Positions 1 through 64,000 of a stretch of DNA of 64,000 bases are shown here, in pieces. The translations under genes were made by a program, and so were the position numbers. Under the pieces are notes generated by a model, which saw only the letters and a list, made by a program, of their open reading frames with translations, had not been told where the DNA came from and did no database searches. The stretch is from a virus. Within the stretch, counting starts at the first letter, position 1. The number at the start of each line of letters is the position of its first letter. Location: IMG/VR virus record IMGVR_UViG_3300048999_000166, positions 32,001 through 96,000 of that record. One strand, given 5' to 3'.

Positions 1-1047
1 GTGCGCCGCGAGCGGATGGAACAGTCCGACGTCGACCCGGACGGCCCCGTCCAGATGGCGATCGATCCAGACATCGCCAAGGGCAAGTACTCCGCCGAGC
101 AGCTCCGTTCGATGCTCAGCGCCGGCAAGGCGATGAAGAACCCGCAGGGGGAGCCCAGCTACCCCATCGGGGACAAGGAAGACCTCTCCAACGCGATCCA
201 TGCGGTTGGCCGCGGCAGCGGCAGCCACGACTCGATCCGTGCCTACATCAAGCGTCGAGCGAAGGCTCTCGGCGCGAGCGACATGATCCCGGACAGCTGG
301 TCCGGGTCCAGCAAGGCTGCCGATACCGACGTGGCCAAGGAAGGAAATCAGACGATGACCGTTGACGCCGCCGAGGCCCCCGACGTGGAGAAGACCATCG
401 ACACCGACGTGACCCCCGAGGCCCCGGAGGCTGACGCTCCCGAGAGCGATATCGCTCCGGAGACCGAGAACAAGACCGTCGAACCCGATGAGGCGCCGGC
501 CGAGGACGCCCCCGAGGGTGACGCCGCGCCGGACGTCGATAAGTCGGCTGGCGCTGACGTGGAGTCGCCCGATGTGATCACCAAGGGCGCAGCCCAAGAC
601 GTTCTCGTTCAGATGTTCAAGGCTCTGACCGAGGAGGGATCGGAGGTTCTCAAGGCGTTGAGCACCGCTCTTCGCCAGGAAGACTCTCCGCTCCGCAAGG
701 TGTTCCATGACGATCTGCTTGTCAAGTCCATCAAGGACGATCTTGACAACAAGGAGTCTGATCTGCGTAATATGATCGTGGACATCACGGAGGCATCGAC
801 GAAGTCCACCGCGAAGGCGCTTGGCGACGAACTGGGCGCGCGGTTGGAAAAGGTCGAGGCGATGGCCACTCCCGGCGGACCGTCCCTGCGGCGGACCGAG
901 GTTGAGCGTGTCAATGCACGCAAGTCCGATCTGTCCCGCGAGGTCATGCGCTACAAGGCGCTGGCGAACGCGTCGGAGGACCCGGATCTGCGCAAGGGCT
1001 ACACGCAGAAGGCCCTGCAGGTTGACGCTGAGTTGAAGGCTCTGTAA
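1..1047 (+). CDS. Capsid scaffold / prohead protease C-terminal part (5' truncated by the window)
   Basis: Open from base 1. Acidic Pro/Ala/Glu-rich linker followed by a helical C-terminus ending GGPSLRR..., directly upstream of the capsid gene. Confidence 0.6.
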   Translation: MRRERMEQSDVDPDGPVQMAIDPDIAKGKYSAEQLRSMLSAGKAMKNPQGEPSYPIGDKEDLSNAIHAVGRGSGSHDSIRAYIKRRAKALGASDMIPDSWSGSSKAADTDVAKEGNQTMTVDAAEAPDVEKTIDTDVTPEAPEADAPESDIAPETENKTVEPDEAPAEDAPEGDAAPDVDKSAGADVESPDVITKGAAQDVLVQMFKALTEEGSEVLKALSTALRQEDSPLRKVFHDDLLVKSIKDDLDNKESDLRNMIVDITEASTKSTAKALGDELGARLEKVEAMATPGGPSLRRTEVERVNARKSDLSREVMRYKALANASEDPDLRKGYTQKALQVDAELKAL

Positions 1048-1083
1048 CTCCTCCATTGATGTTCAATTAAGCAAAGGACAGAC

Positions 1084-2793
1084 ATGATTCCCAAGACTGG
1101 GGATATGTTCGGCGATGCGGATAACCCGCTTGAGATCGCCGAGCGTTTTGAAGGCTATAAGGCCGCGCTGACTAAGTCCGCGCATAACCCGCTCCCGACT
1201 CCGGGTGTTCCGACCCTTGAGGGTCAGGCATCCAACCCGATGCTGGAGCTGCAGAAGTCTCTGGGCTCTGACATCGTCCAGAAGGCGCTCTCGGCTGAGC
1301 TGCTGGAGTCGGTGCGCAATTCGCTGGCTAGCGCTGACATCCAGAAGGACCTGCTGGTCGGTACCGGTGGCGCGCTGGGTGGTACTGGTGGTCTGAACGC
1401 TTACGACCTCGAAGCTCCCGCGAAGCTTCTGGCCCCTCGTCCGACGCCGCTGCGTAACCGCATCGCGCGCCGTAAGGGCGTCGGTACGGCTCACCAGTAC
1501 AAGCGGATCACCGGCTTTACTGGTACCGGTACCGGCGGTCTTTCTCTGTTGCGGCCCGGCATTACTGAGTCCACGCAAACCGCGTTCGGTGGAGTCAGTT
1601 ACCTGCGCGGTCCGAAGATCTCGTACGCTGGCGACCAGGCGTCCGTTCCTTACATGCAGTTCGGCGTGTCGGACCAGGTCTCCTGGGCCGCGCAGTTCTC
1701 CGGCCAGGGTTACCAGGACATTCGTCAGCTCTCGCAGACGTCCGTCCTGTACTCCTCGATGCTGCTCGAAGAGCGCATGCTGCTCGGTGGTCGTGGTACT
1801 GGCTCCGGCTTCGCTGGTGCGCTCGCCGCCCCGACTCCGGTCGCATTCGGTACGCCCGCTTCGGCGGCCGCCGGCCAGACCGGTATCACCGGCCTGACCA
1901 CCAACCTCTACGCGCTGGTGACCGCTGAGTCGGTCTGGGGCGAGTCGGTGCTGTCGAGCGTGGCGAACGTGGCCATCACCAACGGCCAGGTCGTCACGTT
2001 GTCCGCGACGTTGCCCGCTGGTGCGACCGGCATGAAGGTTTATCTTGCCACTGCCGCATCTTTGCCCGGCGCCAATACCGCGTATCACTTCTACGGTCGC
2101 TTCAGCGGCGGCAGTACGGTGATCCAGGGCGCGGTACCGACCACTACCGCCACTGCCGCCGTGGTGTCCACCAACGGCGACACCTCGGGCTCAGCGCTGG
2201 ACTACGACGGCATCTTGACGTACTGCACCGGGCCGAACTCCGGCTACGTGCAGAACATCAGTGCCATCTCCAACGGCGCCTCCTCGGGCGCGGTCAATGG
2301 TGGCCTGAACGTCAACAACCCGGGTGCTGAGTTCTTCTCGGCCTTCGCGGCGCTGTACGACAGCGTGAAGGCGGACCCGGACGAGGTGCTGGCGAATGGT
2401 AACGACCGCAAGCAGCTGTCGGACCTGCTGAAGACGTCGTCCAGCTCGAACTACCAGATCAGCCTGATTAACGCGCCTGGTACTGAAGGCGTGCACGATG
2501 CTCACCTGGGCTCGTTGGTGACCGGCCTTCAGAACGAGGTCACCGGCAAGATGGTGAATGTCACCGTGCACCCCTGGCTGCCTCAGGGCAATATGCCGAT
2601 CATTTCCTGGACGCTTCCTCTGCCGGACTCGAACATTTCCGATGTGTTCGCGGTCTACAATGTTCAGGATTACATGGCCATCGAATGGCCGGTCACGCAG
2701 TTCGCCTATGAGACCAGCTCGTACTGGTACGGAACAATGGTTTGTTACGCTCCGGCGTGGCAGGGTGCAATCACAGGAATCACCAAGATCTAA
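1084..2793 (+). CDS. Major capsid protein
   Basis: 569 aa, RBS AAAGGA. Contains LNAYDLEAPAKLLAPRPTPLRNRIAR and C-terminal VYNVQDYMAIEWP...CYAPAWQGAITGI, typical of HK97-fold capsids of this family. Followed by a terminator. Confidence 0.8.
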   Translation: MIPKTGDMFGDADNPLEIAERFEGYKAALTKSAHNPLPTPGVPTLEGQASNPMLELQKSLGSDIVQKALSAELLESVRNSLASADIQKDLLVGTGGALGGTGGLNAYDLEAPAKLLAPRPTPLRNRIARRKGVGTAHQYKRITGFTGTGTGGLSLLRPGITESTQTAFGGVSYLRGPKISYAGDQASVPYMQFGVSDQVSWAAQFSGQGYQDIRQLSQTSVLYSSMLLEERMLLGGRGTGSGFAGALAAPTPVAFGTPASAAAGQTGITGLTTNLYALVTAESVWGESVLSSVANVAITNGQVVTLSATLPAGATGMKVYLATAASLPGANTAYHFYGRFSGGSTVIQGAVPTTTATAAVVSTNGDTSGSALDYDGILTYCTGPNSGYVQNISAISNGASSGAVNGGLNVNNPGAEFFSAFAALYDSVKADPDEVLANGNDRKQLSDLLKTSSSSNYQISLINAPGTEGVHDAHLGSLVTGLQNEVTGKMVNVTVHPWLPQGNMPIISWTLPLPDSNISDVFAVYNVQDYMAIEWPVTQFAYETSSYWYGTMVCYAPAWQGAITGITKI

Positions 2794-2802
2794 GTATTAC
2801 CC

Positions 2803-2837
2803 AGAAAGGGCGTCTCTCACGTAGAGGCGCCCTTTCT
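2803..2837. terminator. Intrinsic terminator-like hairpin after the capsid gene
   Basis: agaaagggcgtctct-cacgt-agaggcgccctttct. Confidence 0.7.
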
Positions 2838-2853
2838 GCTGTTCATCCACAAT

Positions 2854-3132
2854 TTGAAAGGCTTCTTCATGCCCGAGGACGACAAGAGCACACCAGTAAG
2901 ACGTGGGCCTGGTCGGCCCCGGAAAGTGCAGGAGCCACCGAAGCCTGAGGTCAAGGTGGAGGTCCCGGAGAATACAGAGGTGGCGGTCGAGGTCAGGTCG
3001 GAGCCGACGCACGATCCGGAAGACCCCCGCATCGGTCAGTCGTGTGATCCGGACTGGTCCGTAGTCGCGTTCAGCGACACCGACCGCATGTACCGCTGTG
3101 AGAACGGTGTGATTGTCGAAAGGGTTCGATAA
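2854..3132 (+). CDS. Small virion-module protein
   Basis: 92 aa ORF with an RRGPGRPRK AT-hook-like motif, co-oriented in the head module. Confidence 0.5.
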   Translation: MKGFFMPEDDKSTPVRRGPGRPRKVQEPPKPEVKVEVPENTEVAVEVRSEPTHDPEDPRIGQSCDPDWSVVAFSDTDRMYRCENGVIVERVR

Positions 3133-3507
3133 ATGGCTAAGTATATATGTGAGAGTTCATCTGGTCAGCTAACTGTTGTTCCTTCGTCGACTCTGCAACT
3201 GCTCCGAGTTGAGCCATTTATCGCTACTGTTGGCGCTCGTCTGACACTGGCGCGGGTGACCAGCCCCACCTTTTCAGGAGGTAGCGCAGGGCAGGACGCG
3301 CCGCTTCTCGATGGAGGTCGCGCTTCCGGGTGTGCACTGACTACCTCCGTTCAGCCCAGTGGCACGTTTGAGTGGCTCCAGAGTTGGGATGCAAGCAGGG
3401 GACCAATCAATTTTTCTGACTTGACGATAACCGTCGGAGCTGGTGTTGGGCTTTACTTTCAGTCCCTATTCCCCAGCTTCGATTTTGGTGTTATTTACTC
3501 GGTTTAG
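3133..3507 (+). CDS. Hypothetical beta-rich protein
   Basis: 124 aa, abuts the previous stop codon; codons are visibly more AT-rich than in neighbouring genes. Confidence 0.5.
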   Translation: MAKYICESSSGQLTVVPSSTLQLLRVEPFIATVGARLTLARVTSPTFSGGSAGQDAPLLDGGRASGCALTTSVQPSGTFEWLQSWDASRGPINFSDLTITVGAGVGLYFQSLFPSFDFGVIYSV

Positions 3508-3516
3508 GAGTTCCTG

Positions 3517-3771
3517 ATGCCCCGTCTACTCTCCCCTGATGACGCCTGCATCTCCGTCAAGGTGCCGACCGCTCGCGGTGAACGCCAATACGACGGCCGG
3601 ACCATTAACGTCACGGATCCGACGCACATTCGAATGCTCAAGAGCCAGGGCTACGTTCTGGCCGATGCCTCTGGCGGTCCGTCGCGCGTGCGTGGGTTCG
3701 ACTGCGAGTGCGGATTTAGTTCGTTTTTCCGTAAGTGCGGCCGATGCGGTCGCACGAATGATAAGGAGTGA
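3517..3771 (+). CDS. Small Zn-ribbon protein of the head module
   Basis: RBS AGGAG; CECG...CGRCG motif. Confidence 0.6.
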   Translation: MPRLLSPDDACISVKVPTARGERQYDGRTINVTDPTHIRMLKSQGYVLADASGGPSRVRGFDCECGFSSFFRKCGRCGRTNDKE

Positions 3772-4001
3772 CTGTCATGGCTGACACCGAGAAGCAGGAC
3801 GCCGCGAAGGAAGAGACCACTCGCAAGGAGGCCGCCAAGGCAGCCGAGGAGCAGGCCAAGCAGAACGAGGCCGACCTCGACACCTTCGCGTCCTTCCACC
3901 GCGGTGAGGCGCTCGCGCGTGGCGAGGGCGGGTCCCTCGACCTCCCGGCTTTCCTGGCGGCTCGCGAGGCCGAGAAGGACGCAGCCAAGGACAAGGACTA
4001 G
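3768..4001 (+). CDS. Hypothetical charged protein
   Basis: GTGA overlap with the upstream gene; the ATG at 3777 is an alternative start. Confidence 0.55.
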   Translation: MTVMADTEKQDAAKEETTRKEAAKAAEEQAKQNEADLDTFASFHRGEALARGEGGSLDLPAFLAAREAEKDAAKDKD

Positions 4002-4027
4002 CTCCCCGTCGGCCGAAGGAGTAATCC

Positions 4028-4324
4028 GTGGCGACCTATCTACCGACCGTCAACTTGGCCCCGCTGTTCAACTTCGTCCAGTTCACGACCGGTGGTGGGG
4101 CCTCGGCCCTGCAGACCGCGCTGAACGCGATGTCGGGCGTGACCAACGTGCAGTGTTTCGCCGACGCTCAGACCTCGGGGAACGCGCTCGTGGTGCACAA
4201 CGAGACCACCGTGTTCTCGGTGCCCCCGAACAACTACGTCGGATTCAACCAAGGGCAGTGGACGCAGTACCCAGCCGCGAAGCTGGCCGGCGGCGCGAAC
4301 AGCACCTTCACCGCATACCCCTAA
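4028..4324 (+). CDS. Hypothetical virion-module protein
   Basis: RBS GAAGGAG, strong GC3 bias, 98 aa. Confidence 0.6.
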   Translation: MATYLPTVNLAPLFNFVQFTTGGGASALQTALNAMSGVTNVQCFADAQTSGNALVVHNETTVFSVPPNNYVGFNQGQWTQYPAAKLAGGANSTFTAYP

Positions 4325-4342
4325 CTGAACAGGAGGCACGCC

Positions 4343-5194
4343 ATGACCGCGCCCACCATCGCCTCCGTCTCCACCATGGGGCAGACCGTCCCGTACATCA
4401 CGGTGGCGGAGCTGAAGCGCTCCCCGATCTCCACCCAGCTGCGCAAGCTGGTGCCCGGCTCCTCGGACGCCGATCGGGACGCTGAGCTAGCTCGGATCAT
4501 CATGCGTGTCTCCGCGATGATGAATTCGGAGGTCACCCAGAACCTGGCCGCCACGGTGGATACCGAGGTCGGCCGGGTTCGGGTGTCCGACGACGGGGAT
4601 CTGCGCATCCATTGCCGCAGCAACCCGATCATCGAGGTGCGCTCGATCTCGATCGGCACCGAGGTGCGGTCGCTGACCGAGTTCTCTGACCCCGCCAACC
4701 AGGTCGTGCTCGATCCGTGGCGCATCACCATCCCGCGCTGTGTGGGCGGGAACTGGCGCGCGGGCACCCGGCTCTGGGCCAAGTGGACCTACGTCAACGG
4801 TTACCCGGTCACCACGCTGGCGCAGCCCGTGGCCGCCGGTGACACCCAGATCGTTGTCAGCAATCCACTCGGCATCGAGCCGGGCATCACCGACCTCACC
4901 ATCGAGGACGGGAAGTGGATCGAGGAACACATCGTCCCGACGGCGGTAACCGGCAACGTCCTCACCGTCGAGCCCCTGATGTTCCCGCACGAGGTAGGGG
5001 TGGGGTGCACCGCGCTCCCGAACGACCTCAAGGAAGCGACGCTGCTGCTCATCTCGCGGCTGCACGACACCTGGAGCTTGTCGATGGGCGCGATCACCCA
5101 TGACGGGACGGGCGCCAGCGTTCCGGGCGCGCGGGTGAAGCGCGCGATGTGCGACGCGGCGGTCATGTTGTCTCCGTATCGGCGGATGTGGTGA
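4343..5194 (+). CDS. Head-tail adaptor (neck) protein
   Basis: RBS AGGAGG; N-terminal PYITVAELK and C-terminal LPNDLKEATLLL...MLSPYRR resemble gp15/gp6-like adaptors; position fits. Confidence 0.65.
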   Translation: MTAPTIASVSTMGQTVPYITVAELKRSPISTQLRKLVPGSSDADRDAELARIIMRVSAMMNSEVTQNLAATVDTEVGRVRVSDDGDLRIHCRSNPIIEVRSISIGTEVRSLTEFSDPANQVVLDPWRITIPRCVGGNWRAGTRLWAKWTYVNGYPVTTLAQPVAAGDTQIVVSNPLGIEPGITDLTIEDGKWIEEHIVPTAVTGNVLTVEPLMFPHEVGVGCTALPNDLKEATLLLISRLHDTWSLSMGAITHDGTGASVPGARVKRAMCDAAVMLSPYRRMW

Positions 5195-5604
5195 GCCGGT
5201 ACAACGACGTCCGCAAGAGCCTCGGTGGGGCCGCGCAACAATGGCTCGGCTCCATCGGGGTGGAGCAGCCGGCCATGAACGTATACAACTACGTTCCGCG
5301 CACCCTGATCCCGCCCTCGGTGATTATCCAGCCGGTCGCGCAGCGGACGCTCAGCTATCTGGATGTGCTGGGCCAGGGCAACCTGGCCGACTGGTACTTC
5401 CATGTACTGATCGTCGTGGGGCTCGTCGATGAAGAAGCCGCCCAGGAACTGATGGGCGACATCATCTCCCCCGGGTCATCGCTGATATACGCCTTGCAGG
5501 AATGTATGCGATTCGTGCAGGTAGTCGATGGATCCGTCGCCGAGATGATGTTCGATGGCGCGCTCCACGCTTACGCGAGAATTAACGTCAAGATTAAGGC
5601 GTAG
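5191..5604 (+). CDS. Tail terminator / neck protein
   Basis: GTGA overlap with the adaptor stop; VYNYVPRTLIPPSVIIQP pattern; lies upstream of the major tail gene. Confidence 0.5.
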   Translation: MSRYNDVRKSLGGAAQQWLGSIGVEQPAMNVYNYVPRTLIPPSVIIQPVAQRTLSYLDVLGQGNLADWYFHVLIVVGLVDEEAAQELMGDIISPGSSLIYALQECMRFVQVVDGSVAEMMFDGALHAYARINVKIKA

Positions 5605-5617
5605 TTCTCTTTACGCT

Positions 5618-5645
5618 CGGCCCCCTTCTGGGGGCTTTTTTATTG
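5618..5645 (+). terminator. Intrinsic terminator
   Basis: gccccc-ttct-gggggc followed by tttttt. Confidence 0.7.
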
Positions 5646-5667
5646 CCCTCACACAGGAAGGTGGCTC

Positions 5668-5898
5668 GTGGCAGGAAAGAGTTACCCCGTGCTTCGACCG
5701 TTCCGGTGGGCAGATCCGAAGTCGGGAACTGACACCCATTACGACCCTGAAGGGGATAACAGCACCTTCTCTGGACCGGTCACGGACGACATGACCAGCC
5801 CGGAGGGTCCCGATGGTCGGGGCCCCCTGCTCGGGGATGAGACATCCGATAAGGCGAGTACTTCTACCGCCGCGGCCAGCACCTCCAAGGAGAAGTAA
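5668..5898 (+). CDS. Small protein preceding the major tail gene
   Basis: RBS GGAAGG, 76 aa, ends 2 nt before the major tail ATG. Confidence 0.55.
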   Translation: MAGKSYPVLRPFRWADPKSGTDTHYDPEGDNSTFSGPVTDDMTSPEGPDGRGPLLGDETSDKASTSTAAASTSKEK

Positions 5899-5900
5899 CA

Positions 5901-6680
5901 ATGGCCATCGACCTTAACCAGGTGACCGATGTCTACCCCGCGTACAAGACGCAGTGGGGCATCGAGCAGTACCTGTTCGGCGCACAGGGTAACGATCTGG
6001 AGCACAGCCGCAAGGCGGACAAGATTGACGGCTCCGGTTTCGGTACGCGGGTGCGCAACTCGCTGCCCGGTCTTCAGGATGGCTCTCTGAAGATCAAGGG
6101 CCTGGCCGCCATGGAAAAGGGCGCGCTGAACTGGCAAGTCAACCAGTGGTTCGGGCGCAAGTCCCCGATCAATGCTTGGTACGCCACTCAGGGGCTGACC
6201 GCGCTTTCCCCGATCACCATGCAGCCCAGCTCGATCATCGATGCCTCCATCAGCGCAAAGCTGAAGGACGCTGTTGATTTTAGCTTGGAGTTGGACGCGC
6301 GCGGCGCCTACAACGACGGTGTCATCCTGCTGTCGCCGAGTACCCCGCTCACCACCGCTTCGGGCACCGGCTCGCTGGATGACAACACCCTCTTCGGTGG
6401 CGCCACCCAGACCGGAGCCGCGGCTCAGCTGCACGTGTGGGCGATCGATGGCGGCACCAGCCCCGCGTCCGCGATCAAGATCCAGCACTCCACCGACGGC
6501 ACCACCTGGGTTGACCTGATCACCTTCAGCTCGGTGACCGCGATCGGGAGCCAGCGGGTCACGCTGCCCTCGACCACGGTGGTCAACGCGAAGGTGCAGG
6601 CGATCTGGACGAACACCGGCAGCCCGACCGGCGTGCAGGTGCTGCTCGGGTTCGCTCGCGGCGTCAACCTCGACGTCTAA
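5901..6680 (+). CDS. Major tail protein
   Basis: 259 aa; SGFGTRVRNSLPGLQDGSLKIKG and beta-rich pattern typical of tail tube proteins; upstream of the chaperone and tape measure genes. Confidence 0.75.
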   Translation: MAIDLNQVTDVYPAYKTQWGIEQYLFGAQGNDLEHSRKADKIDGSGFGTRVRNSLPGLQDGSLKIKGLAAMEKGALNWQVNQWFGRKSPINAWYATQGLTALSPITMQPSSIIDASISAKLKDAVDFSLELDARGAYNDGVILLSPSTPLTTASGTGSLDDNTLFGGATQTGAAAQLHVWAIDGGTSPASAIKIQHSTDGTTWVDLITFSSVTAIGSQRVTLPSTTVVNAKVQAIWTNTGSPTGVQVLLGFARGVNLDV

Positions 6681-6684
6681 ACCC

Positions 6685-6942
6685 GTGCCGGAGTTCAACT
6701 CCGAGGCGGAATGGCGCGACTGGGTAAAGGCGGTCTGTACCAGCACTACACAGTTCGCCAGCGACGGGATCGCGGCAGTCAAGAGAATGCTCGATCCGCA
6801 CAATGCCATGGAAATGGATTGTCGGGTCAAGAAACACCCTGACTGCTGCGTTCTCTGCCGCCTCAACGATGACTGCGACAAAATCCCCCTGCATGTGCGG
6901 TGCCGTTGCACCCCAGAAATGTATTTCAAATTTGAAGACTAA
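6685..6942 (+). CDS. Small Cys-rich protein with a MuF-like C-terminal motif
   Basis: CCVLC...KIPLHVRCRC resembles the CxxC...P-H-x-x-CRC motif of MuF/minor head proteins. Confidence 0.45.
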   Translation: MPEFNSEAEWRDWVKAVCTSTTQFASDGIAAVKRMLDPHNAMEMDCRVKKHPDCCVLCRLNDDCDKIPLHVRCRCTPEMYFKFED

Positions 6943-6973
6943 CCGTAGATCGAGGAGGGGGAGGATACCCCGA

Positions 6974-7438
6974 ATGCCTGACACTGATGTCGCTGATGTC
7001 CCGGAGCTAGAAGTGGTCGACGCGGAAGTACCAGAGGAGGACGAGGAGGAGTTTGAACTCGTCACCAGCGCTCGTCAGCTCGCTCCCCCTCCGAAGCTGC
7101 GGACCGAAAAGGTCACCCTCAAGGACTGGCCGACCGTCTCCGGGAAGCCCGCTCGGTTCATCCTGTGGGAGATGACCGCGTCCGACTACGAGGACTTCTT
7201 CGACGCGGGCCGCATCTACAAGGATGGCGCCTTCGTCCGTTACAGCTCCAAGTTCGAGGATCTCCGCTTCCTGGCGTGGACCGTGCGCGACCAGTACGGG
7301 AACCGCCTGTGGTCGACCGTTGACATCGCCAAGGCCCAGCTCGGAGGGGTGGGTCGGGCCACCCTGAACCAGCTGCTGAACGCGGCCAACCGGGTCAACA
7401 GCGCGAAGGTGGCTAGCTCCTCGGGAAACTCCGACTAA
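6974..7438 (+). CDS. Tail assembly chaperone (short form)
   Basis: ATG 6974 with RBS GGAGG (preferred over the ORF-track start at 6803); acidic protein ending at a slippery site. Confidence 0.75.
   Translation: MPDTDVADVPELEVVDAEVPEEDEEEFELVTSARQLAPPPKLRTEKVTLKDWPTVSGKPARFILWEMTASDYEDFFDAGRIYKDGAFVRYSSKFEDLRFLAWTVRDQYGNRLWSTVDIAKAQLGGVGRATLNQLLNAANRVNSAKVASSSGNSD
7423..7429 (+). other. Programmed -1 ribosomal frameshift site G GGA AAC
   Basis: The X XXY YYZ heptamer is in the chaperone frame; a -1 shift reads GKLRLNPDELVAYDLAW, in frame with ORF 7450-7701. Confidence 0.8.
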
Positions 7439-7701
7439 ACCCAGACGAGTTGGTTGCCTACGACCTAGCGTGGGCACTGGGTTTTGCACACCCCGACATT
7501 CTGCGTGAACAATTGTCTAGGTCGCAGTGGTTGGGGTGGCTGCAATGGATGGTCGTCAGAGGTCCTATCGGCCCACAGCGTATCGATTACTACACCTCCT
7601 TCTTGGCGCGGTATTCCGGCGGTACTTACCCGGCGGAGATCACCGTTGAAGAATTCGCTATGCCGTGGGACGAGTCCAATCCGGACAAATACAGGAAGTA
7701 G
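7423..7701 (+). CDS. Tail assembly chaperone frameshift extension
   Basis: The -1 frame is open from the slip site to 7701; the 7450 ORF has only a TTG start and no RBS. Confidence 0.7.
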   Translation, partial: GKLRLNPDELVAYDLAWALGFAHPDILREQLSRSQWLGWLQWMVVRGPIGPQRIDYYTSFLARYSGGTYPAEITVEEFAMPWDESNPDKYRK

Positions 7702-7716
7702 CGGGGGGAGTGCATC

Positions 7717-10700
7717 GTGGCCGTCATTCATCTTGACGTGACCGGTGACTGTACTGGCGCGGTCGATGCACTCAACAACACCTCGGCGGCGGTCGATGGC
7801 CTGCACGGCAAGACCGCCACCGTCGGGGTGATGGTCACGGGCGGCTCGGAGGCGGAGTCTGGCCTTCGGGGGGTCACCGCCGCCGGTCGCGAACTGAGCG
7901 GCACCACCATCTCGGTCGTCCTGGACTCCAGCGCGATCGCTATGGCCAGCAGCGATCTGGGCGGTCTGCGAGGCCAGGTTCGGGGCGCCGCCAGTGACCT
8001 CGACGCGATGGCCGGCAGCCGCGCGTTCAGCATCACCGACGGTGGCTCGATCAGCGGGATGTCGCGCGAGCTGGTGTCCGCGAACGCCGCGGCGAGCGGC
8101 CTGGCCCAGACGATGGGCCAGGCCGGCCACGCCGCGGGAGCCGCGGCGTCCGGCATCGACACCACCACCGCCTCGCTCGGCGGACTCTCCGCCACCGGCG
8201 CCGACGCGAGCGCCGGCCTCGACTCGATGACCAACTCCGCTCAGGAGCTGGAGAAGCGTCTCGGGTCGACCTCGCAGGTGGCCAAGGACGCTCGAACGGA
8301 GCTGAACGCGCTCGCGGGCGCGGGCGGTGGAGGCGGTGGTGGGGGAGCGCTGTCCGGCGGATTCGGGAGTTCATCTCCCGCGGTTCGAGCGGCCGCCGCC
8401 AACTACGCGCACTCCGGTTACGTCGCCCAGTACGGTCAGCCGACGCCTCCGGGCGGCGGTGGAGGCGGGGGCGGCGGTGGAGGCGGGGGCGGAGGAGGCG
8501 GAAGCGCGGGCGCTGGAGGGGCCCGCGACGATGAGGGCGGTGGCATGCGTGGCATGCACGGCCTGCTCCAAGGCGCCCAGATGGTTGGCCTCGTCGCTCT
8601 CGGTTCGGAGGCGGTTGCCGCCGCGGCCGGCGTCATGTCGGTCAACGCGGTCGTCAAGGACACTCCCGCGTTGGCACGCGCCGCCAACCAGTCGATGCTG
8701 GAGTTCGCCAAGGGGGTGCGCTCCGGTTCCGCTGGTGCCGCCGCCGAAGGGGTGCCCGCGATCCATGCGCTGGGTGCTGAGCTAGGCGCGCTCGGCAACG
8801 AGGTCGGGAAGATCGGTGGTGCGCAACTCGGCAATGTGTTGTCGAGCGTGGGCCAGCTGGCCGGCGGCGCCACGAGCGCACTGCAGGCTCTAGAGCCCGC
8901 GATCGGTCCGGCCATCTCTGGTCTGACCAACGTCGGGATGGGGCTGCTGGACGGTATCGCCAACCCGCAGGTTGCAGCAGCGGTGGGCGGGCTGGGCGAT
9001 GCGCTCTCCCAGCCCGGCATTCGCGCCGCGACCGCGGACATCGCTGCCGGCGTCGTGACTGACAGCGCGATCATCACCAGCGCCGCTGGCGACATCCTCA
9101 ACACGGTCGGGAACGTGTTGGAGGGAGTCACCGGCAGTCCCGAGGGCGCTCAGGACGTCAGTGGCGCCCTCATGGGCGGTGGTGGAGCCGCGTGGGCGGC
9201 CAGCAAGTTCGGTGTCAAGGGAGCCGGGCTGGGCATTGCTGGCGCGCTGGGTACCGCCGCCTTCGCTCAGGCTCAGATGGAGCAGTCGGCGGGCCGCGAA
9301 GACATGGTCGCGCCCGGAATGATCGGCGGCGGACTGGGCGCCATGATCGGCGGCATGGTCGGTGGTCCCGGCGGAGCTGTCGCCGGCTACATGGCTGGCG
9401 ACGCCCTCATGGAGGGCGCGCAGAACCTGCCCACCGCCGCTACGGATCCCTTCGATTCGAGCAAGACCGATAACTGGCAGAGCGCGGCCCTGGGCGTGGG
9501 CGGTGGCGCCCTAGCCGGTGGCGCCATCGGTGGCCTGATCGGTGGTGTGCTCCTGCCAGGCATCGGGGCGATCCCGGGTGCCATGATCGGAGCCACCCTC
9601 GGTGGTGGTGGCGGAGCCGCCTACGCGGCCTACGGCCCAGGCTCGGGCGGTGGAGGTGGTTGGGAGCAACATCTGGCCAGTGGCCAGAGCGTCCAGCCCA
9701 GTACCGCCGCTGGCAAGTACGGCTGGAGCGAGGACGCTCAGGGCAATCTGACGCCCAACAATGTCGCTCCTACCGCGGCTCAGCAGGCTGCCGCTACCGC
9801 GCAAGGCGGTACCGACCAGTCCATCATCCAGGCGGGCGGAAAGCTTACTTCCCCGGATGACATCCCGGACTCGATGAAGCCCGACCAGCCGAAAATCCCA
9901 GTGGGCGGGGGTTCTGGCTCGAAGGGGCTACAGGGCGACTCGGGGGCGCAGGTCTCCCAGCGCCAGCTCCAAGAGCTGGGAGTGACAAGCTCGTCCACTG
10001 CCGGTGGTCTTAACCAGACCGCTGCGAGCGCCCAGAACACCACAGCTGCGATGAATCGGCTGAGCAGCAGCGGGAGCAGTGTCAGCGCTCCGATGGAGCA
10101 GGTTTCGTCGGCCAGTACCCGGATGAATTCCGCGCTTAGCTTGACGGGCCAAAGTGCTGGTCAGACCACCCAGTCGCTCAACCGGACCGCTCAGGCTACG
10201 ACCTCGGTGGCGCAGGCGGTCACGCAGACCGCCTCCGCCGCACAGCCCGCGATGCAGTCCATCGCCAAACTGCCGGAACAGGCGTCGACCGCGATGTCCT
10301 CGGCCAGCTCGTCGGTGTCGTCCGGTGGTTCGAAGATGGGCGGGGAGATCCCAACCTCGATGGCCTCGGGAGTCAGGCAGCAGACCAGCCAGGTCTGTGA
10401 CGCGACAGCTGAAATGGCGGCGGCTGCCGCAAACTGCGGTAAGGCAGGCCTGAACGCGCACTCTCCGTCGCAGATCTTCGTCGACCTCGGTGTCGGTATC
10501 GGCGATGGTTTGGCGATCGGTGTTCGTGACAGCACTCCTACCGCAACCGCCGCAGTAGGCAGTGCGATGAAGCAGGTGGTGGCCGCGGGGCAAGCGGGCC
10601 TCGCGGCGGCGTCCCCCTCCGGGGAGTTCCGCGCGATGGGCCAGCAGGCTGTGGCCAACATGGCCAGCGGTACGCAAGGTTCCGGTCAGGCCGCCGCTGC

Positions 10701-11964
10701 TCGGGCGCAGCAGCCCAGCGTGTCGAACACGGCTCAGCTTCAGGCTCAATCGCAGATGCGGGACGCCTCCGACGTCAAGGCGCGCGAGGAGGCGAACAAG
10801 GCCGAGAAGGACAAGCGCGAACAGGACAAGAAGGATCAGGAAGCGATCCGGACGGGACAGCTCGACAAGCACGACATCGAGCGCCGCGACGAGGAGCAGC
10901 GGATCCTCAAGAAGGACCCGAAAGACCGCACGCCTGCGGAGCAGGAGAGGCTTAAGCGCGACAATGCCTTCGACGCGAACAAGCAGGGGCTGCTCGATCG
11001 CGGCATGACGCGAGACTCGGCCGAGCGCAAGGCGGGCTTGGAGGACATTCACAACAAGCACGCCGACGACCTACGACAAGGACGCAGCGATGCCGCGGAC
11101 GATGCGCGTGCACGTTCCTTGTTCGGACAAGGGTCGACGGGCGACCAGTTCCGCAACTCACCGTTCGCCACATCACAGTGGAACAAGCACATGGACGCCC
11201 AGCACAAGGCCCAGTTCGGTGCTCAGCACGGGATCACCCCCGGGCAGGCAGCTGGTGTTATGGGCGGCAACCAGTCGTTGTTCGACGCCCAGCACGATGC
11301 TCGAAGTAAGGGCGAGGGCGACGGCAAGGACTATGGCGGAGGGCTTTCCTCCGGTCTTGACAAGACCGGTGGCGATGTCGGTGATTCGGCCGGAAAGATC
11401 GGTCAGGCCGCTATCGATGCCGCCAAGCACAAGACCAAGACACACTCCCCGTCGATGGAGTTCTACGACATCGGAACCGGACTGGGCCAGGGCATGTACC
11501 TGGGCATGTCCGAGTCCACCACGGCCGCGTTCTCCGGCTACGACCCAGCGCCCGCCATCACGGGGTCGTTGAGCGGAGGACTCGGAGCCGCGGTTCAGAA
11601 CGCCTCCTCGGGCATTACGGGGATCGCCTCCAACGCTGGGCTCGCCGTGGGGTACGTGTGGTCGAGCAGCATGATGTCCGGGGTCAACTCCGTGCTGAAG
11701 TCGGCCGACTACCAGTCGATCTCGCTTCCGCAGATCGGTAGCGCTCTGGCGAAGACCGCACTCGGCACCGATGGCCTGCTAGGCCCAGCCGGTACGGGCG
11801 GTTCTATCCCGATTAACCAGGCGGTCTCGGTTCCGGCCGCACCAGCGGCTCCGATCGTCCTGAATGTGATGCTCGACGGCACGCCGTTCAAGCAGCTGAC
11901 CGTGCAAACGGTGTCGGATGCCCTTAACGCGCTGGCTGACTCTATTCCGCAGCAGGTCGGATGA
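7717..11964 (+). CDS. Tape measure protein
   Basis: 1415 aa, Ala/Gly-rich, hydrophobic GxxxG repeats and three SPS motifs (HSPSQIF, ASPSGEF, HSPSMEF); follows the frameshifted chaperone. Confidence 0.85.
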   Translation: MAVIHLDVTGDCTGAVDALNNTSAAVDGLHGKTATVGVMVTGGSEAESGLRGVTAAGRELSGTTISVVLDSSAIAMASSDLGGLRGQVRGAASDLDAMAGSRAFSITDGGSISGMSRELVSANAAASGLAQTMGQAGHAAGAAASGIDTTTASLGGLSATGADASAGLDSMTNSAQELEKRLGSTSQVAKDARTELNALAGAGGGGGGGGALSGGFGSSSPAVRAAAANYAHSGYVAQYGQPTPPGGGGGGGGGGGGGGGGGSAGAGGARDDEGGGMRGMHGLLQGAQMVGLVALGSEAVAAAAGVMSVNAVVKDTPALARAANQSMLEFAKGVRSGSAGAAAEGVPAIHALGAELGALGNEVGKIGGAQLGNVLSSVGQLAGGATSALQALEPAIGPAISGLTNVGMGLLDGIANPQVAAAVGGLGDALSQPGIRAATADIAAGVVTDSAIITSAAGDILNTVGNVLEGVTGSPEGAQDVSGALMGGGGAAWAASKFGVKGAGLGIAGALGTAAFAQAQMEQSAGREDMVAPGMIGGGLGAMIGGMVGGPGGAVAGYMAGDALMEGAQNLPTAATDPFDSSKTDNWQSAALGVGGGALAGGAIGGLIGGVLLPGIGAIPGAMIGATLGGGGGAAYAAYGPGSGGGGGWEQHLASGQSVQPSTAAGKYGWSEDAQGNLTPNNVAPTAAQQAAATAQGGTDQSIIQAGGKLTSPDDIPDSMKPDQPKIPVGGGSGSKGLQGDSGAQVSQRQLQELGVTSSSTAGGLNQTAASAQNTTAAMNRLSSSGSSVSAPMEQVSSASTRMNSALSLTGQSAGQTTQSLNRTAQATTSVAQAVTQTASAAQPAMQSIAKLPEQASTAMSSASSSVSSGGSKMGGEIPTSMASGVRQQTSQVCDATAEMAAAAANCGKAGLNAHSPSQIFVDLGVGIGDGLAIGVRDSTPTATAAVGSAMKQVVAAGQAGLAAASPSGEFRAMGQQAVANMASGTQGSGQAAAARAQQPSVSNTAQLQAQSQMRDASDVKAREEANKAEKDKREQDKKDQEAIRTGQLDKHDIERRDEEQRILKKDPKDRTPAEQERLKRDNAFDANKQGLLDRGMTRDSAERKAGLEDIHNKHADDLRQGRSDAADDARARSLFGQGSTGDQFRNSPFATSQWNKHMDAQHKAQFGAQHGITPGQAAGVMGGNQSLFDAQHDARSKGEGDGKDYGGGLSSGLDKTGGDVGDSAGKIGQAAIDAAKHKTKTHSPSMEFYDIGTGLGQGMYLGMSESTTAAFSGYDPAPAITGSLSGGLGAAVQNASSGITGIASNAGLAVGYVWSSSMMSGVNSVLKSADYQSISLPQIGSALAKTALGTDGLLGPAGTGGSIPINQAVSVPAAPAAPIVLNVMLDGTPFKQLTVQTVSDALNALADSIPQQVG

Positions 11965-11967
11965 TAG

Positions 11968-12001
11968 GTGCGGCACCCCGTTAGAGCCGGGTGCCGCACC
12001 G
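11968..12001. terminator. Hairpin after the tape measure gene
   Basis: ggtgcggcacc...ggtgccgcacc inverted repeat. Confidence 0.55.
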
Positions 12002-12025
12002 CTCTATTAGCGTAAAGGGGGCTTG

Positions 12026-13696
12026 ATGGCTAGCTTGACGACCCAGGTTATCCGGCCGAATAGCACGCCTCAAGCGGGCACGGGTATTACCATCACCGGG
12101 ACCGGGCCGGCCAGTACTGTGTTGGCGGACAACCTGGATACCACTTTTATCTCCATTAATGGACTCTGCCGGCTGGATAACCAGGTTCTGCGGGTCGGGT
12201 TCCCCACCCCCACTATTCCAACGGGGGCGAAGGTTTATTCAGTAGGTCTTCGCCGCCGCACCTTTACTCAGATCGCCTCCACTCCAGCTCCCACTATTCC
12301 GGTGTGCAACCACTGGCTCCGGTCAGTGACCGGTTCGATCTCTATCGCCGGCCAGATTCAAGCTATTCAGAAGTACTTCTTCAACAGCAACTGCCCGACC
12401 TCTCCCCCGACCGCCCCGACCGTTCCGGTGTGGATCGAGGAGAACCTTGGGACGTTCCTCACCGGCCCTGGTGGGCAGCCGTGGGACCCCACCACCAACC
12501 TGGTCGGGTTGACCTACGACATCGGTCGCGACGATGCGAGCACCACCACCACGTTGAGCGTGAGCGCGGTCTACCTGGACGTCACCTACCAGCAGGCCAG
12601 CTCGATCACCGTCACCGGTCCGACTGGCACCGTCAGCTCGACGCGCCCGACGGTCACCTGGACCTACGCGAGCCCGGACTCGCAGCCGCAGGCCGCCTAC
12701 AACATCGCCATCTATACGGCGGCTCAGGTGGCCAGCCTCGGCTTCTCCCCGTTCGTCACGGTGCCGGTGCAGACCTCCGGGGTGACCCTGGGCGAAGATC
12801 TGTCCTGGACGCTCACCAGCGACGTCACGGACGGCACCTACTCCGCCTACGTCCAGGCGTTCTCGCAGTGGTCGGGACCGGGCACTTTCCCGACGGCGGT
12901 CGCTTCGACGACCTGGACGCGCGTCGCTACGCCGGCTAGCCCCCCGCCAGCGGCAGTGCTGAACACCGCGGTCTTCGACGTCACCAACAACCGTGTGCAG
13001 CTCGCGTTCCAACCGGGCGGCACCACTCCCGCGACGACCGCCTTCTTGGTGCAGGCCTCGCGCGACAACGGGACGAGTTGGACCGCCATCCCGAGCTTGT
13101 CCTACCTGCCCGCGAACGGGATGACCCCGCTCTCGGTCTACGAGTACACCGCTCCTCTGAATGTGCTCAGCCAGTACCGGGTGATCGCCTACAGCGGCTC
13201 GGTGTTGGTGGCGGCCCAGTCTCCCTCGAACGTCTTGTCGGTGACCCCGTTCGGGGACAAGCACTGGTTGAAGAATCCGAACAATCCGCTGCTCAACACG
13301 GTGCTGCCGGTCGCGGTCTCGAAGAGCGACACCGGCATCAAGGTGACCAAGCGCCGCACGATGGGCACCTTCTTCCCGCTCAGCGCCGATGGCTCGGAGG
13401 CGCTGCCGTTCATCGTCGGTGGTCCGACGCACGGCGACGAATACGAGATCGAGCTGTTCTTCGAACTCGATGACCTGCTCAACGTCTGGCCCGTCGTCGA
13501 TGAGCTGGACCGTACCGGCGGGACGCTGCTGCTGCAGAAGCCCGACGGCTCGCAGGTCTGGGTCGCGCTCGGCCCCGGAGCGAGTGGCCAGGACACCACG
13601 GAGAACTACAACGCGCTGCCCGGCGTCCCCACCCGAGTTCAGTGGCGGCGGCGGAAATTGGTCATGACCCAGACGCGCGTACCGGACTACTACTGA
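12026..13696 (+). CDS. Minor tail protein with fibronectin-III-like domains (distal tail/hub region)
   Basis: First gene after the tape measure; Thr-rich beta pattern, RPTVTWTY...QAAYNI, VQASRDNGTSW...YRVIAY, C-terminal WLKNP motif. Confidence 0.65.
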   Translation: MASLTTQVIRPNSTPQAGTGITITGTGPASTVLADNLDTTFISINGLCRLDNQVLRVGFPTPTIPTGAKVYSVGLRRRTFTQIASTPAPTIPVCNHWLRSVTGSISIAGQIQAIQKYFFNSNCPTSPPTAPTVPVWIEENLGTFLTGPGGQPWDPTTNLVGLTYDIGRDDASTTTTLSVSAVYLDVTYQQASSITVTGPTGTVSSTRPTVTWTYASPDSQPQAAYNIAIYTAAQVASLGFSPFVTVPVQTSGVTLGEDLSWTLTSDVTDGTYSAYVQAFSQWSGPGTFPTAVASTTWTRVATPASPPPAAVLNTAVFDVTNNRVQLAFQPGGTTPATTAFLVQASRDNGTSWTAIPSLSYLPANGMTPLSVYEYTAPLNVLSQYRVIAYSGSVLVAAQSPSNVLSVTPFGDKHWLKNPNNPLLNTVLPVAVSKSDTGIKVTKRRTMGTFFPLSADGSEALPFIVGGPTHGDEYEIELFFELDDLLNVWPVVDELDRTGGTLLLQKPDGSQVWVALGPGASGQDTTENYNALPGVPTRVQWRRRKLVMTQTRVPDYY

Positions 13697-13709
13697 GGAG
13701 GAGCTGTCG

Positions 13710-14096
13710 ATGCAAGGTCGTACTCCTGATTTTGACGCCACCGCGCGGAAACCGCACACCGCTGTTTCTCGCGTTGATGTCATCCAGAAGGACGCCGTAG
13801 TCAACTACCTCCAGGTGCACGCGGGCGTGGTGACAGCGGATCGAGCAGCCGCTCTGATGCGGACTATCCAGGTGGAGGTGAGCGACCCAAATGGGGTGCT
13901 CACCCCGTTGGGAATGACGTCGCAGCTTGCTCCGTTCGGTACTCGAATGCAGGTATGGCGAGGAGTGCGCATCAAGAGTACCGAGGTTGTGACCGCGTTC
14001 TATAATGCGGCCAATCCTTGGACGCCGCTCACCCCGACCGGGGTGATGAATGGTGTCAAGATGGACACTGATGGCGGACTCGTCCTGGGACCGTGA
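13710..14096 (+). CDS. N-terminal fragment of a DUF5047-like tail hub protein
   Basis: VTADRAAALMRTIQVEVSDP...LTP...LAPFGTRMQVWRGV matches the N-terminus of this actinophage tail family; the C-terminal half appears in 16881-18209. Confidence 0.6.
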   Translation: MQGRTPDFDATARKPHTAVSRVDVIQKDAVVNYLQVHAGVVTADRAAALMRTIQVEVSDPNGVLTPLGMTSQLAPFGTRMQVWRGVRIKSTEVVTAFYNAANPWTPLTPTGVMNGVKMDTDGGLVLGP

Positions 14097-14614
14097 CGAT
14101 GTTTGAAGCGTTGGCGGAGCATCCTAAGATTCTGGTGACCGGGCCAGGTCGTTCCGGAACGACTATCGCGGGGAAAATGATCGCGCAAGACACCGGCCAT
14201 CGATACGAAGATGAAGGAGGATTCAGAGGTAATCGCATAGACTTGTTTCGTGACCTGGTCGCCCGTGAGAGCGACGTAGTCGTACAGTGCCCGCTCATGT
14301 TTCGAGTTATTATCGACAACCCTCCGCCTGATGTGTTCGTCGTTGTTATGCGGAGGAACGTGGACGATATTAGAAATAGCTTCAACCAAGTATTGCGGTT
14401 GATGAACACCGCTAGCAACGTTGATGCTGGTGTGGTTGCCCAGGAGTATTACGATTACTGGGATGGACATGCTAAGCCATTTCCATTCCTTGAACTTAAC
14501 TACGACGCAATAACGGATCATTCGTTGTATGTGCCGCCGGAGCGCCGCGTCAACTTCGGGATTAAGCAGACCGAGGAAGGGGGTGCGGAATGGCCCAACA
14601 GCTACAATTCCTAG
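14093..14614 (+). CDS. Sulfotransferase-like P-loop protein
   Basis: LVTGPGRSGTT (5'-PSB-like), VVMRRNVDDIRNS (3'-PB-like), FLELNYDAI; GTGA overlap; more AT-rich codons. Confidence 0.55.
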   Translation: MTMFEALAEHPKILVTGPGRSGTTIAGKMIAQDTGHRYEDEGGFRGNRIDLFRDLVARESDVVVQCPLMFRVIIDNPPPDVFVVVMRRNVDDIRNSFNQVLRLMNTASNVDAGVVAQEYYDYWDGHAKPFPFLELNYDAITDHSLYVPPERRVNFGIKQTEEGGAEWPNSYNS

Positions 14615-15342
14615 ATATGAGCGTTTCGCTCACTCCTCCCGCTGGGTATTTGCAACCGCAGCCGATCCCATTGGGGCCGAACAGATTGCCCAATGATATC
14701 AGGCTAGCGTTTATTACCGCATCAGGCGTCACCGGCGGTTCGATGCTAGAGATGCAATTGCAGCCTGATCCCCCAACTGGGTTTACCGCCGCATACTCGA
14801 TCAATCCTGGACTTGAGACTCACGGGGTCTACTACCGCCGGATTACAGCCACTGACACCGACAACGTAAACGTAACCTGGGCCAAACCCACAAACTGGCA
14901 GCATTTCATGTTCGCCACCATGACCGTGCGTGGCGTGAGCCCCACCTCCACTCCTACGGGGGGCTGGTTGAGGCTCAGCCAGACCAGCGGTGACACAGCT
15001 GCGGTAGCGGCATCAGTGACCGTCCCCGGTCCCGGCGTCATGGTCTTCATGGCGGGCACTGTTCCTGACCCGTGGGCCAGCAGCGGTGTCGCGCCGTCCT
15101 GGGCGGTGGCCTTGGGAGCCCCCACTGGGTGGACGAACCTGGTGGCTACCGATAAATCCGGAGCGACCTTCTTTCAGTACGGTACGGATCCTAGTTTGAT
15201 CCTAGTGGCAAAGACATTCTCCGCTTCCGGAACAACGGGCGCTGTCTCATTCCCCAGTGCGCGAGGCGCTCCCGCTATGACGGGTCTGTACGTGTTCTTG
15301 ACGGCATCGTCGGATGTTTCAGTCGGCATAGGTGCGGCTTGA
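14590..15342 (+). CDS. Minor tail beta-sandwich protein
   Basis: 250 aa, Thr/Gly/Pro-rich; the WTNLVATDK pattern is common in actinophage tail proteins. Confidence 0.5.
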   Translation: MAQQLQFLDMSVSLTPPAGYLQPQPIPLGPNRLPNDIRLAFITASGVTGGSMLEMQLQPDPPTGFTAAYSINPGLETHGVYYRRITATDTDNVNVTWAKPTNWQHFMFATMTVRGVSPTSTPTGGWLRLSQTSGDTAAVAASVTVPGPGVMVFMAGTVPDPWASSGVAPSWAVALGAPTGWTNLVATDKSGATFFQYGTDPSLILVAKTFSASGTTGAVSFPSARGAPAMTGLYVFLTASSDVSVGIGAA

Positions 15343-15363
15343 TCATTCCAGGAAGGGCGCTCC

Positions 15364-15864
15364 ATGACTGCTTACTTGTGTAGAAATGATCAGAGCAACA
15401 TAGTGGGTGGCAGTATCGCCATTCGTGCGGTTAACTACGAAATTCGTCTTAATATCGTTAATATTTGGACGTGGACCGGTGCCGGAGTGTGTAAAATTTA
15501 CCGGCACGAGAATTCCACCATAACTGGTGGGACCACGATACCAATTGCGGCTCTTCGTCACGGGGCCCCGGCTGCGTCAGCCACCGCAAAACTCGGCGTT
15601 GTCGGGTCGGGCCTGACGCTGACGGGCACCCAGAGGGTGCTTGGTTCTACATATGTGGCGACTGGTGAGACGTCGAGCATTGTGGGCACCTCGGTGATCA
15701 ATACCTACCCGGGACAGACCGGGCAGCTTCAGTCTCCGTTGACGCTTACGATAACCCCCGGAAGTGTCCTTCGCATTGGTCCGCCTGCCGGTGGACCGAT
15801 CATCGACTACGCCAATGGCGTCGAGATTTACTTCGAGGAGCTGCGGCTCACGGGCAGTTCTTGA
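15364..15864 (+). CDS. Hypothetical tail-module protein (paralog A)
   Basis: 166 aa; shares several blocks with 15880-16395. Confidence 0.6.
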   Translation: MTAYLCRNDQSNIVGGSIAIRAVNYEIRLNIVNIWTWTGAGVCKIYRHENSTITGGTTIPIAALRHGAPAASATAKLGVVGSGLTLTGTQRVLGSTYVATGETSSIVGTSVINTYPGQTGQLQSPLTLTITPGSVLRIGPPAGGPIIDYANGVEIYFEELRLTGSS

Positions 15865-15879
15865 GGCGGCAATGTCAAT

Positions 15880-16395
15880 ATGACTGGATATTACGTAGGA
15901 TTTGACCAATCGGTAGACGGCGCTTCCATGGCTATCAGAGCGGTTACCTATGAATTACGCATCGCTCAAATCACTTTCTGGAACGTTAGCTCAGGCGGCT
16001 TCGTACTAAACATAAATAGACGCACCGGCTCGTCATTAAGCGGCGGTAGTGCTCTCGACGTTGTTCCTCTTAGACAGGGCGCGCCAGCCGCGACGTGTAC
16101 GGCTCGGGTTGGTACTTCCTTGACCGTATCCGGCACCAATACCGTAGTTGGTAGCACATACGTACCTCCCGGAGAGACGTCATCTTTGTACGTATCAGGG
16201 CCGGTTGTTTCCGTTCTCCACACCTATCCTGGGTCGACCGCAAACGCCAATTCTCCGCTGCCACTGACGATCTCTCCCGGCAGCGTCCTGCAGATCGCTG
16301 GTGGATTCTCACAAACAACCCAGTACGGGGGTCTGTATACCGCCATGGGTTGCAACATCTACTTCGACGAGCTGCGCCTACCGGGAAGTTACTAA
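15880..16395 (+). CDS. Hypothetical tail-module protein (paralog B)
   Basis: 171 aa; AIRAVTYELRI, PLRQGAPAA, YFDELRL are shared with paralog A. Confidence 0.6.
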   Translation: MTGYYVGFDQSVDGASMAIRAVTYELRIAQITFWNVSSGGFVLNINRRTGSSLSGGSALDVVPLRQGAPAATCTARVGTSLTVSGTNTVVGSTYVPPGETSSLYVSGPVVSVLHTYPGSTANANSPLPLTISPGSVLQIAGGFSQTTQYGGLYTAMGCNIYFDELRLPGSY

Positions 16396-16412
16396 ATGTC
16401 CATTAGCGAAGA

Positions 16413-16877
16413 TTGGGGGCAAATGCTTTGGCTAACTTTGTATTCCCATGCGCGAAGGGCCGCTTTGTAGAGAAGTACTCTTTATTGACCGGTAGCGACA
16501 ACATCGTCGTGGTGCTTCTCCAGTCCACCGGCCTCCAGGCGGACGCCACGCTCGCCGGCTACACGAACCTCGGGGCTCTCCTGGCGGCCACATCGGACGA
16601 GGCGACGTTCACGAACTACGCACGCATCATCCTGGCCAGCGGCAACATCACTATCACGACCACGACCACCGTCACAGTTTCTCTGACCGGCAACCTGGTG
16701 TGGAACTCCGCCGGTGGGGCGCTGAACAACGTCCTCGGGGCAGCTTTGACCTGCTATCGCCCGACGTCGGGCTCGGCGGACTCCGCGATCATCCCGCTGA
16801 CCAAGCACGACTTCAGCACCACGACGGCGGGCGGCAACCTGACGGGCACGGTCACCACGATCGCTACGGCGGTGTGA
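16413..16877 (+). CDS. Minor tail protein
   Basis: ANFVF..AKGR...DEATFTNYARI...LTKHDF, a common actinophage tail protein type; the true start may be TTG 16428. Confidence 0.6.
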   Translation: MGANALANFVFPCAKGRFVEKYSLLTGSDNIVVVLLQSTGLQADATLAGYTNLGALLAATSDEATFTNYARIILASGNITITTTTTVTVSLTGNLVWNSAGGALNNVLGAALTCYRPTSGSADSAIIPLTKHDFSTTTAGGNLTGTVTTIATAV

Positions 16878-16880
16878 ACC

Positions 16881-18209
16881 ATGGCCGAGACCGATACCGC
16901 CTCGACGATCACCCCGAGTCTCTCGACGGCCAGCACCTTCGCCATCGGTGCCGCCCGCGAGACCGACACCGCCGGCCCGGCCTACAACACGCTGTTCGGG
17001 TTCTGGGTCAGCGACCCGCTGCTGCTGCCCGGCACCCCGGTCACCGCGTCGGTGGTCCGCTGGAGCGCGACCGTACCCGCCGGCACCACGCTCACGGTCG
17101 AGACCAGTATCAACAACGGGGCGAGCTGGGACCTCGCGGCCAACAACGCTCCCATCCCGCGGCTGCACGAGGGTGATACTACGACCCGGTTCGTGCTGGC
17201 ACGGGTCACCTTGACCCGTGCGACCGCAGGGACTACCTCCCCGAAGGTCACTTCCTTCGAAATGGACGTCTCGCTGGACGCGAGCACGGACGAGATTGTC
17301 CCGTTGGGACACGGAATGATCGACAAAGTTACGGTCAGATCCGTCGCTGGGTCGACCGGAGCCGGTAGCTCGACGAGCGCTCCTTCATCTAGTGCGGTCA
17401 CCGCCAAAGGCGGCGGTCAGATGGGGGCGAGCACCTCTCTACTGGTGCATGTCACTGATCTAGGCCGGGCCATTAAGCGAAACGTGTGGCAAGAGCCCTA
17501 CACCGTGGCGGCCGGAATTAATTACGCCGACGCCGCGAAAGCGATGGTGCTGGACAGGCTCCCTTCTCAGAAAGACTTCTCCCTTTCGTCGACCACTCGT
17601 GTGTTGCCGGATGTCGTTGTCTATGGCATGAACCAGGGCGGCGACCCCTGGCAGGACATCATGGAGCTGGCGACCGCGATCGGGTTCGAAGCTTATTTCG
17701 ACCCATCGGGAGTCTTCGTGTTCCGTCCAGTTCCTGACCCCTCTACCGGCGATCCGGTATGGGTGTTCGATGAGGACTCGAACCCGCTGGTGTCGGAGTC
17801 TTCCCGGGAACTGAGCGACGATCAGACGTTCAATCATATCGTCGTCATCGGTCAATCAACGTCCTCGCAGAATGCGGTTAACGCGGAAGCGTTCGACAAC
17901 AACCCGAACTCACCGACATATATTCTCGGACCGTACGGATCGGTATCGGAGCGATTGACATTCTCGCTCATCACTACCGCCGATCAAGCACAGGCCGCCG
18001 CCAACGCCATTCTCAGCAACTCGATTGGCGCTTCTGACCAGGTCACGATCACCTGCGTGCCTCACCCGGCGTTGGAGCCGGGAGACATCGTCAAGATCAA
18101 AATTGGTGACGCCAACGTCGATGGTAACTACATGATCAATTCCATGACGACGTCGTTGTCCTCCGCTGACCCACAGCAGCTCGTGTGCTTCCGCCAGTCC
18201 ACCAAGTGA
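16881..18209 (+). CDS. C-terminal part of a DUF5047-like tail hub protein with an ETDTA-repeat N-terminus
   Basis: DEIVPLG...VTDLGRAIKR...GGDPWQDIMELATAIGFEAYFDPSG...FNHIVVIG...HPALEPGDIV. Confidence 0.7.
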   Translation: MAETDTASTITPSLSTASTFAIGAARETDTAGPAYNTLFGFWVSDPLLLPGTPVTASVVRWSATVPAGTTLTVETSINNGASWDLAANNAPIPRLHEGDTTTRFVLARVTLTRATAGTTSPKVTSFEMDVSLDASTDEIVPLGHGMIDKVTVRSVAGSTGAGSSTSAPSSSAVTAKGGGQMGASTSLLVHVTDLGRAIKRNVWQEPYTVAAGINYADAAKAMVLDRLPSQKDFSLSSTTRVLPDVVVYGMNQGGDPWQDIMELATAIGFEAYFDPSGVFVFRPVPDPSTGDPVWVFDEDSNPLVSESSRELSDDQTFNHIVVIGQSTSSQNAVNAEAFDNNPNSPTYILGPYGSVSERLTFSLITTADQAQAAANAILSNSIGASDQVTITCVPHPALEPGDIVKIKIGDANVDGNYMINSMTTSLSSADPQQLVCFRQSTK

Positions 18210-18212
18210 GGA

Positions 18213-18530
18213 GTGACCATGGACGCTGCTATCGCCCGGCTGGCTCGCAACATCAAGCGCGGCGGGAACTCTACGGCGTGGGTGCCGCGCGATCAGCGCG
18301 TCTCGATGCATCTCGGGTCGATCGGGAACGTCGATCTGTTCAACGGGATCGTCGACTTCGAGTACAACGACCCGAGCGGGCTGGTAATCCCCGGGGTGAC
18401 CTTCCTGCAGACCTACTCGGCCTCGAACCCCCCAGCCCAGGGGCACACCGTCTGGCTGCAGCACTTCGGTACTGACGTCATGGTGATGGGCCAGCAGGTG
18501 AACCCGACGAACATCGTTATTCCATCATGA
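18213..18530 (+). CDS. Minor tail protein (OB-fold-like)
   Basis: RBS GAGGAG; TFLQTYS...GHTVWL...VMVMG pattern after the hub gene. Confidence 0.55.
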   Translation: MTMDAAIARLARNIKRGGNSTAWVPRDQRVSMHLGSIGNVDLFNGIVDFEYNDPSGLVIPGVTFLQTYSASNPPAQGHTVWLQHFGTDVMVMGQQVNPTNIVIPS

Positions 18531-18925
18531 TGACGGAGTGTTCCGATTCCAAGCTCGCCGTCCTGGTCTTCAATCTGTTCATCCCGCAGGGCGCCGACTG
18601 GCCGGGCATCAACTACCCGATCATCGGGCCCGACGGTGAGCCCTACGACCTGACCGGGTGCACCGCCAAGGCACAGATCCGGGCGCACCCAACGTCGGAT
18701 GAAATCTTCTTCACCTGGTCGACCAGTCCTACCACTGGCCAGGGGCTGATCACGCTCACCGGCACCACCTTGAATATCCGCCTGCTGGCCACGGAATCAG
18801 CTCCGTGGTTCTTTACTCAAGGCGCCTACGACATATTGCTCACCAATCCGGCTGCGCCGGTGGGGTTGCGCGTGTCGCGGGTGGCCATGGGTTCCGTCAC
18901 CGTCTCCCCCGAGGTTACTCAATGA
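18527..18925 (+). CDS. BppU/DUF7264-like baseplate-associated protein
   Basis: IPQGADW...YDLTGCTAKAQIR...GAYDILL...VAMGSVTVSPEVT. Confidence 0.55.
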   Translation: MMTECSDSKLAVLVFNLFIPQGADWPGINYPIIGPDGEPYDLTGCTAKAQIRAHPTSDEIFFTWSTSPTTGQGLITLTGTTLNIRLLATESAPWFFTQGAYDILLTNPAAPVGLRVSRVAMGSVTVSPEVTQ

Positions 18926-19131
18926 GTGTTAAGCGTACGTGCATTTACTGCAACCAGGAAGATGACCACCCCAAGCACGAACGAATTCTTCCTGGGTTCG
19001 TTTCGGTGTACGGGCACATGGATTGCTGCGCGACGGCCACTGATTGTGAGTTGTGCGGTCCCGTAGTGAAGTCCGCTAACGGAAAGCGCGGAGAAGACCT
19101 TCGCGCGCACATCATGAATGGGGAGGGCTAA
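18922..19131 (+). CDS. Small Cys/His-rich protein
   Basis: ATG 18922 overlaps the upstream stop; CIYCNQEDDHPKH...HMDCC...CELC. Confidence 0.55.
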   Translation: MSVKRTCIYCNQEDDHPKHERILPGFVSVYGHMDCCATATDCELCGPVVKSANGKRGEDLRAHIMNGEG

Positions 19132-19134
19132 CTC

Positions 19135-19449
19135 GTGCCCCGTGACGTGAACACGTTTACCATCGGTCCCGCCGGAGCCGTACTGGAACTAGGGTCACAG
19201 ATCCCGCAAGACGGTCTAGTGCATCTAAAAAACCTTGGACCGAATGTGGTGTGGCTGCACGATACCTTTGCGGGATCCGGCGTCACGGTTTCCGATGGTC
19301 ATGAGGGGGACAATTCTTATCCAATGTGCCCTGGGGATTCGGTAAAGGTTCGTGTCCCGGAATACCCAGTTCCGGCTGAGACCCTAGTCCCAGCAGTGAC
19401 GTCTATTACCACTGGATCAACTGTCGTATTTATCGTGGAAGGTAGCTAA
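19135..19449 (+). CDS. Hypothetical small beta protein
   Basis: 104 aa, co-oriented, 3 nt after the previous stop. Confidence 0.45.
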   Translation: MPRDVNTFTIGPAGAVLELGSQIPQDGLVHLKNLGPNVVWLHDTFAGSGVTVSDGHEGDNSYPMCPGDSVKVRVPEYPVPAETLVPAVTSITTGSTVVFIVEGS

Positions 19450-19453
19450 CCTC

Positions 19454-19849
19454 ATGGGAAACGTTGTCATTGTCGAGGCGAACAAGCTCCTGACCTCTAG
19501 CGTGACGGGGGCGGCGTACACCGCCGCGACCACCCCGGTCAATCTGGCGCTAACGACCGGCACCGTGGGTGACGGCACCACGGCTGGCACAGAGGTGACC
19601 GGCGGCTCCTACGCGCGCGTGACCACGGCTAGCGGCTGGGGGACCGCATCCGCCGGATCTATCACCAACACCGGAACATTCAGCTTCACCAACATGCCTG
19701 GGCCTATCACTATCACGGGAATCGAGCTGTGGGACTCGGCCGGCACTCCGATTCGGAGGTGGTTCGGGGCGTTGACCGCCAGCAAGACCGTGAACTCGGG
19801 CGATACGGTGACCTTCGCCGCGTCCAGCATCGTGATCTCGCTGACGTAG
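19454..19849 (+). CDS. Tail fibre-associated protein
   Basis: GTEVTGGSYARV...ITGIELWDSAGT...FGALTASKTVNSGDTVTFAASSI, a widespread small tail protein motif. Confidence 0.7.
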   Translation: MGNVVIVEANKLLTSSVTGAAYTAATTPVNLALTTGTVGDGTTAGTEVTGGSYARVTTASGWGTASAGSITNTGTFSFTNMPGPITITGIELWDSAGTPIRRWFGALTASKTVNSGDTVTFAASSIVISLT

Positions 19850-19853
19850 GTCA

Positions 19854-20687
19854 GTGGCTATTTCGAACATCAGGTGGGGCGCCGCCGCGATAGGGGCCAA
19901 CACGGGCGCGGACGGCGTCACCCCGCAAACGCGTACGGCGGCGTTTCCTACGGCCGGAAACGCCCCAGTTCAGGGGGACCTGCTGGTCGTGGTGGCCAGG
20001 TCTTGGCGCATTGGCGCTAACCCGACCACTTCGTATCCGTCCACAGTGCTAGCCGACACGGCCACCAACTCGGCGGGTTGGCAAAACACAACTACTGATG
20101 GTGTCGGCAATCCCAGCACTACCCCCACTGGAACATTGGTGACGCACGCCATTCGTCACCGCCTCTACTACAACTGGTATACGGCGGATATGGCCGAGCC
20201 GGTATTTACCTACCTGGCCGGTACGGCCACTGACTATTGGACAGTTCAACTGGTGGCCATGAGCGGGGCATTCATTGGGGGCAGCCCGTTTGATCAGTAC
20301 GGCGTCTTAACGGCAGCAGCGGCGAACAATACGACCACGATCGGTCCGGCTCCCGCGCTGCCCAACCCAGTGCCGGCCGGCGGGGTTGTCGTTGTGCTGA
20401 TGGACAAGGAGTTTCCACTCTCAACCGGATCAGTGCCCACCGTGACCGGTGATGGTCTGACCTGGAACGAGGGGTCCGAGAGCGGCGTGGTGGCGGCAGG
20501 TTTCGGGTGGGCAAATGACTGGGCGCTAGTGCCGGCCGCGACCACCGTGACCGCGAAGCAGGCCACCATCACTACCGCCACGACCGGCAAGGGTCTGGGA
20601 CACATGTTTTCGATTCTCCCGGCCAGCCCGCTCCGCTCATCCTCCACCAACCTCAATGTGCCCGTCCGCCGCGCTAGCGTCATCTGA
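19854..20687 (+). CDS. Minor tail protein
   Basis: 277 aa, Thr/Ala/Gly-rich; its C-terminal half is homologous to the C-terminus of 27053-28888. Confidence 0.6.
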   Translation: MAISNIRWGAAAIGANTGADGVTPQTRTAAFPTAGNAPVQGDLLVVVARSWRIGANPTTSYPSTVLADTATNSAGWQNTTTDGVGNPSTTPTGTLVTHAIRHRLYYNWYTADMAEPVFTYLAGTATDYWTVQLVAMSGAFIGGSPFDQYGVLTAAAANNTTTIGPAPALPNPVPAGGVVVVLMDKEFPLSTGSVPTVTGDGLTWNEGSESGVVAAGFGWANDWALVPAATTVTAKQATITTATTGKGLGHMFSILPASPLRSSSTNLNVPVRRASVI

Positions 20688-20699
20688 GAGGCGGGGCCG

Positions 20700-21398
20700 G
20701 TGGCTAACGACCTGATCACCGTCAACGCAACGGCGCTATGGAATGCCGGTGGGACCGGTCTCAAGACACTGTCGGTGACGCCCAGTGCGGTCGGTGCCCT
20801 GATGATCCTGGCGACATCCGCGGGCAGCAATACCGCCAACAGTGCGGTGTCGGGCGGCGGCTGCCCGGCCAGCGGGTCCGGGACGGCCGGTGCGTGGCAT
20901 CTCATCGCGGGTCCGGTCAGCAGCACCACTCCGTGGCTGACCGAACTATGGATGGGTGTCGTCACCACGGCGGGAGCGGCGACCATCACCATCACCAACA
21001 CCTCGTCCGGCACAAACCGGCTCAACTGCAAGGAGTTCACCGCGGGGGGCGGGGCTGGCACTCGCTGGACCCAGGACGGCGCGGGCGGCACCAAGACGAA
21101 CACCACCGCGACCGTGGTCACGTTCCCGACGCTGACTCCGTCCGGGCCGAACCGGCTCTACGTCGGGTTCGGCCTCAACGGCACCGGCCAGACCACCGGT
21201 GCGACCGCGGGATATACGGTCGAGCTGGACCCCGGCACGAACCCGTACATCCGTAACCCGAGCGTGGCGTCGGCGCAGACCCCGACCACGGTCACCTCGT
21301 CGAGCCCGTCTGTCGCGGTGGCGGCTCTGATCAAGGCGGATAACCCGTTCACGCCGCAATACAGCAACGTCGGCATTCGACGTTCGAGCCTTTACTGA
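20700..21398 (+). CDS. Minor tail protein
   Basis: 232 aa, Thr/Gly-rich beta-sandwich pattern, ends GIRRSSLY. Confidence 0.6.
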   Translation: MANDLITVNATALWNAGGTGLKTLSVTPSAVGALMILATSAGSNTANSAVSGGGCPASGSGTAGAWHLIAGPVSSTTPWLTELWMGVVTTAGAATITITNTSSGTNRLNCKEFTAGGGAGTRWTQDGAGGTKTNTTATVVTFPTLTPSGPNRLYVGFGLNGTGQTTGATAGYTVELDPGTNPYIRNPSVASAQTPTTVTSSSPSVAVAALIKADNPFTPQYSNVGIRRSSLY

Positions 21399-21415
21399 AC
21401 TGTGAGGTCGACATA

Positions 21416-21763
21416 GTGTTTGACGTGGAACGAATTTTGACTGCGACGTTGTCTTTCGCGCCAGCAGCTCCTGGCGGATCTGATGCTTATGTGGTAATTA
21501 ACTTACCTGCGGGAGAAACCAGAGATCCAGATCCTATCTTCTCAACGGTAGTCCCCGTCGATCCAGCCGACATTCACTTCTTTACCTTTCGATTCGTAGG
21601 TGGCGTCCCTGGCGTCGACGTGCCGCCATGGGCAGCGTATACCAACACGCGGTCGGTGGCTCTGCAGTATTACTCTACCGCGCCAGGGCCGATCGACTGC
21701 AACGTTCGTCTGTTCTTTGGGGATAGCGACTACATTGTCACTACCTACTGGGAGACCTCCTAA
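21416..21763 (+). CDS. Hypothetical protein
   Basis: 115 aa, RBS GAGG, stop overlaps the next ATG. Confidence 0.5.
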   Translation: MFDVERILTATLSFAPAAPGGSDAYVVINLPAGETRDPDPIFSTVVPVDPADIHFFTFRFVGGVPGVDVPPWAAYTNTRSVALQYYSTAPGPIDCNVRLFFGDSDYIVTTYWETS

Positions 21764-22278
21764 TGGCCGCTCCTTGTTACATCATGTGGAATGGGACTAC
21801 CACTGCCCTAACCGCAGCCATTTCCGGACAAACCACCGGTACTGCATTTAAGACCATGATGCAGCTAAAGCCTGGCACCCCCAAGGTGCGCATTGTCGAG
21901 TGGGGGTATTCCTTCGAGACCGTACCTACCGCGATGGTCCGCGTGGAGCTGGTTGAGACCGGCACGGTCGGGGCCACCCTTACGGGAACCGGTGGAGCTG
22001 CGGGAACTCCACAGAATTACAACGACGTGACGGGGCCCGCATCTCAAGCCGCTACGGGGACGTCCGCCTCGGGCTTCTCGGGTTCCGCAATAAATACCTC
22101 TGAGGGTACCGTTGCTGCATCTCGCTTGCTAGCGTATCAAGAGGAGTGGGGTTCTCAATTTAAGCAACAGTTTCCGCTGGGTCGGGAACCGGAGGTTAAC
22201 GGCGCCAACTTCCTGCGCATTAGGGCGACCACTACAGCTGCGGTGAATATGACGTGCTACATCATCTGGGAAGAGTGA
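21763..22278 (+). CDS. Minor tail protein
   Basis: KTMMQL...IVEWGYSFE...QFPLGREPEV...LRIRAT...CYIIWEE, an actinophage tail family pattern. Confidence 0.6.
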   Translation: MAAPCYIMWNGTTTALTAAISGQTTGTAFKTMMQLKPGTPKVRIVEWGYSFETVPTAMVRVELVETGTVGATLTGTGGAAGTPQNYNDVTGPASQAATGTSASGFSGSAINTSEGTVAASRLLAYQEEWGSQFKQQFPLGREPEVNGANFLRIRATTTAAVNMTCYIIWEE

Positions 22279-22307
22279 GCCCAACCGTCGTAAGGGGGTA
22301 ATGGTCG

Positions 22308-25232
22308 ATGGCAAGGCTCGGTCGCGGTTACCCCATTACCCGGTGGATCCACTACAAGGGCATCGCCATCTACAACGCGGCGACGACCCTATCGGCGACC
22401 GCTGGCCTGACCAGCGCCACCTCGGTCACAGAACGTTCGGCGGCGGCGCTCAGCGCTACCGCCGGGCTGACCGCCGCCGCGAAGCTGACGAAGCTCCCGG
22501 CGGCGACCCTGTCGGCGACCACTGGACTCACCAGCGCGACTTCGATCACCGAACGCCCAGCGGCGACGCTGGCGGCGGTCACCTCCCTGACCGCCGCCAC
22601 GAAGCTGACAAAGCTCCCGGGCGCCACCCTGGCGGCGACCGCTGGTCTGACGTCGGTCGCGCACGACACTCAGCGCCCGGTCGCCGCTCTGAGCGCCTCC
22701 ATGGGGCTCACCGCAGCTGCGGTGGTTGGCGTCCCCGCCTTCGCCACCCTATCGGCGCACGGTGGACTGACCAGCGCGGCAGCAATCACCGAACGTCCGG
22801 CGACGGCACTGTCGGGTGCCACCGGTCTGACCGCTGCCGCGAAGCTGACAAAGCTCCCGGCGGCAACGTTGCCGGGCATCACCAGCCTATCCGCGACCGC
22901 GCACGACCTCATCGGAGCTGCCACCAGTCTGTCCGCGTCCGCCGGGCTTACCGCCGGTGCCACGATCATCGTTCGGCCTTCGGTCGTTCCGCTAGCCGCA
23001 ATCACACAGCTGTTCGTGTCGCTGGTGCCGACGCGGCTCGCCGCCGCGGTGCTGTCGGCGAGCACAAGTCTGACCGCTGCCGCGAAGCTGACGGAGTTCC
23101 CGTCGGCCGCATTGCCCGCGGTCACCGCCATGTCGCTGGTGCCGACGGACTTCGGAGCCGCGGCACTGTCGGGTGCCACCGGTCTGACCGCTGCCGCGAA
23201 GCTGACGAAGCTTCCGGCCGCAACGCTCAGCGCTGCTGGAGGACTGTCTTCCGGTGCTCTAGTCGTCGAGCGGTCCGACGGCACGTTGTCGGCCACCACC
23301 GCCCTGTCCGCCGCCGCGGTCACCGCCCGTAACGCCGGTACCGCCACGTTGTCGGCCACTGCAGGGCTGACCTCAGCGGCCCTCTCGGGGCCGAAGGGTA
23401 GCGCGACCCTCACCGCACAGTCGCAAATCAACGTTGGCCCTTACCCGCTGTTCCCGTCCACGTTCCTCTTCCCGAGTGCTTCGCGCTACCCGTCCACTGG
23501 ACCTTGGGACCATGTCTTCCCGACGGCGGCCCTCTCTGCTACCGCGGGATTGACCGCGGCGGCGGCCGGCGGCCATATCAACCTCTCCGCCACCCTGAGC
23601 GCCTCCACGACGCTCACAGCGACCGCGACCCGCGCTCGCCCGGCGAACGCGGTGCTGACCGCTTCCTCGGGGCTGACCTCCACCGCGACAATCAGCTACC
23701 TGCCGAGTGCGACGCTGCACGCGACGGCCGGGCTGACCGTCGCTGCTCGGGACACAACCTTCCCGAGCGCGACCCTGGCCGCCGCTACCACTACCTTGAC
23801 GGCGGCAGCAAAGGTCAACCACTTGCCGGTGACGGCCTTGTCGGCGACGACAGGCTTGACCGCTAGTGCGGCGCGCACCGCGTTGCCCACCGCGATCCTT
23901 GCTGCCCATGGCGGGTTGACTTCGAACGCCTTTGACGTTGTCGAGGCGGCCGCACCGCTGGCCGCGGCCACGCATCTGACCGCACAGGCGCGCGGCACTA
24001 TTCCGGCAGCAGCGGCAGCGATGTCGGCTACCTCGGCGCTCACGGTCTCCGTTCTGGTTGTTCACCGGCCAGCCGCGACCCTGTCCGCCACCGCCGGACT
24101 CGTCTCGGCCGCGCTGGTTGTTGAGCGGCCGTCGGCCACTCTGGCGGCCAGCACGGGGCTCACGTCACAGGTCCACGACACGGAGCTGCCGGCGGCGGCG
24201 CTGCACGCGGTCGGTGGACTGACCGCAGCTGCACGCGACACTCAGCGTCCGTCCGCCACCCTGGCGGCCAACGCTGGGCTGACAGCTCAACGTCCGCGGG
24301 GCACCCTGTTCGTCGCGTCCACGATGACGGCGCACGGCGGCCTCACAGCGGCGGCATTCCTCACTCAGCATCCGTCCGCCGCCTTGACGGTCACCGCCGG
24401 ACTCACCTCGGCGGCGAAGGTTACCCAACGTCCGTCCGCCACCCTGGCGGCGGCCACCGGGCTGACTTCCGCTGCTCACGTCGATGTGCGTCCGATAGCG
24501 ACCCTGGCGGCGAGCACAGCCATCTCGGCCGTTCCTCCCGTTCTCTCTCGGCCGGGAGCCGCGGCGCTGGCGGTGACCGGTGGACTGACGGCGACTCCGG
24601 TGCTTACTAAGCGCCCCTCGGCGGTGCTGTCCGCTACGGCGGGGATGACCTCGGCGGCGCGTGTCACCGAGCTTCCGTCGGCGGTGTTGTCCGCTACCAC
24701 CGGTATGACCTCGGCGGCGTTCGTCACTCAGCGACCCAACGCCACCTTCGCCGCACACACCACGATGGCGACGTCGGCGCGCAACACAGTGCTGCCCTCC
24801 GCTCACTTGGCGGAGAACACCACCTTGACGGCGAGCTGCACGCTCGGCTACCACGTCACGGCCGCCCTCGCGGCCCTCGCGGCGCTACACGCGCAGGCCA
24901 CTCCGGAAACGTTCGTTCGCGCGACGTTCTCGGCTAGCACGAGCCTGAGTGCCACCGAGCACATCACGGTGGTCGTCAGGGCGACCCTGTCCGCGCATAC
25001 GGCCCTATCGGCCGCCGGCAAAGACACCGTCTACTCAGCAGCGGTGCTGCACGCACTCACGGTGCTCGTGGCCACCGCGAGACTGCGTCCCTGGGAGGCC
25101 TTCTCCGGTAGGCCCACTCTCGAAGCGGGAGTGCGGGCCGCACAGGCGATCGCGCTTGGTGCGACTACGGCCGCGCGAGCGGCACCGGTGGCAGGCGTCC
25201 ATTCCGCCGTTCCCACTCCCGTCAGGCGTTAA
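22308..25232 (+). CDS. Long Ala/Thr repeat tail protein
   Basis: 974 aa built from ~21-aa LSATAGLTAAA(K/R)..P.A units; N-terminal MARLGRGYP. Confidence 0.7.
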   Translation: MARLGRGYPITRWIHYKGIAIYNAATTLSATAGLTSATSVTERSAAALSATAGLTAAAKLTKLPAATLSATTGLTSATSITERPAATLAAVTSLTAATKLTKLPGATLAATAGLTSVAHDTQRPVAALSASMGLTAAAVVGVPAFATLSAHGGLTSAAAITERPATALSGATGLTAAAKLTKLPAATLPGITSLSATAHDLIGAATSLSASAGLTAGATIIVRPSVVPLAAITQLFVSLVPTRLAAAVLSASTSLTAAAKLTEFPSAALPAVTAMSLVPTDFGAAALSGATGLTAAAKLTKLPAATLSAAGGLSSGALVVERSDGTLSATTALSAAAVTARNAGTATLSATAGLTSAALSGPKGSATLTAQSQINVGPYPLFPSTFLFPSASRYPSTGPWDHVFPTAALSATAGLTAAAAGGHINLSATLSASTTLTATATRARPANAVLTASSGLTSTATISYLPSATLHATAGLTVAARDTTFPSATLAAATTTLTAAAKVNHLPVTALSATTGLTASAARTALPTAILAAHGGLTSNAFDVVEAAAPLAAATHLTAQARGTIPAAAAAMSATSALTVSVLVVHRPAATLSATAGLVSAALVVERPSATLAASTGLTSQVHDTELPAAALHAVGGLTAAARDTQRPSATLAANAGLTAQRPRGTLFVASTMTAHGGLTAAAFLTQHPSAALTVTAGLTSAAKVTQRPSATLAAATGLTSAAHVDVRPIATLAASTAISAVPPVLSRPGAAALAVTGGLTATPVLTKRPSAVLSATAGMTSAARVTELPSAVLSATTGMTSAAFVTQRPNATFAAHTTMATSARNTVLPSAHLAENTTLTASCTLGYHVTAALAALAALHAQATPETFVRATFSASTSLSATEHITVVVRATLSAHTALSAAGKDTVYSAAVLHALTVLVATARLRPWEAFSGRPTLEAGVRAAQAIALGATTAARAAPVAGVHSAVPTPVRR

Positions 25233-25244
25233 GGAGAGCCCCGA

Positions 25245-27041
25245 ATGACCTACCCGTTGCCCTCCTGGACGGACGACCCGACGACCTCCGACCCGATCGA
25301 CGCGGAGAATCTCGATCTCTACAACACCGCGATCGATGACCTCGATAGCCGAACGTCGACCATCGAGGCGTCCGGTGCCGTCAACGCGCTGGCCACCGCC
25401 AAGGGCGACATGATCGCGGCGCACGGTGTCAACGACATGGAAACGCTGGCCGTGGGCACCAATGGACAGGTGCTCACCGCCGCGTCGTCCGCGACGCTGG
25501 GCGTGCACTGGGCGGACCCCGCGCCCGGCGGAGTGTCGTCGGTAACCGCCGCTGACACCACGATCCACGTCGACAACACCGACCCGATCAATCCGACGGT
25601 AAAGGTCAATCCGGGGAACCTGACCATCGCGGAGTCGCAGGTCACCAGCCTGACGACCGACCTGGCCGGCAAGCAGGGGCTGAACTCGAACCTCACGACC
25701 ATCGGTGGCCTGACGCCGGGCGCCGGCAACGTGATGGCGGCCGACGGCAGTGGTTGGATTTCGAAGACCTACGCCGCTCTTAAAACAGCGTTGGGGCTGG
25801 TCAAGGCCGACGTTGGACTATCCAACGTCGATAACACCTCCGACGCCACCAAGAACTCGGCCGTCGCCACCCTCACCAACAAAACGCTCACCAGCCCAGT
25901 GATCAACACCCCGACCGGCATCGTCGCCAGCGACGTCGGTGCGCAGCCGGTGGATTCCGACCTCACCGCGATCGCGGCGCTGACTCCCAGCAACGACGAC
26001 ATCGTCCAGCGCAAGGCCGGTGCTTGGACCAACCGCACGATGGCGCAGCTGTCTTCGGATCTGGGCCTAGCGGCGAACTACCAGCCGCTCGACAGCGACC
26101 TGACCGCCCTCGCGGCACTCACTCCCACGAACGATGACATTGTTCAACGTAAGGCGGGAGCGTGGGTCAACCGGAGCATCGCACAGCTGTCCACTGACCT
26201 GGCGTTGTCCACCACCTACCAACCGCTGGACTCCGACCTCACCACCATTGCGGCGCTGACGCCGGGCTCCGGTAACGTGCTGGCGGCGGACGGCGGCGGC
26301 TGGATCAGCAAAACCTATGCTTCACTCAAGACGGCGTTGGTGTTGGTCAAGGCGGACGTCGGGTTGTCCAACGTCGATAACACTTCTGACGCCACGAAGA
26401 ATTCCGCAACCGCCACACTTACCGGCAAGACCCTCACCAGTCCGGTAATCAATAGTCCAACCGGAATAGTGAAGGGCGACGTTGGTCTCGGGAATGTTGA
26501 TAACACTTCTGACGCCACCAAGAATTCCGCAACCGCCACACTCACTAACAAGACCCTCACCAGTCCGGTAATCAATAGTCCAACCGGAATCGTGGCGAGT
26601 GACGTCGGAGCGCAACCGCTCGATGGCGATCTCACCGCGATCGCGGCATTAACTCAGACTTCCGGGTATGTTATCACCAGTAATGGCACGACGTGGACGG
26701 CGGCTGCGCCCACCGCATCGTGGTCCACTTTCGTTGAGACGCTAGCGGACGGTTCCACCCTCTCTCCCGACTGCCAGAATGGCTTGATTAGGGTGGGTTC
26801 ATGCTCTTCATTGAGCCAGAACACTACGCTGAACGCCCCCGCGAACGGATCGGTAGGAGCGACCTATCGGGCGCAAATCACTGCATTCAGCGGTAACTGG
26901 GTCGTTACGTTTTCGGGTTGGTTGGGCACCACGGATAACGCAACATCCTCCATCACCGTCCCGACGGGGAAGACGGCCAGCATCCTCGGGGAGTACTGCG
27001 CGGCCGGGTGGATGTATGGCGGCTATACCTTGCAAGCCTAG
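25245..27041 (+). CDS. Tail fibre protein with internal repeats
   Basis: KGDMIAA, three (A/G)DVGL(S/G)NVDNTSDATKNSA repeats and five QP(L/V)D(S/G)DLT repeats. Confidence 0.7.
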   Translation: MTYPLPSWTDDPTTSDPIDAENLDLYNTAIDDLDSRTSTIEASGAVNALATAKGDMIAAHGVNDMETLAVGTNGQVLTAASSATLGVHWADPAPGGVSSVTAADTTIHVDNTDPINPTVKVNPGNLTIAESQVTSLTTDLAGKQGLNSNLTTIGGLTPGAGNVMAADGSGWISKTYAALKTALGLVKADVGLSNVDNTSDATKNSAVATLTNKTLTSPVINTPTGIVASDVGAQPVDSDLTAIAALTPSNDDIVQRKAGAWTNRTMAQLSSDLGLAANYQPLDSDLTALAALTPTNDDIVQRKAGAWVNRSIAQLSTDLALSTTYQPLDSDLTTIAALTPGSGNVLAADGGGWISKTYASLKTALVLVKADVGLSNVDNTSDATKNSATATLTGKTLTSPVINSPTGIVKGDVGLGNVDNTSDATKNSATATLTNKTLTSPVINSPTGIVASDVGAQPLDGDLTAIAALTQTSGYVITSNGTTWTAAAPTASWSTFVETLADGSTLSPDCQNGLIRVGSCSSLSQNTTLNAPANGSVGATYRAQITAFSGNWVVTFSGWLGTTDNATSSITVPTGKTASILGEYCAAGWMYGGYTLQA

Positions 27042-27052
27042 GGGGATCAGTT

Positions 27053-28888
27053 ATGGCAACTCCAGCCGCGACCTTCTGCAATATTGGAGTCGGAGCCGGG
27101 AAGTCTAACTATCAGCTGGACTACAGCACGGCCACTGGCGCTGGGATTACCACCGCGACTCCCTCCACGCTGGCCAGCTCCACCGGTATCAGTAGCATTA
27201 TGTATTCCTCTACTGACGGCAGCGCGATGATGCTGCGCTCGGACGTGGACGTCGATGTGATCGCCACCAACGGCTACCCGCGTTCGGAGTTCCGGGAGCG
27301 TCAGCAGGATGGTTCAACGCTGCGCGCGTTCACCCCGACCAGCGGAGATCACTGGGCCGAGGTGTGGGAGTGTCCCACGCACCTGCCTCCGATCAAGCCC
27401 TCCTACGTCATGCTGCAGATGCACGACAACAACGACGACATCATCGAGATCGCGTTGCAGCGGCGGACGGACTTCGCCACCACCGGCCTGTTGGAAATCG
27501 TCGCTCGGGTTAATGGCTCCAGTCAGGTCCAGATCGGCGTGGATGGCGGCGGTAACCCGGTCTACTACACCTGGCCGAAGCTGGTGACCACACACGTGTG
27601 GGGCACCTGGTACCGACTCAAGATCTACGTGGGAGCCATCCACTCGGGATCCACGGGATATGAGATCAGCTGTAATTCAGTGACCGTCAAGAATACTGAC
27701 AACGTGAACATGCCAGCTATGAACACTTCGGGGGCGAACAGTTACTTCAAATGTGGTATGTATTTGCAAACGAAGTGGACTGGGAGTGGTACCCTAGGTC
27801 TAGAGACAGATCGAAATGAATACGGAGAGGCCGCGTTCCGCGATTTCCGTACTCATCACAATGGAGAAACCGACACTTCGATACAGACACGCGGAACAGA
27901 TACGCCCGATACGGTCTCTAGCGTGGTGTGGGGAGCTAAGGCATCTGGTCACCAGACTACCCCACTGTCGTCGGGAGGTACCGGAATTACGCTTACTCCC
28001 GCGCTCCCCACTGGACTTGTCCTCGGAGATATGGTGTTCTGCATTACTAGGACTAGTCGAGGTATCAATACCACTAGCGCTACGGCTGCCACCTCGGAAG
28101 CTCCCGGGCCACCTACCGCTCCATCGACGCCGAGCATCACCACTGGGTGGACAAAGCTGATCAGCACTCATATGCCTTTTGCGGCGGGGGACACCAATAG
28201 TGCGTATCCTGGTAGCCCCAATCTCCAAGCTCATACGATTCGGTGGCTACTGTTCGGTAAGCCCTGGGTATCGGGGGATACCGCTCCCACTGTGACATAC
28301 GCGGCTGGTAATACTCTTACGGACACCATGACCGCGCACGTGTTTAAGTGTTCCGGGTCTAAATACTCTACAGTGTTCGCGGAGGTAATTGATCAACCAC
28401 CCAATGGCCTCGATCTGTCCAATCCGGCGGACAACAACAACACGATCACCGGCATCAACTATGCAGCCGCGACTAGCACGACCGTGCTCGGCCCCACTGC
28501 TGCCCTGGCCAGTAACGCCGAGGCAGGCTCGCTGGCCATCGCATGTGTCTACCACGAGACCAACACGACCAACACGACTATTGGCGTGGTGACCGGTGGA
28601 TCGGATGGCCTAACGTGGGCCGCGGGGGGCGTCTCGAACACTACTACGGTGACACCGGCTAGCGGGTCCGGGGCGGAGTGCGATGAACCGGCCTTCGCGC
28701 ACGACTGGGCTATCGTCCCCTCCAACGCTGGACAGGCCATCCCGGCCAAGCAGGCCGCAGCGACGATCAGTGGTGACGCGAACAAGCCCTCTACATCGCT
28801 CACCACCCCAGGCAGTGGGTGGGGCGTCCTGTTCACGATCGCGGCAGCTAGGAACCGCCGTAAGTGGATGCGGGCGGCGAGTTACTAG
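27053..28888 (+). CDS. Tail protein with an N-terminal PL7 (alginate lyase-like) domain
   Basis: The three PL7 signature boxes are present in order: YPRSEFRE, MLQMHD, YFKCGMYLQ. ATG 27053 has RBS GGGGG. Confidence 0.7.
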   Translation: MATPAATFCNIGVGAGKSNYQLDYSTATGAGITTATPSTLASSTGISSIMYSSTDGSAMMLRSDVDVDVIATNGYPRSEFRERQQDGSTLRAFTPTSGDHWAEVWECPTHLPPIKPSYVMLQMHDNNDDIIEIALQRRTDFATTGLLEIVARVNGSSQVQIGVDGGGNPVYYTWPKLVTTHVWGTWYRLKIYVGAIHSGSTGYEISCNSVTVKNTDNVNMPAMNTSGANSYFKCGMYLQTKWTGSGTLGLETDRNEYGEAAFRDFRTHHNGETDTSIQTRGTDTPDTVSSVVWGAKASGHQTTPLSSGGTGITLTPALPTGLVLGDMVFCITRTSRGINTTSATAATSEAPGPPTAPSTPSITTGWTKLISTHMPFAAGDTNSAYPGSPNLQAHTIRWLLFGKPWVSGDTAPTVTYAAGNTLTDTMTAHVFKCSGSKYSTVFAEVIDQPPNGLDLSNPADNNNTITGINYAAATSTTVLGPTAALASNAEAGSLAIACVYHETNTTNTTIGVVTGGSDGLTWAAGGVSNTTTVTPASGSGAECDEPAFAHDWAIVPSNAGQAIPAKQAAATISGDANKPSTSLTTPGSGWGVLFTIAAARNRRKWMRAASY

Positions 28889-29571
28889 TCCGACTCTATC
28901 CACGTGGCCTGTCGTGCGTTCGGGAACATCGATTCGCTCAAGGGTTCCGTCACGAAGAACCCCGCGATAGAGATCCGGTTGGCCCCCTCTACCTTCGTCA
29001 CGAAGTGCAACGCGTCCGCCGCCATGAACACCAGCCGATTGGGCTTGGGGAAGATGAACAACCCATGCCCCGGTGACAACGCGCGCCGCGCCTCCTCTCG
29101 ATCGTCGAGCCACGGAAGGATGTCTCCGCAGGACGGGGTATCGCGATCGAGGACGCAGAGGATGCCTCCCCAGTGCGGGCGCCACTCCGGGTGCGCGAAG
29201 TAGATGTACGACCCGGCCCCGCCTGGCTCGTCCGCGTGCAGGGAGAGACCGCTACCTGGCGGGTACACCCACGGAGCGAAGTTGACGAACTCATGATCGT
29301 CCACCACCGTCTTGAGTAGCTCGTGTTCGTGGGCGGACCCGACAAGCGTGCAGAACCGATCGAGCACGCGCGGTCCGGGCATCGGAGCGCGTTGTCCCGT
29401 CAAGGGGAAGCCATCGTGCGGACGCCACACCTTCGACACGGTCGTCACATGGACATTCTGGAAGGTGCTGGAGCTGATCCAGTTGAACAGCTGGGAAGCG
29501 TAGTCGGCGTCGAACACGTCGTCGAAGACCGCGACCTTGTCGGTGAGCAGCGCGGGCTTATCGAAGTCCAT
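28885..29571 (-). CDS. 2OG-Fe(II) dioxygenase (prolyl-hydroxylase-like)
   Basis: YPPGSGLSLHAD (HxD), WRPHWGG, PKPNRLV, LHFVT (distal His), RISIAGFF (2OG-binding Arg). Confidence 0.8.
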   Translation of the reverse strand: MDFDKPALLTDKVAVFDDVFDADYASQLFNWISSSTFQNVHVTTVSKVWRPHDGFPLTGQRAPMPGPRVLDRFCTLVGSAHEHELLKTVVDDHEFVNFAPWVYPPGSGLSLHADEPGGAGSYIYFAHPEWRPHWGGILCVLDRDTPSCGDILPWLDDREEARRALSPGHGLFIFPKPNRLVFMAADALHFVTKVEGANRISIAGFFVTEPLSESMFPNARQATWIESD

Positions 29572-29580
29572 GTGCTCACT

Positions 29581-29844
29581 CTATCGGCGCTGACCGCAGC
29601 TGCGGCAGCCCTCGAAGTCAGCGGGCCGATGCTTCCACGGCCGGCGCTCCTCGGGGCGCCCCTCCCACACTTCGGCCCAGCGGTGGCGACCGACTCTGCA
29701 CAGGGTCGCGGCCAGGAGCTGATCCTTGCGCCGGTAGGACCACGTCATCTGCAGGTGGTTGCGCGTCCCGCCGTAGAGGCCGCGGCAGTACGCGGACCCG
29801 GGCCAGTGATCGAGCGGGTGGAACTGGGAGAAGTCGAGCTTCAT
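29581..29844 (-). CDS. Hypothetical protein
   Basis: 87 aa; CRVGRHRW...CRSC. Confidence 0.5.
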   Translation of the reverse strand: MKLDFSQFHPLDHWPGSAYCRGLYGGTRNHLQMTWSYRRKDQLLAATLCRVGRHRWAEVWEGRPEERRPWKHRPADFEGCRSCGQRR

Positions 29845-29965
29845 GTGGTTACCCCGTGACGTGGGTCAGCCGGTGAGGTAGTAGTCCAGCCGGGTCCGGA
29901 GATCAGCCCTTCGCCATCGTGGGTGCACCCAGAGAATGACCGCGCAGAGGCGCGCCCGGCTAGCG

Positions 29966-30033
29966 CACGGGCGGAAGGAATCGAACCCTCGCCTGGCGGT
30001 TTTGGAGACCGCCGGCTCGCCATGAGCGCCCAT
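29966..30033 (-). tRNA. tRNA-Trp(CCA) with a compact D arm
   Basis: Acceptor AUGGGCG/CGCCCGU, anticodon arm GCGGU-CUCCAAA-ACCGC, T arm GAGGG-UUCGAUU-CCUUC; only 68 nt; no encoded CCA. Confidence 0.7.
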
Positions 30034-30097
30034 CTGGTGACGACAGGGCCCCGACCAGAAGGAGTTTGGGACGCCCCGGTTCGAGGCCCTGTCATCG

Positions 30098-30173
30098 TAG
30101 CGGTTCCGAGATTCGAACTCGGGATCTCAAGGTTATGAGCCTTGCGGGGACGGCCGAACTCCCCTAAACCGCT
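30098..30173 (-). tRNA. tRNA-Met(CAU)
   Basis: Acceptor AGCGGUU/AACCGCU, D stem GGGG/CCCC, anticodon arm CAAGG-CUCAUAA-CCUUG, T arm CCGAG-UUCGAAU-CUCGG. Confidence 0.85.
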
Positions 30174-30255
30174 CTGTGCGACACCCCCGCCAGCTAGCTG
30201 TTCAGCAGGGCCCAGGGGCCCTTTCGCCAGCGGGGGTCGCGTCGGTGAGCTTAGC

Positions 30256-30531
30256 TCAAAAGCCGCGCTCGCGCTTCATATCAGCGGTGAGATCGTCGAG
30301 CTTCCGGATGAACTCACCGAGGTCGATGTTGTGCAGGATGTGCGTGGTCCGGGCGGTGGTCTCGTCCTCGTAGACGATGTGCACCTCGATGTCGGAGTAG
30401 GAGCACGTCTCGCAGTAGCCGCCCCAGGTGGTCTCCTGGTCGACGGACAGGACGCGGTCGATGCGCGTGACACCCTGGCGCTCCAGGTAGCGCTTGACTA
30501 CCTCGTAGAACCCCAGGGTGCCCTCGCTCAT
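30256..30531 (-). CDS. Hypothetical protein downstream of Ro60
   Basis: ATG immediately follows the Ro60 stop; WGGYCETC motif. Confidence 0.6.
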   Translation of the reverse strand: MSEGTLGFYEVVKRYLERQGVTRIDRVLSVDQETTWGGYCETCSYSDIEVHIVYEDETTARTTHILHNIDLGEFIRKLDDLTADMKRERGF

Positions 30532-32196
30532 CTAGATCGCTCCTCGTGCGAAGTCGGCCAGCAGGTTCGGGACGTTCGAGTCGAAGCCCGAGACATCCAG
30601 CGTTCCCTCGTCGGCCGGGTCCGCGATCGTGAACTCAGTCGGCGTCAGCGCGACCACCGCCAGCCGGGTGTTGATGCCGGAGGTCTCGCGGTAGCGCTTC
30701 AGAGCCTGCTGCGGGTGGATCGCCCCCGCCCACGTCTCGTTGTCGGTCAGCACCTCGATGACGTCGTACTCCTTCTTCAGCGCGCCCGCCCACAGCATGG
30801 GCAGCGCACAATCAGTGGAGCCGAACGGGAGCCGCTCGATGGTGCGTACCGCATCGTCGAGCCGCTGACGCGGGCTGAGCGCCAGCTCGCTCACGTCGGT
30901 GAACTGCTGGCTCCGACCCCAACCGCCACCGGTGAAGCCGATGACGTCGCACGCGGGCTCCGTCGCCATCGTGAACAGCGCCAGCGCCGCCGTGACCTCC
31001 CGGCAGGTGATCGCCGAGTAGTTCGGCTGGCGGTAGCCGCCGCGACCCTTGCGGGGCGCGCCCTGAGCCGGGCTACCCATCGAGCCGGACACGTCCAGCG
31101 CGAGCAGGTGCCGCTTGTTCGAGGGCTCGAAGGTCCCGAAGGTCCGGTAGAACGCGGAGTCGAGCGCGTCCACGATCTGACGCTTCGGGCTCCAGGTGTT
31201 CTCCCCCATCATCGACTGGCCGCGGCTGTAGGTACGCAGCGCGACCAGCGCGTTGATCGGGTGGATCCGGGCCTTGCGCAGCTTGTCGGTGTCCTGCAGC
31301 TGCGCGGTCACCGTCGCCAGCGACTGCGCCGAGTTGAACACCCCCAGGTTCGTCAGCCGCGGCAGCTGCCGGATCAGCGCGGTCATCGGGACACCAGCGG
31401 CGATCAGGGCGTGCCACACCTCCGCCTGAGTCACCGCGGCGTCGGGCAGCGCCTCCCAGGGCAGCCGGAAATTAGTGACCAGCTCGACCCACTGCGCGAC
31501 GGTGGTCGCCTCCTGCGCCTTCTCGAACGCATCCACCAGCGCGGGCTTGACCTTCGGGTCGCTGTCCTTGCCCTCGTGCTTGACCATCCAGTCGAACAGC
31601 GCCTTGCGCTCCGGCTCGTCGGTCTGCGGGTGGGACAGGCGCAGCAGATCGCGGTGGCTCCAGCCCTCGCGCTGCCGGTACTTGATCGCCTGGTAGGCCA
31701 CGGACTCGACCGGCTTATCGAGGTACCAGTTGCGCACCGCCCGACGCAGCCCACCGCCCCAGCCGCGGAACTGCTCCGCGTAGCGGGTGAACAGGTAGAG
31801 GTGCGTGCCGGTGCGGCACACCTTCGAGACCGCATCGTTGGCCGCCCGCCGGGCCGCCTCTGTGCCGCCCAGCGCCGACACAGCGGCGAGCGCGAAGATG
31901 GCCGGGTTCTGTCGCGGCGCTCGACCCGCGACCGAGATCTCGACGATGCGCTCGACCAGCCACTCACCTCGGTCACGCGCGGCGGCCAGGATGACCTGCG
32001 CGTTGTCCTTGGTGAGGTCGGCCTCGGTCACGTAGTAGGTACCGCCATCGGTGCCGAGGGTGAGGAAGCGGTTGACCCGCGTCTCATCGCCGACCTGGAA
32101 GACATAGCCGCCCGCGTTGTTCTTGACCTGGCGGGGGTCAGCCTTCTCCGACTGGGGAGTCTTGCGGGTACTGATTGCGGTCAGTGCGTCGGCCAT
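30532..32196 (-). CDS. rsr: Ro60 / TROVE-domain RNA-binding protein (Rsr ortholog)
   Basis: NNAGGYVFQV...RFLTLGTDGGTYYV, RQREGWSHRDLLRLSHP, PMTALIRQLPRLT, RIHPINAL, vWA MIDAS LALDVSGSM, GSTDCALPM, TDNETWAG, LDVSGFDS. ATG 32196 has RBS AGAGGAAAG. Confidence 0.95.
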   Translation of the reverse strand: MADALTAISTRKTPQSEKADPRQVKNNAGGYVFQVGDETRVNRFLTLGTDGGTYYVTEADLTKDNAQVILAAARDRGEWLVERIVEISVAGRAPRQNPAIFALAAVSALGGTEAARRAANDAVSKVCRTGTHLYLFTRYAEQFRGWGGGLRRAVRNWYLDKPVESVAYQAIKYRQREGWSHRDLLRLSHPQTDEPERKALFDWMVKHEGKDSDPKVKPALVDAFEKAQEATTVAQWVELVTNFRLPWEALPDAAVTQAEVWHALIAAGVPMTALIRQLPRLTNLGVFNSAQSLATVTAQLQDTDKLRKARIHPINALVALRTYSRGQSMMGENTWSPKRQIVDALDSAFYRTFGTFEPSNKRHLLALDVSGSMGSPAQGAPRKGRGGYRQPNYSAITCREVTAALALFTMATEPACDVIGFTGGGWGRSQQFTDVSELALSPRQRLDDAVRTIERLPFGSTDCALPMLWAGALKKEYDVIEVLTDNETWAGAIHPQQALKRYRETSGINTRLAVVALTPTEFTIADPADEGTLDVSGFDSNVPNLLADFARGAI

Positions 32197-32218
32197 GGTC
32201 TTTCCTCTCATGAGTGGA

Positions 32219-32331
32219 CCCGCGCGGGCATGCACATATCGAGACTGGAGGTCCCACCTCCAGCAGGTAAAGCCTGCCTTGGTGCGACTCCCGAAGCCGG
32301 AAGATAACCAGCCTCGTCCGGCCCGCGCGGG
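32219..32331 (-). ncRNA. Y-RNA-like unit 1 (adjacent to rsr)
   Basis: 5' CCCGCGCGGGC-CGG...GCUGGUUAUC...CAUG-CCCGCGCGGG 3'. Confidence 0.75.
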
Positions 32332-32342
32332 CCCGTGTAGGG

Positions 32343-32407
32343 GATGGGCATGTGAGCGACAACCGGTTCAAGTGAGAGTTGTGTTAACCGACTGTCTCCG
32401 GCCCATC
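32343..32407 (-). ncRNA. Y-RNA-like unit 2 (minimal)
   Basis: GAUGGGC-CGG...GUCGGUUAAC...CCGG...CAUG-CCCAUC. Confidence 0.8.
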
Positions 32408-32428
32408 TTCACTATAGAATTGTATTGC

Positions 32429-32543
32429 GACAGCGGGCATGTTGTGACGTACCGGGGTTAAGCGGCATCCAGCCCGAGCGAGGAATCGAACCTCGACCTT
32501 CTTTTTCGCAGAAAGATAACCGATGTGTCTCCGGCCCGCTGTC
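32429..32543 (-). ncRNA. Y-RNA-like unit 3 (T-arm payload)
   Basis: GACAGCGGGC-CGG...AUCGGUUAUC...CGAGG-UUCGAUU-CCUCG...CCGG...CAUG-CCCGCUGUC. Confidence 0.85.
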
Positions 32544-32563
32544 CATTATCTAGTTTTATAGGG

Positions 32564-32630
32564 GGACAGGCATGTGATGATGACCGGTGTTTGTCCGTTA
32601 CAAGGGTAACCGACCATCTCCGGCCTGTCC
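32564..32630 (-). ncRNA. Y-RNA-like unit 4 (minimal)
   Basis: GGACAGGC-CGG...GUCGGUUACC...CCGG...CAUG-CCUGUCC. Confidence 0.8.
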
Positions 32631-32649
32631 TTCAATATCGAGTTGTAGA

Positions 32650-32782
32650 GGGATGGGCATGGAGTTCGACGACCGGTACGGAGGCCTAGGGGTGGGAGTC
32701 GAACCCACGCCTCGGGACCGGAGTCCCGCGTGCTCCCGGACTGCACTACCCCAGAGGTAACCGACTGCCTTCGGCCCATCCT
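32650..32782 (-). ncRNA. Y-RNA-like unit 5 (normal-order tRNA body as payload)
   Basis: GGAUGGGC-CGAA...GUCGGUUACC, then acceptor, D arm GUGC/GCAC, CGGGAC-UCCG-GUCCCG, T arm GUGGG-UUCGACU-CCCAC, ...CCGG...CAUG-CCCAUCC. Confidence 0.85.
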
Positions 32783-32793
32783 TGGCTATGCGA

Positions 32794-32922
32794 ACGCGGA
32801 CATGTAAGTGACTGCCGGGGAAAGTGACTTACCAATTCGTCCACACTGTGTGCTAACACAGCGGCGGGACTCGAACCCGCATCCCCACCTTTCGAGGGTA
32901 ACCGACCGTCGTCCGGCCCGCG
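32794..32922 (-). ncRNA. Y-RNA-like unit 6 (YrlA-type permuted tRNA mimic)
   Basis: ACGCGGGC-CGG...GUCGGUUACC; T arm GCGGG-UUCGAGU-CCCGC, acceptor-like hairpin, D-loop-like GAAUUGGUAAG; CAUG-UCCGCGU. Confidence 0.85.
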
Positions 32923-32941
32923 TCCAATATTGAGTTATAGG

Positions 32942-33010
32942 AGCCCGGACTCGCATCCCATCGGTGTTAGTTCCTCCGCCCGGGCGGAGAGGCACCGTGT
33001 GCCTGGGGCT
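32942..33010 (-). ncRNA. Unclassified structured element inside the array
   Basis: Nested stems AGCCC/GGGCU, CGGUG/CACCG, CUCCGC-CCGG-GCGGAG; lacks the Y scaffold; strand inferred from context. Confidence 0.4.
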
Positions 33011-33021
33011 AGTCCTAGGTA

Positions 33022-33132
33022 GAACGGACATGGTGAGCAGCACCGGAGTGCGGACTCGAACCGCTCGAAACTCAGGTGTTATCCCTCGTCTCCGTCAGCC
33101 AGATGCGATAACCGATACTCGTCCGGCCCGTT
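33022..33132 (-). ncRNA. Y-RNA-like unit 7
   Basis: GAACGGGC-CGG...AUCGGUUAUC...GCGG-UUCGAGU-CCGC...CCGG...CAUG-UCCGUUC. Confidence 0.85.
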
Positions 33133-33154
33133 CCTAATATGAAATTGTTTAGTT

Positions 33155-33254
33155 GGACAGGCATGTTCAGGCAGAACCAGATCTACCATGAAGGCGATCC
33201 TCGCGGAGCCTTTCACCGGAGTCGAACCGATAACTGATTCCAGTCGGCCTGTCC
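33155..33254 (-). ncRNA. Y-RNA-like unit 8 (compact permuted tRNA mimic)
   Basis: GGACAGGC-CGA...AUCAGUUAUC-GG-UUCGACU-CCGG...AUGGUAGA...CUGG...CAUG-CCUGUCC. Confidence 0.8.
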
Positions 33255-33263
33255 TCATTAGGC

Positions 33264-33400
33264 GGATGGGCATGTTTGTGGCTGCCGGAAAAATTTCTAT
33301 TGCTCTACCAACTGAGCTACGCTCCCACGCGAGTGAAAACGACTGGACTCGAACCAGCGACCCACAGATTATTGGTTAACCGACGACCGCCGGCCCATCC
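33264..33400 (-). ncRNA. Y-RNA-like unit 9 (YrlA-type)
   Basis: GGAUGGGC-CGG...GUCGGUUAAC; T arm GCUGG-UUCGAGU-CCAGU; acceptor hairpin capped by UCGC; D arm UAGCUC-AGUUGGUA-GAGC; CAUG-CCCAUCC. Confidence 0.9.
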
Positions 33401-33416
33401 TCACTATTGAGTTAGA

Positions 33417-33555
33417 CGAGGGCGGGCATGTAATGACCGCCGGAATAAACGCGTGCTACCGTTACACCACCCCGAGTTGTGGTCCCGGGGCCAGGAGTCA
33501 AACCTGGTCTACGCCCTCCAAATGGGTAACCGACATGTCGTTCGGCCTGCCCTCG
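33417..33555 (-). ncRNA. Y-RNA-like unit 10 (YrlA-type, first in the transcript)
   Basis: CGAGGGCAGGC-CGAA...GUCGGUUACC; T arm CCAGG-UUUGACU-CCUGG; CCCCGGG-ACCACAA-CUCGGGG; D arm GUGU-AACGGUA-GCAC; CAUG-CCCGCCCUCG. Confidence 0.9.
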
Positions 33556-33608
33556 CGGGTAACGGTAGCGTGTTGCCGTTCAAGATCGCCACCGGGTTAC
33601 CCTTCTGG

Positions 33609-34142
33609 CTAAAACTGCAGCTCAGGCACACCTTCCAGCTCGATGCCGTAGCGTCGGTAGACCTTGACCGTGTTCTCCCCGGTGAGGTCCGTTTCGGAGT
33701 ACCCGAGCAGCCCCGCGACGCGGATCACCTCCGCCTTCGTCGGCGCCTCGATCTCGGCGTAGGGCGGAATGCCCGGCCAGTGGTCCACCTCGACGCTGGC
33801 GCTGCCTACTAGATAGCTGGTGCGACGATTCTCCTGGTAGGCCTTCGCCCGGAACCCCATCATCGTGAGCATCGTGTTGGTGCCCTCGAAGTCACTGACC
33901 TCGATCTCGATCTCGTGAGTACCGTCGATGCCATCGTGCAGGATGTGCTTGACGGTGAGGGTGGCGTTCCCACCGTCGTCGCGCAGCCGGATCCACCGTG
34001 AAGGATCGTCGCGCGCGATGTCGTAGACGTAGCGGCGCATCAAGCGCGTATCCCCGAACCGGTAGCCCCCGTTGTCGTGGATCTTCCGCTCGAACGCGTC
34101 CGGGTCGATGTTCAGGATCTTGGCTTCATGCTCGATTGGCAT
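33609..34142 (-). CDS. CYTH-domain (class IV adenylate cyclase-like) triphosphate tunnel metalloenzyme
   Basis: N-terminal IEHEAK (ExExK), WIRLR, LTVK, EIEIEV, YQENRR, YAEIEA. ATG 34142 has RBS GAAGGAG. Confidence 0.85.
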   Translation of the reverse strand: MPIEHEAKILNIDPDAFERKIHDNGGYRFGDTRLMRRYVYDIARDDPSRWIRLRDDGGNATLTVKHILHDGIDGTHEIEIEVSDFEGTNTMLTMMGFRAKAYQENRRTSYLVGSASVEVDHWPGIPPYAEIEAPTKAEVIRVAGLLGYSETDLTGENTVKVYRRYGIELEGVPELQF

Positions 34143-34171
34143 GATGGTGCTCCTTCGGCTGAGGTTCGTAC

Positions 34172-35236
34172 CTATGCTACCGCTAGGGCGCTGGCTTCGG
34201 TGGTGCGCAGCCCGACGATCTCGTCGGGCAGTGAGCTGGCCAGGAACTCCTCCAGCGGCAGGCAGAGGTCCATCCGCTGAATGCACACCCCGACCTGGTA
34301 GGTGCCCACCCGGTCGACGTAGAGCCGGACCCCGTAGAAGCCCTCCTGGCAGTCCTTGTCGTTGTTGAACCGGCAGCTCGCGCACGTCTCCGGCAGTCGC
34401 ACCGGCCGGATCTCCTTGAAGTAGACGGTGCGCCCGTCGGGCAGCTCGTAGCTGGTGCGCGCGCCCGACACCCCAGCGGTTACGTAGTGGGCCCGCGCGA
34501 CGGCCCCACGCTCGGCGAGGATGGCCTCGATCGCCTCGATGGAGATCGCCCCGTGGTCGAGGGAGTTGAGCAACCGCACGGACAGCTGGGGCGAGTACTC
34601 GTCCAGTAGCCGGTGTACCCGGGCGGCGTGGCTGTGGTCGAGCACCACGATGTTGGCGTCCGCCCGCACCCCGTGCGCCTCGCAGGTAGCGATCGACTCC
34701 TTCAGCGCCGCGATCTTGCGCTCCGCCAGCTCGACGTTACGGAAGCGGGTGTGCTGCACCTCCGCCAGCTCCGCCGCCGTCGTGCCGAAGACCGAGAAGT
34801 TGACCTTACGCAGCCCAGCGGAGGCAGCAGCCGGGATGACCGCCGCACCCCGCTCCCCATTCGAGGTCATCCGCACCCCGTAGCCGGCGTCGGACGCGAG
34901 CTGGGTCAGCTGCGCCAGCGATGGATGCAGCGTGGGCTCACCGCCGGTGAAGTGCACCTCCGACAGATCGAGCGCCTCGCGCAGCGAGGTGAGAGCTTCG
35001 GTGAAGCGCTCGTCGGGCCGCACCACTCCGGGCAGGAACGTGGCGCCATTGGTGGCCGCGTAGATGGACATCCGGCCGCTCGGACCGGCGGTGGTGAAGT
35101 CGCCCACGGGGCGCCGACGGTTGTCGGCGACGACCGGGGTTCCTTCGTTGTGGCAGAACGTGCAGGTGAACCCGCACGGATCGTGGATCTTGATACGGAG
35201 AGTGGCGTCCTTCTCGACGATGGTGGGCAAGTCCAT
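34172..35236 (-). CDS. Radical SAM protein, MoaA-like
   Basis: LRIKIHDPCGFTCTFCHNEG (CxxxCxxC), FTGGEPTL, MTSNG, C-terminal CASC...C..GFYGVRL twitch-like cysteines. Confidence 0.85.
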   Translation of the reverse strand: MDLPTIVEKDATLRIKIHDPCGFTCTFCHNEGTPVVADNRRRPVGDFTTAGPSGRMSIYAATNGATFLPGVVRPDERFTEALTSLREALDLSEVHFTGGEPTLHPSLAQLTQLASDAGYGVRMTSNGERGAAVIPAAASAGLRKVNFSVFGTTAAELAEVQHTRFRNVELAERKIAALKESIATCEAHGVRADANIVVLDHSHAARVHRLLDEYSPQLSVRLLNSLDHGAISIEAIEAILAERGAVARAHYVTAGVSGARTSYELPDGRTVYFKEIRPVRLPETCASCRFNNDKDCQEGFYGVRLYVDRVGTYQVGVCIQRMDLCLPLEEFLASSLPDEIVGLRTTEASALAVA

Positions 35237-35275
35237 GGCTGGGATCCTTTGATCGGTTGATGTGCTGCAGCGCGA

Positions 35276-35308
35276 AGCAACCCCCCGAGCTGTGCTCAGG
35301 GGGTTGCT
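35276..35308 (-). terminator. Hairpin between whiB and the radical SAM gene
   Basis: agcaaccccc..gagc-tgt-gctc..gggggttgct. Confidence 0.5.
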
Positions 35309-35318
35309 CGCCGGGGCG

Positions 35319-35558
35319 CTAGGCGGCTGTCCGCTCCAGTCGAAGCAGCCGGCGCCCATCCGCGGTCACGCCACCCCAGATGCCGACGTCGATGCCCTCA
35401 TCAAGGGCCATCGAGAGGCACTCTTCGCGCACCGGGCATGCCGAGCAGACCGCCAGGGCTTCCTGGGCGAACTCGGGCTTGGTGGACACCGGGAAGAAGA
35501 TCTCCGGGTCGACGCCGGTACGGCAGCTGGCGCGGTGACGCCAGTCAAAGGTGGTCAT
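35319..35558 (-). CDS. whiB: WhiB-family transcription factor
   Basis: WRHRASC...DPEIFFP...AVCSACPVREECL...GIWGG. Confidence 0.92.
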   Translation of the reverse strand: MTTFDWRHRASCRTGVDPEIFFPVSTKPEFAQEALAVCSACPVREECLSMALDEGIDVGIWGGVTADGRRLLRLERTAA

Positions 35559-35632
35559 GTCCCGTCGCTTTCTCGTGAGCAGTGATTCGTGGGCTTGTGA
35601 ATGTTGGGGGCTGCAACCAATTTGCGCAACCC

Positions 35633-36121
35633 TTAAATGCGACCTATGTGACTGATCAGGTTGTCCGCCGGAGGCGCGGGGATGGTGCAGGTCCAGCCAC
35701 TGCGCTTCGAGGTGATCGTGATGTTGCCGCGCGGCCAGATGTAGACGAAGTCGAACTTCGCGCCGTCGTAGCCATGGGTGACCTGCTGAATGCCCCGGGC
35801 ATGGAACGCTCCGTAGACGTCGACCTGGATCGGGTCGGTGCCTGGCGAGCGTACGAAGACCGAGACTCCGTCGCGGGCGTTCGGGTACGCCACCGCCACG
35901 CTGGCGGCGCAGGTACCCGCTGCTCGGGCCGGGGTAGCGGATGCCCGAGTCGAGTCTTCGTAGCGAACTATTCCGTAGGCCGCGACCACGAGCCCCGCCG
36001 CGATCACCCCGATGATGGCGGCCAGGGTGAGCAGCACGCCCCAGTTGATCCGCTGTTTCGGCAGAGACTTGGCTGCCGGAACGGGAAAGGGCGGCGGGGC
36101 GTCGAGGGTCAGGTTCGTCAT
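35633..36121 (-). CDS. Membrane-anchored hypothetical protein
   Basis: ATG 36121 with RBS AGGAG; one TM segment (WGVLLTLAAIIGVIAAGLVVAAY). Confidence 0.6.
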   Translation of the reverse strand: MTNLTLDAPPPFPVPAAKSLPKQRINWGVLLTLAAIIGVIAAGLVVAAYGIVRYEDSTRASATPARAAGTCAASVAVAYPNARDGVSVFVRSPGTDPIQVDVYGAFHARGIQQVTHGYDGAKFDFVYIWPRGNITITSKRSGWTCTIPAPPADNLISHIGRI

Positions 36122-36133
36122 GGTCTGGCTCCT

Positions 36134-36155
36134 GGTGAGTGTAATGAGTGTTTTG
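36134..36155 (-). promoter_or_regulatory. Conserved 5' leader motif copy 1 (CAAAACACTCATTACACTCACC)
   Basis: 21/22 identical to 39566-39587; upstream TAGTGT is a -10-like hexamer. Confidence 0.6.
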
Positions 36156-36464
36156 CTCGTTTCTACACTACACAACAAGAGCCCCGCGCGGTACATTCCC
36201 TCCATGGCAGAGATGCTGCGTGCCAGCCGCTACCAGGGCTGGAAGGCGTGTCCGTGTCGGTACTGCCGACGCGAACGCCCCGGCGGTGACGCACGCGCTC
36301 GCCGGGCCGCTCGCGCTCACGAGAACAGCGACTGGCGGCGTGAGGTCGTCAGCGACCTCGGTCCAGGCACACGTTGCAGATGACCTGACCCCGCCGGATG
36401 AGGCGCCCGCACTCCGCGCACTGCTCGAACCCGAACTTGTGCAGCAGCCCGACCCACCAGCGGC

Positions 36465-37256
36465 TCATCGTCGGTCCCAGGGCGCGACACCCGCGTTGTA
36501 GGTCAGGCCCTCCCAGACGTACACCGGGACGTTGGTGGGCACGATCCGACCGGCGCACAGATCCTTCGCGGCCAGGGTCTGCGCGATCAGCGGCACCGCG
36601 GTGACCGCGGCCTGATCGGCGTCGTGCATCAGGATCACGTCACCGGCCTTCATGCCGGCGACCACCTTCGTCGTCTGGGCAGCGGTCTCCCCGTCGACCC
36701 AGTCATCGGGGTCAGTCGTCCAGATGACCTCGGTGAGCCCCTGGCTAGCCGCGATTGTCCGGATGCCCGGGTTGGTGTCGCCGTAGGGCGGTCGGAACAG
36801 CGTCGGGGTGTAGCCGGTGGCCGCCTTGATCTGATCGACGGTGGACGAGATCTGCCAGTTGATGACGTCGGGGCTCAGCGTCGGAAGGTGCGGGTGGTCC
36901 CAGGTGTGCACCCCGATCTCCATGCCGGCGTGGCGCACATAGGCCGCGTAGCCTGGAGTGTCGCGCACCTTGTAGCCGATCATGAAGAAGGTCGCGTGCA
37001 GCCCGTTGCGCTTGAGCGCATCCACCAGCGGCTGGGTGAACTCGGTCGGTCCGTCGTCGTAGGTGATTCCGACGTAGCCCTTGCACACCGGCGCCGTCAC
37101 CGTGTGGATGACCACCGGCGCCGTCTCGACGGCCAGGTTCGGCCGCAGCGTCTTGAGCGCGACCACGAACATGCTCGACGTCAGCACCACCGCCGTCACG
37201 AGCACGATGGCGACCATCCACGCCGAGTGCGGACCCCAACGTTGCTTCATGATCAC
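36465..37256 (-). CDS. Polysaccharide deacetylase (CE4/NodB family), membrane-anchored
   Basis: ITYDDGP, HATFF, HTWDHPHL, LFRPPYG, WTTDPDDW, VILMHD. Confidence 0.9.
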   Translation of the reverse strand: MIMKQRWGPHSAWMVAIVLVTAVVLTSSMFVVALKTLRPNLAVETAPVVIHTVTAPVCKGYVGITYDDGPTEFTQPLVDALKRNGLHATFFMIGYKVRDTPGYAAYVRHAGMEIGVHTWDHPHLPTLSPDVINWQISSTVDQIKAATGYTPTLFRPPYGDTNPGIRTIAASQGLTEVIWTTDPDDWVDGETAAQTTKVVAGMKAGDVILMHDADQAAVTAVPLIAQTLAAKDLCAGRIVPTNVPVYVWEGLTYNAGVAPWDRR

Positions 37257-38284
37257 TCCCTGTGTCGAAGCGAGAGCTGGTGGCGGTAGGCCTCCAGGGC
37301 GCGGGGAGCGTCCCCGATCGGGAGCCGAGTACCGGTCACGTCATCATCGAAGTAGCCGGAGTAGCTGACCTTGTTGTTGGCCAGGATGGTGGAGATCCCA
37401 TCCACGAACTGCGGGTTGTCGCCACCGCCCGGAGCGGCTGGGCGGTCCATCGGGACGAGCCCCCACTCCGGGATCGAGATCGGTTTGTGGTGGGCGGCGG
37501 CGAACGCGATCATGACCGCCGGTCCGTTGGCGCGCGCGTACTCCTGGTCCCACCGAGCGAGATCGCCAGAGGGTGCGCCGGCTGTCATCTGATCGAGGTC
37601 GTAGAAGTCGAAGCCGATGATGTCCACGACATCATCGCCGGGGTAGTACCAGTCGAGCGGGACGTTGTCGAAGCCCGCCGCCACATTCCAGTCGAAGACG
37701 AAGGAACTGTTCGGGACCGCCTTCATGGCCAGCGCCGCGTGTCGCCATCCCGCGACCCACTGGCGCTGCGCCGCTCCGGTATCCCCGAACCAGTAGCGCT
37801 GCCAGTTCCCGTTGCCCTCGTGGGCGAGACGGATCACCGAGTCCCCCATGCCCGCCTTGACCAGCTCGACGCCGAGCGCGGTGAAGTAGCTGTCGTACTC
37901 ACCAGCCGCGGCCCTGGACCGCCAGTCCGGCGGTGCGTTCTCCGGCACGAACCCGGGCGAGATCACGACGCGGCGGTTGGGGTCGGCCTTCTTCCAGCTG
38001 ACCCAGTCCTGGTCGCCCTTCGAGGTGGTGAACCAGGGGTGCGACCAGTTGTCCCAGCTCGTTGCCTCGTCGTTGAACAACATCGAACAGTCGTAGTCGT
38101 GCCCGACGAGGTGCCCCAGGTTGGCCAAGCGACTCACCGAGTGCTGGCTGTAGGCGCAGTAGCGTCCGGTAGCGGTGGTCCAGCCGCTACCGGACGCCCA
38201 CGCCGACGTGGTCAGCACCAGGGCCGCCGCAAGGGCCACCGTGATCGCCGCCCAGAGTCCATGGCGACGAGTAATGCCGTACAT
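37253..38284 (-). CDS. Secreted glycoside hydrolase family 26-like protein
   Basis: Signal peptide; IRLAHEGNGNW, WYYPGDDVVDIIGFDFYD, HKPISIPEWG. Confidence 0.8.
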   Translation of the reverse strand: MYGITRRHGLWAAITVALAAALVLTTSAWASGSGWTTATGRYCAYSQHSVSRLANLGHLVGHDYDCSMLFNDEATSWDNWSHPWFTTSKGDQDWVSWKKADPNRRVVISPGFVPENAPPDWRSRAAAGEYDSYFTALGVELVKAGMGDSVIRLAHEGNGNWQRYWFGDTGAAQRQWVAGWRHAALAMKAVPNSSFVFDWNVAAGFDNVPLDWYYPGDDVVDIIGFDFYDLDQMTAGAPSGDLARWDQEYARANGPAVMIAFAAAHHKPISIPEWGLVPMDRPAAPGGGDNPQFVDGISTILANNKVSYSGYFDDDVTGTRLPIGDAPRALEAYRHQLSLRHRE

Positions 38285-38313
38285 GGGGTTCCCCTCATGA
38301 TCAGATCGGGAGA

Positions 38314-38472
38314 TCAGGGCCGCGGGTGGTCGCCGGAGGGCCGCACGAGCTGGTACATGGAGATCAGCACGAACGCGACCGTGATCGCGGCGAAGACCAT
38401 CCAGACCGAGTCGAGCAACAGGTTCGCGCCCGCTCCGGCGGGTAGTGCCATAGCGCTCTTCTGGCCGTACAT
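38314..38472 (-). CDS. Small membrane peptide (52 aa)
   Basis: ATG overlaps the GT2 TGA; MYGQKSAMALP...VWMVFAAITVAFVLISMY. Confidence 0.55.
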   Translation of the reverse strand: MYGQKSAMALPAGAGANLLLDSVWMVFAAITVAFVLISMYQLVRPSGDHPRP

Positions 38473-39542
38473 CAGCGATCAACTCCTTCAGCTACGTACT
38501 GCATGGCCCAGCGGTCCTTGCGCCGTCGGGTAACTCGGCTGGTCAGTACCGAGCACCACGCGGCGAGGAACCAACCAGCCCTCAACCACGCGAAGAACTC
38601 CTGGGGCAACAGCAGCGCCGCGAGCAGTACGTCGCGGCGGTCCCGGTGCGGGATCCGCAGCGCCTGCTTGACGTCGTTAGCGATGAAGAACGCCGGGGCG
38701 ACCAGCCAGAGCCAGGCCATGTGCAATGACCCGTTGGCCAGCGCCAACAGCGTGAAAGCCACCCAGCTGACCCGAACCGCCGCGGCGAGCATCCCGGCGG
38801 CCTGTTGCCGCCAGTCGGTGTAGGTCAGCTTGGTGACGCCGAAGGACAGCAAGTCCTCGACAGTCCCGACCTGCCACTTCATCCGCTGCGCCCACAACGA
38901 GCGCACTGTGCGCATCGCATCGGTGTAGGCGCGGACGGTGGGCGAGATGTGGCAGTGGTAGCCGAGTTGCCGGATCCGGTAGGTCAGCTCGAAGTCCTCC
39001 ACCATGCTGGCGTAGGTCCACGGGCCCTCCCGGTCTGCGCGGTACGCGATCTCGCGTAGCGCCGCGTTCCGGATGACGCAGCCGGTGCCCGCCAGCACGC
39101 TGGTCCAGCGCCTGCGCAGTCCGGTGTCCGTCCACTTGGAGAACTCGGCACGCTGCAGCCTGACGAGCAGGCCGGTTCCGAGCATCGTGAATTTTGATGA
39201 AGAGCCACCGAGGTAGGGGTCGGCGGCGAACTCGGACTCCCAGTCGCGCACCGCGTGCGGCGGCAACTCGGTGTCGGCGTCGAGGCACATCACCAGGTCG
39301 GCGTCACGGCACGTGGCGTGCCAGGCCATGTTGAGCGCACCCGACTTGCGGTGGAGGTTTCCGACGGTCTTGAACACCGTGACCAGCGAAAACTCGGACG
39401 CGCGCTCGAAGGTGTCGTCGGTGCAGTTGTCCGCGATGACGACGATCTTGTCGGGGATGCGCTCCTGCGCGAGCAGCGCTCGCAGGGTCGCTTCGATGGA
39501 TCCGGCCTCATTATGGGCAGGGATCAGCGCAACGATCTTCAT
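38472..39542 (-). CDS. Processive GT2 glycosyltransferase (synthase-like)
   Basis: PAHNE, DNCTD, KSGALN, CLDAD (DxD), VEDFELT, QRMKW (QxxRW-like), C-terminal TM helices. Confidence 0.88.
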   Translation of the reverse strand: MKIVALIPAHNEAGSIEATLRALLAQERIPDKIVVIADNCTDDTFERASEFSLVTVFKTVGNLHRKSGALNMAWHATCRDADLVMCLDADTELPPHAVRDWESEFAADPYLGGSSSKFTMLGTGLLVRLQRAEFSKWTDTGLRRRWTSVLAGTGCVIRNAALREIAYRADREGPWTYASMVEDFELTYRIRQLGYHCHISPTVRAYTDAMRTVRSLWAQRMKWQVGTVEDLLSFGVTKLTYTDWRQQAAGMLAAAVRVSWVAFTLLALANGSLHMAWLWLVAPAFFIANDVKQALRIPHRDRRDVLLAALLLPQEFFAWLRAGWFLAAWCSVLTSRVTRRRKDRWAMQYVAEGVDR

Positions 39543-39565
39543 GGTGATCGGTGTCCCGGGGGTCA

Positions 39566-39587
39566 GGTGAGTGTAATGAGTGTCTTG
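39566..39587 (-). promoter_or_regulatory. Conserved 5' leader motif copy 2
   Basis: CAAGACACTCATTACACTCACC, downstream of a TACTGT -10-like hexamer, upstream of the GT2 ATG. Confidence 0.6.
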
Positions 39588-39642
39588 GTGGTTTGCATGC
39601 CTACAGTAGCACGAGGATGGGTAATTTAATTCCCATCTGGTC

Positions 39643-40434
39643 CTACCGGCCTAGCAGTACTGCTCCAGCGAACTCCGGGGCGCGACCGCGATGCACGTTG
39701 GCGATCCGCACGAAGTTCTGCTCGTCGGTCATCAGCGCCAACATCTGCGCCAACGCGACGTCTTGATCAGGTAACCACTGCTCACTCATGCTGGGGTGGG
39801 CGCACAGCCTGCCCGCAGCCTCACCTCGTTCATCCAGGTACACCACGTTGCCGGCGTTACCGCGCTCGATGCGGTAGCGGTTGCCCTCCGACCCGGTGCA
39901 CACGAAGTGACCTTCAGCTTCGTACTCCGCCCGCTGCTCGGGGGTCAAGAACTCCATCAAGGTGTTACGCGCTCGTGTCCGAGCGGCCTCCTGCGCGGCG
40001 ATGCGCGCGGTGCGCTCCTCGTTCTGCCGCAGGATGCGCGCGGCGCGGGCCGCCTCTTCCTCGGGGGTGCGCACGCGAGGAGGGTCGTAGTAAGGGACCT
40101 GGAGCGGCGGGGGGTCGTAGAAGATGGTGTTATTGCCGGTGCCCATGGTCGTCCCCCAGGTGACGTTGGCGAGGTTGCCGAACGCGGTGGTCGCGGTGGT
40201 GATGGCGCCGGAGAACCCCTGCATCGCGGTGGCCAACGAGTAGGTCACCGTGGAACCGGCGTTCTGCCAGTCGGTCCACTCCACGCCTCCGGCGGTCAGT
40301 CGCCGTACGCCCCACGCCCGCTCGGCGAGCTGTTCGGTGCGCCGGGCGAGCCGCGGGCCAGGCTCGTCAGCAGGATGAAGCGGCGCCCGTACCAATGGGT
40401 ACGAGCGCCGCTTCATCACCCTACGAGGGGGCAT
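39643..40434 (-). CDS. Hypothetical protein, paralog of 63274-63750
   Basis: C-terminal GHFVCTGSEGNRYRIERG...LCAHP...DVALAQMLALMTDE. Confidence 0.65.
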   Translation of the reverse strand: MPPRRVMKRRSYPLVRAPLHPADEPGPRLARRTEQLAERAWGVRRLTAGGVEWTDWQNAGSTVTYSLATAMQGFSGAITTATTAFGNLANVTWGTTMGTGNNTIFYDPPPLQVPYYDPPRVRTPEEEAARAARILRQNEERTARIAAQEAARTRARNTLMEFLTPEQRAEYEAEGHFVCTGSEGNRYRIERGNAGNVVYLDERGEAAGRLCAHPSMSEQWLPDQDVALAQMLALMTDEQNFVRIANVHRGRAPEFAGAVLLGR

Positions 40435-40443
40435 CGTGAGTTC

Positions 40444-40662
40444 CTACCGGGCCCGACGTTCCTGGACCCACCGAACGACGTCGCGGGTGCAGTACCAGGC
40501 GAGGAATGCCACCCCTCCGAGGCACAGCAAGACCCCGATCAGGTGCACCAGCGGTGCCGCGATCAGCACGAGAAAGCCGAGAACGAGCGCACCTACGCCC
40601 ATGAGGGTCGGGATGTCGAGCAGCTTGCGGGAGTAGGACTTCGAAGGCTGGGGCTCACTCAT
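40444..40662 (-). CDS. Small 2-TM membrane protein
   Basis: Two hydrophobic stretches. Confidence 0.55.
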   Translation of the reverse strand: MSEPQPSKSYSRKLLDIPTLMGVGALVLGFLVLIAAPLVHLIGVLLCLGGVAFLAWYCTRDVVRWVQERRAR

Positions 40663-40665
40663 CTC

Positions 40666-40893
40666 TCAGCCACCCACAAGCTGCGGGCTCATCAGGATGC
40701 GCTCCGCGTCCGGGTCGAAGTTGCGCAGCAGCTCACCGCGTGAACCGTCCGTGCGCGTCTTGTAGGCCAGATAGCGCTTCGCCTTGTGCTCGTCGAAGTT
40801 CTTCCGGGCCAGCTCGACCTCGGTGGCGTTGTTCTTGTCCCACTCGATCCGGGTGTCCCCGGTGTTGTTCTGGATCAGCAGTGTGCTCGTCAC
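40666..40893 (-). CDS. Hypothetical protein
   Basis: 75 aa, overlaps the phosphoesterase stop. Confidence 0.6.
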   Translation of the reverse strand: MTSTLLIQNNTGDTRIEWDKNNATEVELARKNFDEHKAKRYLAYKTRTDGSRGELLRNFDPDAERILMSPQLVGG

Positions 40894-41486
40894 GCGCTCT
40901 CCTTCATTGGTTGCTCGGCGGAGCGGAAAGCCTCCACCAACTCATCGAGGTGCATGGGGGTGAAGTCCCGCACGTCTACCCCGACGTTGACCTGTCGGCC
41001 GCTCTTGGCCCACGCGTCGTGGACGTGTCCGTGGGCCAGCCACAGCCCGTCGTCGCGCAGCCGGTACTGGTTGTAGCGTTCCTGGCTGGTGTGGTCGCCC
41101 GCATAGGGGAAGTGGCTGAGCATGATGTTCTGGTTGCCGTCGAGGCGGCGCCGCGCGTAGGTCTGCACGGAGTCGAAGAACGACATCCACAGCCCGATGT
41201 GCTTGTAGGCGTCGCGCTCGCCTGACCAGCACTTATCGTGGTTGCCCGCGATCAAGTGCTTGCTGCCGTTGCACCGGGAGATCTTCTCTAGGATCCCCAT
41301 CTCCGAGCCCATCCCGACGTCACCGAGGTGCCATACCTGATCGTCGTGCTTGACGACCTTGTTCCAGTTCTCGATCAGGGTCTCGTCGTGCTCCTCGATG
41401 GTGGCGAACGGCCGCCAACCCTTGCCGGTGGCCGCCATCGCTCGGTGCCCGAAGTGGCTGTCCGCGGTGAACCAGACGTTGCTCAT
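40890..41486 (-). CDS. Calcineurin-like metallophosphoesterase
   Basis: DSHFGH, LGDVG, GNHD, SHFP, HGHVH. Confidence 0.88.
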   Translation of the reverse strand: MSNVWFTADSHFGHRAMAATGKGWRPFATIEEHDETLIENWNKVVKHDDQVWHLGDVGMGSEMGILEKISRCNGSKHLIAGNHDKCWSGERDAYKHIGLWMSFFDSVQTYARRRLDGNQNIMLSHFPYAGDHTSQERYNQYRLRDDGLWLAHGHVHDAWAKSGRQVNVGVDVRDFTPMHLDELVEAFRSAEQPMKESA

Positions 41487-41647
41487 TCGTCGTCCTTCAG
41501 ACTTTCGAGGAGCTGCTGGTGCTCCTCCTCAGTGAGGCAACCCGGCCACCGGCACGGGTTGGAACACACGTGGTCGAGCGGCACGAACAGATCGAGTGAC
41601 TGCGTGCAGTCCCGGTGGCAGCCGCACTCGTCGCGCTTGTCCTTCAC
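41483..41647 (-). CDS. Small Cys/His-rich protein
   Basis: GTG start overlapping the upstream stop; CGCHRDC...HVCSNPC..PGC. Confidence 0.5.
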   Translation of the reverse strand: MKDKRDECGCHRDCTQSLDLFVPLDHVCSNPCRWPGCLTEEEHQQLLESLKDDE

Positions 41648-41925
41648 CAGTGCTTGTTGTCGTCGCGCATCTGCTCACCCCCTCGCGGGGCCTGGTACAT
41701 GTCCGGGATGCCGTCGAACGTGGCGCTCTCCTCGATCGCGGGCTGGATCGCCACCACACGATCGACCGACAGGAACTCATCGTCGTCATCGTCAGCGAAC
41801 GTGGTCGGCTCCTCGGCGTAGTGCTGCTCGTCGAGAGCCTCGGCTGCCTGGCGTCGCTTCCAGTAGATCGCTGCGGCGATCGCTACCGCGAGGAGTACGA
41901 CGATTCCGATGATGATGACCGTCAT
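41644..41925 (-). CDS. Single-TM acidic protein
   Basis: ATG 41925; MTVIIIGIVVLLAVAIAAAIYWKRR. Confidence 0.55.
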   Translation of the reverse strand: MTVIIIGIVVLLAVAIAAAIYWKRRQAAEALDEQHYAEEPTTFADDDDDEFLSVDRVVAIQPAIEESATFDGIPDMYQAPRGGEQMRDDNKHW

Positions 41926-41938
41926 GAGACGTCCTTCG

Positions 41939-42148
41939 TCAGGCGCTGAGCGCGTAGGTATTCGGGTTGGCGATGTGCGGTGCACCGTCGGCGTTACACG
42001 TGATCCGACCGGACGCGACGTGCTTCCACCAGGCGACACCGTCGTTGTTGGATGAGGAGAAGGTGGTAATGACACACCGGCAGTGTCGGCAACGCTGGCG
42101 GGGGTGCGGCTGGCCGAGCGCCTCGTTGTACTGCGCAGACTTGGACAC
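41939..42148 (-). CDS. Small Cys-containing protein
   Basis: GTG 42148 with RBS AAGGAG; CRHC...C motif. Confidence 0.5.
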   Translation of the reverse strand: MSKSAQYNEALGQPHPRQRCRHCRCVITTFSSSNNDGVAWWKHVASGRITCNADGAPHIANPNTYALSA

Positions 42149-42256
42149 GGGACTCCTTGGCTGGGGGCGTGAGTTGTGAGTATTGAGTGTCTTGCTGCAG
42201 TTCGCAACCATCATATCGGTCGTTACATTCCCATGCGGTCGGTAGGGTAGCGCGCC

Positions 42257-42673
42257 ATGGGCAGCAAGAAGTACAAGGGCTGGGACACGAAGCCCAAGCT
42301 CGACGAGGCCCGGGTCATCGCTCCCGAGGCTCCCCCCACTCCCCGCGCCAAGAAGGACCGTCGCCGCTGGTGCAAGGGCAAGGTCGGCGTCGATCACAAG
42401 CTGGTCATCCAGAAGAGCAAGAACAGCCACTACGCGCGGGTCCGCTGCGGTTGGCAGTGCGAGCACCACTGGATGGCGTTCCTGCACGGGAAGCGTTGGA
42501 CGGCGACCGGTGAGGCGTTCTGGTCGTGCCGCCACCAACGCGCCTGTGTCAACTGCGGGAAGATCTTGGAGCACTACGGCGTCGGGCGTGAGTGCCCCGA
42601 CTGGACGCCGAAGCCCGAGAAGCTGGTCTGCGACTGCTGGTCGTGCACGCACCGCTACGCCAAACAGACGTAA
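42257..42673 (+). CDS. Basic Cys/His/Trp-rich hypothetical protein
   Basis: 138 aa; WCKG, CVNCG, CDCWSC. Confidence 0.6.
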   Translation: MGSKKYKGWDTKPKLDEARVIAPEAPPTPRAKKDRRRWCKGKVGVDHKLVIQKSKNSHYARVRCGWQCEHHWMAFLHGKRWTATGEAFWSCRHQRACVNCGKILEHYGVGRECPDWTPKPEKLVCDCWSCTHRYAKQT

Positions 42674-42806
42674 CGAAAACTAAGATGAATCCGAAAGCAA
42701 CGTAACGGGACCCCGTGCGTCTCGTTAGACGTTAGGTCCCAGCCGGAATCAGACCGGATGGGTCGGGCTCTTCCAACCCAGACGTAGACGAGAGGCTTAA
42801 AAGATC

Positions 42807-43244
42807 ATGATTCGCAAGCTTTGTACGGCCGTTGCCACCGCCGCGGTCCTGGTTGGCGGGACCCTGGGCATGGCTGGCGTGGCCAACGCCGCGACTCCGG
42901 CCCCCACCAACTTCGGTGGCATCGGTAACGGCAACATCGTGTGCTCCCTGACCAGCAACATCCTGAGCGGCAGCAACTGCGGTTCCGGTCGCGGCCACCG
43001 GCTCGGCGGGCACTTCCGTGGCGGGCGCTGGGACGGCGACCAGACCATCATCCTGAACGGCGCTAACTACGGCGTCAGCGACTGCGGCTGCGGCACCGAC
43101 TCGGTGGTCCTCACCCCGCAGGTGGTGCAGGTCCCGACCGTCGTGCGGGGCATCGAGACCGGCGACGGTAGCTGCGGCCTGTCCGGCGCCTACTTCGGCC
43201 GCCTCGGAGGCCTGCGCGGCATCCACCGTGGCCTGCACTTCTAA
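42807..43244 (+). CDS. Secreted Gly/Cys-rich protein, candidate sortase substrate
   Basis: Signal peptide ending VANA; C-terminal VPTVVRGIETGDGS. Confidence 0.65.
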   Translation: MIRKLCTAVATAAVLVGGTLGMAGVANAATPAPTNFGGIGNGNIVCSLTSNILSGSNCGSGRGHRLGGHFRGGRWDGDQTIILNGANYGVSDCGCGTDSVVLTPQVVQVPTVVRGIETGDGSCGLSGAYFGRLGGLRGIHRGLHF

Positions 43245-43250
43245 ATAATC

Positions 43251-44153
43251 ATGGACGCAGCCGAGCGTGATCGGGTGCGTCGGAGGCAAGACACTCGACG
43301 AAGCCGGGGGTGGTGGGGCATGACGCTCCACCGCTTCCGGCTTCATCGTCCCCGGGCCCTGTCGCTGGTCGATACGTCCGGGATGCCCTTCGCTGTTTCA
43401 CGTAAGGTCGGCCGGCGCTTCGCCTTCGGTACGGCCCTCGTGATCGCGCTGGTTCTGATCATCTTGCCCCGCGTAGCCCTGACCCCCGCATCAGTACCCA
43501 CTCCCCCTGACCTCACCTCTCCCGGCGCCTCGACGGTCAGCATTCCGCTACCGACGCAGTCCCCGGTCGCGCCATCCAGAGTCACTACTGTTCAACCGCC
43601 CGTTACCGTCGTGCAAACCGCCACGGTCACCGTGCCGGCACCCCCCGAAGCGACCACCGCCTCCGCCGCGACGAGCACCCCGGTGAAGGTCCACCCCGTC
43701 GCTATCAGAATCCCCTCGATCCAGGTATCGTCTCGTGACGTCGTCCCTGTCGGGCGCAACCCCGACAAGAGCATGGCGGTCCCGCCACTGTCCGCGGTGG
43801 GAGAGCTGGGCTGGTACAAGTACGCACCCGTACCGGGCGACATCGGTCCAGCGATCGTGGTGGCTCACGTTGATCAGAATGGTCATCAGGGGCTGTTCGC
43901 CAAGCTGAACCAGCTCCAAGCCGGGGAGATCGTGGAGATCGACCGCAGCGACGGTCAGACCGCGACCTTCCAGGTGACCCGCAACGAGACGTTCCCCAAG
44001 ACCCAGTTCCCCGCCTCAATCTTTCACAACACTCCTGACTCAGAACTTCACCTGATCACCTGCACCGGCACTGTGGACAAGGTCCATCATCGGTATCTAG
44101 ATCAGGATGTCGTGAATGCCGTCCTCGTCTCCATGCGTCCCACCGCTGGCTGA
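43251..44153 (+). CDS. Class F sortase
   Basis: TM anchor, Pro/Thr linker, AIRIPSI, GWY...PGDIGPAIVVAHVD, LHLITC, R; ATG 43320 is an alternative start. Confidence 0.85.
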   Translation: MDAAERDRVRRRQDTRRSRGWWGMTLHRFRLHRPRALSLVDTSGMPFAVSRKVGRRFAFGTALVIALVLIILPRVALTPASVPTPPDLTSPGASTVSIPLPTQSPVAPSRVTTVQPPVTVVQTATVTVPAPPEATTASAATSTPVKVHPVAIRIPSIQVSSRDVVPVGRNPDKSMAVPPLSAVGELGWYKYAPVPGDIGPAIVVAHVDQNGHQGLFAKLNQLQAGEIVEIDRSDGQTATFQVTRNETFPKTQFPASIFHNTPDSELHLITCTGTVDKVHHRYLDQDVVNAVLVSMRPTAG

Positions 44154-44388
44154 CTGGTACCACACCGATGAGGCATATGACCCCATCGTCGAGTTCTTGC
44201 GCGCCGATCTGAAGCGAGCACGGTGGATGCTGCAGCAGCACATCCCCGACCACTGCGGCTGGTGCTATCACCAGGGCGCCTTCGAGCAGTACCGCTGGCC
44301 CTGCCAGCTGTTTCAGTGCGCGCACGACGCCATGATGTCGGCACTTCCCCCCGCTCGGGACTTCCTCAAGAGAGTGAGTGGCACATGA
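44116..44388 (+). CDS. Hypothetical protein
   Basis: 90 aa; HCGWC...WPC. Confidence 0.4.
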   Translation: MPSSSPCVPPLADWYHTDEAYDPIVEFLRADLKRARWMLQQHIPDHCGWCYHQGAFEQYRWPCQLFQCAHDAMMSALPPARDFLKRVSGT

Positions 44389-44756
44389 ACCATCACCCAC
44401 CGCCGCCGCCTCCGCATCACCCCCCGGAACCACCGAGTTGGAATCCCTTCACGAACATCAATCACCGGCTTTCGGCGATTGAGGAGAAGCTCACCCAGAT
44501 TGGAGTCTCGATGGCCACCCAGGCCGATGTTGATGCTCTTACCCAGGCCGTTTCCGACCTGACCGCCAAGGTGACTGCCGACGACAGCCAGCTCCAGGCT
44601 GGGGTCGCGGCGGTCCAGGCGTGGATCGCTAACCAGCCGGCTGATGTGGATGTCAGCGGGCTGCAGGACGCGGTCAGCCAGCTCTCCGCTGGCGTGGACG
44701 CGGTCGGCGCGGACGCCGCGAACGTGGCGAACCTCGTACCGCCGGCCACGAGCTGA
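44385..44756 (+). CDS. Coiled-coil hypothetical protein
   Basis: ATG overlap region; heptad pattern MATQADVDALTQAVSDLTAKV. Confidence 0.55.
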   Translation: MNHHPPPPPPHHPPEPPSWNPFTNINHRLSAIEEKLTQIGVSMATQADVDALTQAVSDLTAKVTADDSQLQAGVAAVQAWIANQPADVDVSGLQDAVSQLSAGVDAVGADAANVANLVPPATS

Positions 44757-44836
44757 AGTTAGTTTCATGATGGACCGCCAGCCGGTCGGGTTCTGTGGTG
44801 GTACCCGGCCGGCTGGCCCCTTCTACGGGGAGCGCC

Positions 44837-45790
44837 GTGGCTGATCTCGTGCAGGGTGTCGATGTCAGCAAGTGGCAGGGCGCGGTCAACTGGACCTCGG
44901 TCAAGGCCGCCGGCAAGGCGTTCACTTATGTCAAGGTCAGCGACGGAACCTCCTCGTCCTACTCGACCGCCGCCGCCCAGTTTCATGAGGCAACAGCCGC
45001 GGGACTGGTCACCGGTGCCTACCACTACGCGCAGACCAGCTACTCGGCCGAGGCCAACGCCGATGCCTTCGCCTCGCAGATCAATGCCCTCGGAGCGATC
45101 GTCGGACACTTGCCCCCGTGCCTTGACTTAGAGGCCGGCAGTGGATCGCTCGGAGTCTGGGCCAACACCTTCTTCAGCGAGCTTCGCCGGTTGACCGGCG
45201 TGACGAGGGTGATGCTCTACTCCGGCGTCTCGTTCTTCACCCACCAGATCACCGAGACTTGGATGGATGACGACGTACTGCTCTGGCTGGCCCACTACGG
45301 GGTGCCGGCGGGACAGCCGGGCTACTCCAGCCCGCGACTGGTGATGCACCAGTACTCGCAGAGCGGACAGGTCTCCGGAGTCGCCGGAGCGGTCGACCTC
45401 GATGTCGCGCTGCGGCCGCTCGATCAACTGACGGGAGACGACCCTATGGCCGGCTTGACCCCGGATCAGGACGCGAAGCTCACCGCCGCCTACCAGTTCA
45501 TCACCGGGAGCGCTGACGTCGTGCCGCAAGGCGAGGACTGGCCGGGCTGGCCTACGTGGCCGGGCGGGACGGATGAGCACCTCACGGCGACTGACTACCA
45601 GCGCCGCACCAACGTCCAGCTCAACGCGCTCGCCTCGGCGGTCGCGGAGCTGGCGAACCAGACTTCGATGCTGTCGAAGCGCACCAGCACGCCACCGCCG
45701 CACCTGACCAACACGGACATCAACCGTATCGCGGCGGCCGTTGTCTCGTTACAAGAATCGAAAGAGTCCCCAGCTAAGGAGCCTGAATGA
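44837..45790 (+). CDS. Endolysin, GH25 muramidase
   Basis: GVDVSKWQG, YVKVSDG, GAYHY, CLDLE, LWLAHY, HQYS, DLD; GTG 44837 with RBS GGGGAG. Confidence 0.9.
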   Translation: MADLVQGVDVSKWQGAVNWTSVKAAGKAFTYVKVSDGTSSSYSTAAAQFHEATAAGLVTGAYHYAQTSYSAEANADAFASQINALGAIVGHLPPCLDLEAGSGSLGVWANTFFSELRRLTGVTRVMLYSGVSFFTHQITETWMDDDVLLWLAHYGVPAGQPGYSSPRLVMHQYSQSGQVSGVAGAVDLDVALRPLDQLTGDDPMAGLTPDQDAKLTAAYQFITGSADVVPQGEDWPGWPTWPGGTDEHLTATDYQRRTNVQLNALASAVAELANQTSMLSKRTSTPPPHLTNTDINRIAAAVVSLQESKESPAKEPE

Positions 45791-46170
45791 ACACTATCCT
45801 CGCCTACCTCGGGCGTGAACCAGTCAAGATCGGAGCCCTGATCGCCGCCATTCTCGGCCTCGTGTCCGGGCTCGGGCTCGACGTCTCGGTCGACCAGCAG
45901 GGTCTGATCAACGGAGCGGTGGTTCTGATCATCGGCTTCATCAACACGCTCGTGGTCTCCGAGGAGAGGGCGCTCCCGCTGATCTCCGGAGTCGTGCAGG
46001 CGACGCTCTCGGTCGCGCTGAGCTTCGGACTCCTGCTCTCCCCGCAGGTGCAGGCTTCGATCATGACCTTCGTGGTCGCTCTGGTGGCAATGTGGCAGCG
46101 CACCCAGGTCACCGCTCCGGTGCCGGCTGAGATGGTCTCCAGCCGCGGCTCCCACGCACTGCTCGACTAA
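45787..46170 (+). CDS. Holin-like membrane protein
   Basis: ATGA overlap with the endolysin; REPV.I, multiple TM helices, RTQVT.PV. Confidence 0.7.
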   Translation: MNTILAYLGREPVKIGALIAAILGLVSGLGLDVSVDQQGLINGAVVLIIGFINTLVVSEERALPLISGVVQATLSVALSFGLLLSPQVQASIMTFVVALVAMWQRTQVTAPVPAEMVSSRGSHALLD

Positions 46171-46192
46171 CTGAAACGAAGATGACACCCGG

Positions 46193-46225
46193 CCCCCGCT
46201 CCGAAATCGGAGCGGGGGTTTCTTC
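46193..46225 (+). terminator. Intrinsic terminator
   Basis: cccccgctccg-aaat-cggagcggggg-tttctt. Confidence 0.75.
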
Positions 46226-46243
46226 TGCCCAAAGGAGATTTCG

Positions 46244-46390
46244 ATGGTTATTTTGATCTTGGTCATCATCGCGTTGCTGTTGGCGATCTTCAGCCTGGTC
46301 CCGTTCGCTAACAACTGGCCGCTGCTCGCGGTCGCGGTCATCCTGCTGTCGGTGGCGATGCTGGCCGGCAGCGCGGGAGTGTTCCACTGA
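46244..46390 (+). CDS. 48-aa two-TM membrane peptide
   Basis: RBS AAGGAG; MVILILVIIALLLAIFSLVP...WPLLAVAVILLSVAML. Confidence 0.6.
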   Translation: MVILILVIIALLLAIFSLVPFANNWPLLAVAVILLSVAMLAGSAGVFH

Positions 46391-46460
46391 TCGCGTTGCG
46401 TGTGAGCTAGCTGCCCCAGCTCGGCCCAGTTTCAAAGCTCGTGAACGGGGGTAGCTAGCT

Positions 46461-46793
46461 TTGTTTCCCGACTTGTTCCGTCAGGCGGCCACGACCGGCA
46501 CTGACAATGGGATCGATCTGTCCCAGCCTTTGGTGCAGTACGGTGCGGTAGGAGTCCTGGCAACAGCGGCGATGTTCTGGGCATGGACCCTCTACAAGCA
46601 AGCGCAGGACAACATGAAGCGCGAACGAGATCGAGCCGATCGACTCGAAGCTGAGATCGCCAAGCTCAACGCCGACATCCACGGGAAGTACATTCCCGTG
46701 TTGACCCGTGTCACCGACGTGCTGCAGGACTTCCTCTGGAACGCCCGCGATGATGGCCGTGGCCACCATCCCAGCGGTCGGGGCCGCACATGA
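46461..46793 (+). CDS. Membrane protein with a coiled coil (lysis-cassette type)
   Basis: LVQYGAVGVLA...KRERDRADRLEAE. Confidence 0.6.
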   Translation: MFPDLFRQAATTGTDNGIDLSQPLVQYGAVGVLATAAMFWAWTLYKQAQDNMKRERDRADRLEAEIAKLNADIHGKYIPVLTRVTDVLQDFLWNARDDGRGHHPSGRGRT

Positions 46794-46951
46794 GCCCACT
46801 CCACCGACGGAACCACAGCGTAGACAAAATCATCTTGGACTCCGAGGAGCTGCGCGCCCAGCTGGTAGCTACCGTGGAGCAGCTGGAGTTGTTCGTGGCC
46901 GAGTTCGCCAAGGAGCTTGAAGAAGGCCACGTGGGGGAGGACGACGAGTGA
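46790..46951 (+). CDS. Small acidic protein
   Basis: ATGA and GTGA overlaps on both sides; 53 aa. Confidence 0.5.
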   Translation: MSPLHRRNHSVDKIILDSEELRAQLVATVEQLELFVAEFAKELEEGHVGEDDE

Positions 46952-47406
46952 GCCAAGATGAACACGAGGGCCCGGCACGCGAACAGGGAGAGGCCGGTGC
47001 GCGCGGTGCAGCCGCGCTGGTCACCCCCCTGATCGAGGCGATCGGGGCACTACGCGTTGCCATCGAAGGCCTGGAGGCTCGGGCCGATCGAGCGCGACGC
47101 AACATCACCGGCATCGTGATCGCGGTCATTATCGACGTGATCTTCACGGCCTGCATCACGATCGTGTACATCGGACAGGAGCAAACCGCTGCTCAGGTGG
47201 CGGATACGCGCAACGAGATCTTGTGTCCGCTGTACGCAAGCTGGCTCGGGACCTACAACCCGAACACCCGCGCGCCGGGACTTGATCGTGCCACCTACGA
47301 GAACGTGTTCGGCCAGATGCGCGTCCAGTACCAGCACCTGAGCTGCACCACTCCGCTCGTACCCAAGCCGACTCCGACGACGCCGAGTGCACCACCGTCG
47401 AAGTAG
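46948..47406 (+). CDS. Single-TM protein
   Basis: Coiled coil, TM (ITGIVIAVIIDVIFTACITIVY), Cys pair. Confidence 0.6.
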   Translation: MSQDEHEGPAREQGEAGARGAAALVTPLIEAIGALRVAIEGLEARADRARRNITGIVIAVIIDVIFTACITIVYIGQEQTAAQVADTRNEILCPLYASWLGTYNPNTRAPGLDRATYENVFGQMRVQYQHLSCTTPLVPKPTPTTPSAPPSK

Positions 47407-47422
47407 CGCCCTGGGAGGCCTC

Positions 47423-48400
47423 ATGCAGCGACCCGCCTGGTTACCCTGGCCGCACTCGCCGGGCACCTCGCTCGGGGTATTCCTCACTCTCGGTGTGGTC
47501 GCGGTCGGCCTGATCACCTGGGTGGGGGTGTCGGCCTCGCATCGCCAAGCGTCGCAGACCTCCGCCGCGGTGGCGCAAGGCCAAGGACTGGCTGACCCCA
47601 TCCTGCAGCTGTGCGGCCAGGGTGGGGACGTCGCGTTGCGGCTACAAGGCGCGGGGCTCTGCGATGCGGCGCAGAACGTAAAGGCCGATCCGGTAGCTCC
47701 GCCCGCCGCGTTGTCGGGTCCGCAAGTCCAGACCATGATCGATAACGCGGTACGCAACCGAGCCGCGGCGCTCCCGCCTCCGAGCACCGCGCCCGCGACT
47801 CCGGCACCCACCCCTCAGCAGATCCAGGACATGATCAATAACTCCATCGATAGCCGTCGTCCGCCAGCGCAGGCGGCGGCACCCAGCCCGCGACAGCAGC
47901 CGGCGCCTCCGCCGTACTACCCGCCTCCGGCACCGCAGTACCAACAGCCCGCGTACCAGCAGCCGCCGCAATACCAGCAGCCGCAGTACCCGAACTACCC
48001 GCCGACTCGGGGCTACCCGTCGGGCGGTGGTTGGCCCTCAGACGGTGGTACGCGTCCACCGGGCGGTCGCCCTCCCCGTGGTGGCGGTGGAGGCCAGTGG
48101 CCGCCCGTGGGCGGCTCAGGCGGCGGCGAGTGGCCGCCTCGTGGCGGTGGTGGATACCCGGGCCAGCCGCCGTATCAGTATTCGAGCGGGTACCCGGGCG
48201 GCTACGGCGGCGCAGGTTATCCGTACCCGGGCTACCCGTCGTACCCGAGCTACCCACAGCAGCCCTACCCGTATCCGGCGCAGCAGCCGACCTACCCGAG
48301 CTATCCACAACCGCGTCCACAGCCTGTGGAACGGGGAGGCGGTGGCCGGCAGTCCGACGGCGGAGGACTAATCGGGCAGCTCGGCCTGCACGTCGGCTAG
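47423..48400 (+). CDS. Membrane-anchored Pro/Gln/Tyr/Gly-rich protein
   Basis: ATG 47423 with RBS GGAGG; TM, LC...GLC domain, then low-complexity PQYQQP/YPSYPQ repeats. Confidence 0.6.
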   Translation: MQRPAWLPWPHSPGTSLGVFLTLGVVAVGLITWVGVSASHRQASQTSAAVAQGQGLADPILQLCGQGGDVALRLQGAGLCDAAQNVKADPVAPPAALSGPQVQTMIDNAVRNRAAALPPPSTAPATPAPTPQQIQDMINNSIDSRRPPAQAAAPSPRQQPAPPPYYPPPAPQYQQPAYQQPPQYQQPQYPNYPPTRGYPSGGGWPSDGGTRPPGGRPPRGGGGGQWPPVGGSGGGEWPPRGGGGYPGQPPYQYSSGYPGGYGGAGYPYPGYPSYPSYPQQPYPYPAQQPTYPSYPQPRPQPVERGGGGRQSDGGGLIGQLGLHVG

Positions 48401-50690
48401 CGGCGGCTCGACGAACATCGGCATCAGACCGTCGCTCGGTGCCACCTTGGTCACTTCGGTCCAGCCGCTCGCGGTCCCGCGGTTGTTGAAGGTGCGGGTG
48501 CTGTTGTCAGCGAACCGGTAGACCCTTGTTCGATTGCCGTTGAACATCGCGTCCGAGTACTCGTCGACGCGCACGTGATCCTGGGGTAGGTCGGACAGCC
48601 ACACGGCGTCTCCTACTGTCTCGGGGGGCGGGGTGCGAGTGCTGCATCTCGATCGAGTCGATGGTCTGTGGCGTCCGTTGGCACACCAGGCGCCCGAACC
48701 AGATCGAGTTCGGATGGTAGTTGCGTCGGTGCTCCCACGAGGCCTTGCACATGAGCGAGTAGCTGTGGAAGTTGCCGGAACGCGCACCGCAGCCTGGGTA
48801 GGAGCACCGCCAGTCCCAATTGAGGGCCATGGGTCCTCCGTCCCAGCGCGTAGCGGCGCAGATCGCAGCCGTCGCAGTTCTCGTCCGGCGGGCAGCGGCG
48901 CCACCTCATCACGGGACTCACCTTACTTGTTGCGCCATGCCCAGCAGAAGAACACCACGAGGGCCAGCACGGTGATCACAGCGGTGGCGTGAATCCGGAC
49001 ACCCAGCCTTCACCGTCGCAGTTTGGACACGGGGTGTCCTGGCAGCCGTTCCCGAAGCGGTCGGGGTCGGCCATCGCCTGTTCCAGCGGCAGCCCCCCGC
49101 AGTACACCGCCATTCGGTAGGTGTGCACGTGCCGCAGCCCGTTACAGTCCGCACACCGGCTGCGTGTCACGGCAGCCCGTGGCCGTCGTCGTAGCAGGCC
49201 AGCACGAACCCGTACTTCTGCTCACCGCTGAAGGAGTCGTGGACGTAGGGCATCGGCTCGACGCCCTCGATCGCCAGATAGCGGTCGTAGCCGTTGCCGT
49301 GGTAGACGAACACCTCCGCGCGGGGATCGTAGGTGTTCAGCAGCGCCTGCAGCTCCGCGACGTTCATCGAATGTCGTGGAGCTGCAGGGCGAGCCGCTCG
49401 CACTCGGCGCGCACGTAGGTCAGTGTCTTGTAGGTCGCCCCGGTGCGCGCGTAGAGGTCCCACATCTCCGGCGCGTGGGTCCGGTAGGCCGGCATGATGT
49501 CGTTGTAGTGACCGCAATCCCAGCCGAACCACCAGACATCGCCCGGCTGTCCGGGCTCCGGCACGTGGCAGACCGCGTGCTCGATCGGTCCATCGTCGTT
49601 GCAGCTCGCCGCGAAGGTCAGCCCACCGTGCACGGACACGTCCGCCTCTTCGTAGCCTTCGCCGTGCAGCGGATGGCCGGGGTCCACCGCGACATAGCCG
49701 CACCAGCTTCCCTGCCACGGGTTGGCCCGCACCGCCAAGCACGGCATGCCGGTCACCGCGTCGGTCCAGCTGACCTTGTCGGGCTCACCATCCCAGGGCC
49801 CCGGTCCCCAGCCGGTGCGGTCCATCTCCGGGTTGATGTAGGTCTTCTCAGTCATGGTCCCTCGCATGAAATTCGCGGTGCACGGGCCGCAGCGACCCGA
49901 GCACCATCGCGCCGCAGAGGCGGCACGGCCAAAGGTTGAGTTCTTGTTCGAGGATCTCCAGGCCGAGGGCTTCCCGGATCTCACGCTCCTCGTCGGTCTC
50001 GATCTTGTTCGGGACCTTGACCGTCAGGAACCAGTAGAAGGTCTCGTCGCACACCCGTAGTGCCATCAGGCCGGCGGGTCTTCCGTTACCGGCGCTCCCA
50101 GGTACACCGTGACCGCAGCGGCGCCTTGAGGGCGGTCGAGGTCGCGCTCCGCCATCCAGGCCACCTCCAGCACGCGACGAGGGTGTTCGATGTCGAGGTC
50201 GTTGATGTACACCAGCTCACCCTTGCGCGGGATGAGGCTCATCCGACGTGGCGCCGAACAGCGCTGGTCCTGCTGGTCGCGGTAGCGGAAGATCACGAAC
50301 GCGTTCTCGCTCATCGTGGGTCTCTCATGCTGCGGAGCCGAATAACGGATCGGACGATGAGCGCGATGGCGGGCAGGAGAGCGAGCGCGGCGTAGGTGTA
50401 GCCCAGCGGGCTCTTCGCGTGAGCGATGAGCCCCGCCCCCAGCACCCAAAGCGGGATCGTGATCACCAGGTTGAATATCAAGTCCGCGTGTTCTCCGCTC
50501 GCTTCGTTGTCCATGCTGCGCACCAACCGAAGCTCCGGCACCTGGCGGGGAACGTTCACTTCGTGCCGATGATCATTGTGCAGTCGTCGCACACGATGTG
50601 CCACGCCACGACGTTGCCCTTCCCGTCCATGATCGGTACTTCGTGCGTGGATCCGTGCGTGCAGTTGCGTGGCGCGATCGCCATCTAGTT
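48368..50690 (-). other. Run of small overlapping hypothetical ORFs (e.g. 48976-49170, 49167-49367, 49364-49855, 49848-50066, 50066-50314, 50311-50604)
   Basis: Stop/start overlaps and GC3 bias; no family recognised; boundaries in 48368-48970 are ambiguous. Confidence 0.5.
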
Positions 50691-50718
50691 CACCCCTTCA
50701 TGCAAAATTGGACGATGT

Positions 50719-51792
50719 TCAGTTCAGCAGGAGGTTGTCGTTCGTTTGCGCCCGCTTCCGAGTGACGCTGGTCGCCAGCGCCGCACCGATGAACACGATG
50801 CCCAGCGAGCCGGTCAACCACTCCGGCAGATCCACCCCGTAGAGCTTCAGCATCATCACCATGCCCAGGAACAAGATCGCCCAGTGCGCGCCGTGCTCCA
50901 GGAACTCGTACTTGGCCAGCGTGCCGGTGCGGACCAGGTGCACGGTCATCGACCGCACCCACATCGCACCGGCGCCCAGTCCGGCCATGATCACTAAGAC
51001 GCTGGTCGTAATGGCGAACGCGCCGATCACCCCGTCGAAGGAGAAGCTGGCGTCCAGCACCTCCAGGCGTACGAACATGACAGCCGCGGCGGCACCGACC
51101 AGGGTGGTCAGCTTCGCGTGCCCGTCCTCGTCGTCGCTGTCGAACACCGCACCGAACAGGTCGAGTCCGACGTGCAGCAGCACCCCGATGATCGCGGCGG
51201 CGAACACCGCTGTGCGCTGCGCCGGCTCGACCGTGAAGAACGCGATCACCGCGACCAGCAACATCACGAAGATGGTGATGTTGTCGAACCGACCCAACGG
51301 CGCCAGCCGCGACTCCAGCCAGCCGATCCAGTGGAGATCTTTCTCGCTGTCGAGGAAGTAGCTCACTCCGATCATGAGCAGGAAGGTGCCGCCGAACGCG
51401 TCGATCATCGGGCCGGCCTCGGCCAGGTGCTGCGCGTATACGGCCGGCTGGTGCACGGCGAGGCTGACAACCTCGGTGAAGCCCAGCCCGGCCGCCACCT
51501 GCACGATGAAGATCGGTAGGGCGAAGCGGACCACGAACACGGCGAACACGATGCCGACGGTCATGAAAGCCCGCTGCCAGCCCGGGGACAGGCGCTGGAT
51601 CAGCTTCGAGTTGACGACAGCGTTGTCGAAGCTGAACGTCACCTCCAGCGCGGTCAGGATCATGACGGTGAGCAGGCTGAGCCAGCCGCCGAACGACGCC
51701 ACGGCTGCCCAGGCCAGCAGGGTGATGACTGCGGAGGGCCCGTAGATGGCCCACAGATTCACCCGGGCCGAAGCCTCGGTCTCTGCGATCAC
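50719..51792 (-). CDS. TerC-family (DUF475/YkoY-type) membrane protein
   Basis: LEVTFSFDNAVVN, VVRFALP, LEVLDASFSFDGVIGAFAIT, LEHGAHWAI; GTGA overlap with the vWA gene. Confidence 0.88.
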   Translation of the reverse strand: MIAETEASARVNLWAIYGPSAVITLLAWAAVASFGGWLSLLTVMILTALEVTFSFDNAVVNSKLIQRLSPGWQRAFMTVGIVFAVFVVRFALPIFIVQVAAGLGFTEVVSLAVHQPAVYAQHLAEAGPMIDAFGGTFLLMIGVSYFLDSEKDLHWIGWLESRLAPLGRFDNITIFVMLLVAVIAFFTVEPAQRTAVFAAAIIGVLLHVGLDLFGAVFDSDDEDGHAKLTTLVGAAAAVMFVRLEVLDASFSFDGVIGAFAITTSVLVIMAGLGAGAMWVRSMTVHLVRTGTLAKYEFLEHGAHWAILFLGMVMMLKLYGVDLPEWLTGSLGIVFIGAALATSVTRKRAQTNDNLLLN

Positions 51793-52568
51793 GACAGCAC
51801 TCCGGCCTTCGTCGCGGCGGCGACCCAGGAGTCCCACTCGTCGGCCATGGCGTCGGCGAACTCCATGTCGGACACGGACGCGGGGTCGGCGAACGACTTC
51901 GCGTCTACGTTGTCGACGAGTCGGAGATCGGGGTTCATGTCGTCGAGGTCGTTCAGGTAGGGGACGTCACGGATGGCCAGGAACTTCACGAACACCGGAT
52001 AGCCGGCCAGCTCCACCACGATCCTGGTCGCGGCGGACTGAGAGTCTGGGTTCCCGTCGGTGATGACCACACAGAAGATCGGCTCGTCGGTGGTCTTCGC
52101 CAGGTCCCGGACCGCGACCAGGGCCTTCGCCAGGTCGGTGCTGCCCATCTGGCGTGGCTGCCAGATCTGGTTGTCGACGACGCCACGGTAGTTCTCGACG
52201 GTCACATCGACGGTGGGGTGCAGGACCGAGTCGAACGGGATCACCGGGACGGTGCCATCGACGTCGATCTGCAGCGCGAAGCCGAGCACACGCTCGACCA
52301 ACGTCTGCACCTTGCCGTTGGAGTAGTCAGCGTGCATCGAGCCGGAGTGATCGAGCACCAGCACGGCCTGCGCGCGGATGCCGGCCAGGCCCCGCTTGCT
52401 CAAGGCGATACCGGCCTTGTCGGCGCGCTTGGCCAGATCGATGTGGCCGGCGTCGCGGACCTTCGAGAGGTTGATCGCGGAACTGCCGGTGGCGTCCTTG
52501 GTGAGGTTGATGGTCCGTGCCGGACCGGAGGTGGGAGTGGGTTCGGACTTGCGGCTGAACAAGCTCAT
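51789..52568 (-). CDS. vWA-domain protein of Ter clusters
   Basis: INLTK/INLSK N-terminus, LVLDHSGSM (MIDAS), GSTD, VITDG, RLVDN. Confidence 0.85.
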   Translation of the reverse strand: MSLFSRKSEPTPTSGPARTINLTKDATGSSAINLSKVRDAGHIDLAKRADKAGIALSKRGLAGIRAQAVLVLDHSGSMHADYSNGKVQTLVERVLGFALQIDVDGTVPVIPFDSVLHPTVDVTVENYRGVVDNQIWQPRQMGSTDLAKALVAVRDLAKTTDEPIFCVVITDGNPDSQSAATRIVVELAGYPVFVKFLAIRDVPYLNDLDDMNPDLRLVDNVDAKSFADPASVSDMEFADAMADEWDSWVAAATKAGVLS

Positions 52569-52603
52569 GGTCTTGCCTCTCTGACTGGGGTGGGGGCTGA
52601 GAA

Positions 52604-53185
52604 TCAGCCGATGTGGTACGCGGTCACGAGCCCCTGCAGCTCGTCCTTGAAGCCGTCTCCGATGGCCCGGAAGTTCCAGGACTGGTCGCGGCGGTAGAGC
52701 TTCCCGAACACCAGCGAGTTGACTCCGGCGTTGGTGTCCTCGGTGAGGTCGTACCGAGCGAGTTCGGTGTTGCTGGACTCATCGATGACCCGGACGAACG
52801 CGTTCTCGACCAGCCCGAAGTTCTGGTCTCCGCGTGCCTTCGCCTCATGGATGGTCACCGCGACCACCAGCTCGGTGACCTCCGCCGGCACCCGGGCGAG
52901 ATCGACCACGATCTGCTCGTCGTCGCCGTCGCCACCGCCGGTGAGGTTGTCGCCCTGGTGCACAACCACGTTGTCCGGGGCCGCCATGTGGTTGTAGAAG
53001 ACGAACCACTCGGGGCTCACGCACGCGCCCGAGGCGTTGAGGCCGATGACGGAGGCGTCGAGGTCGTAGGCGGCACCGTCGGTGCGTCGAACGTCCCAGC
53101 CGAGACCGACGCGGACCTTGGCGAGGGTGCCGCCCGCCTCCTTGGTGAGGTCGACCTTGCCGCCCTTGCTCAAGTTGATAGCCAT
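52604..53185 (-). CDS. terD: TerD/TerE-family stress protein
   Basis: MAINLSKG, VGLGWD, DLDAS, VFYN, HQGDNLTGGGDGDDEQI, QNFG.VENAFVR, WNFRAIG; RBS GAAGGGA; the frame is also open upstream to 53620. Confidence 0.9.
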   Translation of the reverse strand: MAINLSKGGKVDLTKEAGGTLAKVRVGLGWDVRRTDGAAYDLDASVIGLNASGACVSPEWFVFYNHMAAPDNVVVHQGDNLTGGGDGDDEQIVVDLARVPAEVTELVVAVTIHEAKARGDQNFGLVENAFVRVIDESSNTELARYDLTEDTNAGVNSLVFGKLYRRDQSWNFRAIGDGFKDELQGLVTAYHIG

Positions 53186-53623
53186 GGGAAATCCCTTCGT
53201 TGGTTTGCCGCTGATGACCACGCCCGATGGAGCGGTGGCCAGGGTCATGCCGATCTCACTCAGCCACGGATGCAGCGGGGTGTCGGTGAGCTTGGAGAGT
53301 TCGTGAGTATCGCGGTAGGGATCGGCGTCCGATGCTCGACAGATTCCGGTCGCTACCACAGAGGTGCCGTTCCATTGCCCGATCTGCATCCAGTCGGCGG
53401 GGTCGGCGGCCATGATGACCGCGCCCCAGTGGTTGGTCAGGGAGGTGGGGATGTAGGCGTCGCGGCCCGCCATCAGATCGGCGGAACGACCGCCGGCCCT
53501 GCTGACGAACTGGTGGAGCAGGTACCAGCCTCGGTTGGTGACCAGGAGTGATCGAGCCGCGAAGTCGCGGGCGGTGAGGCCGAGGTCAGTCCGGTTGGCG
53601 GGCGTCCAGTGAGTAACCATGGG

Positions 53624-56600
53624 TCATGCCGCGCTGCTCTTCAGCGCCGCCTCGGCCTCGGCGACCAGCTCCTTCGCCTGCCGGCGAAAGGCGAGCTGCC
53701 CGATGATCTCCCAGACGCCCCAGCAGGCCGCGAGTGCCCAGATGATCAAAGCGAGCCAGCCCCACATCTCAGGACTCTCTCGTCGGAGGGTCCATCATGT
53801 CGGAGAGCGATGCGACCAGCCGGTCACCGAACTCCCGCTGCTCGGGCGTGAGCGGACCCTTCCCGACCGCCTCGATGCCGCGCTGCCAGCGCTCGTCGGT
53901 GTCGACGGCCACGGGCAGCATCAGCTTGGTCTTCAGGGCGGCGCGGATCTCCTCGGGCAGCCACGGGGGCAGCTTGAACCAGATCCGGGCGTACGTGCAG
54001 TCGAAGCCATCGTCTTCGTCGCGGATGTAGAGCGGGTGGTTGACCACCGACTGCATCGCGCACGCCGGACAGTGCGCCTGCGGAGCTACTTCGAGGTGCT
54101 CGCAGGTGCGGTTGCCGCCACCGTTACGGGTGTAGGTGCAGACCACCGGCTCACCGTCGCGGTCCGGCTCCAGCCAGGCGTCACGCAGACGACCGACGTC
54201 CACCGGAGCGTGGGCGTGGACGAACCCCAGCAGCAGCGAGACGCGCTCGGGGCGCTTCGGGTCCGGGAACACCAGCCCGTACATGCCGCTCATCAGACCT
54301 CTCCCTTCTTGATGGCCTCGGCGACCGCATCGAGCGTCGACCGATCGACGGCCTCGCAGAGTGCGTTGATCCAGGGCACCATGTTCTCGGTGCCGTCCCA
54401 GTCCCTCCAGCGGATCGCTAGCTTGACGGCCGCCTCGATGATCGGCTTATCGCGCTCCAGCTTCTGCAGCGCGGCGTGCAAGCTCTCATCGAGCGCCGTG
54501 GCCTGTTGCTCCCACTCGGCGTTGGTGTGCACTTCCTCGTCCGTCGCGGCCGCCTGCTCCTCGTGGCACGGGCACTCGCAGATCTCGCCAGCCGGGTCCG
54601 AGCACTCGTCGTGGTAGCCGATCGAGCACTGGCGGTTGCGACAGTGGTCATACGGGCGCCGCTCGGTCCGATCGGCGCCGGTGAGCCGGTCGGTGTACTG
54701 CGCGTCGGTCTCGCCCGGCAACCCCGGCGGCATCTCCGGGTAGTAGCGGGCGCGCACCACCATCATCGGTTGCTCGGCGCGGATGTGGATGCCCACGCCG
54801 GGCACGGGCTGCTCAGTCATGCGATCTCCACCCACTCCTGGATCGTGGCGAGGACGGTGTCGTAGTCGCCGGACGTTGCCTGCTTGGTGAACTCGGTGAT
54901 CTCCTCGGCAGGCACGCGAGCCCGCCGAAGGGCTCTGCGAACCGTCCCGATCAGCATCATGGCGTTGCCGTCGGTGCCGACCAGCTCGACCGTGATGTCC
55001 GGGTGCTTAGGCATCGACGCTCTCCTTCAGCGTGATCCGCAGCCTCTGGCTGGAGTGGCCCTCGATCGCGCCCTCCCACTCCTGGAGGTTGGCGAAGTCC
55101 CGGGGCGACCAGTACCCGTACGCGAACTCCTTCAGCTCACCGGCCGGGTGATCGAGCGGGTTCGTGACCGCGAACAGCCCCGCTTCCAGCCTCTCGAAGG
55201 AGCCCGGCGTGCGATGGCTGGAGCGCCCGGTCATCAGGAACGAGACGTGCTTGTCGGGGTGCCGCAGCACCGGGTAGGTGCCGGGTTCGACGAACATATC
55301 GCCGCTGTCGGTCTTGTAGACCCGCGACCGCAGCACCTCGACGGTCCCGATCTCCACGGATAGCCGCTCACTCATCGCGGGGCACCTCCGACAGGTAGAG
55401 CGTGGCGGGTTCGGCGCCCAGCCACTGCTCGACGTCCAGGTAGTCGGCGTCGAACTCCGGCGGCATCTGGATCTCTCCGTCGGTGACCACCTCCGCCATC
55501 TGGTAGAGCACCGCCACCGCTTGACGCCCCTTCAGGGCGGCGGTGTGATAGAAGAACGCGTTTCGTAGGGCGGTGCTGGACAGTCCCAGCACGTCCGCGG
55601 CGACGTACTCGATGGACCGGTACTCCCCGTCCACCTCAACGAGGCCTGCGTTCGCTAGACCATCGACGTAGTCTCCGACCAGCGTCACGGCATGGCCCGC
55701 GAAGCAGGCGGTGGTTCCGCACGAGGTGGGCCTCCACCAGGTGTCCATGTTCACGAGGCTCGTATCCGCCGCCATGATCTCCAGCGTCTTGCGGAAGTTC
55801 GGGATGTTCAGTCCCTCGATCACGACTGGTCCTCCTTCTTCTCGGCCAGCTCGGTCGCGCGGCGCAGCGAGGCAGCGAGCCCGGAGAAGTCGTTGCCGGG
55901 AGCGATGACCGAGGAGTTCTCGTTCACCACCTGGTCGAAGCCCCCAACCCTGGGCAGGTCCGGGATCGCGTCGTGCGTGCCCGGCGGGCAGTCGCACTGG
56001 GTGAGGTTGTACTCCGAGGCGAGTCGCATGGCGGCCTCGATGAGCATCCCCATGGCCTCCTCGGGTGGCATGCCGAGACCCATGGTCACGTTGCCGTTGT
56101 CGTCCTTGGTCAGCATGATCACACCGGACATGTCAGCCCTCCTCTACCTTCTCGATCGAGCCCGCGCTGACCCACCAGGTGTGGACCTGCTGGACGCGTA
56201 CTTGCTTAACGTCGGCCTCCAGCACGGTGATGCCGGCGTCGGAGCGGTCCAGAATGATCTTGAACCGCACTTTGTCGCCGACCTCGAACTTCGGCTTGGC
56301 GCGGTGCTCCAGCAGCGCCTTGATCCACCGACCGACGACCTTCTTGATTAGTTCGTCGTGCAACGTACGCGGAGTGACGTCGATGTCGAACGATTCGGCG
56401 GCGCCGCGCAAGGTGCTGAAGTTCTCGGTGCGCCAGTGCTCCAGCATCCGTTGCACGAACGTTCCGCGCTCGACGTCAGAGCTGAGGTCGTACTCCTGCT
56501 CGAACCTCCGCAGGTCGTTCTCCAGGGCGCCAGCGGTCGGCATGAGCCGTGGGTAGGGGACGTTCAATGCGGTTGTGCTCCTTGGCTGGGGGCGTGGTGT

Positions 56601-57173
56601 TAAAGTTCGTATTGCACGAGTTTAGTGTAGCGCGTTTTCGCCCACCGCGTCGACGTGTGCCTCGATCTCCGGTAGCGACATGAGCTGGGTGACGGTTGGC
56701 AGTTGATCGAGGAAGGAACGAGCCGCCTGCGTCTCCAGCGCATCGAGCGCGAGGTTGCGCAGCAGGTCCGCCTCCTGGCGCTCCAGCGTCACACGCGCGG
56801 TCTTCGCCTGTGCCCTGATGCCGGCCGCCAGCGCGCGCCGCAGCTGGTCACGGTCCTCGTACTTGCGGTAGACCTGCGGGGCGTTGTAGTTACCGACGCG
56901 GTCCCACTTCCCGCCCTCGAAGAGCTTCTCGTGCTTGGCCACGACCTTCTTGAGCTTTGCGTTGACCTCCTCAGTCACCGCCGCGATCTCCCGGCGCAGG
57001 TCGTCGGCCTTCGCGTCCTCCTCGCGGAAGCGATCCATGATCCGAACGCCCGCTTCGGCCATCATCTCCGCCTCGCGCTGCGCCACCTCCGCGCGCAGCA
57101 CCTTCATGTGGTGGCGCACGATGGAGCGCAGCTCGGTGCGCTCGCGGGTGGTGATCTTTGCTGGCGCGCTCAC
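53624..57173 (-). other. Run of hypothetical ORFs (53624-53767, 53769-54293, 54293-54820, 54817-55014, 55007-55375, 55368-55823, 55820-56131, 56133-56567, 56622-57173)
   Basis: Tightly packed with overlapping start and stop codons; no family confidently recognised. Confidence 0.6.
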
Positions 57174-57808
57174 TTCTTGTCGCCCTTCATCGCCTCAGTA
57201 CGCTGCTCCTCGGTGAAGCCCACCGACTGTCCGCCTGCGGCCTGCGCCACATAGCCGCCCATCGCCGCGAGTCCCGAACGCGTACCGACCGAAGATGCGC
57301 TGTAGCTCATCGAGCGGTCGCGGCGGATGCCGAGGCGCCCTCCGACCTCGATCGCGTCCTGGTTGGCGCCGAGGTAGATGATCTGCCAGCCGTAGTTCTC
57401 TTCCTGGTGCAGCACCATCTTCTTGATCGCGTCCCAGCTGTACTCCTGCGACCAGTTCTCCATGCCGTCGGTCATGATCGCCACGATCACGGTGCCGGGG
57501 CGCTGCTCCTCGGGCAGCGCCGCCAGCTCCTCCCCGAACTCGGTGATGGAGCGCCCCATCGCATCGAGCAGCGCGGTGTTGCCGCCGGGACTCAGCGCGA
57601 ACCTCGGGGCGTTCTTGGCGTCGAGCGACTCGTGCACCAGCACGTAGTCGTGGTTGAACTGCGCGACCCGGATGGTGCGTCGATCGTCGGCCTTCGCTTG
57701 GTCGGCGATGAAGGCGTTGACGCCACCCTCGGCGTCGGCCTTGATCGACTGCATCGATCCGCTGCGGTCGACGAGCAGCATGATGGCGGTGTAGCTGGCG
57801 TCGGTCAT
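57170..57808 (-). CDS. vWA-domain protein
   Basis: LLVDRSGSM, GGNTALLDAMG, IMTDGMEN, YLGANQDA. Confidence 0.85.
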   Translation of the reverse strand: MTDASYTAIMLLVDRSGSMQSIKADAEGGVNAFIADQAKADDRRTIRVAQFNHDYVLVHESLDAKNAPRFALSPGGNTALLDAMGRSITEFGEELAALPEEQRPGTVIVAIMTDGMENWSQEYSWDAIKKMVLHQEENYGWQIIYLGANQDAIEVGGRLGIRRDRSMSYSASSVGTRSGLAAMGGYVAQAAGGQSVGFTEEQRTEAMKGDKK

Positions 57809-57823
57809 GGCTGGGCTTCTCCT

Positions 57824-58318
57824 TCAGTTGGCGGGTACTTCGATCGGAACCAGATCGCCACGGCGGCGGCTGGAGCGGGTCATGTGCCGGTGTGCCAGCA
57901 CGATCGAGCCGGCGGTCGCCACGTTGAGCGAGAACGCCCGCGGCGTCGGGATCTGTATGACATCGTGGCAGCGCGTCAAGATGGAGGCCGGGATCCCCTC
58001 GGTCTCCGAGCCGAGCAGGTAGAGCGCGCGCTCTCGGTGGACGTAGTGGTCCAGCGGGACGGCGTCGTCGGTCATTTCCACCGCCACCAGCGCGCACCCC
58101 CACGGCAGCCGCATCACCATGTCCTCCATGTCGGCGTAATGCAGCAGCGGGACGTGGCGCGCGGTGTCGGGGGTGTCGCTGGACTGCTTCTGGTAGCGGG
58201 TACCCCCGACGGTCGCCACGAACGCGGCCTCGTAGCAGGCCGCGGTGCGCCACAGCCCTCCCACGTTCTCTTCGCGACGCGGCCGGTAGATCGCCGTTCC
58301 GAAGTAGCCCCTGCTCAT
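57824..58318 (-). CDS. SPOUT (TrmH/SpoU-family) RNA methyltransferase
   Basis: ENVGGLWRTA (motif 1), LLGSETEGI (motif 2), IP...SLNVATAGSI (motif 3); ATG 58318. Confidence 0.88.
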   Translation of the reverse strand: MSRGYFGTAIYRPRREENVGGLWRTAACYEAAFVATVGGTRYQKQSSDTPDTARHVPLLHYADMEDMVMRLPWGCALVAVEMTDDAVPLDHYVHRERALYLLGSETEGIPASILTRCHDVIQIPTPRAFSLNVATAGSIVLAHRHMTRSSRRRGDLVPIEVPAN

Positions 58319-58661
58319 CCCGTTACCTCTGCTCGTCGGAGCCGTTGTGCTGAGGGAGCAACCACAACGGCCTCCCCGCGTCCTTATGTAGAACCCATCC
58401 CCGCCCGATGCTCGCGGGCGCGGATGGAAAATGGCCCTCGGCCAGCGCTTTGTAGCCTCTTCCCACGTGTCGTGGGTTGGTGGCTCGGTGCTGGCCGAGG
58501 GCCCCTTTCTTCGTTTCTGGCCCGACTCAGTCGTCGGATTTGGCCGCCTCGCGGTAGAGCCGGGTGTACATCCGGCGCCGCGAGTCGTAGGTCGCCCAGG
58601 CATCGAGCACGACGAGGACGACGATCAGTGCGATCTTGTGGTTCTTGGACAGGGCCATGAG

Positions 58662-58856
58662 TCAGCTCTTCCTGTTGTTGCTGGCGGCTTCCTGCTTATC
58701 GACCTCACCCTGGCGGATGCGCGCGACCTTGTCCTGGTGGGACTGGGGAGCCTTGCCCTGGTCGTCTTTCTCCTGGGCCTCGTGCGAGTCGCGGGTGCGG
58801 TAGTCCTGTTGCTTGTCGCCGGTGTGCGGGTCGTACTTGCCGAAGTGGAAGGCCAT
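58662..58856 (-). CDS. Small charged hypothetical protein
   Basis: RBS AGGAG; 64 aa. Confidence 0.5.
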   Translation of the reverse strand: MAFHFGKYDPHTGDKQQDYRTRDSHEAQEKDDQGKAPQSHQDKVARIRQGEVDKQEAASNNRKS

Positions 58857-59068
58857 GGCTGGGTTCTCCTAGATGCTGAGCGTCATGTCGTAGAGGTCGA
58901 GGGTAGCGAGCGGAAGCTGGTAGGTCGGTGGAATTCCGAGCGGTGCGAGCGGAATCAAGATTCCCCGGTGGAGGGAGGATGCCGGCGCGTAGCTCGGGGG
59001 GCTCGCGTCCGCGCCGGCACCCAGTACGAGCACTCCCCCGATGAGTAGTGCTCGTACGACTTTGAGGG

Positions 59069-59449
59069 TCACGCTGGAGGGATCACCGCGACGATCGCCC
59101 TCCAGCACGCCATGCAGAACATGTTGAGTGGCTCGTTGTGGCCGGCGACTTCGTTGTGGGGCTCGTCGGCGATCCAGTGGACCACCGTGACGCTCTCGAC
59201 CTCCAGCGAGTCCACCTCGGCTCCGCACCGACCGCACCGCGTCTGGCAGCCGCAGCCCTCCTCACAGCCCTCGGCCTCAACGGTGACTGCCACGTCGGAC
59301 ATCTCGATGTCCTGATCGGAGGCGATCACTCCACGTGCCATGGTCTCTACTTCGTCCCACGAAGTCGCTTGTGTGAGTAGGTTCAGTTCGGGGATGCGGA
59401 TCATCCACCAGCCATCTTCGCGGGTTACTTCGGCGCGGTAGGTGTTCAC
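59069..59449 (-). CDS. HicB-like domain fused to a Cys-rich C-terminus
   Basis: YRAEVTREDGWWMIRIPEL...TQA.SWDEVETMAR..I (HicB RNase-H-like fold pattern); then CGRC...CMAC. Confidence 0.6.
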   Translation of the reverse strand: MNTYRAEVTREDGWWMIRIPELNLLTQATSWDEVETMARGVIASDQDIEMSDVAVTVEAEGCEEGCGCQTRCGRCGAEVDSLEVESVTVVHWIADEPHNEVAGHNEPLNMFCMACWRAIVAVIPPA

Positions 59450-59994
59450 GAGGTCTTCTCCATGCTCGGGTCGGGCACGGGCGTCAGCTCCTCCTCGCCG
59501 TCACCATCCCAGCCACGACACCACGGACACCACGGGCGCAGCAGCCGGTGCTCACGCCAGGAGGCCAGGAAGAACACGGTCTCCAGCGGCCACACGATCT
59601 GGACGATGTAGAAGTCGGTGAACGCCACCACCGCATCGACGCCCAGCAGCAGCGGGATGATGAACTTCCAGCTGACCGCCAGATGGAAGTACCAGAGCAG
59701 ACGCCGCGGCCAGCCGGGCACCGTCGCCCGGACTGGTCCGTCGGCGGGCACCGCGCTCATGCACGGCAGGCACATGACGTTGCGTTCGTGGTAGAGCGCG
59801 CCCACGATCGAGGTGAAGACCAGCACCTGCGGGATCTGCGACCACCAGGTGAACGGCAGGATCTGGGTCGGATGCATCCCGTACCACCAGGCGTGCATGA
59901 ACAGGTTGGTCACGCCCAGCCAGATCGCGGCGTGGGTGACTTTCGCGCTCATCCCGGACAGGTGGCGCTTGAACTCGCCGGAGCTGGTGGTCAT
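59446..59994 (-). CDS. Membrane protein with Cys/His motifs
   Basis: TM helices; HERNVMCLPC; HRLLRPWCPWC. Confidence 0.6.
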   Translation of the reverse strand: MTTSSGEFKRHLSGMSAKVTHAAIWLGVTNLFMHAWWYGMHPTQILPFTWWSQIPQVLVFTSIVGALYHERNVMCLPCMSAVPADGPVRATVPGWPRRLLWYFHLAVSWKFIIPLLLGVDAVVAFTDFYIVQIVWPLETVFFLASWREHRLLRPWCPWCRGWDGDGEEELTPVPDPSMEKTS

Positions 59995-60299
59995 TCGAGC
60001 ACGCCCTTCGCGCGCAGGTGTTTCACGAGCCTAGCGTGCTCGGCATCCAGGCGCGGGAACTCGCGCTCCAGCTCCTCGATCCGGGCGATGTCATCTCGAC
60101 GGAGCCGCGCGTGACTGGACTTCAGGATGCGCACGGCGGTGAAGATCTGGTCGTTCGTAACGCCGTACGGCAGCCCGAGGATGGAGGCGAGCCCCTCTCG
60201 GAGATCGCGACCCGCATCAATCTTGGCGGTGATCATCTCGACCGCGCCCGCGATATCGATGTTGAGGTCAGGACGCCGCGGATCTCCGAGAGGGGACAT
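59991..60299 (-). CDS. Coiled-coil hypothetical protein
   Basis: Overlaps the neighbouring genes; 102 aa. Confidence 0.5.
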   Translation of the reverse strand: MSPLGDPRRPDLNIDIAGAVEMITAKIDAGRDLREGLASILGLPYGVTNDQIFTAVRILKSSHARLRRDDIARIEELEREFPRLDAEHARLVKHLRAKGVLE

Positions 60300-60301
60300 C
60301 G

Positions 60302-61786
60302 TCAGTTCCTCGCGGCGCTACGGCCGACTTCGAGCTGCGGGCGACGCAGCGTGAACGCCGGGTCACCGTCGTCGTCGAGCACTCGGAAGTCGTCGACCGT
60401 GTCGGTGATCGTGTCGCGCAGCACCCGATCGAAGGTGGGCAGCGGCTCCGGGTCGGCGGCGTCCTTGTGGAGCTTGAGCTGGGCGTGCAGGCTCTTCGCC
60501 GCGTACACCAGGTCTTCGGTCTCCAGCCGGTAGCCCAGCTCCCCGCCGATCCGGTTGATGGCGAAGCTCCGTGCGCGGTCGGCGGTCGCCTTCACGAACG
60601 CCGGCAGGAACCTACCGGGCGCCTTCGGCTCGCACATCTGCTCGTGCACGGCGTCGAAGTCGATCTCACCCATCTTGTTGGGGTCGATCACCTTGCGCAG
60701 CAGCTCCTCGGTGGCCGGGGCATCGAGTTCCGCGATCTCGATGACGTAGTCCAACCGTCCCGGACGCAGCATGCCCGGCGGGATCCGCTGGATGAAGTTC
60801 GAGGAGAGCGCGACCATGATCTCGCCGCCACCCTTGGCGGTGATGCCATCGAAGGCGTCCAGCATCTCGGAGATCTTGCGTGGGTTCGAGGAGCCGGACG
60901 TCTCAACGTCCACGTCCTCGATCCACACCACGGCCGGAGCGTAGAGGCGCGCGGTCTGCAGCACGTCCTGCACGGAGTCGCGGCCTGGGCGAGCCATCAC
61001 GAAGGTCCAGCCGTTGGCGACGGCTTCCTTGGCCAGCATCTGCCCGATGCTGGTCTTGCCGGTCCCGTAGGGGCCGTGGACCAGCACCGCCCGCTTCAGC
61101 GGGATCTTCTCCGCGCGGTAGGAGTGCGGGTAGCGCATCGCCGCGAACAGCGCGACGTCGAGCTGCGCCTTCACGTCCTGGGCGAAGACGATTTGGGACG
61201 GATCGAACGACTCCAACCCCTCGATGAAGTCGAGCCGGCTCGCGCCCGCGACAGCCTTGCCGCGGTAGATGGAGCCGTTCTTGAGCTGCTCGGAGACATC
61301 GGCGAAGAAGGCCTGGACCTCCTTCTCGTAGCGCTTCTTGGCCTCGACCTTGATGGCGAATACCTCACCCAGGTCACGGTCGTTGGTGCCGGTCAGGTAG
61401 ACCTCGGCGTTGTCGAGCACCGGGATGCTCATCAACCCCCACGGGGCCTGCACGGTCTTACCGTTCGGTCCGATCGGGACTTCCAGCACCTGCGGAGGCT
61501 GCGGCCCGAACATGGTCATCATGTCCTTGCCCATGGTGATCCCGTAGCGGGACTTGAGCACCACGGCGGTGGCCACCGCTCCGTCGTAGCAGCGGTATTT
61601 GAAGATCTTGGTGAAGTTCGAGACGCGGGACTCTTCCTCGCGCTTCGCCTCGAAAATCTTGATGGCCTTGGAGTAGGTCATCTCGCGGGGGAGCGTAAAC
61701 AACTGCAGTTCGTCAGTGCGGAACTCGATCTCATCACCAGTGATGATGTCGTCCTTGTCGATCGAGTCAGCGGCAATGCGGGCCAT
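60302..61786 (-). CDS. AAA+ ATPase
   Basis: Walker A GPYGTGKT, Walker B variant VWIEDVD, sensor SSN, arginine finger LRPGRLD; RBS AAAGGA. Confidence 0.9.
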   Translation of the reverse strand: MARIAADSIDKDDIITGDEIEFRTDELQLFTLPREMTYSKAIKIFEAKREEESRVSNFTKIFKYRCYDGAVATAVVLKSRYGITMGKDMMTMFGPQPPQVLEVPIGPNGKTVQAPWGLMSIPVLDNAEVYLTGTNDRDLGEVFAIKVEAKKRYEKEVQAFFADVSEQLKNGSIYRGKAVAGASRLDFIEGLESFDPSQIVFAQDVKAQLDVALFAAMRYPHSYRAEKIPLKRAVLVHGPYGTGKTSIGQMLAKEAVANGWTFVMARPGRDSVQDVLQTARLYAPAVVWIEDVDVETSGSSNPRKISEMLDAFDGITAKGGGEIMVALSSNFIQRIPPGMLRPGRLDYVIEIAELDAPATEELLRKVIDPNKMGEIDFDAVHEQMCEPKAPGRFLPAFVKATADRARSFAINRIGGELGYRLETEDLVYAAKSLHAQLKLHKDAADPEPLPTFDRVLRDTITDTVDDFRVLDDDGDPAFTLRRPQLEVGRSAARN

Positions 61787-61953
61787 GCGTCAATTCCTTT
61801 GATTGAGTGATGGGGGAAGCGCGGTAATGCAAGGCTCGGGGGACGCGCGGGCGGATGAATGATCCTTTTCGTTGGCTGGGGCTAGAGGCACGGAGCGGGA
61901 ATAGTGGAACGTCCGATCCCCGTATTCCCACTCCGTGCCCGAGGGAGGTTACC

Positions 61954-62301
61954 TCAGTGCTTGGTGTCCTTATGCACCGGCCCCTTGTGAATGGGGCCGT
62001 GGGACACCGGGTGGTGACGAATGGGGCCGTGGAAGATCGGGTGCCCCCGGTGGATAGGACGCGGGTGGAAGGCGGGCTTGCACACGAAGTGCCAGCGTCC
62101 GCCCCAGAAGCGCCAACAGCGATCGCCGCGATGGTCGCCACGGCGATCAGCAACGAACGCGACCGTGGTCACCGAGGTGGCCACCGGCGCGGACGTCGGG
62201 GTGGAGGCCTGCGCCACCGGAGCGGTGAGCACGGCGGCGAGCGCCATCGCGGACACCACACCGCCCAGCGCCAGGCCGCGAGACTTCAGATGAGAGAGCA
62301 C
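61954..62301 (-). CDS. Secreted protein with a His-rich tail
   Basis: GTG 62301 with RBS AAGGAG; signal peptide ending AQA; CWRFWGGRWHFVC; GPIH repeats. Confidence 0.6.
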   Translation of the reverse strand: MLSHLKSRGLALGGVVSAMALAAVLTAPVAQASTPTSAPVATSVTTVAFVADRRGDHRGDRCWRFWGGRWHFVCKPAFHPRPIHRGHPIFHGPIRHHPVSHGPIHKGPVHKDTKH

Positions 62302-62398
62302 TACGTTCTCCTTGCTGGATGTCGTGCTGAGTGAGTATTGCACGAGTTGGGGGAGTTTTGCCACCGGGGGGTCCGGGTGCCATCTACGTCGCTCAAGA

Positions 62399-62504
62399 GC
62401 GCCTCGGCGTTACCGGGACTACTTCAAACTGTCCAGACTGGGCAGCTTGAAGTAGTTCACACCGAGAGGCGCGGAATTTGGTGCAGGTACGCACCAAATT
62501 CCGC
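62399..62504. other. Long double-hairpin intergenic structure
   Basis: Nested imperfect stem at 62399-62472 and a perfect 14-bp stem gcggaatttggtgc/gcaccaaattccgc at 62471-62504. Confidence 0.6.
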
Positions 62505-62506
62505 AC

Positions 62507-62884
62507 TCATCCAGCGTCGACACCGTGGTTCTCCCGTACCCGTTGGTAGATCTTGAACAGATCAGTGAGGGGCTGAGCGGTGATGTCGCCGGGCAGCGGC
62601 ACCAGGGTGGACTCGGTGAGCAGCAGTCCCTCTCGGACACTCAACATCGAAGAGGCGTACGACAACAGCTCCGACAGTCCGGGGTCGAGATCGTAGGCGT
62701 CCACCAGATCGACCAGGAGATCGGTGATACCTGAATCGAGCAGGGTCTCCACCTGGGAGCGCAACTGGTGCATGGAGTGAACGTCCAGTCGTCCGGAGAC
62801 CTGAATATTCGCCCGTCTATCGTCGATAAACACCGTTATAGCCGCCACGTCTTTCACTCTCCAATCGAGTAGGACGGCGGCCAC
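62507..62884 (-). CDS. STAS-domain (anti-anti-sigma-like) protein
   Basis: IQVSGRLDVHSMHQLRSQVETLL...LLVDL pattern of SpoIIAA/RsbV-type STAS domains. Confidence 0.55.
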   Translation of the reverse strand: MAAVLLDWRVKDVAAITVFIDDRRANIQVSGRLDVHSMHQLRSQVETLLDSGITDLLVDLVDAYDLDPGLSELLSYASSMLSVREGLLLTESTLVPLPGDITAQPLTDLFKIYQRVRENHGVDAG

Positions 62885-62944
62885 CGGTTGGCTCGCCGCC
62901 AGGGTCTAGGGCGGTTCGTCAAGGGTTCCCGGGATTTGCCCGGG

Positions 62945-63190
62945 TCAGGTCTCCGCGGTGTTGATCGGCGCCTCCCCACCGGATTGTTCCGGCGCTAGGT
63001 GCCGGATCCATAGCTCTACCGAGCAGGGAGAGGTCTTACCGCAGTCGCGGCATAGCCCATCCTTGGCGGCGCGATGCTGTTTTCGAGCCCGGGGTAAACA
63101 TTCCGGGAACAACCGGAAAAAGTGCACGATAAAATCCGGCACCCGCTCCGGGTGTGCTCGCTCCGGTTGTGTGTCCATCAGATCGGTCAC
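62945..63190 (-). CDS. Small Cys/His protein
   Basis: H...GLCRDC...PC motif. Confidence 0.4.
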   Translation of the reverse strand: MTDLMDTQPERAHPERVPDFIVHFFRLFPECLPRARKQHRAAKDGLCRDCGKTSPCSVELWIRHLAPEQSGGEAPINTAET

Positions 63191-63273
63191 AATTCACCAC
63201 GGAGCTGACAGGTATTCTGTCTCGGCATTGCTGCGTGTCACTTCCTCCAGTAAAATGTTCTCCGCTTTACTAC

Positions 63274-63750
63274 CTACCGTCCGAGGATTCCTTCGCAGGC
63301 CTCTCGGAAGAACTGTCGGATATGCCAGAGCCAGCCAGCCTTGACGCACGGAGGCCAGTATCCCCCCATCTCCAGGTTGGCCTTGCGCACGAACGCCCGC
63401 TCGTCGGTGACCAGCGCCAGGAACTGCCCGAGCATCAGATCCTCATCGGGGATCGGGCGGCGAGCCCCGTTGGGCCACTGATCGGGCGCCGCGCAGAGCG
63501 ACCCGCGAGTTCGTCCGGCGCTGTTGAGCCACGCGACGTTGAAGATGTGTCCTCGGGAGATCCGGTAACGAGTCCCCCGCGAGCCGGTCAGCTCGAAGTA
63601 CCCGAGCCGCGCATAGTCCTCGCGCTGCGCGTCGTCGAGCATCCGCATCAGCAGGGCGAGCGCGTTGCCCTGCGGGGTGCCGGGGTAGGCGTGCATCCAC
63701 CATCGGCGGTGTTCGTCGCGCACATACTCGTCGAGGGAGAAGCTCACCAC
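63274..63750 (-). CDS. Hypothetical protein, paralog of the 39643-40434 C-terminus
   Basis: GYFELTGSRGTRYRISRG...LCAAP...DLMLGQFLALVTDE. Confidence 0.65.
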   Translation of the reverse strand: MVSFSLDEYVRDEHRRWWMHAYPGTPQGNALALLMRMLDDAQREDYARLGYFELTGSRGTRYRISRGHIFNVAWLNSAGRTRGSLCAAPDQWPNGARRPIPDEDLMLGQFLALVTDERAFVRKANLEMGGYWPPCVKAGWLWHIRQFFREACEGILGR

Positions 63751-64000
63751 GGCCCCCCGATGCGGCCGATCCGGTTGAACTGGTAATACCGGCCACCGGG
63801 ATACGGGATGCCCGCGTAGTTGTCAGGTCGGCGCACCATGGTCGCCACCAGCTCCTTGCACACCGCGCAGTCGCACGGGGCGACATCGGTCAGCCGCCCC
63901 TCCGCGGCCATGCGACGAGCGTAGGCGGCGTGCTTGGGGTGGTGCGTCGGGTAGTTGCCCGAGAACAGGTTCGCACTATCGAGGAAGGAGTCCTCGTCGG

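What the first reader, a model, noticed from the sequence alone, without database searches (positions are those of the whole stretch)
30532..33555. Phage Ro60 preceded by a tandem array of ten Y-RNA-like RNAs sharing one scaffold with interchangeable payloads
SEEN: directly upstream of a full-length Ro60/TROVE gene, on the same (-) strand, are ten units of 65-139 nt (32219-32331, 32343-32407, 32429-32543, 32564-32630, 32650-32782, 32794-32922, 33022-33132, 33155-33254, 33264-33400, 33417-33555). Each reads 5'-[stem]GGC-CG(G/A)-N5-7-(G/A)UCGG-UUA(U/C/A)C-[variable]-CCGG-N5-N4-6-CAUG-(C/U)C[stem]-3', with minor variants in units 1 and 8. The outer stem sequence changes from unit to unit but stays complementary, which is covariation. 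KNOWN: bacterial Ro60 binds Y/Yrl RNAs through a terminal helix with a bulged C (GNCGAA-type motif). In Deinococcus, Y RNA tethers Ro60 to PNPase, and YrlA-class RNAs carry tRNA-like domains. Ro60 with Y RNAs has been reported in some phage, but usually as one or two RNAs. INFERENCE: this is a modular RNP library in which one protein is loaded with about ten different adaptor or decoy RNAs. It could recruit different host enzymes, or act as bait for tRNA-targeting host defence nucleases and toxins.
Basis: partly seen in the sequence, partly recalled or inferred. Interest (0 to 1): 0.93.

Follow-up and report, generated by a model that had tools for sequence, protein, structure and literature searches.

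The report
Ten-unit Y-RNA array beside phage Ro60
A 122-kb phage, probably of Mycobacterium, carries ten small RNA genes in a row just ahead of its Ro60 gene; all share the Ro60-binding "handle" of actinobacterial Y RNAs but display different, mostly tRNA-like inserts, the largest case found here of an arrangement common in such phages and apparently undescribed.

Summary
Ten units of 65-139 nt lie at the stated coordinates on the Ro60 strand. A covariance model built from them finds exactly these ten in the 122-kb genome.

All share one handle: a 7-14 bp terminal stem ending GGC/GYC, a bulged C, a 9-bp upper stem (UCGG:CCGG on top) and UUAYC. Both stems covary across 102 homologous units from 29 loci (95% of cells paired against 75% when shuffled; 15 of 18 pairs change on both sides).

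The handle is the ordinary actinobacterial Y RNA handle. Nocardia-type chromosomes carry 2-3 such units before Ro60. The roughly 60 Ro60 phage loci sampled carry 1-9. So ten is the top of a continuous range, not a singular invention.

Payloads in this window:
- four permuted-tRNA (YrlA-type);
- two with a T arm plus other hairpins;
- two minimal;
- one with side hairpins;
- one complete cloverleaf with a dead anticodon loop, the only such unit among the 102.

None displays a normal anticodon loop, which weakens the anticodon-nuclease bait idea.

I found no paper describing arrays of five or more units. Notes from this scan report comparable arrays beside Ro60-like genes on other DNA. Expression, processing and Ro60 binding remain untested.

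The parts
30532..32196 (-). Ro60 (TROVE + vWA) gene, 554 aa. A ribosome-binding site (GAGAGGAAAG) and the ATG follow unit 1 by about 20 nt.
   Evidence: Pfam TROVE E 9e-45 and vWA_Ro60 E 2e-51. PDB 2NVO Rsr E 5e-110 and Xenopus/human Ro60 E about 1e-94. Third-position G+C 0.91.
32219..32331 (-). Unit 1, nearest to Ro60. The outer stem extends to 14 bp (32216-32334). The upper stem closes on a UUAUCUU loop, and two extra hairpins sit in the 3' linker.
   Evidence: R1 59.1 bits; stems; folding z-score -4.6.
32343..32407 (-). Unit 2: minimal Y RNA of 65 nt with a 21-nt pyrimidine-rich loop (YrlB-like).
   Evidence: R1 55.8 bits; fold; payload.
32429..32543 (-). Unit 3: handle, a hairpin, a T arm (GGUUCGAUUC) and a small hairpin.
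   Evidence: R1 74 bits; payload.
32564..32630 (-). Unit 4: minimal Y RNA of 67 nt.
   Evidence: R1 62.3 bits; fold.
32650..32782 (-). Unit 5: handle carrying a complete tRNA cloverleaf in normal order (32684-32755). It has a 7-bp acceptor stem, D arm and T arm, but only a 6-nt (or 4-nt) loop where the anticodon loop should be.
   Evidence: Rfam tRNA 47 bits against a gathering score of 29. ARAGORN calls 'tRNA-??? (cc)'. It is the only ARAGORN call among 102 homologous units. R1 67.8 bits.
32794..32922 (-). Unit 6: YrlA-type payload (T arm, closed acceptor-like stem, D arm).
   Evidence: R1 86 bits; Rfam YrlA 20.9 bits; payload.
32923..33021 (-). A 99-nt element between units 7 and 6. It has no Ro60 handle and holds two hairpins enclosed by a short helix. 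Its 3' end carries the spacer motif.
   Evidence: No significant R1 match (6.1 bits, E 0.78) and no Rfam match. Folding z-score -1.2. It differs by 33% from the sister phage, yet all three helices are kept, with CCCA/UGGG replaced by UUGA/UCAA.
33022..33132 (-). Unit 7: handle, other stem-loops and a 3'-placed T arm.
   Evidence: R1 65.4 bits; payload.
33155..33254 (-). Unit 8: variant handle (AUCAG:CUGG...), with the T arm directly after UUAUC, then a hairpin and a GGUAGA loop.
   Evidence: R1 53.3 bits; I worked out the 9-bp upper stem UGGAAUCAG:CUGGUUCUG by hand from the sequence; payload.
33264..33400 (-). Unit 9: YrlA-type permuted tRNA. The order is T arm, 7-bp acceptor-like stem closed by a loop, U8-A9, D arm (GCUCAGUUGGUAGAGC).
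   Evidence: R1 78.3 bits. Rfam YrlA 34.3 bits over the full model, below the gathering score of 69. The acceptor-like stem is kept by compensatory changes in the sister phage.
33417..33555 (-). Unit 10, first in the direction of transcription: YrlA-type payload. The outer stem extends to 12 bp starting at G33556.
   Evidence: R1 74.3 bits; stems; payload.
33556..33608 (-). Leader between the upstream CYTH gene and unit 10. A -10-like TACCGT (33567-33562) ends 6 nt before the first base of unit 10's stem, so this may be the array promoter (inferred).
   Evidence: Read from the sequence. Relatives have TACAGT inside a GTAAC-N3-GTTAC palindrome at the same place. The sigma-70 consensus scan did not call it.
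32410..33413 (-). Spacer motif AACUNNAUANUG at 33402-33413, 32925-32936, 32633-32644, 32544-32555 and 32410-32421, each ending 2-3 nt before a unit. It may be a processing or protein-binding signal.
   Evidence: Five of the six matches in the 64-kb window lie in the array, against 2.0 expected by chance. A related motif is present in the arrays of L063 and L002.

Best explanation
This is a tandem array of ten Y RNA genes belonging to the phage's own Ro60 gene.

Shown:
- Ten non-coding units on the Ro60 strand share the handle that accompanies Ro60 throughout Actinobacteria and their phages.
- Both helices of the handle covary.
- The handle is the most conserved part between two sister phages, while the payloads change.

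Inferred by analogy with M. smegmatis, where YrlA and YrlB lie upstream of rsr, are cut from one precursor and are bound by Rsr (PMC4201824):
- The array is transcribed from a promoter just before unit 10, probably through into Ro60.
- The A/U-rich spacers are cut and trimmed back to the terminal stems.
- Each RNA then binds the Ro60 ring through the bulged-C helix.

The variable payload is the effector end. In seven units it shows tRNA parts. Four units are permuted tRNAs, three of them with clear 7-9 bp acceptor-like stems, and one unit is a whole cloverleaf. These are probably recognised by host tRNA enzymes (RNase P, CCA-adding enzyme, TruB or Dus), or they tether Ro60 to host exoribonucleases such as PNPase. 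The phage itself encodes no PNPase, RtcB or CCA-adding enzyme.

The net effect would be several differently equipped Ro60 particles that redirect host RNA decay or surveillance during infection. Which partners and targets are involved is unknown.
For: - Ro60 is full length.
- There are exactly ten R1 matches in 122 kb, all on the Ro60 strand.
- The region is non-coding.
- Covariation across 102 units from 29 loci: 95.1% of cells paired against 74.7% when shuffled, 15 of 18 pairs with changes on both sides, covariation score 0.621 against 0.106 or less for slid partners.
- The same handle stands beside Ro60 on the same strand in Nocardia, Myceligenerans and Actinomycetospora chromosomes (2-3 units), in cultured phages Cashline, Farewell, Catera, Myrna, prophiGD43A-5, BlueNGold, A3Wally, Amabiko and Beuffert (2-7 units), and in IMG/VR contigs (up to 9 units in L048).
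- Units 9 and 6 give YrlA matches (34 and 21 bits). The unit in Catera, a phage I recall (not checked here) as sharing cluster C1 with ET08, for which Chen et al. 2014 reported a YrlA, scores only 36 bits.
- The published M. smegmatis YrlA and YrlB probe sequences imply UUACC and UAUC elements like the UUAYC seen here.
- Between sister phages the handle differs by about 1.8%, payloads by 6.9% and spacers by 5%. The three changes I checked in handle helices and the one in unit 8's T arm keep pairing; of payload stems, unit 9's acceptor-like stem is kept by compensatory changes and unit 6's middle stem loses one pair.
- The phage has no PNPase, RtcB or CCA-adding enzyme.
- Precedents: Rsr-Y RNA-PNPase in D. 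radiodurans and S. [quoted passage not shown]
Against:
- No unit reaches the Rfam YrlA gathering score (best 34.3 against 69).
- The published 5'-strand motif GNCGAAN0-1G is met strictly by only 2 of the 10 units and 17 of 102 relatives; most read GCCGGA.
- The simple consensus scan finds no convincing sigma-70 promoter or intrinsic terminator.
- Folding energies are no better than shuffles for five units (z-scores -0.3 to -1.8).
- The covariation alignment was fitted to the model, which leans towards the structure.
- The partner enzymes and the benefit to the phage are pure inference.
Confidence: 0.8

Rival explanations
1. Counter-defence decoys. The tRNA-like payloads, with or without Ro60, soak up host toxins or defence nucleases that attack tRNAs. 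The large number of units in phages reflects an arms race.
For: - Phages carry 1-10 units against 2-3 in bacterial chromosomes.
- Payloads turn over quickly. The sister phage has an extra 7-bp hairpin inserted in unit 9 although its Ro60 is 98% identical.
- A Ro60-like protein of phage Bas63 was reported to counter the ppl defence system (PMC11482910).
- In several phages the Y units sit among tRNA genes.
Against: - No payload has a normal 7-nt anticodon loop, the usual target of anticodon nucleases.
- The bacterial homologues with the same handle are not counter-defence elements.
- No defence system or toxin partner is identifiable here.
Confidence: 0.15
2. Mainly a cis-acting leader. The ten handles in the 5' untranslated region titrate Ro60 and so autoregulate its own mRNA, or they stabilise it, rather than acting as free RNAs.
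For: - The array abuts the Ro60 start with no terminator between them.
- The Ro60-proximal unit has an unusually long 12-14 bp stem in the window and in its relatives.
Against: - In A3Wally the units lie 2.4 kb from Ro60, beyond an endolysin gene.
- In BlueNGold and L088 units lie downstream of Ro60.
- M. smegmatis YrlA and YrlB accumulate as free, Rsr-bound RNAs (PMC4201824).
- Ten different payloads are not needed for titration.
Confidence: 0.08
3. Decayed remains of a phage tRNA gene cluster, or a selfish repeat, with no present function.
For: - Seven payloads contain tRNA T arms.
- Some homologous units in GenBank records are annotated as tRNAs.
Against: - The handle is conserved and covaries across 29 loci.
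- It is linked to Ro60 by strand and position in every locus examined.
- The changes checked in handle helices between sister phages keep pairing.
- No copies occur elsewhere in the genome.
Confidence: 0.02

Closest known systems
Actinobacterial YrlA/YrlB Y RNAs with Rsr (M. smegmatis; Chen et al. 2014, PMC4201824; Rfam RF02553)
   Same: - Encoded directly upstream of Ro60 on the same strand.
- Terminal helix formed by the 5' and 3' ends.
- One class has a permuted tRNA module (T arm, acceptor-like stem, D arm) and one is a short hairpin class.
- The UUAYC element is implied by the published probe sequences.
- In M. smegmatis the RNAs are processed from one precursor.
   Different: - Ten units instead of two.
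- Extra payload types: a whole cloverleaf, T-arm-only units and side hairpins.
- Both strands of the Ro60-binding helix are recognisable here, whereas the paper says only the 5' strand is in YrlA.
- Scores are below the Rfam gathering threshold.
- Most units read GCCGGA rather than GNCGAA.
D. radiodurans Yrn1/Yrn2-Rsr-PNPase and S. Typhimurium YrlA-Rsr-PNPase particles
   Same: A Ro60 ring plus a Y RNA whose distal module recruits an effector. More than one Y RNA is encoded per locus.
   Different: No PNPase link is shown here. The phage encodes no PNPase, so any partner must come from the host.
Thermus phage phiLo Ro60 with Yrl1 and Yrl2 (PMC12135203)
   Same: A phage-encoded Ro60 with Y-like RNAs upstream of the gene. 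Binding to Ro60 and to host PNPase was shown in vitro.
   Different: Two RNAs, not ten. They were identified by a CGAA motif and no tRNA-like payloads were reported.
Metazoan Y RNAs and nematode stem-bulge RNAs (Rfam RF01656 ceN72-3_ceN74-2)
   Same: A lower stem with a bulged C, an upper stem and a UUAUC-type element directly after it, with a CA(C/U)(U/A)UG-type 3' strand. Units 9 and 2 give 26 and 24 bits to the sbRNA model.
   Different: These scores are below the threshold of 38 bits. No match to the vertebrate Y_RNA model was reported at E up to 10. Metazoan loops are not tRNA-like. The likeness may be convergence forced by the shared Ro60 surface.
Ro60-like gp130 next to the tRNA block of phage Bas63 (PMC11482910)
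   Same: A phage Ro60-type protein adjacent to tRNA-like genes, with a reported counter-defence phenotype.
   Different: A different protein lineage and a different host phylum. The partner RNAs there are only conjectured.

Membership tests
Ro60 / Rsr (TROVE + vWA) | TROVE HEAT-repeat ring domain followed by a vWA domain, at full length | tested here: met
   PF05731 E 9e-45 and PF25045 E 2e-51. Aligns end to end with 2NVO (E 5e-110) and with 1YVP/9NEN (E about 1e-94).
Bacterial/phage Y RNA (criteria of Chen et al. 2014) | Encoded within 4 kb of Ro60 on the same strand | tested here: met
   All ten units lie 23-1360 nt upstream of the Ro60 start on the - strand.
Bacterial/phage Y RNA (criteria of Chen et al. 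2014) | Helix formed by the 5' and 3' ends carrying the Ro60-binding motif GNCGAAN0-1G on the 5' strand | tested here: inconclusive
   The helix is present in all ten units and covaries. The strict motif is met only in units 5 and 10. Seven units read GCCGG(A/C) and one reads GCCGAC. Among relatives the strict motif is met in 17 of 102.
YrlA (Rfam RF02553) | Score at or above the family's gathering threshold (69 bits) | tested here: not met
   The best is unit 9 at 34.3 bits, then unit 6 at 20.9 bits. The corresponding units of Catera, Cashline, Farewell and prophiGD43A-5 also reach only 36-42 bits, so the model under-detects actinophage YrlA.
YrlA (architecture) | tRNA-like module in the order T arm, acceptor-like stem-loop, D arm | tested here: met
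   Clearly present in units 6, 9 and 10 and degenerate in unit 8. The motif classifier puts 4 window units and 34 of 102 units in this order. Not present in units 1, 2, 3, 4, 5 and 7.
Y RNA (functional definition) | Physically bound and stabilised by Ro60 in vivo | not testable with these tools
   Needs immunoprecipitation or gel-shift assays.
tRNA (payload of unit 5) | Cloverleaf scoring above the Rfam tRNA threshold | tested here: met
   47 bits against a gathering score of 29 at 32684-32755.
tRNA (payload of unit 5) | 7-nt anticodon loop with a readable anticodon | tested here: not met
   ARAGORN reports a 2-nt 'anticodon' (cc). The loop is CUCCGG, or UCCG if the closing C-G pairs. It is a mimic, not a decoding tRNA.
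Nematode sbRNA / metazoan Y RNA | Score at or above the Rfam threshold for RF01656 or a match to Y_RNA | tested here: not met
   RF01656 gives 26.4 and 24.1 bits against 38. No Y_RNA match at E up to 10.

The most novel reading that the evidence does not exclude
Actinophages have expanded the host-type two-RNA Ro60 system into a fast-evolving library of up to ten Ro60 adaptors. The tRNA-like heads (permuted tRNAs and a whole anticodon-less cloverleaf) each capture a different host tRNA-handling or RNA-decay enzyme. The library would serve as a counter-defence or host-takeover device, and the phage would deliver the entire system to hosts that have no Ro60 of their own.
Probability: 0.25. Interest if true: 0.85.

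Novelty: new variant of a known kind. Interest (0 to 1): 0.62.

Why it matters
Forty years after their discovery, the function of Ro60 and Y RNAs is still only partly understood. Bacterial work rests on systems with one or two Y RNAs.

A phage that packs ten differently equipped Y RNAs in front of its Ro60 gene is a natural experiment in what the variable module is for. So are the related cultured phages of M. smegmatis, Gordonia, Streptomyces and Microbacterium, which carry 2-7 units.

These phages are genetically tractable, so deletion, pull-down and RNA-sequencing tests are straightforward. The survey also shows that Y RNAs in phage genomes are under-annotated, and some are probably filed as tRNAs or small proteins.

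Tried and rejected
- An eleventh unit at 9352-9489: it lies inside a large ORF on the other strand and has no outer stem, so I treat it as chance.
- A hidden unit in the 99-nt gap at 32923-33021: R1 gives 6.1 bits even with filters off. It is a different structured element.
- Rfam membership: no unit passes any family threshold, apart from the tRNA match inside unit 5.
- One promoter per unit: the nATAnT-like hexamers end only 2-3 nt before the stems, so a start site 6-8 nt downstream would truncate the stem. Three spacers are only 9-11 nt long. I judged processing of one precursor more likely. The consensus scan found nothing useful.
- Conserved gene neighbours: the CYTH, radical SAM, 2OG-oxygenase and 91-aa genes are not found at other Ro60 loci, except in the sister phage. 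Ro60 plus its array therefore moves as a module of its own.
- Orthologous payloads in other phages: only the T-arm, D-arm and handle segments match.
- Close relatives among cultured phages: none at nucleotide level. The major head protein is 24% identical at best.
- The supplement of Chen et al. 2014 that lists phage YrlAs is not held, and the two Wolin-lab reviews are not held. An earlier mention of multi-unit phage arrays in those texts therefore cannot be excluded.
- An integron attC-like array: considered and dropped, because there are no cassettes between the units and the units are linked to Ro60.

Full report
**Source.** The window is part of an IMG/VR virus record of 122,429 bp with direct terminal repeats and 64.8% G+C. 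It has no nucleotide-level relative among 50,697 phage records. Its major head protein is at best 24% identical to that of any cultured phage.

A sister genome whose Ro60 is 98% identical sits on two contigs of a metagenome-assembled genome labelled Mycobacterium sp.. This is the only host clue. The only Ro60 gene in that assembly is the phage's own.

**Observation.** The gene at 30532-32196 (-) is a full-length Ro60:
- TROVE E 9e-45 and vWA_Ro60 E 2e-51;
- E 5e-110 to D. radiodurans Rsr and about 1e-94 to Xenopus and human Ro60.

The 1.34 kb upstream of it (58% G+C) holds no ORF with the third-position G+C bias of real genes (0.45-0.67 against 0.88-0.91).

Each unit has:
- a terminal stem of 7-14 bp ending GGC/G(C/U)C, with seven different stem sequences among the ten;
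- a bulged C;
- a G that can pair with the U of CAUG;
- an internal loop;
- a 9-bp upper stem whose top four pairs are UCGG:CCGG and whose middle pair is often mismatched;
- the element UUA(U/C/A)C.

Units 1 and 8 are variants. In unit 1 the upper stem closes on a UUAUCUU loop and the extra hairpins hang in the 3' linker. Unit 8 uses AUCAG:CUGG.

The strict 5' motif occurs nowhere else in the genome. A covariance model built from the ten (R1) finds exactly ten matches in 122 kb, all on the Ro60 strand at 53-86 bits, while the reverse strand gives 10.8 bits or less. Because R1 was built from these ten, the informative part is that there is no eleventh match. A look-alike at 9352-9489 is chance.

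**More than chance.** R1 finds homologous units beside Ro60, always on its strand, in every group of loci I fetched.

On an alignment of 102 units from 29 loci:
- 95.1% of pair cells are standard pairs, against 74.7% after shuffling and 29-44% when partners are slid by 1-3 columns;
- 15 of 18 pairs show changes on both sides;
- the covariation score is 0.621, against 0.223 shuffled and 0.106 or less slid.

The alignment was fitted to the model, which flatters it somewhat, but the margin is large.

The sister phage gives an independent check:
- The handle differs by about 1.8%, once the re-built 3' arm of unit 9 is set aside.
- Payloads differ by 6.9% and spacers by 5%.
- The three changes I checked in handle helices (two G:C to G:U in CAUGCC, one A:U to G:U) and one in unit 8's T arm (U:G to U:A) keep pairing.
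- In payload stems, the 7-bp acceptor-like stem of unit 9 is kept through several compensatory changes. One change in unit 6 breaks a pair in its middle stem.

**What it is.** The handle is not special to this phage. It is the general Y RNA handle of Actinobacteria.

- Chromosomes of Nocardia, Myceligenerans and Actinomycetospora carry 2-3 R1 units directly upstream of Ro60. This matches the published M. smegmatis arrangement, in which YrlA and YrlB lie upstream of rsr, are bound by Rsr and are processed from one precursor (PMC4201824).
- The probe sequences printed in that paper imply UUACC in YrlA and UAUC followed by a T arm in YrlB. This agrees with the UUAYC element here.
- Unit 9 matches the whole Rfam YrlA model at 34.3 bits and unit 6 partly. 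Both are below the 69-bit threshold.
- Catera scores only 36 bits on the same model. As I recall it (not checked here), Catera belongs to cluster C1 like ET08, for which Chen et al. reported a YrlA. The Rfam model is simply weak on this branch.
- The published 5'-strand motif GNCGAAN0-1G is met strictly by 2 of 10 units and 17 of 102 relatives. The majority read GCCGGA.
- The handle also resembles metazoan Y RNAs and nematode stem-bulge RNAs (bulged C, upper stem, UUAUC). It gives 26 and 24 bits to Rfam RF01656, below that family's threshold of 38. I treat this as a resemblance, perhaps imposed by the conserved Ro60 surface.

**Array size in context.**

| Source | Units per locus |
|---|---|
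| Cashline, Farewell, Myrna, Amabiko | 2 |
| Catera | 3 |
| prophiGD43A-5, A3Wally, Beuffert | 5 |
| BlueNGold | 7 (three before Ro60, four among the tRNA genes after it) |
| IMG/VR contigs | 1-6 in most; 9 in L048, a 110-kb contig whose Ro60 is 58% identical |
| This window | 10 |

Ten is therefore the largest of about 60 phage loci examined, at the top of a continuous range. The phage values exceed the bacterial 2-3.

I found no paper describing phage arrays of five or more Y RNAs. The literature speaks of one or two (PMC4201824, PMC12135203). Two reviews and one supplement that might say more are not held.

Notes from this scan report comparable arrays of 4-9 units beside Ro60-like (mostly DUF2828-type) genes in unrelated phages. 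I did not test those.

**Payloads.**
- Units 6, 9 and 10 are YrlA-type permuted tRNAs: T arm, a 7-9 bp acceptor-like stem closed by a loop, then a D arm, with the handle where the anticodon arm would be. In unit 9 the 3' half reads like the 5' end of a tRNA (GGGAGCG-UA-GCUCAGUUGGUAGAGC). Unit 8 is a degenerate version of this type.
- Units 3 and 7 have a T arm plus other hairpins.
- Units 2 and 4 are minimal, like YrlB.
- Unit 1 has side hairpins.
- Unit 5 carries a complete cloverleaf in normal order (Rfam tRNA 47 bits), but with a 6-nt or 4-nt loop in place of the anticodon loop. It is the only one of the 102 units that ARAGORN calls as a tRNA.

Across the 102 units the classes are 34 YrlA-order, 32 minimal, 20 T-arm-only, 15 other and 1 tRNA-order.

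Payloads are not conserved between phages beyond the T and D motifs. The sister phage has even gained a 7-bp hairpin in unit 9. The phrase 'one scaffold, interchangeable payloads' is a fair description.

**How it probably works.** What is shown is the anatomy, the linkage to Ro60 and the selection on structure. The rest is inferred.
- A -10-like TACCGT ends 6 nt before the first base of unit 10's stem. Relatives have TACAGT inside a palindrome at the same place. There is no terminator-like site before Ro60.
- Three spacers are only 9-11 nt long. I therefore expect one precursor that includes Ro60, as in M. smegmatis.
- The A/U-rich spacers carry a motif, AACUNNAUANUG. Five of its six occurrences in the window lie in the array, and L063 and L002 share a related motif. 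They are the likely cleavage sites, followed by trimming to the stems.
- The handle would dock on Ro60, and the payload would engage host factors. [quoted passage not shown]
- The phage has none of these enzymes and only five tRNA genes.

**Against the bait idea.** The lack of any normal anticodon loop argues against bait for anticodon nucleases. A counter-defence role of another kind remains possible. A Ro60-like protein of phage Bas63 was reported to counter the ppl system.

**Verdict.** The units are new members of the actinobacterial Y RNA family. The array as an organisation (ten units, varied payloads, a displayed cloverleaf) is a new variant of a known kind. It is interesting chiefly as the extreme of a widespread, tractable and apparently undescribed expansion in phages.

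Noticed in passing
window 32923-33021 (-); L162 about 103-211: The 99-nt stretch between units 7 and 6 has no Ro60 handle but is a structured element in its own right. Two hairpins (GGCAC/GUGCC and CUCCGCC/GGCGGAG) are enclosed by a short helix. It differs by 33% from the sister phage while the flanks differ by 2-7%, yet all three helices persist, with CCCA/UGGG replaced by UUGA/UCAA. It has no Rfam match and its function is unknown.
   Followed up: partly
window 33402-33413, 32925-32936, 32633-32644, 32544-32555, 32410-32421 (-): The spacer motif AACUNNAUANUG, nearly the palindrome UCAAUAUUGA, ends 2-3 nt before five units. Only one other match, with a mismatch, occurs in the 64-kb window. 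Related motifs (ATAACTCGATATCGAA, ACAACTGGATAGCAA) lie in the arrays of L063 and L002. It could be a processing site, an operator or a promoter element.
   Followed up: partly
L138 (G001:C619) and L162 (G001:C368): A sister phage (Ro60 98% identical) is split over two contigs of a Mycobacterium sp. metagenome-assembled genome. The assembly breaks inside the array at units 6 and 5. This is the only host clue. That assembly has no other Ro60 gene. The sister has three tandem 2OG-Fe(II) oxygenase paralogues where the window has one.
   Followed up: partly
L162, aligned with window 33264-33300: In the sister phage, unit 9 has gained a 7-bp hairpin (GCGUGGC...GCCAUGC) between the D arm and the 3' strand of the upper stem, and that strand itself is re-written while still pairing. 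This is payload remodelling between nearly identical genomes.
   Followed up: partly
L016 4247-4325 (prophiGD43A-5, MW584167); L134 6726-6814 (BlueNGold, OP297539): The GenBank features tRNA-Thr(tgt) and tRNA-Leu(gag) overlap clear YrlA-type Y units (R1 43 and 51 bits). ARAGORN reproduces both calls; in prophiGD43A-5 the call combines handle sequence with the unit's T arm. They are probably mis-annotations. In A3Wally a small 'hypothetical protein' (gp192) overlaps Y units.
   Followed up: partly
L134 6392-7025; L137 1411-2790; L135 1003-1591: In BlueNGold and Beuffert the Y units are interleaved with tRNA genes. In A3Wally a five-unit array lies 2.4 kb from Ro60, beyond the endolysin gene. 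The units therefore need not abut Ro60 and may share tRNA processing.
   Followed up: no
window 32216-32334; last units of L002, L047, L048, L005 and L013: The unit nearest to Ro60 has an extended G+C-rich outer stem of 12-14 bp in the window and in its relatives, formed partly by the flanks. It may act as a barrier or cleavage site between the RNA array and the Ro60 message.
   Followed up: no
L002, L047, L048 and L013, about 10-25 nt before the first unit: A conserved palindrome-like TGTAAC-N2-3-GTTACAGT containing a -10-like TACAGT precedes the first unit of several related arrays. It looks like a promoter overlapped by an operator. The window has TACCGT instead, plus a GGGTAAC...GTTACCC inverted repeat 31 nt apart.
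   Followed up: no
window 33609-35359 (-): Directly upstream of the array are a CYTH-domain gene (possibly a triphosphatase; third-position G+C only 0.74) and a radical SAM gene. Their listed ORFs overlap by about 210 nt, so one start is probably mis-set. They are not conserved at other Ro60 loci.
   Followed up: no
window, units 9-8 and 5-4: The outer stems repeat in order. Units 9 and 5 share GGAUGGGC, and units 8 and 4 share GGACAGGC. This hints at an old duplication of a block of units followed by payload replacement.
   Followed up: no
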